11,352 bases of DNA, taken from the IMG/VR virus record IMGVR_UViG_2648501338_000011. One strand, written 5' to 3'. Position numbers and translations under genes: made by a program. How positions within the stretch are numbered: the first letter of the stretch is position 1; the number at the start of each line of letters is the position of its first letter. A model generated the notes under the pieces. It had not been told where the DNA came from. It ran no database searches and was given only the letters and a program-made list of their open reading frames with translations. The DNA comes from a virus (lineage: Duplodnaviria > Heunggongvirae > Uroviricota > Caudoviricetes). Shown one piece after another: positions 1 to 11,352 of the stretch.

Positions 1-443
1 CCGACACAGCCGTACTGCCCTTTGCTCAGGTCAGCCCTCGGATGATTCAGCGTACTCATATCCTGCACATCATGCAGACAGTGGTCAGCCGGAATAATAT
101 CGTTATATCTGCAGGCAGCCCCGCCCGGCGTCACTGTACTGCGGCGCGCCAGCTGTTTAATGCGCGGATCCGGAGCATCGTATGAATCCGGCAGCGGAAG
201 CCCTTCACCGTAAGCCATGGCATTGGACTGCCCGGCCAGTACGATGACGTAGTACCAATCCGGCTCAGATGAAGGGCCGACCTGTGGCTCTCCTTCAATA
301 GCCACCGCCTGCATCAGTGTGTACGGCGTAATGGCAACCGGTCCGCCGTATGGCTGCCAGCCCTCTTTCAGTTTGTGTGTCAGCTTTTCCGCAAGGTCTG
401 ACGGCGACGCCGCCCTGACAACATCGTAATGTTTAATCGACAT
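1..443 (-). CDS. nanS: Prophage sialate O-acetylesterase (NanS-p-like), N-terminal part; CDS continues beyond the window start
   Basis: ATG at 443..441 preceded by GGGAG SD. Translation MSIKHYDVVRAASPSDLAEKL... (DUF1737-like N-terminus) followed by VIVLAGQSNAMAYGEGLPLP, the GQSN motif typical of the SGNH/SASA sialate O-acetylesterase family. No stop within the window. Confidence 0.8.
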   Translation of the reverse strand, partial: MSIKHYDVVRAASPSDLAEKLTHKLKEGWQPYGGPVAITPYTLMQAVAIEGEPQVGPSSEPDWYYVIVLAGQSNAMAYGEGLPLPDSYDAPDPRIKQLARRSTVTPGGAACRYNDIIPADHCLHDVQDMSTLNHPRADLSKGQYGCV

Positions 444-529
444 CGAATTTCTCCCGTGTAGAGGAACAGAGTTAAAAAGCCGGAAGCGGAATCAAATCAC
501 AGGATGACCATCTGCCAGTGGCAGGTCAT

Positions 530-556
530 AAAAAAAAGGCTGCGCAATGCGCAGCC
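530..556 (-). terminator. Rho-independent terminator (8-bp GC-rich stem GGCTGCGC/GCGCAGCC, 3-nt loop, followed by T8 on the minus strand)
   Basis: Perfect inverted repeat 538..556 adjacent to an A8 run 530..537 (T8 on the minus strand). A second imperfect hairpin lies immediately next to it at 504..529. Confidence 0.5.
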
Positions 557-985
557 AGAACTCACAAGGAAAATGATAAAAGGAATAACACTAGTGATGT
601 ACGCATGGCGCCTCCCGCTAAGTTCTGCAATGATCAAACAGAACTCGCTACGTGCCCTTAAAACTCGATCATTTAGCCCCTCCAAGGAGGATTCACCATG
701 CGGTTGATTTTTTAATAAACAGTAAACAAAAAAGTCAAGAATTATTCATTCTGTTCTTTCATCATCGGCCACAGCAATACCACAATGCCGCAGACCAGAG
801 CGCCATCAGTCAGTACCAACATTATCCTGCTGGTGAAATCCATCATCACCATCACTAAAAGCAGGATCACAACAGCAAGCAGACACAGTTTATAAAACAA
901 TGTTCAGAAAACGCATTCAGCATGCCTAAGGTTCTATTCCTACGAATAGCCAACTTGCAACTTGAAATATTATTTATGCAGCCAA

Positions 986-1702
986 TTAAATTCTGGTCCT
1001 TACAATATCAACCTGAAGATTCTTATCTTGTGCTGATTGATAAATGACAAACCTTTTACTACCTGCATTGAAAGAAGTAGACAAAACCAGACAATTATCA
1101 TAACGAGCAAGAACATAATACCAACCATCATTATAATTAATCATTTCATATTCTTTCTTAAACTGTGGTTTGTAATATCCTGTCAGAAATGAAAAAAGCC
1201 AAAAATATGCCACAAAAGCAATCATCACAATCTCAAAAAAATGTTTTTTTATAAATGGCTTATCATAGAAGCATGATACCGATAAAAATCGCCCATAAGA
1301 TCTTATCGAAATTGTGACCGCCAGCGCAATCGCTGCTGACAGTAGCAAAAGAGGTACCTGAATCTTCTGTCTCAATATAGAAAACTCAATAATTGCCGGC
1401 ACAAACAATAATTCCACAGCAAAATAAAGGCGAAATACATTTAGCTCTTGCATAGAATGTTTTCTTTTCACTGCGAAAAAGAATACAACACCAATACCCC
1501 AACCGATAAGAAATATAGCAATGACGATAACTGCAAAAAATAAACTTCTGGCAACATCATCAACACCTGCACCTACAATCCACCATGGGAAGCCGTAGTA
1601 AAAAGAAGTACCCCATCCATAGAAATAAGCACTCCCCCATCCAAGGCATCCCATGTAGGCAATAAAAAGTGAAGAACTCCTGAGCAGCGCACCATCCTTC
1701 AT
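986..1702 (-). CDS. Hypothetical low-GC integral membrane protein (about 5 predicted TM segments plus a roughly 55-aa soluble C-terminal tail)
   Basis: Long minus-strand ORF, strongly hydrophobic with Trp/Gly/Tyr-rich N-terminal region; AT-rich codon usage unlike the flanking genes. Start uncertain: ATG at 1702 (MKDGALL...) preferred, alternatives at 1729 and 1744. No family recognised. Confidence 0.55.
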   Translation of the reverse strand: MKDGALLRSSSLFIAYMGCLGWGSAYFYGWGTSFYYGFPWWIVGAGVDDVARSLFFAVIVIAIFLIGWGIGVVFFFAVKRKHSMQELNVFRLYFAVELLFVPAIIEFSILRQKIQVPLLLLSAAIALAVTISIRSYGRFLSVSCFYDKPFIKKHFFEIVMIAFVAYFWLFSFLTGYYKPQFKKEYEMINYNDGWYYVLARYDNCLVLSTSFNAGSKRFVIYQSAQDKNLQVDIVRTRI

Positions 1703-1842
1703 AACCACCCCAATACAAGATGATAACATTGGCTTACAACTCATAACAAAAGCAATTCAATGCCGTCAAGAGGTTACAGGCTAAAAAAACTCTATTACAT
1801 AGCAGCCAGCATGTTTACCGTACAAGTACAACTCAGGGCATA

Positions 1843-1868
1843 AAAAAAACCCACTCGGCAGCGGGTTT
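1843..1868 (-). terminator. Rho-independent terminator about 45 nt downstream of the Q-like gene stop
   Basis: Minus-strand reading AACCCGCTGCCGAGTGGGTT hairpin followed by TTTTTTTT; an A8 run on the other side makes it potentially bidirectional. Confidence 0.6.
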
Positions 1869-1913
1869 ATACATTTTTTACAACATACCAAATTTGCATG
1901 AAGTATATGGCTT

Positions 1914-2603
1914 TTAATCCAGTTTTGCAATATTTTGCTGTAAAAATGCTGCCTTTTGTTTTGAACGTGTTCTCGTCACAAGCAATAAAGCATCACTATC
2001 AAGCTGTAGAAAAATGTGCTTCATTGCAACCCAGCGTTCAGTAAATGTCTCGGACCAGTTTTTTGTTGTCACTCCCACCAATGATGCCAGTGTCTGGTAT
2101 TCATAGGCCTCACGCCCTGCAAGTTCGCTCTTCACATCCTGTGCAGCCAGCCAGATTAACGTCTTCAGGCGATCCAGTGTCTTACCTGCAATTTTTCTGT
2201 TACTTAACAAATCTTTAAACTCGCTCCATGCCCATTGCGTTATGGTGACCTGATGCCCCCATCGAACGCTTTCGCTGTAACACCAAAGCAACCATGCTTT
2301 CTGATGTTCATCGAGAGACAAAACCGCGCGGCGCCATGAAGAGGTTGAGAATTCAACCGGGCTGACCAAAGCAATGGATGAACCTTTTGCGTACGACTGC
2401 TTACCGGAAGTCGGCGTATTATCCAGCGTAATCATCTTGCCAGTTACCACATCCAGAATGCGCGGCTTCTTTCGTTTGTATGTACCAGTATCAAATTGTG
2501 CATGCTCCTGCCAGGCTTCGAGCTGGCCTTTCGTTGCTCCGTTCAAGTCAGCAGTAGCTGCCATAAGTTGCTCACGAACATACTGTAAATATTGGGTATT
2601 CAT
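1914..2603 (-). CDS. Late-gene antiterminator Q-like protein (non-lambda Q type)
   Basis: 229-aa ORF starting MNTQYLQYVREQL at ATG 2603 (AAAGGA SD upstream; the track's longer ORF begins at a GTG with no SD). It occupies the Q position (end of the nin operon, directly followed by a strong terminator). No similarity to the lambda Q zinc-finger sequence; assignment is by position and recollection of Q-like prophage proteins. Confidence 0.6.
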   Translation of the reverse strand: MNTQYLQYVREQLMAATADLNGATKGQLEAWQEHAQFDTGTYKRKKPRILDVVTGKMITLDNTPTSGKQSYAKGSSIALVSPVEFSTSSWRRAVLSLDEHQKAWLLWCYSESVRWGHQVTITQWAWSEFKDLLSNRKIAGKTLDRLKTLIWLAAQDVKSELAGREAYEYQTLASLVGVTTKNWSETFTERWVAMKHIFLQLDSDALLLVTRTRSKQKAAFLQQNIAKLD

Positions 2604-3076
2604 GCAGTAAATCCTTTCTATATTTTGGCATAATTCTTCAACATTCGGTAATCGTTCAAAACCGAATCGGGGAAACGACATAAGCACAGGAGCCCCCAGC
2701 GACAGCGAAGGAGTTCTGATATATAAGACTCAGACATCATTCATTCCCCGGTTCTCCAATATCTGTTTCACTCATCATCCATAACTACCTGTAATTGCCC
2801 CCCTTTTTTTGTAACAGTTCTTATATTGCTATATAGAATAGCCATTACTAATGCATTTAAATTTAATAAAATAAAAATTATAAAAAACATAAAACACCAC
2901 GCAAACACACTTAATAAAAACACCGTTACATTAAAAGATAATAAAACCGCAATAAAAAACGAATAAATCAATTGTCTCACGCAATTATAAAACATCATAT
3001 TGATTACGCACCTTGTATTACAAACTCATGTATGTAAAATACGCGCACCATTCAAAAAAAAGGAAGACAATAACAT
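2604..3076. promoter_or_regulatory. Very AT-rich intergenic region upstream of lpxR, divergent from the Q start; probable promoter/H-NS-type silenced regulatory region
   Basis: About 75-80% A+T over roughly 300 bp with multiple A/T tracts. No specific promoter pinned down. Confidence 0.3.
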
Positions 3077-4036
3077 ATGAAAAAAAGTGTCATCGCTGGC
3101 GTCTTTATTGCTCTGTCATTTACCACGTGTTCAGCTATCGCGAACAGCCTTGCATTATCATTAGCAAATGATGATGCAGGGAAGTTTCAACCAATACTTA
3201 ATGATATTTATGGCAATAAACATGAAAACAGAGATGATTACTCACAAGGCTTATTTCTGGGATATAGCCACGATATCTCAGACTCGAGCCAATTATCTCT
3301 CCATATTGCGCAAGATATTTACTCTCCATCAGGCAGTAATAAAAGACACAACACAGCTGTAACTGGAGACAGAGCTTTTAGTGCATACACTCACACTGGT
3401 ATTGAATGGAACTCCCTTGCGAATGACTGGATTCGCTATCGATTAGGTACTGACATAGGTGTTGTTGGCCCCGACGCAGGCGGTCAGAAAGTACAAAATA
3501 AAGCTCATGAGATTATTGGGGCAGAAAAATATCATGCATGGGATGATCAAATAGAGAATCGCTACGGTTATACTGTAAAAGGGATGCTATCCATGACACC
3601 AAGTATGGATATTTTAGGTGCTAATGTTGGATTATACCCTGAAGTTTCTGCTGTTACTGGAAACTTATTTCAATATGTAGCATATGGCGCAACCATTGCC
3701 ATTGGTAATGATAAAACCTTCAATTCGGATAATGGCTTTGGTCTGCTGGCTCCCCGTGGTTTAATGCATATGTCCGATACAAGCGGATTCAAATACAAGA
3801 TTTTTGCAGGTATGGAAAGACGAGATGTCAATCGCAACTATACTCTCGAAGGAAAAACAATACAGACGAAACAAACAACAGTATCGCTAAACAAAACTGT
3901 TGATGAATATCAAGTTGGCGCAACAATTGGGTATGCACCTGTAGCCTTCACACTAGCATTTAATAAAGTAACATCAGAATTCAAGACAGGGGATGACTAT
4001 TCATTTATAAATGGAGCAATCACCTTCTTTTTTTAA
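3077..4036 (+). CDS. lpxR: Outer-membrane lipid A 3'-O-deacylase LpxR (prophage moron)
   Basis: 319 aa; signal peptide ending AIA; C-terminal ...ITFFF typical of beta-barrel OMPs. With mature numbering from N23, residues N9, D10, S34 and H122 align with the LpxR catalytic set (N9, D10, T34, H122). Gene is lower GC than the neighbouring nin genes. Confidence 0.85.
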   Translation: MKKSVIAGVFIALSFTTCSAIANSLALSLANDDAGKFQPILNDIYGNKHENRDDYSQGLFLGYSHDISDSSQLSLHIAQDIYSPSGSNKRHNTAVTGDRAFSAYTHTGIEWNSLANDWIRYRLGTDIGVVGPDAGGQKVQNKAHEIIGAEKYHAWDDQIENRYGYTVKGMLSMTPSMDILGANVGLYPEVSAVTGNLFQYVAYGATIAIGNDKTFNSDNGFGLLAPRGLMHMSDTSGFKYKIFAGMERRDVNRNYTLEGKTIQTKQTTVSLNKTVDEYQVGATIGYAPVAFTLAFNKVTSEFKTGDDYSFINGAITFFF

Positions 4037-4083
4037 CTGAATTGAATTCAATCAAAATAACATAAGTCCAACAAAAACATAAA

Positions 4084-4118
4084 GTGCGAAATGAATGCCA
4101 GCTCCATTTATTTCGCAC
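4084..4118. terminator. Strong 14-bp stem-loop between the convergent lpxR and phosphatase genes; candidate bidirectional terminator
   Basis: GTGCGAAATGAATG / CATTTATTTCGCAC inverted repeat with a 7-nt loop. U-rich tract is better on the minus strand (TTTATGTTTTTGTT) than on the plus strand. Confidence 0.45.
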
Positions 4119-4247
4119 TATAAAAGATTAAAAGTTGCAATAAAATAATAAAATGACTCAGTTACGAAAACCAATAAACTATGGCCAGTAGTGAGTCGCT
4201 CATCATCGGGCTTTTTGGCGAATGAAATTTAGCTACGCTTTCGAGTC

Positions 4248-4913
4248 TCATGCGCCTTCTCCCTGTACCTGAATCAATGTGAGGTTTCCGCAGAACACTG
4301 CGCCAGTATCGATATACATCTGGTTGGCAAATTTGAGTGGTTTCACTGCTGGCGTATGACCAAAGATGAACGTGTCCGCGCCTTTGATTTCTTTCACGAT
4401 CCCGTCTTGTGAGTTGCTGATTCGTTCGCGGTTCCAGATTACCTGCTGATGATCAACTGGCTTTCCAAACTCGTATTTATCACAAGGATAATCGGCGTGG
4501 CAAATGACATATTTTTTATCTTTGCTCACCAGTTCGATGATTAACGGAAGTTCTTCTGCTTTATGGGCAAGAACTTTAGCCAGAGTCTCTTTGTCGTAAT
4601 CGAGATTAAAGAACCAGCCACCGCCATTAAGCAGCCAGTGATTAACGTTTCCACGCTCTGATAAGCCATCAATCATCATTTGCTCATGGTTTCCACGCAC
4701 AGCTCTGAACCAGGGGAATGTGATTAATTCCAGACATTCGACGTTCTCTGTACCGCGATCAACCAAATCGCCAACCGAGATGAGCAGGTCTTTTTTGGTG
4801 TCGAATCCAATCGTATCCAGTTTGTTCATCAGGTTCGTGTAGCATCCGTGCAGGTCGCCAGCTACCCAAATATTTCGGTATTTGCTGCCATCAATTCTTT
4901 CGTAGATATTCAT
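4248..4913 (-). CDS. ninI: Lambda-type Ser/Thr protein phosphatase (lambda orf221/NinI homolog)
   Basis: 221 aa, with metallophosphoesterase motifs GDLHG, GDLVDRG, GNHE. Start ATG overlaps the ninG stop (ATGA). Confidence 0.9.
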
Positions 4914-5524
4914 GCAGCCTCACTTCTGCTGTTTCGCAGGTCTTTGAGTTTCTGTTGGTACTCTGCCTTGATCGCCTTGCACTCTTCGACAGTCCAGCGA
5001 TGGCGGTTATGGTTTGATTCGATTTCGTCTACTGCTTCCTGCCCGATGCGGCTAATCAGTTCGACGCGATACGGAACGAGATTTCCGCTTTTGTGCTGGT
5101 TGCACACCACGCATTGCTTGTGAATATTGCGTTCATCAAATCGGAGTTGAGGTGCCGCAGCAGTTGTCCGGTAATGTCCGGCATCCCACTGAGCAGACGT
5201 GAGCGTTCCGCACGAGATACATGGTAAGTCGCGGTCTCTTTCTCTGATGAAGGCGTTTACGGCTTGTTGGGCTTGTTTAATCCAGTAACTGCGGGGCTTT
5301 AAGGCGAGTTTTCGAATCTTAAGTTTATCTTTCTGTTTCTGCTCCTCTCGTCGTCGTTTCTTCTCTGCTGCTTTTTCCGCTTTTTCGCGTTCTTTACTTC
5401 GTCGTTCGAGTGCTATCTTGGTTCCACACTCTGGAGAGCACCACCACTGATTAGCGAATGCAGGGTGAAACCATTCCCGACATTCATCGTTTTTACATCG
5501 TCTTCGCGCTGGTTTAGCCATCAT
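4910..5524 (-). CDS. ninG: NinG (Rap) recombination-associated protein
   Basis: 204 aa, [33 protein letters not shown]..., recognised as lambda NinG with conserved Cys clusters; position between ninF and the phosphatase. Confidence 0.9.
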
Positions 5525-5684
5525 CTTCTTCCTCGTGCATCGAGCTATTCGAATCGCTCATCAGCTCTGCACAGCAGTGCTCACACACGTGAACTTCCAG
5601 CACATGCAGCTTCTGACCGCAATTAGCGCACGTTAAAGCCCGCTCGACGCTTTCTTGTTCGTAACTTCGATTTGGGTCAATCAC
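5514..5684 (-). CDS. ninF: NinF
   Basis: C-terminal ...[34 protein letters not shown]...EEEDDG matches lambda NinF. No ATG is available; a GTG at 5684 overlaps the ninE stop (GTGA), and an alternative GTG at 5726 would give 70 aa. Confidence 0.7.
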
Positions 5685-5863
5685 CTTGTATTCCTCGCAC
5701 GATGTCTTAGCCACCGGATATCCCACAGGTGAGCCGTGTAGTTGAAGGTTTTTACGTCAGATTCTTTTGGGATTGGCTTGCGTTTATTTCTGGAGCGTTT
5801 CGTTGGAAGGTATTTGCAGTTTTCGCAGATGATGTCGGTGAAACTTCGTCGTTGTCGCCTCAT
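5681..5863 (-). CDS. ninE: NinE
   Basis: 60 aa, [23 protein letters not shown]..., matches lambda NinE; start overlaps the methyltransferase stop (ATGA). Confidence 0.85.
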
Positions 5864-6387
5864 GCCGCCCTCCTGACGCCCTGCCCGATCGCCATCAATG
5901 CCGCTTTGGATACGATAGTAAACATCCGTCGAGGACTAATGAACGGTCGCCAAATCAGCAGCATGGAGCCTTTGCTGTTTCCCTTCTTCTCCAGCCCTGT
6001 CGATGGTTCGATAAAATTAATCCGTCCATCAGTGATAATACGAACTTCGTCAACACTCTCCAGAGCCTTGCTGAACCATCCGACAGACATATCCTCTGGC
6101 ACAAGCATCACTACCGTCTGTCGCTGTTGTATGCACTGCTCAGCGGCTTTTTCCACCCACGGCCTGATATTGCTGTACGGTGGGTTATTCCAGATTGCAC
6201 CGTGGCTTATCCACTCAGAATTTAGCGCGTCGTCAGCCTCAGTTAGCCAGTGAGCGCACAGAGCGTTTTTGTCGCTCGCTGCCGAATCCAGCCAGAATCC
6301 AAACTCAATATCCAGTGCATCAAAAAGCCAAAGCGGCGTTTGCCAGCAGTCCTTGTCGTGTGCTGGCGTATTTGATTTGATAGTCAT
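5860..6387 (-). CDS. Phage orphan DNA N6-adenine methyltransferase (Dam-like)
   Basis: 175 aa from ATG 6387 ([26 protein letters not shown]...), containing the NPPY catalytic motif (WNNPPYS). Start overlaps the ninB stop (ATGA). It occupies the ninC/ninD position of lambda. Confidence 0.85.
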
Positions 6388-6824
6388 GCAGCCCGATCTC
6401 CCCATCGCGCTTTCCATTCGAGAGCCAGTCGCGCTTCGTCTGACCACTTAACGCCACGCTCTGTACCGAATGCCTGTATAAGCTCTAATAGCTCCGCAAA
6501 TTCGCTTACACGCATCCTGCTGGTTGGCTGGCCTATTACCACAAAGCCATTCCCGGCAAGGTTAGGAACAACATCCTGCTGCTTTAATGCTGCGGTAAAC
6601 ACACACTTCCAGCTTTCTGCATCCAGCCAGCGACCATGCCATTCAACCTGACGAGAGACGTCACCTAAGCAGGCCCATAGCTTCCTGTTTTGGTCTAAGC
6701 TGCGGTTGCGTTCCTGAATGGTTACTACGATTGGTTTGGTCGGGTCTGGAAGGATTTGCTGTACTGCGTGAATAGCGTTTTGCTGATGTGCTGGAGATCG
6801 AATTTCAAAGGTTAGTTTTTTCAT
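6384..6824 (-). CDS. ninB: NinB (Orf-family recombination mediator)
   Basis: 146 aa from ATG 6824 (MKKLTFEIRSPAHQQNAIHAVQQILPDPTKPIVVTIQERNRSLDQNRKLW...), essentially lambda NinB; GGAG-type SD upstream. Confidence 0.9.
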   Translation of the reverse strand: MKKLTFEIRSPAHQQNAIHAVQQILPDPTKPIVVTIQERNRSLDQNRKLWACLGDVSRQVEWHGRWLDAESWKCVFTAALKQQDVVPNLAGNGFVVIGQPTSRMRVSEFAELLELIQAFGTERGVKWSDEARLALEWKARWGDRAA

Positions 6825-6840
6825 GACTTCCCTCTCCCCC

Positions 6841-6872
6841 AAATAAAAAGGCCTGCGATTACCAGCAGGCCT
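6841..6872 (-). terminator. tR2-like rho-independent terminator between ren and ninB
   Basis: AGGCCTGC / GCAGGCCT 8-bp stem with 8-nt loop, followed on the minus strand by TTTTATTT; the position corresponds to lambda tR2. Confidence 0.6.
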
Positions 6873-6897
6873 GTTATTAGCTCAGTGATGTAGATGG

Positions 6898-7184
6898 TCA
6901 TCTTTTAACTCCATATACCGCCAATACCCGTTTCATCGCGGCACTCTGGCGACACTCCTTAAAAATCAGGTTCGTGCTCATCTTTCCTTCCCGTTCTTCC
7001 CTAGTAGCGAACCGGTAATACACCGTTCGCCAGACCTTACCTTCGATAACCAGAAGACCTGCCCGTGCCATTTTAGCCGCGGCCTGATTTATGCTGGTTA
7101 CTGTTGCGCCTGTTAACGCGGCAACGTCCGGCGCACAGAAGCTATTATGCGTCCCCAGGTAATGAATAATTGCCTCTTTGCCCG

Positions 7185-7188
<4 letters not shown>
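6898..7188 (-). CDS. ren: Ren
   Basis: 96 aa, MTGKEAIIHYLGTHNSFCAPDVAALTGATVTSINQAAAKMARAG..., matches lambda Ren; start overlaps the P stop. Confidence 0.9.
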
Positions 7189-9514
<2,326 letters not shown>

Positions 9515-9564
9515 TCCCCACCTCAATCTCGATAACAAAAAAACAAACTATTTTCCGTTTAAAA

Positions 9565-9638
9565 ACAATGGAGTTTGTTTTTCACGTCCCTTTTTTACAA
9601 TATTTCTTGTTTACAACATACAATCTTCCTTGTAATTT
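9565..9638 (+). promoter_or_regulatory. imm434-type left operators OL and promoter PL
   Basis: 14-bp ACAA-N6-TTGT operators at 9565..9578, 9597..9610, 9620..9633; putative PL -35 TTTACA (9610..9615), 17-bp spacer, -10 TAATTT (9633..9638), reading towards N. Confidence 0.7.
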
Positions 9639-9678
9639 TAAGCCATCAGCAGGACGCACTGACCACCATTGAAGGTGA

Positions 9679-9709
9679 GGCTCTTAAAAATTAAGCCCTG
9701 AAGAAGGGC
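9679..9709 (+). promoter_or_regulatory. nutL (boxA GGCTCTTA + boxB hairpin GCCCTGAAGAAGGGC)
   Basis: boxA-like 9679..9686 and boxB stem-loop 9695..9709 (5-bp stem GCCCT/AGGGC, GAAGA loop), about 160 nt upstream of N, as in the lambda PL leader. Confidence 0.8.
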
Positions 9710-9866
9710 AGCATTCAAAGCAGAAGGCTTTGGTGTGTGTGATACGAAACGAAGCATTGGCCGGAAGTGCGAATCCGGATTAGCTGCCAATGTGCCATTG
9801 CGGGGTGTTTTCGTTCAGGACTACGACTCCCACACACAACCAAAGCTAACTGACAGGAGAATCCAG

Positions 9867-10190
9867 ATGGATGCACAAACACGCCGCCGCGAACGTCGCG
9901 CAGAGAAACAGGCTCAATGGAAAGCAGCAAATCCCCTGTTGGTTGGGGTAAGCGCTAAACCAGTTAACCGCCCTATTCTCTCGCTGAATCGCAAACCGAA
10001 ATCACGAGTAGAAAGCGCACTGAATCCGATAGACCTTACGGTGCTGGCTGAATACCACGAACAGATTGAAAGCAACCTGCAACGTATTGAGCGCAAGAAT
10101 CATCGAGTTTGGTATAGCAAGCCAGGTGAGTTCGGTATAACTTGTCAAGGAAGACAAAAGGTTAAAGGGGAATCCATTCCATTGGCATGA
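9867..10190 (+). CDS. N: Antitermination protein N
   Basis: 107 aa, MDAQTRRRERRAEKQAQWKAANPLLVGVSAKPVNRPILSLNRKPKSRVESALNPIDLTVLAEYH...; arginine-rich boxB-binding motif; AGGAGA SD. The track ORF from 9735 is an upstream in-frame extension. Confidence 0.95.
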   Translation: MDAQTRRRERRAEKQAQWKAANPLLVGVSAKPVNRPILSLNRKPKSRVESALNPIDLTVLAEYHEQIESNLQRIERKNHRVWYSKPGEFGITCQGRQKVKGESIPLA

Positions 10191-10198
10191 GGTACGTA

Positions 10199-11068
10199 AT
10201 GAAGAAGATTGATTACAAGTCCATACCAAAACCAATAGACTCAGCATCAGAGCGAAAAAAACACAAAAAAGAGGCTGAAAAATTAGCAAATTATATCAGT
10301 TTTATTAGAAACAATGCTCACGGCGATGGCGACAAGAAGTTGCTTTCAGATGCTCGGACCCAAGCGTTCGGTATACTTCGTAAGCAGATGCAATATCGTC
10401 TTCATCCTGGCTACATAATTGAAATTCGCCCTACTGAAAGACAATTGTTCTTATTAAACTCTGTCTTTGACTTTGTAAACGTAGTTGGAGATCTTATCGA
10501 CAGGTCTGTAGATAAGGATCCTGATACAAATAGTTTTCTTCTAACAAATAAAGAATACTTATATGGTAAATTCGGTATAAACGGATGGCAAAAATATGTA
10601 CGCTTCTTACGTGCATTCGTTGATGCGTATAAAAATTCCGACATGATTTATACATATTTGCCTGGTGGTGATAATTGTACGCTTTCGGCAGACAATAGAA
10701 TATTCATACCTGTACTTGGTCTTGGGCTGATTAATGCAGTAAATGAAAAAGATGTTATAATTGTTAAGCAGTGGCGAAAATATGAGGGATATAGATATCT
10801 GCCATGCTTTGATATATTAAAAATACAGAATAAATTCTATGTAAAAATTAAATATAAAGAAGATATTTTCTTCCTCAGAAAAAACAAAGATCTTTTACAA
10901 GAACTTTCTGGTACAATAGATGTCATCTTAGGTTCTAGGTTTATAAAAGAACTGAAAGAAAGCAGGTCTTTCTCTCGTGTAGAGATAAGCGAGTCAGAGT
11001 TATGGGGTATATCAAATAATCCTGTAAACCACGCTCACCAACGAAACCCAAACAAAAAGTGGTCATAA
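10199..11068 (+). CDS. Hypothetical low-GC cytoplasmic protein (289 aa) immediately downstream of N
   Basis: ATG at 10199 preceded by GAGGT SD (the track start at 10187 overlaps the N stop). Lys/Arg-rich, no TM segments, A+T-rich codon usage contrasting with N. No family recognised. Confidence 0.6.
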   Translation: MKKIDYKSIPKPIDSASERKKHKKEAEKLANYISFIRNNAHGDGDKKLLSDARTQAFGILRKQMQYRLHPGYIIEIRPTERQLFLLNSVFDFVNVVGDLIDRSVDKDPDTNSFLLTNKEYLYGKFGINGWQKYVRFLRAFVDAYKNSDMIYTYLPGGDNCTLSADNRIFIPVLGLGLINAVNEKDVIIVKQWRKYEGYRYLPCFDILKIQNKFYVKIKYKEDIFFLRKNKDLLQELSGTIDVILGSRFIKELKESRSFSRVEISESELWGISNNPVNHAHQRNPNKKWS

Positions 11069-11118
11069 CCCGCTCAGGCGGATTTCATTTTCACGCAAAC
11101 AACAGAATAAACACAGCG

Positions 11119-11150
11119 CTGTGTATTCATTCCAACGAGTGAATACACGG
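11119..11150. repeat. Inverted repeat / stem-loop (about 12-14 bp stem, CAAC tetraloop) in the region downstream of the 289-aa ORF
   Basis: GTGTATTCA (11121..11129) is the exact reverse complement of TGAATACAC (11140..11148); the stem extends inward by 3 bp. No adjacent U-tract. Confidence 0.6.
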
Positions 11151-11210
11151 AGCAATGTCGCTCGTAACTAAACAGGAGCCGACTTGTTCTGATTATTGGA
11201 AATCTTCTTT

Positions 11211-11236
11211 GCCCTCCAAGATGAGGGCGATTTTTT
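11211..11236 (+). terminator. Rho-independent terminator (GCCCTC/GAGGGC stem, 6-nt loop, T6 tract)
   Basis: Stem 11211..11216 and 11223..11228 followed by GATTTTTTAT. Confidence 0.65.
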
Positions 11237-11256
11237 ATCTGTGAGGATATGAACAG

Positions 11257-11352
11257 ATGTCAAACATCAAAAAATACATCATTGATTACGACTGGAAAGC
11301 ATCAATAGAAATTGAAATCGACCATGACGTAATGACAGAGGAAAAACTTCAC
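11257..11352 (+). CDS. Hypothetical protein, N-terminal 32 codons only (runs off the window end)
   Basis: ATG at 11257 preceded by GAGGA SD; MSNIKKYIIDYDWKASIEIEIDHDVMTEEKLH; open to the window edge. Confidence 0.4.
   Translation, partial: MSNIKKYIIDYDWKASIEIEIDHDVMTEEKLH

Follow-up and report, generated by a model that had tools for sequence, protein, structure and literature searches.

The window analysed here, an 11,352-nt stretch of DNA, is 99.7% identical to phage 434 DNA, and its prophage lacks 1047 bp relative to phage 434 owing to a cro-to-O deletion. Along the minus strand, the antiterminator gene Q is followed by a PR'-like promoter, the terminator tR', the open reading frame (ORF) that is the subject of this study, a DUF3927 gene, a small RNA (sRNA) and nanS-p (Table 1). 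Direct comparison establishes the identity of the ORF. Its product is 100% identical to phage 434 gp68 (CPT_434_68, UMO75332.1, 'putative membrane protein'), its DNA is 99.7% identical to ECs_0816 of prophage Sp3 in E. coli O157:H7 Sakai, and an identical ORF is found in C325; the corresponding RefSeq protein is WP_001302581.1. The gene is already known and annotated in databases. It is a genuine, conserved cargo gene of a phage-434-type prophage and encodes a protein of the TfpB/STM1630 family.

Table 1 Features of the cargo interval and its surroundings (positions in the window)
Feature	Position	Strand	Evidence
DUF1737/SASA carbohydrate esterase (NanS-p type), 5' part	1..443	-	RefSeq and phage 434 annotation
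STnc100/PasD-like sRNA	527..731	-	Rfam RF02076, terminator scan
DUF3927/TciB-like small membrane protein, 52 aa	742..900	-	PHROG 1470, E 2.5e-17; RefSeq 'DUF3927 family protein'
TfpB/STM1630-family ORF, 238 aa	986..1702	-	ORF list, homologue lengths, C. rodentium homology border
Conserved cassette leader	1703..1846	-	Homology start at 1846 in copies behind lambda-type Q
tR'-type intrinsic terminator, ends short PR' transcript	1847..1868	-	Terminator scan; phage 434 terminator annotation at the same place
PR'-like late promoter (TTGCAA, 17 nt spacer, TATACT), overlaps Q end	1902..1930	-	Consensus scan
Antiterminator Q (Q82-like)	1914..2603	-	Pfam Phage_antiter_Q, E 1.7e-91; RefSeq and phage 434 annotation
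LpxR lipid A 3'-O-deacylase, second cargo gene, divergent from Q	3077..4036	+	Pfam LpxR, E 6.8e-40

The minus-strand frame is open without interruption over 986-1744, and the ORF list confirms the ORF of 238-252 aa that the initial annotation had placed there. Translation from the first ATG, at 1744, would give 252 aa, and from a further in-frame ATG at 1729, the RefSeq start, 247 aa. Since DNA homology to the Citrobacter rodentium copy starts about 12 nt upstream of the ATG at 1702 and stops with the stop codon, and most homologues measure 237-238 aa, we take 986-1702 (238 aa) to be the functional unit. At 36.3%, its GC content is lower than that of the phage genes on either side (about 46-55%). 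The frame is not open by mere chance, and sequence evidence places it under purifying selection: dN/dS is 0.05-0.08 for the ORF family (unsaturated pairs), 13 columns are invariant across 49 family sequences that diverge down to ~20% identity, and the ORF, whose disruption in close prophages had been named as evidence against a cargo role, is instead intact in all 80 of the 80 IMG/VR copies retrieved.

The product belongs to Pfam family PF27470 (TfpB), an assignment taken from a precomputed table in which every one of the 104 phmmer hits carries this family, the 100% identical entry P0001 among them. RefSeq calls one E. coli copy 'STM1630 family protein'. Moraxella 'protein tfpB' (P0157) matches the family profile with E 4e-64, and the window protein has the architecture of the family, namely ~240 aa with an N-terminal AYxYGWGxxxYYGxPWW, an ARSL motif and a C-terminal beta domain. 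The Acinetobacter baylyi 'TfpB' is an unrelated extension ATPase that shares the name only. Scans of the ORF protein against NCBIfam, PADLOC and a copy of Pfam without the PF27470 model gave no matches, and its PHROGs scan returned families of unknown function only; Pfam scans of the family member by member yielded noise (bPH_10, for instance, reached E 0.045 in 2 of the 49 members). Literature searches on PF27470 or WP_001302581 found nothing, and those on tciA/tciB and on the phage 434 genome found nothing concerning the ORF gene. The initial judgement that the function is not assignable holds after these homology searches, though the family now has a name (PF27470 TfpB / STM1630 family).

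The proposal that the ORF is cargo (a moron) in the interval between Q and the late genes is borne out by its flanks, with Q, the PR'-like promoter and tR' upstream, and nanS-p, holin and endolysin genes downstream. The initial annotation had also described the ORF as bracketed by terminators and followed by the esterase. Both terminators exist (1868-1847 and 556-538) and the NanS-p-type esterase gene, which starts near 443, is the first gene past the cargo interval, but the DUF3927 gene and the sRNA that intervene had been overlooked, and the downstream terminator is the 3' end of the STnc100/PasD-like sRNA itself. The sRNA matches RF02076 over the full model length with E 2.5e-6 and 41.4 bits, short of the gathering score of 47, and PasD and STnc100 have been described adjoining Q, lpxR and a sialic-acid esterase (bioRxiv 10.64898/2026.05.13.724894). 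The lpxR gene of the window corresponds to ECs_0814 in Sakai. The DUF3927 gene lies at a constant offset (+802 nt) in 79/80 IMG/VR copies of the 434-type cassette, and linkage analysis found it unlinked to divergent TfpB-family homologues; a family-wide functional pairing of the two genes was rejected because the linkage is confined to the 434-type cassette.

A membrane protein gene in the late operon, upstream of holin and endolysin, might encode a phage late function, such as a holin, an antiholin or another lysis regulator expressed only after induction. This is scarcely credible, given that a complete, separate lysis cassette of holin, endolysin and spanins lies downstream of the ORF (RefSeq and phage 434 annotation), that homologues occur outside phages in several bacterial families, and that nearly all sequenced lambdoid phages do without the gene.

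The same slot is occupied by toxin genes elsewhere. In the Stx1a phage Stx1_699, stx1AB is flanked by Q and by a yjhS/nanS-p gene, and the 5' end of the latter shares 91% identity with positions 1-436 of the window. This arrangement agrees with the early suggestion that the ORF occupies the place where Stx phages carry stxAB. A search for the ORF at the same position in other prophages, as had been proposed, was positive on two counts. A lambda-type Q also precedes the same cassette, with homology to the window beginning at 1846, directly after tR', and in other prophages the interval from Q to nanS-p likewise houses more divergent homologues (56-68% identity). The cassette is combined with two Q types (Q82-type and lambda-type), with the junction at tR'. 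The rarity of the gene in phages, its two Q backbones and its atypical GC content of 36% mark it as dispensable and exchangeable cargo. Because only 3 of 50,697 phage records contain the gene, and none of the three (0/3) is Stx-converting, it looks like an alternative cargo to stx. Copies at 99% identity or more are present in 679/5426 complete E. coli genomes.

The placement of the PR'-like promoter relative to Q and tR' fits the architecture of lambdoid late operons. The cassette leader contains a candidate sigma-70 promoter (-35 TTGTTA at 1749-1744, extended -10 TGtTATCAT at 1728-1720) and a Shine-Dalgarno-like GGGGTGG at 1711-1705. This in-cassette promoter is a weak consensus match and is treated as a candidate only, because shuffled sequence gave at least as many sites in the same scan. 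In the lysogen, the ORF would be transcribed from a promoter within the cassette, downstream of tR'; after induction, additional transcription would arrive from PR', antiterminated by Q.

The initial description of the product, with about five hydrophobic segments, an aromatic and glycine-rich N-terminal region and a soluble C-terminal tail, agrees with what hydropathy analysis and structure prediction return. Hydropathy gives TM2-TM5 plus an aromatic/Gly-rich N-terminal segment, and the AlphaFold2 model (pLDDT 74.5, moderate confidence) gives five long helices (3-36, 47-78, 89-111, 116-136 and 155-181), with the tail folded as a five-strand C-terminal beta domain (184-235). Across 49 sequences, K+R averages 7.3 in the N-terminus, loop 2-3 and loop 4-5 together, against 1.7 in loops 1-2 and 3-4. 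Applying the positive-inside rule to the AlphaFold2 model, with sidedness taken solely from that rule, we infer an N-in topology with five TM helices, in which the aromatic loop 1-2 and the ~55-residue SH3-like C-terminal beta domain would be periplasmic. The loop between helices 1 and 2 carries the strongly conserved YYGFPWWxVxxGxDxxARSL, and the residues that are invariant in the family are all present in the window protein (A25, Y26, W30, G37, W40, A51, R52, S53, L54, G71, G175, Y196 and F218). These invariant residues comprise solely A, Y, W, G, R, S, L and F in the 49 sequences. Since acidic, His, Cys and Lys residues such as catalytic sites require are not conserved in the family, binding seems more plausible than catalysis. 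The product would bind a partner, non-enzymatically, on the periplasmic side of the inner membrane, and this partner would be either a protein anchored in the membrane or a molecule linked to lipid. The idea that 'YMGC' marks a lipoprotein was rejected, as the motif is not a lipobox and its Cys is not conserved. No fold relatives were found in a PDB-sequence profile search, which was empty at E up to 10, and comparison with MscS-like channels and of the SH3-like C-terminal domain gave no significant structural match.

Membrane-anchored pilins or pseudopilins could be among the ligands bound at the periplasmic face, in which case the protein would act as an accessory factor of type IV pili or type II secretion. 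To our knowledge, all taxa with the TfpB family possess type IV pilus-type machinery, and the enterotoxigenic E. coli (ETEC) copy is next to eltAB, whose product exits through the type II secretion system. The founding member, Moraxella TfpB, is encoded within a pilin locus, between pilin genes. TfpY/FimB-like proteins, which promote pilus assembly, are also N-in multi-TM proteins with a periplasmic C-terminal beta-containing domain (PMC11841053). However, pilin adjacency is seen in Moraxella only, and not in Pasteurellaceae, Neisseria, Salmonella, Citrobacter or E. coli; the architecture of five TM helices and ~55 aa differs from the three TM helices and larger two-sheet domain of TfpY-like proteins, and searches gave no sequence relationship to TfpY/FimB. 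The pilus or secretion accessory role, proposed by analogy with accessory proteins encoded next to pilins, we consider quite unlikely.

The TfpB-family gene is not phage-specific, and the contexts of the family are mostly chromosomal or plasmid-borne. Mannheimia copies occupy conserved core chromosomal sites with housekeeping neighbours, Aggregatibacter has two chromosomal copies, and Neisseria chromosomes carry the gene too. ETEC plasmid copies adjoin eltAB, Shigella copies are found on pINV, and other homologues lie beside cdt (cdtABC) and RTX operons. In Salmonella, the gene has SseJ (408 aa) on one side and a 133-aa SteB-sized ORF on the other, the position of STM1630 between two SPI-2 effector genes. 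Three arrangements link the family gene to lpxR, one of them with pmrD too, and it is also linked to bor. The homologues are single-gene cassettes, and in the C. rodentium copy the shared DNA is limited to the ribosome-binding site and the ORF; because the cassette borders hug the ORF in this way, we argue for an autonomous function.

Single-gene cassettes dispersed on mobile DNA are typical of defence and immunity genes, and the protein could act in superinfection exclusion or immunity, blocking, on the periplasmic side of the inner membrane, the DNA entry of competing phages or the action of membrane-targeting colicins and bacteriocins. A polytopic inner-membrane protein that comes from a prophage moron and has conserved parts predicted to be periplasmic would suit such a role, and P22 SieA, T4 Imm and HK97 gp15 are exclusion proteins of a comparable kind. 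The cassette partner DUF3927 is moreover labelled by PHROGs as 'TciB-like ... resistance to colicin'. Nevertheless, PADLOC gave no match, defence genes were not recognised in any neighbourhood examined, the divergent homologues lack the linkage to DUF3927, and the gene is rare in sequenced phages. The core-site copies of Mannheimia and the paired chromosomal copies of Aggregatibacter likewise fit exclusion poorly, and overall we regard it as unlikely.

The company kept by the family raises the possibility that the protein helps the adjoining virulence cargo, for example by controlling LpxR activity or the release of a neighbouring toxin. LpxR and the TfpB-like protein have diverged in parallel (75% and 66% identical, respectively, between the window and C. 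rodentium) besides being linked repeatedly, eltAB, cdtABC, an RTX operon and the pair sseJ and steB are neighbours of other copies, and in phages the gene occupies the stx slot. Against this, the export routes of these neighbours are unrelated, the cassette borders point to autonomy, and AT-rich acquired genes cluster for reasons independent of function. We rank such a coupling to toxins or LpxR low, because many copies (Mannheimia, Neisseria and P0046-type) have no such neighbour, and hold it to be very unlikely.

Published data exist for the Salmonella homologue. STM1630 was listed, alongside SPI-2 genes, among the genes affected in avirulent regulator mutants (PMC2639726). It was one of two genes chosen from intra-macrophage RNA-seq, it is downregulated in D23580 in macrophages, and its promoter is reported to be inactivated in ST313. 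Deletion of STM1630 caused no intramacrophage replication defect, and hypermotility seen in a screen was not among the phenotypes confirmed by a follow-up study.

Taken together, we tentatively favour reading the ORF as a single-gene cargo cassette that is functional and whose product is a polytopic inner-membrane protein, possibly an envelope or lysogenic-conversion factor that is expressed in the lysogen and binds at the periplasmic face. The benefit would fall to the lysogen, through its envelope or its interaction with the host, rather than to phage multiplication. Host rather than phage benefit is suggested by the homologues at non-phage sites (in Mannheimia, Aggregatibacter and Neisseria, on ETEC and Shigella plasmids, and in Salmonella), and the envelope and host theme by the linkage to lpxR (with pmrD) and bor and by the expression data for STM1630. 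Against this reading, deletion of STM1630 left replication in macrophages unimpaired, and the virulence-gene neighbours may reflect the mere co-location of AT-rich acquired DNA; the neighbours in Mannheimia are housekeeping genes. A broader speculation, which we think improbable, is that TfpB/STM1630 is an envelope-remodelling factor of host-associated Proteobacteria that has been repeatedly co-transferred with virulence cargo, and that it tunes the handling of lipid A/LPS or the inner membrane's outer leaflet, and in this way LpxR activity or the release of toxins by vesicles. Outer-membrane vesicles carry several of the toxins concerned, and more vesicles form when lipid A is deacylated. The cargo that brings this idea to mind comprises lpxR and pmrD (lipid A remodelling), the LT, CDT and RTX toxins, the Stx slot, and the effectors SseJ and SteB.

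The ORF gene is among the commonest uncharacterised cargo genes of EHEC-type prophages and occupies the best-known toxin slot of lambdoid phages. What our analysis contributes is a name for the family, a model of the topology and a map of where the gene occurs, not a function. If the proposed role in the envelope or in host interaction is true, it would be relevant to many enteric and respiratory pathogens at once.

The closest known counterparts, phage 434 gp68 and Sakai ECs_0816, have the same neighbours as the ORF in the window (lpxR, Q and lysis genes), and in Sakai Sp3 another small gene ahead of the holin gene replaces DUF3927, the sRNA and nanS-p. Salmonella Typhimurium STM1630 (238 aa, 46% identical) is likewise a single-gene, low-GC cassette beside acquired virulence genes (sseJ, STM1631, and steB, STM1629), but is chromosomal and not prophage-borne. 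The TfpB of Moraxella bovis/lacunata (261 aa), the founding member of PF27470, is ~29% identical over 87% of the length and has in common with the window protein an aromatic motif in the N-terminal part and, at the C-terminus, the YY(I/V)L beta domain, whereas it resides in a pilin locus and not in a phage. TfpY/TfpZ/FimB-like proteins are alike in having ~240 aa, an N-in inner-membrane arrangement and a periplasmic C-terminal domain, and in being encoded next to pilins as Moraxella tfpB is. They differ in having three N-terminal TM helices and a periplasmic mixed sheet, helix and antiparallel sheet, where AlphaFold2 predicts five helices and one five-strand domain, and the window contains no pilin gene. 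The stxAB cargo shares with the ORF its slot, with PR' and tR' upstream and nanS-p downstream, and the same expected transcriptional logic; stxAB, however, encodes a secreted toxin, whereas the ORF product is an integral membrane protein from a family found mostly outside phages.

The window is part of a phage-434-type prophage in reverse orientation: apart from one 1047-bp deletion, its whole length aligns with phage 434 (OL657226.1, 31489-43898) at 99.7% identity, and its repressor ORF is the counterpart of the phage 434 LexA-like (cI) repressor CDS. Phage 434 CPT_434_68 ('putative membrane protein') and WP_001302581.1 of strain C325 have the same amino-acid sequence as the target protein. 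Its gene shares 99.7% DNA identity with ECs_0816 ('membrane protein') of the Sakai O157:H7 prophage Sp3, which adjoins Q (ECs_0815) and lpxR (ECs_0814). PHROGs places the protein in phrog_1521 (function unknown). Every homologue carries the precomputed Pfam match PF27470 (TfpB), the founding member being Moraxella 'protein tfpB' (profile E 4e-64); RefSeq uses the name 'STM1630 family protein' for one E. coli copy. The family is small: a search of 1.84 billion proteins yielded 55 representatives at 50% identity. Nearly all members with a named source organism belong to the Enterobacteriaceae, Pasteurellaceae, Neisseriaceae or Moraxellaceae; the two exceptions are metagenome-assembled bins labelled 'Acinetobacter sp.' and 'Veillonella sp.', the latter with a 100%-identical copy. 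All copies examined have low GC (35-42%). Public databases already contain the gene, its position and its family; our work adds the probable start codon of a 238-codon unit, a model of the topology, tR' as the cassette boundary, strong purifying selection, and a context map including repeated lpxR linkage and the virulence-locus copies of ETEC, Shigella and Salmonella.

Features of the window and of loci fetched around homologues (L-numbers, each in its own coordinates)
Sequence	Feature	Position	Strand	Remark
Window	NinG and Ser/Thr phosphatase		minus	first in minus-strand order
Window	LpxR	3077-4036	plus	
Window	76-aa hydrophobic ORF	2768-2998	minus	between lpxR and ylcG/Q
Window	YlcG		minus	between LpxR and Q
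Window	Antiterminator Q, Q82-type	1914-2603	minus	
Window	PR'-like promoter	1930-1902	minus	
Window	Intrinsic terminator (tR' stem)	1868-1847	minus	
Window	Target ORF	986-1744	minus	after the tR' terminator; likely unit 986-1702
Window	DUF3927 gene, 52 aa	742-900	minus	
Window	STnc100-like sRNA element	527-731	minus	between DUF3927 gene and nanS-p
Window	Intrinsic terminator	556-538	minus	end of the sRNA-like element
Window	DUF1737/SASA esterase (NanS-p-type)	start near 443	minus	
Window	cro-O fusion ORF	7883-8509	minus	
Window	Deletion junction	8288		
Window	Repressor ORF	8481-9113		
Window	293-aa ORF	10187-11068	plus	downstream of N
L099	Cassette behind lambda-type Q	2456-3900		
L028-L032	Region of the ETEC plasmid member and eltAB	4358-6714		
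L128	pWR100 member	7001-7717		
L033	Region of the Salmonella member, sseJ and steB	4349-7247		
L039	lpxR	4863-5823		
L120-L122	lpxR	about 6970-7919		
L121, L123	pmrD	8187-8505		

The 1047 bp of phage 434 missing at the junction run from about cro codon 30 into O and create a cro-O fusion ORF. Loss of nutR, cII, oop and the ori iterons with this stretch should leave the prophage incapable of replication or lytic development, although its cargo genes remain intact. Downstream of N, the last 20 residues of the 293-aa ORF resemble the HK022 Nun C-terminal peptide (PHROG 5632, E 7e-5), and the phage 434 annotation names it 'Nun C-terminal peptide-containing protein'. The 76-aa ORF is very AT-rich (~30% GC), matches PHROG 21286 (unknown function) over its C-terminal 40 residues, and is unannotated in both RefSeq and the phage 434 record.

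The initial annotation had described a low-GC ORF at 986-1744 encoding about five hydrophobic segments, an aromatic/glycine-rich N-terminus and a soluble C-terminal part, bracketed by two terminators and followed by a NanS-p-like esterase. Every checkable point of this description was correct, as judged from the minus-strand ORF list, composition, hydropathy, the sequence itself, the five helices and C-terminal beta domain of the AlphaFold2 model, both terminators and the DUF1737/SASA gene. Counted from the first in-frame ATG the protein has 252 aa, and from the second, which RefSeq uses, 247 aa; nearly all homologues have 237-238 aa. DNA similarity to the Citrobacter rodentium copy extends from ~12 nt upstream of the ATG at 1702 down to the stop codon, its 5' edge falling at the Shine-Dalgarno-like GGGGTGG. 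The gene is real, and its unit probably comprises 238 codons. The gene is under strong purifying selection, with dN/dS (Nei-Gojobori) of 0.05-0.08 for pairs with unsaturated synonymous sites and 0.07-0.20 for the remaining pairs; 13 columns are invariant in a 49-sequence alignment in which identity falls to ~20%. All 80 IMG/VR copies retrieved are full length with identical protein sequence, and 1197 of 5426 complete E. coli genomes have a match (766 covering at least 80% of the gene, 679 at least 99% identical).

The Stx1a phage Stx1_699 carries stx1AB after Q and ahead of a yjhS/nanS-p gene, the start of which shares 91% identity with window 1-436; holin and endolysin come next. The interval taken up by the target ORF is thus the equivalent one. 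The cassette is modular: about half of the identical IMG/VR copies sit behind a lambda-type Q rather than the Q82 type, and in these, 99% identity to the window starts at 1846, the first base past the tR' stem; the terminator thus marks a recombination joint between Q/PR' and cargo modules. More divergent relatives (68% and 56% identity) likewise occupy the Q to nanS-p interval of other E. coli prophages. Only 3 of 50,697 sequenced phage records hold the gene (two phage 434 entries and 2B8), none of them Stx-converting. The suggestion of a cargo gene in the stx slot is thereby upheld, and the gene appears to be an alternative cargo. A function in lysis is highly improbable.

Within the 434-type cassette, the DUF3927 gene, labelled 'TciB-like inhibition of cell division or resistance to colicin' in PHROGs, keeps a fixed offset from the target ORF in 79 of 80 IMG/VR copies; it is degraded in E. 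albertii (L005) and absent beside divergent homologues. We conclude that the gene travels and functions alone; this partner is restricted to the 434-type cassette. Coupling of the gene's function to neighbouring cargo is unlikely. The sRNA-like element matches STnc100 (Rfam RF02076) over the full model length at 41.4 bits (E 2.5e-6), below the gathering score of 47; the downstream terminator of the initial annotation is its 3' end, and a 62-aa ORF, a phage 434 'putative membrane protein', overlaps it. STnc100 is related to the Hfq-bound EPEC/EHEC sRNAs PasD1 and PasD2, located near Q, lpxR and a sialic-acid esterase (2026 preprint, bioRxiv 10.64898/2026.05.13.724894).

AlphaFold2, run on the 49-sequence alignment, gave a model of moderate confidence (pLDDT 74.5, pTM 0.63) with helices at 3-36, 47-78, 89-111, 116-136 and 155-181, followed by a beta domain of five strands (184-235). 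Lys and Arg average 7.3 across the family in the N-terminus and loops 2-3 and 4-5 versus 1.7 in loops 1-2 and 3-4, which by the positive-inside rule points to an N-in, C-out topology. This predicted topology would put both the C-terminal domain and the best-conserved segment (AYxYGWGxxxYYGxPWWxVxxGxDxxARSL, which covers helix 1 and loop 1-2) within the periplasm or beside it. Conservation involves aromatic residues, Gly, Ala, Arg, Ser and Leu; the alignment contains no conserved Asp, Glu, His, Cys or Lys, which argues against catalysis. The remote homology search recovered no solved or predicted viral structure as a relative (PDB sequence profiles, no match at E up to 10; Foldseek, best E 0.06 in BFVD and 0.5 in PDB). 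The non-significant PDB matches were MscS-type 'helix then beta domain' proteins and SH3-like domains (KorB C-terminus, integrase C-terminus, Hfq); the term SH3-like, as applied here to the C-terminal domain, is therefore descriptive and implies no homology.

The neighbours of Enterobacteriaceae copies are repeatedly, though not universally, acquired genes for virulence or the envelope, most frequently lpxR, encoding a lipid A 3'-O-deacylase that is Ler-activated in EHEC according to the literature. This linkage takes three arrangements: (i) divergent, on the far side of Q, in 434-type prophages; (ii) immediately adjacent and divergent in the C. rodentium chromosome, with lpxR called in two fragments; and (iii) convergent downstream in other E. 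coli prophages, ordered Q, methyltransferase, TfpB-like gene, lpxR (once with pmrD), nanS-p. In L121 pmrD adjoins lpxR; L123 has pmrD with no lpxR called. On ETEC plasmids (>900 contigs) a 59%-identical member lies ~870 bp upstream of eltA-eltB, divergently, with STb and IS elements nearby, and 106 Shigella invasion plasmids carry a 57%-identical member, between virA and spa40 at the end of the type III secretion region in pWR100 (S. flexneri M90T). One Shigella plasmid record labels its member 'TfpB protein'. Further copies lie between iroBC and bor in an ExPEC region, beside an RTX toxin with HlyB and HlyD exporters in a Mesocricetibacter MAG, and beside cdt genes in Glaesserella parasuis, where both outer ORFs have the CdtA/C Pfam domain and the middle one, without a Pfam match, is called CdtB from a sequence motif only. 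Those of Neisseria zoodegmatis, Aggregatibacter (two copies) and Mannheimia have ordinary chromosomal neighbours, the dnaK-dnaJ-glnB-TfpB site being syntenic in two Mannheimia species. The virulence-gene vicinity may stem from AT-rich acquired DNA clustering together and not from function. An envelope-remodelling factor co-mobilised with virulence cargo is an improbable but more novel reading.

The C. rodentium site, with frmA, MCP and LysR neighbours, is the chromosomal site of sseJ, STM1630 and steB in Salmonella. There, SseJ (408 aa) and a 133-aa SteB-sized ORF flank the family member, with frmR and adhC following, and this sseJ-steB position (STM1631/STM1629) identifies it as STM1630. Among genes affected in avirulent regulator mutants, where SPI-2 genes appear too, STM1630 is listed under 'Not in COGs' (PMC2639726). 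It was one of two genes picked from intra-macrophage RNA-seq and is downregulated in D23580 within macrophages; ST313 D23580 has a disrupted -10 box at this gene, and deleting it caused no drop in intramacrophage replication (bioRxiv 10.1101/689075, 10.1101/450098). The deletion was hypermotile in a screen (PMC4219756) and is absent from the phenotypes confirmed by follow-up (PMC4534456).

We tentatively favour, at somewhat less than an even chance, a lysogenic-conversion gene whose product would reside in the inner membrane and bind a partner at the periplasmic face through its aromatic loop and SH3-like domain, altering an envelope or host-interaction property of the lysogen. Transcription would start within the cassette in the lysogen, with PR' read-through added after induction. 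The main rival, exclusion or immunity, is a doubtful but serious candidate. An accessory role in pili or type II secretion is less probable still: it draws almost wholly on the Moraxella copy, which lies between pilin genes, and on analogy with TfpY-like pilin accessory proteins, whose architecture, however, is unlike that of the target protein.

Follow-up and report, generated by a model that had tools for sequence, protein, structure and literature searches.

The lpxR gene of Salmonella Typhimurium, whose product has a solved structure (3FID), is chromosomal and non-phage, in a thrS / lpxR / DUF481 / pfkB neighborhood; that of Yersinia enterocolitica is also chromosomal, its regulators being RovA and PhoPQ and not Ler and Pch (PMC3486919). 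In the Yersinia protein, an enzyme with serine at mature position 34, the N9A, D10A, S34A, H122A, and Q118A mutants gave no lipid A deacylation (PMC3486919), and Ca2+ binding by N9, D10, and T34, together with the role of H122, has been discussed in PMC6260217. In prophage Sp3 of Escherichia coli O157:H7 Sakai, the gene ECs_0814, annotated as "lpxR, lipid A 3′-O-deacylase," is located between pphA and Q. For the O157 protein, 3′-O-deacylase activity and lowered phagocytosis were reported (Ogawa 2018, as cited in PMC6393859), and activation of lpxR in EHEC was reported to need Pch and Ler (Ogawa 2018, cited by reviews and by a modulon study). The modulon study places lpxR in the LEE/Ler modulon, a population study found a strong association between lpxR and the LEE across strains, and the protein has already been used as a vaccine antigen. 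Phage 434 (OL657226) carries CPT_434_65, annotated as "outer membrane beta-barrel lipid A deacylase LpxR." No paper connecting lpxR with phage 434 or prophage Sp3 emerged from our literature search. Extra genes in lambdoid genomes are called morons in the sense of Hendrix and colleagues; the lysogenic-conversion genes bor and lom of lambda are single extra genes of deviant composition at module junctions, with outer-membrane products, expression independent of phage operons, and an effect on host-pathogen interaction.

The window (the whole 11,352-nt stretch of DNA analyzed here) is a lambdoid prophage, with its orientation reversed relative to the usual lambda map. It was 99.6% identical to phage 434 over window positions 1-8288 and 100% identical over 8288-9181, and the nearest complete E. 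coli genomes showed 99.7-99.8% identity to it. The prophage carries imm434. Relative to phage 434 it lacks 1047 bp: a cro-to-O deletion has left 30 codons from the start of cro fused in frame with the final 141 codons of O and has taken out nutR, boxA, cII, oop, the origin iterons, the 3′ end of cro, and the 5′ end of O. The features referred to below are as follows.

986-1744, minus strand: orf252, a flanking gene.
1914-2603, minus strand: Q, a late-gene antiterminator of the Q82 type; its ATG at 2603 gives 229 aa (Pfam PF06323, 1.7e-91).
2618-2740, minus strand: ylcG-family small gene, 40 aa, part of a rusA-ylcG-Q82 module (NCBIfam NF033498, 7.4e-13; phage 82 alignment; existing annotations).
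2756..3076, no strand assigned: A+T-rich region, candidate H-NS/Ler-responsive region specific to this lpxR cassette (composition; occurrence in 620 genomes; end of phage 82 homology).
3013..3040, plus strand: candidate promoter-like core, with -35 TTGTAT (3013-3018), a 16-nt spacer, and -10 TAAAAT (3035-3040).
3077..4036, plus strand: lpxR coding sequence, ATG start, 319 aa (Pfam PF09982; 3FID match; catalytic residues; 100% identity to known alleles).
3077-3142, plus strand: putative lpxR signal peptide, 22 aa (AXA cleavage motif in the sequence).
4083..4119, plus strand: hairpin, 46 nt past the lpxR stop codon (folding; conservation beside lpxR).
4162..4251, minus strand: remnant of a lambda-type Q, a 29-codon open reading frame overlapping the phosphatase stop codon (lambda alignment; annotations; phrog_127 Q-like match).
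4248-4913, minus strand: ninI/pphA serine/threonine phosphatase, final nin-region gene ahead of the cassette (Pfam Metallophos, 3.4e-16; annotations).
Elsewhere in the window, minus strand: P, ren, ninB, adenine methyltransferase, ninE, ninF, and ninG (gene content of the window).
8481-9113, plus strand: phage 434 repressor (gene content of the window).
Elsewhere in the window, plus strand: lambda-type N (gene content of the window).

Taken together with the published work, the region is very probably the lpxR cassette already known from prophages of LEE-positive E. coli and from phage 434, with its own promoter, in A+T-rich DNA, controlled by Ler and Pch. The window protein was 100% identical both to ECs_0814 and to CPT_434_65. 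It matched the Pfam LpxR family (PF09982) with an E-value of 6.8e-40 and a score of 137.4 bits (curated cut-off, 26) over residues 10-318 of 319, and matched 3FID, a 12-stranded barrel, over the whole mature chain (E 3.6e-153, approximately 73% identity), query residues 24-319 being colinear with chain residues 2-296 with a single one-residue gap. Judged by these alignments, the match is far beyond chance. The N-terminus, MKKSVIAGVFIALSFTTCSAIA|NS, contains an AXA cleavage motif, and from this reading of the sequence cleavage is expected after AIA22. The mature product is thus predicted to be a 297-aa outer-membrane beta-barrel lipid A 3′-O-deacylase.

In mature numbering, N9, D10, S34, K67, Q118, and H122 were all present. 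When the window protein was aligned with eleven homologues (identity down to 53%), N31, D32, K89, Q140, and H144 (precursor numbering) were invariant in the 12 sequences, and mature position 34 was either S or T. The preliminary description of this DNA had proposed a 319-aa outer-membrane protein gene, lpxR, opposite to all surrounding phage genes, with the catalytic residues N9, D10, S/T34, and H122. These proposals held: the gene occupies 3077..4036 on the plus strand, it is the only plus-strand gene for approximately 4 kb on either side (all its neighbors being on the minus strand), K67 and Q118 can be added to the residues, and alignment with the characterized enzyme 3FID ran end to end with no loss of catalytic residues. 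By homology, then, lpxR here encodes a complete LpxR whose active site is intact. The protein would be exported by way of its 22-aa signal peptide to form an outer-membrane beta-barrel, where a Ca2+ site formed by N9, D10, and S34, together with H122, would remove the 3′-acyloxyacyl group from lipid A, so that the cell may be less recognized by innate immunity.

The Salmonella protein has the same length as that of the window and shares N9, D10, K67, Q118, and H122 with it; at three positions, however, the residues differ (G31, T34, and A35 in Salmonella; D31, S34, and Q35 in the window protein). The latter three residues are those of the Yersinia enterocolitica protein (69% identical), and D31 and Q35 are found in most homologues. 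Expression of Yersinia LpxR in E. coli MG1655 gave a lipid A species of m/z 1360, devoid of the 3′-acyloxyacyl group, and the Yersinia work used a pmrF mutant as a background free of aminoarabinose modification (PMC3486919). D31 blocks the action of Yersinia LpxR on aminoarabinose-modified lipid A (PMC3486919). Since D31 is shared with Yersinia, the same latency in the window protein is a reasonable prediction: by analogy, D31 and Q35 would render it inactive on lipid A modified in this way.

The limits of the inserted DNA were placed by homology with two phages in which lpxR is absent from this position, the reference arrangements being ninI followed directly by Q in lambda and rus-orf45-Q in phage 82. 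On the left, phage 82 homology spanned Q, ylcG, and approximately 15 bp of the end of rus and stopped at approximately 2755, that is, approximately 15 bp upstream of the ylcG start codon, where a 15-bp rusA remnant lies. On the right, lambda homology began at approximately 4182: window positions 4182-4247 (66 bp) were approximately 97% identical to lambda 43890-43955, the start of Q (whose coding sequence begins at 43886). This lambda-Q fragment joins the phosphatase gene directly, as in lambda; the phage 434 record annotates it as the N-terminal fragment of a Q, and RefSeq gives it as a partial antitermination protein. The complete Q at 1914-2603 is annotated as "Q82-like" in the phage 434 record, with its start at MNT. 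Because homology stops at approximately 2755 and 4182, the foreign segment extends from approximately 2756 to 4181 (1.43 kb), and it holds one gene, lpxR. The segment was 64% A+T (vs. 54-55% in Q and ninI), and lpxR had a GC3 of 0.30 (vs. 0.46-0.51 in neighboring genes). Genomes without the cassette showed either rusA-ylcG-Q or phosphatase-Q. By these comparisons lpxR can be called a moron, being inserted where related phages have adjoining genes and having a deviant composition, and the homology breaks bear out its earlier placement as a moron between the nin/phosphatase module and Q. The cassette lies at the junction of two lambdoid modules, one comprising nin and the truncated lambda Q and the other rusA′-ylcG-Q82. 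Like bor and lom, lpxR is a single extra gene at a module junction with an outer-membrane product; unlike them, it lies between nin and Q, antisense to the early-right operon, and its predicted product is a lipid A enzyme instead of an adhesin or a serum-resistance lipoprotein.

Direct and inverted repeats were examined at the cassette borders, and no transposon-like flanking repeats were found. The only repeat obtained was 12 nt long with 11 of 12 matches (2768-2779 and 4196-4207, spacing 1428); it was rejected as a sign of transposition or target-site duplication because it lies off the homology breakpoints and is at chance level, approximately three such matches being estimated by chance in 1.7 kb. 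A 76-aa minus-strand open reading frame at 2768-2998, preceded by a Shine-Dalgarno-like AAGGTG ending 12 nt before its ATG, was considered as a membrane-protein gene and rejected: it had no Pfam or NCBIfam match, is unannotated in RefSeq and in the curated phage 434 record, and had as its only support a 40-aa PHROG of unknown function. This open reading frame is probably spurious. A scan of the whole window against Rfam, at E-values up to 1, gave no RNA family match within 2604-4247.

In Sakai Sp3 the neighbors (pphA - lpxR - Q) and the orientation are those of the window, and the 3-kb Q-lpxR-phosphatase block was 99.2% identical; window positions 419-5871 align with Sp3, which, unlike the window, has lost the immunity and replication region, whereas the window retains imm434 and has the cro-to-O deletion. 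Phage 434 shares with the window the identical LpxR and the same ylcG, Q82-like Q, lambda-Q fragment, and phosphatase neighbors, but it is intact and plaque-forming and has cro, nutR, cII, O, and the origin.

Among complete E. coli genomes, 622 of 5426 contained the cassette (615 of them at an identity of at least 99%), and 431 genomes showed the full Q-lpxR-phosphatase arrangement. The sampled O111:H8 genomes kept Q-ylcG-lpxR and the lambda-Q fragment, with ninH beyond. More distant lineages of lpxR were found in other contexts. The lineage with 85% identity (L007) adjoins cdtABC and an IS element; the lineage with 80% identity (L011-L015) is plasmid-borne, surrounded by IS remnants and a gene for an M91 peptidase, and is also found in metagenomic contigs, beside an AraC-like (HTH_18) gene; and the lineage with 70% identity (L009) belongs to another lambdoid prophage, at a site downstream of Q. 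Chromosomal copies were found near phoPQ (L014) and in Salmonella (L010). The cdt-linked copy retains the same junction with the lambda-Q fragment, and therefore the cdt island that carries lpxR was probably derived from a lambdoid phage.

Upstream of lpxR, A+T content was 72.2% over 2768-3076, 72.7% over 2777-3076, and 76.1% in the core of the region (2800-3000), compared with 55.5% for the whole window. The figure of 75-80% A+T given in the preliminary description for approximately 300 bp upstream of the gene is right for the core and slightly high for the full stretch. The A+T-rich region occurred as a single copy in each of 620 E. coli genomes, a total that differs by two from the 622 with the cassette, and no feature was annotated under it in those 620 genomes. 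Within it, the promoter-like core at 3013-3040 would place the start of lpxR transcription near 3047, with the ribosome-binding site AGGA at 3061-3064. This core was common to the window and to the 85% and 80% lineages, whereas the window DNA farther upstream was unlike that of either lineage. The -35 hexamer TTGTAT matches the consensus at three of six positions. A consensus scan of positions 2400-4400 did not call the candidate core, and promoter-like sites were fewer in this interval than in shuffled sequences (5 vs. 7.0).

From the sequence and the conserved core, we infer that lpxR has its own promoter in the A+T-rich DNA, probably at 3013-3040. Genes of LEE strains that are silenced by H-NS and activated by Ler have A+T-rich upstream DNA, and the upstream region of lpxR (72-76% vs. 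55.5%) is of this kind. H-NS would then keep the promoter silent by default, and Pch and Ler would switch it on in LEE-carrying strains. The suggestion already made for this DNA, of a promoter belonging to lpxR and probably silenced, is consistent with the A+T-rich upstream DNA, with the conserved promoter-like core, and with the activation by Pch and Ler as reported in the citing literature.

Host-type regulation of this sort bears on the reason for which lpxR is kept. Phage 434, a fully functional laboratory phage, carries the gene; it was isolated and is propagated on non-pathogenic E. coli without Ler and Pch. LpxR homologues also occupy another lambdoid site (downstream of Q, in the 70% lineage). 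Both observations would fit a gene kept mainly for the benefit of the phage, for example through altered properties of the outer membrane, through vesiculation, or through a change in susceptibility to other phages, and not for immune evasion by the host. Nevertheless, lpxR points against the phage operons, is regulated in the manner of a host gene, and is both associated with the LEE island across strains and co-regulated with it. In addition, 3′-O-deacylation of lipid A is not known to alter the usual lambdoid protein receptors. We consider maintenance mainly for the benefit of the phage very unlikely, and we retain the interpretation of a cassette controlled by Ler and Pch.

The cro-to-O deletion raises a different possibility, namely that lpxR in the window is a silent passenger without current function in a decaying prophage, given that the in-frame fusion of cro and O has removed nutR, cII, oop, and the origin. 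The lpxR open reading frame, its upstream region, and the hairpin are all intact, however, and the window protein is identical to the studied Sakai allele, which is itself located in a degraded prophage (in Sp3, integrase, bet, and the portal gene are pseudogenized). If transcribed from its own promoter, lpxR would not require phage functions and would be unaffected by the deletion. For the window copy, a passenger without function is considered very unlikely, and a functional lpxR cassette remains the preferred one.

The strong 14-bp hairpin previously noted as ending at 4118 was essentially correct: 4083-4097 pairs with 4105-4119 in a stem of 15 pairs, one of them G.U, closed by a 7-nt loop. 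The plus-strand fold had a free energy of -19.1 kcal/mol (z = -6.5), and none of 200 shuffled sequences was as stable; on the minus strand the free energy was -16.0 kcal/mol (z = -3.95). The plus-strand tail after the stem is UAUAAAAGAUUAAAAG; with no U-tract on the lpxR strand, the hairpin does not have the form of a canonical intrinsic terminator of that gene. On the minus strand, the base of the stem is G+C-rich and is followed directly by UUUAUGUUUUUGUU, a U-rich tail. A terminator scan of positions 2400-4400 called the hairpin on neither strand. The hairpin was retained next to lpxR in three contexts (the window, the cdt/IS island, and the plasmid); because it is conserved in the three lpxR lineages, it is part of the lpxR cassette and not of the phage. 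In the 85% lineage (L007) the plus strand was again the more stable (-16.7 vs. -10.8 kcal/mol), whereas in the L011 lineage the minus strand was (-14.1 vs. -15.1 kcal/mol). Two wobble positions, the conserved G.U and a C-to-T change in L007, pair on the plus strand only and give A.C mismatches on the minus strand.

The hairpin may act mainly on the opposite strand, as an intrinsic terminator that stops early-right transcription before it runs antisense through lpxR, instead of as a terminator of lpxR itself; lpxR would then be insulated in the lysogen, and expression of Q would depend on antitermination by N. This proposal accounts for the G+C-rich stem base and the UUUAUGUUUUUGUU that follows it on the minus strand, compared with UAUAAAAGAUUAAAAG on the plus strand, and a U-rich minus-strand tail was present in all three lpxR lineages examined. 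Yet the plus-strand fold is the more stable in the window and in L007 (not in L011), the wobble positions maintain pairing on the plus strand and not on the minus strand, and the plus strand is A-rich on both sides of the hairpin, so that the U-rich tail may simply reflect composition. Moreover, the hairpin accompanies lpxR into non-phage contexts (the cdt/IS island and the plasmid) that have no early operon for it to stop, and the terminator scan made no call on the minus strand or the plus strand. A mainly minus-strand role thus seems unlikely. As a stable stem-loop that travels with the gene, the structure would form the end of lpxR; it may serve as a non-canonical terminator or stabilizer of lpxR mRNA, as a terminator facing the phage early operon, or as both.

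Given the gene order, phage transcripts bound for Q would traverse approximately 1.4 kb of untranslated antisense lpxR. Between the stop of the lambda-Q fragment (4162) and the start of ylcG (2740) there are 1421 nt, in which no minus-strand open reading frame exceeds 76 aa; hence, early-right transcripts can arrive at Q only after a long antisense stretch that is not translated. From what is established for lambda, such a stretch should make expression of Q strongly dependent on N antitermination. Phage 434 is viable with this layout, which is therefore compatible with lytic growth. For the window copy, the statement in the preliminary description that early-right transcription must cross lpxR in antisense to reach Q holds with respect to gene order and to the 1421 nt, but it is largely moot because the deletion removed nutR, cII, and the origin, and read-through to Q that depends on N cannot work here in the way it does in intact phage 434. 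The consequences of the antisense crossing apply to intact relatives such as phage 434 and not to the window prophage.

At this locus, convergent transcription could couple virulence regulation in the host to phage development, although the arrangement may have no regulatory effect; we give this coupling little credence. If it did occur, transcription of lpxR driven by Ler and Pch would, together with the conserved hairpin, which resembles a terminator on the phage strand, hinder early-right transcripts on their 1.4-kb untranslated antisense way to Q and delay or dampen the late genes, and prophage induction would conversely silence lpxR.

The identification is correct but ordinary, as the gene, its place, and its regulation are all known. 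Anatomical detail is all that is added here: precise limits for the foreign segment, a truncated lambda Q at its junction, a candidate promoter core and a hairpin that accompany lpxR among phages, the cdt island, and plasmids, and the prediction made from D31 and Q35. LpxR lowers the endotoxic signal of lipid A, and therefore a phage that carries lpxR can change how the immune system views its lysogen, an effect on immune recognition already established for the identical gene of O157:H7, a gene that is also annotated in phage 434.

Comparison with reference phage 434 showed that the window prophage is without 1047 bp present in that phage and that cro and O are fused in frame:

7883-8509 (-), ORF of the in-frame cro'-'O fusion, junction at window position 8288

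The 1047-bp loss takes the 3' end of cro, boxA/nutR, cII, oop, and the 5' half of O together with the ori iterons. The cro-to-O region was whole in all nearest complete genomes, and matches there were 1066 bp longer than the window. Because it lacks these elements, the prophage is defective for replication and antitermination. An accessory-type position was occupied in the early-left operon, where the site downstream of N frequently carries accessory genes in lambdoid phages:

10187-11068 (+), 293-aa ORF directly 3' of N

Close relatives annotate this ORF as a hypothetical protein only.

Two matches resembling small RNAs were found near the antiterminator gene Q:

527-731 (-), STnc100-like sRNA match (41.4 bits, E 2.5e-6)
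1838-1907 (-), weak STnc240-like match (28.2 bits, E 0.87)

The STnc100-like match, which falls below the gathering score of 47, lies downstream of the 252-aa membrane-protein gene and has a hairpin and a U-run at its terminus. According to a 2026 preprint, the PasD sRNAs are structurally related to STnc100 and are found <10 kb from Q and LpxR in >98% of cases. The element is probably a PasD-family gene. The STnc240-like match lies directly past the Q stop codon, and its end is formed by a G+C-rich hairpin with a U-run. Plausibly, this element represents the short transcript from the late promoter, together with its terminator, that Q82-type antiterminators act upon.

A 12-nt direct repeat (11/12 identical; 2768-2779 and 4196-4207) was observed near the borders of the foreign lpxR cassette. 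The spacing of 1428 bp is near the cassette length, and both homology breakpoints are offset from the repeat copies; by our estimate, about three such repeats are expected by chance in the stretch. The A+T-rich DNA upstream of lpxR also contains an ORF in the direction of the phage early operon:

2768-2998 (-), very hydrophobic 76-aa ORF, last 40 aa matching phrog_21286 (unknown function)

No annotation for this ORF was found in RefSeq or in the phage 434 record, and it probably arises artefactually from T-rich codons.

More distant lpxR genes were found in other settings. An 80% identical copy on the 101-kb E. coli plasmid pJNE23-001_1 (6046-7005) sits among remnants of IS elements and a gene for an M91 (NleD-like) metallopeptidase, and two related metagenomic contigs carry an AraC-like (HTH_18) gene upstream of the same lpxR. 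An 85% identical copy (4228-5370 of contig ABLQUB010000046.1) adjoins cdtABC and an IS transposase gene. This copy keeps the 3' hairpin of the window and the same junction with the 5' fragment of lambda-type Q, which suggests that the cdt island was derived from a lambdoid phage.

What the first reader, a model, noticed from the sequence alone, without database searches (positions are those of the whole stretch)
10199..11068. Low-GC 289-aa ORF directly downstream of N (ral/sieB/kil slot): candidate defence or anti-defence gene
Seen in sequence: an intact ORF with a good SD, translationally adjacent to N, whose A+T-rich composition contrasts sharply with the lambda-like N gene; the protein is basic, soluble, and matches no family I recognise. 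Established knowledge: the early-left region immediately after N in lambdoid phages carries restriction-alleviation and superinfection-exclusion genes (ral, sieB, kil in lambda) and is a common insertion point for cargo. Inference: this is a horizontally acquired cargo gene plausibly involved in phage-phage or phage-host conflict; its function is unknown.
Basis: partly seen in the sequence, partly recalled or inferred. Interest (0 to 1): 0.65.

Follow-up and report, generated by a model that had tools for sequence, protein, structure and literature searches.

The report
Nun-tailed TnpB-like protein of phage 434
The ORF after N is gene 48 of phage 434: a 289-residue protein that joins a predicted TnpB/Cas12-like nucleic-acid-binding fold to the exact peptide that phage HK022's Nun protein uses to jam RNA polymerase, so it is most likely a targeted transcription-arrest weapon used in conflicts between phages, although nobody has tested it.

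Summary
The ORF is real: 10199-11068, 289 aa, GC 34.6% against 48.8% for N. It is 100% identical to gp48 of phage 434, which GenBank already labels 'Nun C-terminal peptide-containing protein'. The window is a 434-like prophage crippled by a deletion.

This tail is the best-conserved segment in divergent homologues: 79% identity against 41-45% in the core.

The family is tiny. It always sits just behind the phage's antitermination device: N, or putL (the nun slot) in HK022-like phages.

Distant relatives carry a different conserved tail (GGLPSLGKRR). They lie in bacterial genomes, in two operon variants between brxC and pglX of BREX.

Best reading: a Nun-type transcription-arrest or exclusion factor with a TnpB-derived recognition module. 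Target and phenotype are untested.

The parts
9695..9709 (+). nutL boxB hairpin (GCCCTGAAGAAGGGC), lambda type. Context only: the phage's own N-utilisation site upstream of the gene.
   Evidence: Sequence. Annotated as the nutL stem-loop in phage 434. Lies in the block that is 92% identical to lambda 35583-35047.
9867..10190 (+). N antiterminator gene (107 aa, lambda type). Its stop codon is 8 nt before the ORF start.
   Evidence: PGAP names it 'antitermination protein N'.
10189..10192 (+). Shine-Dalgarno GAGG, overlapping the N stop codon, 6 nt before ATG 10199.
   Evidence: Annotated as RBS in phage 434.
10199..11068 (+). The whole gene (289 codons plus stop). It equals phage 434 CPT_434_48 / UMO75312.1, 'Nun C-terminal peptide-containing protein'.
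   Evidence: 100% identity. PHROG 12139 full length. dN/dS 0.20 between alleles.
10199..10393 (+). Residues 1-65: basic N-terminal segment (..IPKPIDSASERKKHKKEAEKLANY..) predicted as a helical hairpin. It is the least conserved part and a possible specificity determinant. Its resemblance to an Arg-rich motif (ARM) is not proven.
   Evidence: AF2 helices 16-38 and 43-65. 26-54% identity to homologues. hhalign against short-Nun ARM regions E 0.062, not significant.
10859..10975 (+). Residues 221-259: long C-terminal helix. It ends just before the conserved motif KESRSFSRVEIS, which spans residues 253-264 and runs on into the disordered segment. The bacterial relatives carry the same motif as S..Y.RVDF.
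   Evidence: AF2 helix 221-259, pLDDT 54-70. Alignment A5.
10976..11065 (+). Residues 260-289: predicted disordered tail. The last 14 residues (nt 11024-11065, VNHAHQRNPNKKWS) are identical to HK022 Nun residues 96-109, the RNA-polymerase arrest peptide.
   Evidence: pLDDT below 50 for 260-281 and 287-289. Nun sequence. Nun contacts N97, H98, H100, R102, K106, K107, W108 and the S109 carboxylate (PMC5386594). 79% tail identity in homologues that are 41-45% identical in the core.
11023..11238 (+). DNA block shared with HK022 (94.7%): the nun 3' end plus the downstream region, interrupted in HK022 by IS903. From 11097 on it is also shared with lambda (97.7%).
11209..11238 (+). Intrinsic terminator (8-bp stem followed by TTTTTT) 140 nt after the gene.
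   Evidence: Annotated as a terminator in phage 434.

Best explanation
The gene encodes a 'long Nun': a transcription-elongation arrest factor built from three parts.

1. [quoted passage not shown] This is the effector.
2. A folded core with the predicted WED+REC fold of TnpB/Cas12, lacking the RuvC nuclease. Together with the variable basic N-terminus, it is inferred to recognise a specific nucleic acid (a nascent RNA element or a DNA site) and so deliver the tail to particular elongation complexes.
3. A long connecting helix.

The gene is transcribed from pL directly behind the phage's own antitermination device. The phage's own N-modified (or put-modified) polymerases are inferred to be protected. 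Unmodified or foreign elongation complexes (competing phages, other mobile elements, possibly the host) would be arrested.

Shown here: the identity and conservation of the tail, the predicted fold, the gene position and the family distribution. Inferred: RNA polymerase arrest, the target, self-protection and the exclusion phenotype.
For: Tail:
- The last 14 aa are identical to Nun 96-109. PHROG 5632 hits residues 270-289.
- Every Nun residue reported to contact polymerase or nucleic acid from N97 to the C-terminal carboxylate is present (PMC5386594).
- Nun lacking its 13 C-terminal residues is inactive (same paper).
- The tail is the most conserved region in five divergent homologues. It always ends at ..KKW(S)-stop.
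- It is predicted disordered, as expected for a peptide that orders only inside the polymerase.

Architecture survey:
- In 120 IMG/VR loci the tail occurs on only two architectures: short ARM-bearing Nuns and this 288-290-aa type.

Position:
- In HK022-like phages the long form occupies the nun slot, after pL-putL and followed by a terminator.
- Elsewhere it directly follows N or an N-like gene: PF11438 N hits in L005 and L011, a lambda-like N in L089, and in L111 an arginine-rich ORF that I judged N-like by eye.

Fold:
- Colinear profile alignment to the TnpB N-terminus, P 0.011.

Conflict context:
- Relatives lie between brxC and pglX of BREX operons and in a locus with DISARM-like genes.

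Self-protection:
- put-modified polymerase reads through Nun-dependent signals. Lambda N runs along the hybrid inside the catalytic cavity (PMC8632103).
Against: - There is no experiment of any kind on this protein. Neither the 434 genome paper (PMC9119081) nor the literature searches mention it.
- Nun H93 and R94, which contact upstream DNA, are N and N here.
- The similarity of the N-terminus to an ARM is not significant, so the targeting principle is unknown.
- Sequence-level similarity to TnpB is weak. The fold call rests on one AF2 model made from 30 sequences.
- The consensus scan found no promoter that would express the gene in a repressed lysogen. Classic prophage-mediated exclusion, as with HK022 Nun, is therefore not established.
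- The phage carries lambda-type nut sites itself, so the target cannot be the one known for Nun.
- The 94.7% DNA identity of the tail and its downstream block to HK022 shows that recombination moves this segment. That weakens 'conservation' as an argument for the 434 allele taken alone.
Confidence: 0.55

Rival explanations
1. General shut-off rather than targeted arrest. When made in quantity from pL, the protein jams any unmodified RNA polymerase, both host and competitor. Specificity would come only from the immunity of the phage's own N- or put-modified polymerases. The WED-REC core would be a scaffold or a polymerase-docking domain, not a sequence reader.
For: Nun itself arrests non-specifically and is toxic at high concentration (PMC5386594). 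The gene is co-transcribed with N, or lies right after putL, in every lineage seen. No promoter for lysogenic expression was detected. put-modified polymerase resists Nun, and N occupies the catalytic cavity.
Against: The N-terminus varies strongly between lineages while the tail stays fixed, which looks like diversifying target recognition. A 220-residue conserved fold of a nucleic-acid-recognition type is a lot of protein for a mere spacer.
Confidence: 0.2
2. The Nun tail is a passenger of mosaic recombination and has no function in this protein. The protein would act only through its WED-REC core, for example as a DNA- or RNA-binding regulator, or as an anti-defence mimic of the BREX-associated relatives.
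For: The homology with HK022 begins inside the last 15 codons and continues into the shared downstream block, which is a typical lambdoid mosaic junction. Relatives with the same core work without a Nun tail. Some of those relatives sit inside BREX operons.
Against: Homologues 41-45% identical in the core keep 11 of 14 tail residues, including every contact residue and the position of the C-terminus. Their substitutions (Q to R, N to D, N to R) show separate descent rather than recent copying. The bacterial relatives have their own invariant tail at the same place, which suggests the tail position is the working end of the family.
Confidence: 0.12
3. Self-regulator. The protein binds the phage's own nut RNA and competes with N, giving negative feedback on early-left transcription or on the lysis-lysogeny decision rather than acting on rivals.
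For: It is translated right after N from the same mRNA. The N-terminal stretch ERKKHKKEAEKLANY can be lined up by eye with lambda N's QTRRRERRAEKQAQW (AEK.A.aromatic). Nun and N are known to compete for boxB.
Against: The ARM resemblance is not significant and is not conserved in homologues (Y32 becomes C or H). In HK022-like phages the same protein follows putL, where there is no N and no nut site. Arresting one's own early transcripts would be costly.
Confidence: 0.08

Closest known systems
HK022 Nun transcription termination/arrest factor (P18683; PHROG 5632)
   Same: The C-terminal 14 residues are identical, with all known polymerase and nucleic-acid contact residues from N97 onward and the free C-terminus at the same place. 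The N-terminus is basic. The gene position downstream of pL and the antitermination element matches, and in HK022-like phages it is literally the nun slot. The two genes share downstream DNA.
   Different: It is 289 aa against 109 aa. A folded insert of about 220 residues (N-terminal helical hairpin plus TnpB-like WED+REC core plus a long helix) sits between the basic N-terminus and the tail. Nun H93 and R94 are not conserved. An ARM is not demonstrable. It coexists with a lambda-type N and lambda-type nut sites, so it cannot have Nun's target. Expression in the lysogen is unknown.
TnpB / Cas12 RNA-guided nucleases (ISDra2 TnpB 8H1J/8EXA, Cas12n 9UDI, Cas12f and others)
   Different: There is no RuvC nuclease, no TNB/zinc-ribbon domain and no Pfam OrfB hit. 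No omega-RNA-like structure or conserved non-coding flank was found. There are no IS200/IS605 ends and no TnpA. Sequence similarity is not significant on its own.
TldR (TnpB-like nuclease-dead repressors) - recalled from memory, not examined here
   Same: The concept is the same: a domesticated TnpB-type module used to control transcription instead of cutting DNA.
   Different: As I recall, TldRs keep an inactivated RuvC domain and a guide RNA and block initiation by binding DNA. This protein has lost RuvC altogether, shows no guide RNA, and carries a peptide that acts on elongating polymerase.
Unnamed bacterial relatives (P0010-P0035), some embedded in BREX operons
   Same: They share the core domain (HMM E 5e-16 to 9e-4), the conserved S..(F/Y).RV(E/D) motif after the long helix, and a short conserved C-terminal tail.
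   Different: Their tail is GGLPSLGK(R/G/H)R instead of the Nun peptide. They are chromosomal in Beta- and other Proteobacteria, not in lambdoid phages. No database annotates them.
Lambda ral / sieB / kil
   Same: The place in the early-left operon is the same: the gene replaces the lambda segment that carries ral.
   Different: There is no sequence or family relationship. kil and cIII homologues lie further downstream in phage 434.

Membership tests
HK022 Nun family | C-terminal arrest peptide (N97, H98, H100, R102, K106, K107, aromatic 108, free carboxylate at 109) | tested here: met
   VNHAHQRNPNKKWS-stop is identical to Nun 96-109. Contact list from PMC5386594. PHROG 5632 hit on residues 270-289.
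HK022 Nun family | N-terminal arginine-rich motif that binds a boxB hairpin | tested here: inconclusive
   A basic stretch is present at residues 15-30. hhalign of long-type N-termini against short-Nun ARM regions gives E 0.062, probability 0.9%. There is no Pfam N36 or N_peptide hit. AF2 makes the stretch part of a helical hairpin.
HK022 Nun family | Small (about 80-117 aa) protein matched end to end by the family profile | tested here: not met
   The protein is 289 aa. PHROG 5632 matches only profile positions 93-112. The short Nuns in IMG/VR are 79-117 aa.
HK022 Nun family | Gene downstream of pL and the antitermination element, followed by a terminator | tested here: met
   Window: pL-nutL-N-gene-terminator. 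L003 and L070: pL-putL-gene-terminator, the nun slot.
HK022 Nun family | Arrests E. coli elongation complexes and excludes a heterologous phage; relieved by rpoC R322H, D264G or D329G | not testable with these tools
   Needs biochemistry and genetics.
TnpB / Cas12 (IS200/IS605 OrfB) | WED domain with inserted REC helical bundle | tested here: met
TnpB / Cas12 (IS200/IS605 OrfB) | RuvC nuclease domain and TNB/zinc-ribbon | tested here: not met
   After the WED strands the protein has only one helix and a disordered tail. No PF01385 or PF07282 hit in any of 22 family members.
TnpB / Cas12 (IS200/IS605 OrfB) | Cis-encoded guide RNA (omega RNA) at the 3' end of the gene | tested here: not met
   The 3' end plus downstream region folds no better than shuffles (z -0.35). 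There are no Rfam hits. The flanks differ between lineages or are shared with phages that lack the domain.
TnpB / Cas12 (IS200/IS605 OrfB) | Significant sequence-profile similarity | tested here: inconclusive
   Pfam and PDB profile searches are negative. hhalign against ISDra2 TnpB gives E 0.032. Against a 77-sequence TnpB N-terminal profile it gives 122 colinear columns, P 0.011, probability 3.9%.
BREX (known components) | Match to a known Brx/Pgl protein model, or location in a BREX operon | tested here: not met
   There is no PADLOC hit for the window protein or for 21 relatives. The window gene lies in a prophage. Only two operon variants of distant relatives lie between brxC and pglX, and nine genome loci have no BREX neighbours.
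Lambda Ral / SieB / Kil | Sequence similarity to these proteins | tested here: not met
   No such family appears in PHROGs or Pfam. The DNA replaces the lambda ral segment without homology to it.

The most novel reading that the evidence does not exclude
The family may represent a previously unrecognised class of conflict proteins. A TnpB-derived WED-REC sensor that has lost its nuclease would instead carry an exchangeable C-terminal 'harpoon' peptide that disables a host machine. The harpoon is the Nun peptide for RNA polymerase in lambdoid phages, and the invariant GGLPSLGKRR tail for an unknown target in bacterial defence loci, including BREX.

In the boldest version, the WED-REC module still reads nucleic-acid sequence through a trans-encoded or target-derived RNA, or a TAM-like DNA motif. 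That would make it a natural programmable roadblock for elongating polymerase.
Probability: 0.15. Interest if true: 0.9.

Novelty: new variant of a known kind. Interest (0 to 1): 0.7.

Why it matters
Nun is the textbook case of a phage protein that kills a rival by jamming RNA polymerase. Only the short form that targets boxB through its arginine-rich motif (ARM) has been studied.

This work points to a second, larger architecture in which the same arrest peptide hangs on a folded module of the TnpB/Cas12 type. It sits in one of the oldest laboratory phages (434) and in about 1.7% of complete E. coli genomes. If it is active, three things follow.

1. The Nun peptide would be a portable effector that can be re-targeted.
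2. It would be an example of TnpB domestication that discards the nuclease altogether.
3. It would link a lambdoid early-left gene to uncharacterised genes embedded in BREX operons.

It would also give a simple reason why the gene always travels with the phage's own antitermination device: self-protection. All of this is directly testable with existing Nun assays and Nun-resistant rpoC mutants.

Tried and rejected
- Pfam, NCBIfam and PADLOC scans of the protein and of 21 relatives gave nothing.
- A PDB sequence-profile search gave only noise.
- The first AF2 run, with a 3-sequence alignment, gave pLDDT 43 and was discarded.
- Foldseek against PDB and BFVD listed Cas12 proteins first, but with no significant E-values, so I do not lean on it.
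- The afdb50 library was unavailable.
- Guide-RNA idea: no Rfam hit, no excess RNA structure at the 3' end, and no conserved non-coding flank. I rejected it as the main reading and kept it only in the novel case.
- ARM homology of the N-terminus is not significant.
- 'BREX component' as a general description was rejected. Nine genome loci with relatives have no BREX genes nearby.
- 'The tail is a recombination accident' was rejected as the main reading, because the tail is conserved in divergent homologues.
- Promoter scan for lysogenic expression: nothing upstream of the gene. However, the scan also failed to report the annotated pL, so it is uninformative.
- Literature: no paper in the library mentions this gene or links Nun with TnpB or BREX.

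Full report
**What is in the window.** The window is 99.7% identical to Escherichia phage 434 (OL657226.1, 31489-43898, reverse strand). It runs from the Q/lysis-proximal morons, through nin, P and O, and through imm434 (cro, cI, hex, pL, nutL, N), to the start of ea10. It differs from phage 434 by a 1047-bp deletion at window position 8288. The deletion removes the cro 3' end, nutR, cII, oop, the ori iterons and the O 5' end. The window therefore comes from a defective 434-like prophage.

**Checking the observation.**
- The longest frame is 10187-11068 (293 aa). The ATG at 10199 gives 289 aa and is the annotated start in phage 434. It also corresponds to the start of the homologues.
- GAGG lies 6 nt upstream and overlaps the N stop codon. 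N and the ORF are 8 nt apart.
- GC is 34.6% (GC3 30%), against 48.8% for N and 44.5% for the window. The pI is 9.5.
- Two alleles that differ at 18 nt give dN/dS of 0.20.
- The body of the gene occurs in 93 of 5426 complete E. coli genomes. It is always chromosomal, and PGAP always calls it 'hypothetical protein'.

**Identity.** The protein is 100% identical to phage 434 gp48 (UMO75312.1). Its depositors named it 'Nun C-terminal peptide-containing protein' on BLASTP similarity to HK022 Nun. The genome announcement does not discuss it (PMC9119081). I found no paper on it. PHROG 12139 (unknown function) covers the full length. PHROG 5632, 'Nun-like transcription termination factor', covers only residues 270-289. 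Pfam, NCBIfam and PADLOC are silent.

**The tail.**
- HK022 Nun ends ..MHRVVNHAHQRNPNKKWS. The window protein ends ..SNNPVNHAHQRNPNKKWS. The last 14 residues are identical.
- In the cryo-EM structure of Nun in an E. coli elongation complex, only residues 87-109 are ordered. Residues N97, H98, H100, R102, K106, K107, W108 and the S109 carboxylate make the contacts with the beta' rudder and lid, the RNA and the DNA. Nun without its last 13 residues is inactive and does not bind polymerase (PMC5386594). All of these residues are present here. H93 and R94 are not.
- At the DNA level, homology to HK022 (94.7%) starts at window 11023, inside the last 15 codons. It continues downstream across the point where HK022 carries IS903, and a 9-bp duplication is visible there. 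From 11097 the sequence is also lambda-like.
- The region is therefore a mosaic. Lambda-type pL-nutL-N occupies 9644-10180. A unique A+T-rich body occupies 10181-11022. A Nun-type tail and downstream block follows. Together the gene replaces lambda 35046-34065, the segment with ral.

**Is the tail just a recombination scar? The family says no.**
- A search of 5.8 billion proteins found only four clusters. An exhaustive HMM search of 1.84 billion representatives added a few more.
- The full-length homologues (P0003, P0004, P0005, P0006, P0034 and the L111 ORF) are 37-68% identical overall. All end in the same kind of tail: VNHAHRRDPRKKWS, VNHAHARNPKKKW, VNHAHNRDPRKKWS and so on.
- In the four most divergent of the five homologues compared (P0004, P0005, P0006, L111), the tail is the best-conserved segment, at 79% identity. 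The core is 41-45% identical and the N-terminal 65 residues 26-43%.
- A degenerate DNA pattern for the tail found 120 IMG/VR loci. Tail-bearing ORFs there have only two architectures. One is short Nuns of 79-117 aa, with at least seven different arginine-rich N-termini. The other is this 288-290-aa type. A few 5'-truncated copies also occur.

**Position.**
- In loci L003 and L070 the cI, cro and pL-putL leader are HK022-like. There the 290-aa gene occupies exactly the nun slot and is followed by a strong intrinsic terminator.
- In the window and in L005, L011, L089 and L111, the gene starts within a few bases of the end of N or an N-like gene. N is called by Pfam in L005 and L011, by sequence resemblance to lambda N in L089, and only by eye in L111 (an arginine-rich ORF).
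- The 434-type allele is almost always linked to cI434-hex-pL-N.
- The gene therefore travels with the phage's antitermination device and does not behave as free cargo.

**The body.**
- With 3 sequences AlphaFold failed (pLDDT 43). The exhaustive search supplied distant relatives, and a 30-sequence alignment gave a confident model: mean pLDDT 82, with residues 11-220 mostly 85-96.
- The model has an N-terminal helical hairpin (16-65), a strand (71-77), three helices (80-145), a beta-rich unit with one helix (152-219), a long helix (221-259) and a disordered tail (260-289).
- Foldseek also lists Cas12 proteins first, but without significance.
- The topology (beta1, helical bundle, beta-barrel strands) is that of a WED domain with an inserted REC domain.
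- Sequence evidence is weak but points to the same register. hhalign puts query 71-96 on ISDra2 TnpB 6-31 (E 0.032). I verified that TnpB sequence against 8BF8. A 77-sequence TnpB N-terminal profile aligns colinearly over 122 columns, query 65-184 on TnpB 1-148, with P 0.011.
- There is no RuvC domain and no zinc ribbon.
- I found no sign of a guide RNA. There are no Rfam hits, no excess structure at the 3' end (z -0.35), and no conserved non-coding flank.

**Relatives without the Nun tail.**
- Proteins P0010-P0035 (213-326 aa; E 5e-16 to 9e-4) share the core. They also share the S..(F/Y).RV(E/D) motif that follows the long helix. They end in a different, invariant tail, GGLPSLGK(R/G/H)R.
- Two of them lie between brxC and pglX of operons whose BrxA, BrxB, BrxC and PglX are confirmed by PADLOC. 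An Hsp70-like gene and a second methyltransferase lie downstream.
- Another relative lies beside ParB_N, NYN and RelA/SpoT genes and opposite DISARM-like genes.
- Nine loci in Dechloromonas, Burkholderia, Paraburkholderia, Neisseria and others show no BREX neighbours.
- The association with defence loci is therefore suggestive, not constant. No database names these proteins.

**How it most likely works.**
- The effector is the Nun peptide. Given its identity to Nun and its conservation, I infer that it enters the elongation complex as Nun's does and blocks translocation.
- In Nun, the residues before the tail leave the polymerase near the RNA exit channel and upstream DNA. That is where the WED-REC core and the variable basic N-terminus would sit, well placed to read a nascent RNA element or nearby DNA.
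- The pattern of fixed tail, conserved core and fast-evolving N-terminus fits an effector-scaffold-specificity arrangement.
- This phage has lambda-type nut sites and N, so the target cannot be Nun's own target.
- The invariable position behind N or putL suggests self-protection. put-modified polymerase reads through Nun-dependent signals, and lambda N itself runs along the hybrid inside the catalytic cavity (PMC8632103). This step is inference.
- Whether the protein is made in the lysogen (true prophage exclusion) or only early in lytic growth could not be decided. The promoter scan is uninformative.

**Rivals.** I considered three: non-specific shut-off with self-immunity, a functionless tail with the core doing something else (including anti-BREX mimicry), and self-regulation at the phage's own nut sites. 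They are set out with their evidence in the structured fields.

**Verdict.**
It missed the decisive feature, the Nun tail, and the fact that the gene is already annotated in phage 434.
- The gene belongs functionally with Nun but fails membership of the Nun family as a whole protein. It has a TnpB-like fold but fails membership of TnpB/Cas12, because it has no nuclease and no guide.
- I rate it a new variant of a known kind. The known part is the arrest peptide. The unreported parts are the TnpB-like WED-REC module and the link to uncharacterised bacterial proteins, some embedded in BREX operons.

Noticed in passing
window 7883-8509 (- strand), junction at 8288: Relative to phage 434 the window lacks 1047 bp: the cro 3' end, boxA/nutR, cII, oop, the four ori iterons and the O 5' end. 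This leaves a 208-aa Cro::O fusion ORF. The prophage cannot replicate or express its early-right operon normally, so it is a cryptic remnant.
   Followed up: partly
IMG/VR loci L015-L134, e.g. L017, L018, L019, L027, L036, L041, L110, L128: There are at least seven divergent short Nun-like proteins (79-117 aa). They carry the same C-terminal peptide but quite different arginine-rich N-termini. The Nun family is broader than the single HK022 protein and probably targets several nut types.
   Followed up: partly
L006-L010 (e.g. L009 3128-16867): These BREX operons carry extra genes in the order brxA-brxB-brxC-[WED-REC relative]-pglX-376 aa-423 aa-Hsp70-like (610 aa)-second MmeI-type methyltransferase. 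L009 has a WYL regulator upstream. The 376-aa and 423-aa proteins have no Pfam or PADLOC match.
   Followed up: partly
P0010-P0035; L135 10856-11530; L140-L143: An invariant C-terminal tail GGLPSLGK(R/G/H)R ends the bacterial relatives. In L135 the next ORF ends ..GSYGSGKRR. Four genome loci (Paraburkholderia, Bradyrhizobium, Hyphomicrobiales) match only the tail region. The tail may be a portable peptide in its own right, with an unknown target.
   Followed up: no
L002 (HK022) 2602-3658 against window 11127-11135: IS903 in HK022 is inserted 68 nt downstream of nun. The window shows the uninterrupted sequence and the 9-bp target duplication.
   Followed up: yes
L042, L058, L062, L095 (first in-frame ATG leaves 226 aa); L085, L127 (first ATG leaves 141 aa of a 203-codon frame); L047 (46-aa remnant after N): Several viral contigs carry 5'-truncated or remnant copies of the 434-type gene that still keep the tail. 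The gene decays in some prophages.
   Followed up: no
window 9110-9514 (+): The hex gene lies downstream of cI. In phage 434 it is annotated as protecting the repressor from RecA-dependent cleavage. It is a second accessory gene of the immunity region, next to the finding.
   Followed up: no
window 3077-4036 (+) and 986-1744 (-): Low-GC morons sit near the Q region. One is an LpxR-type outer-membrane lipid A deacylase. The other is a 252-aa multi-pass membrane protein of unknown function next to TciB (434 annotation).
   Followed up: no
window 10187-10190: An in-frame ATG overlaps the N stop codon (ATGA), four codons upstream of the annotated start. Translational coupling to N from this codon is possible and would add MRYV to the protein.
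   Followed up: no
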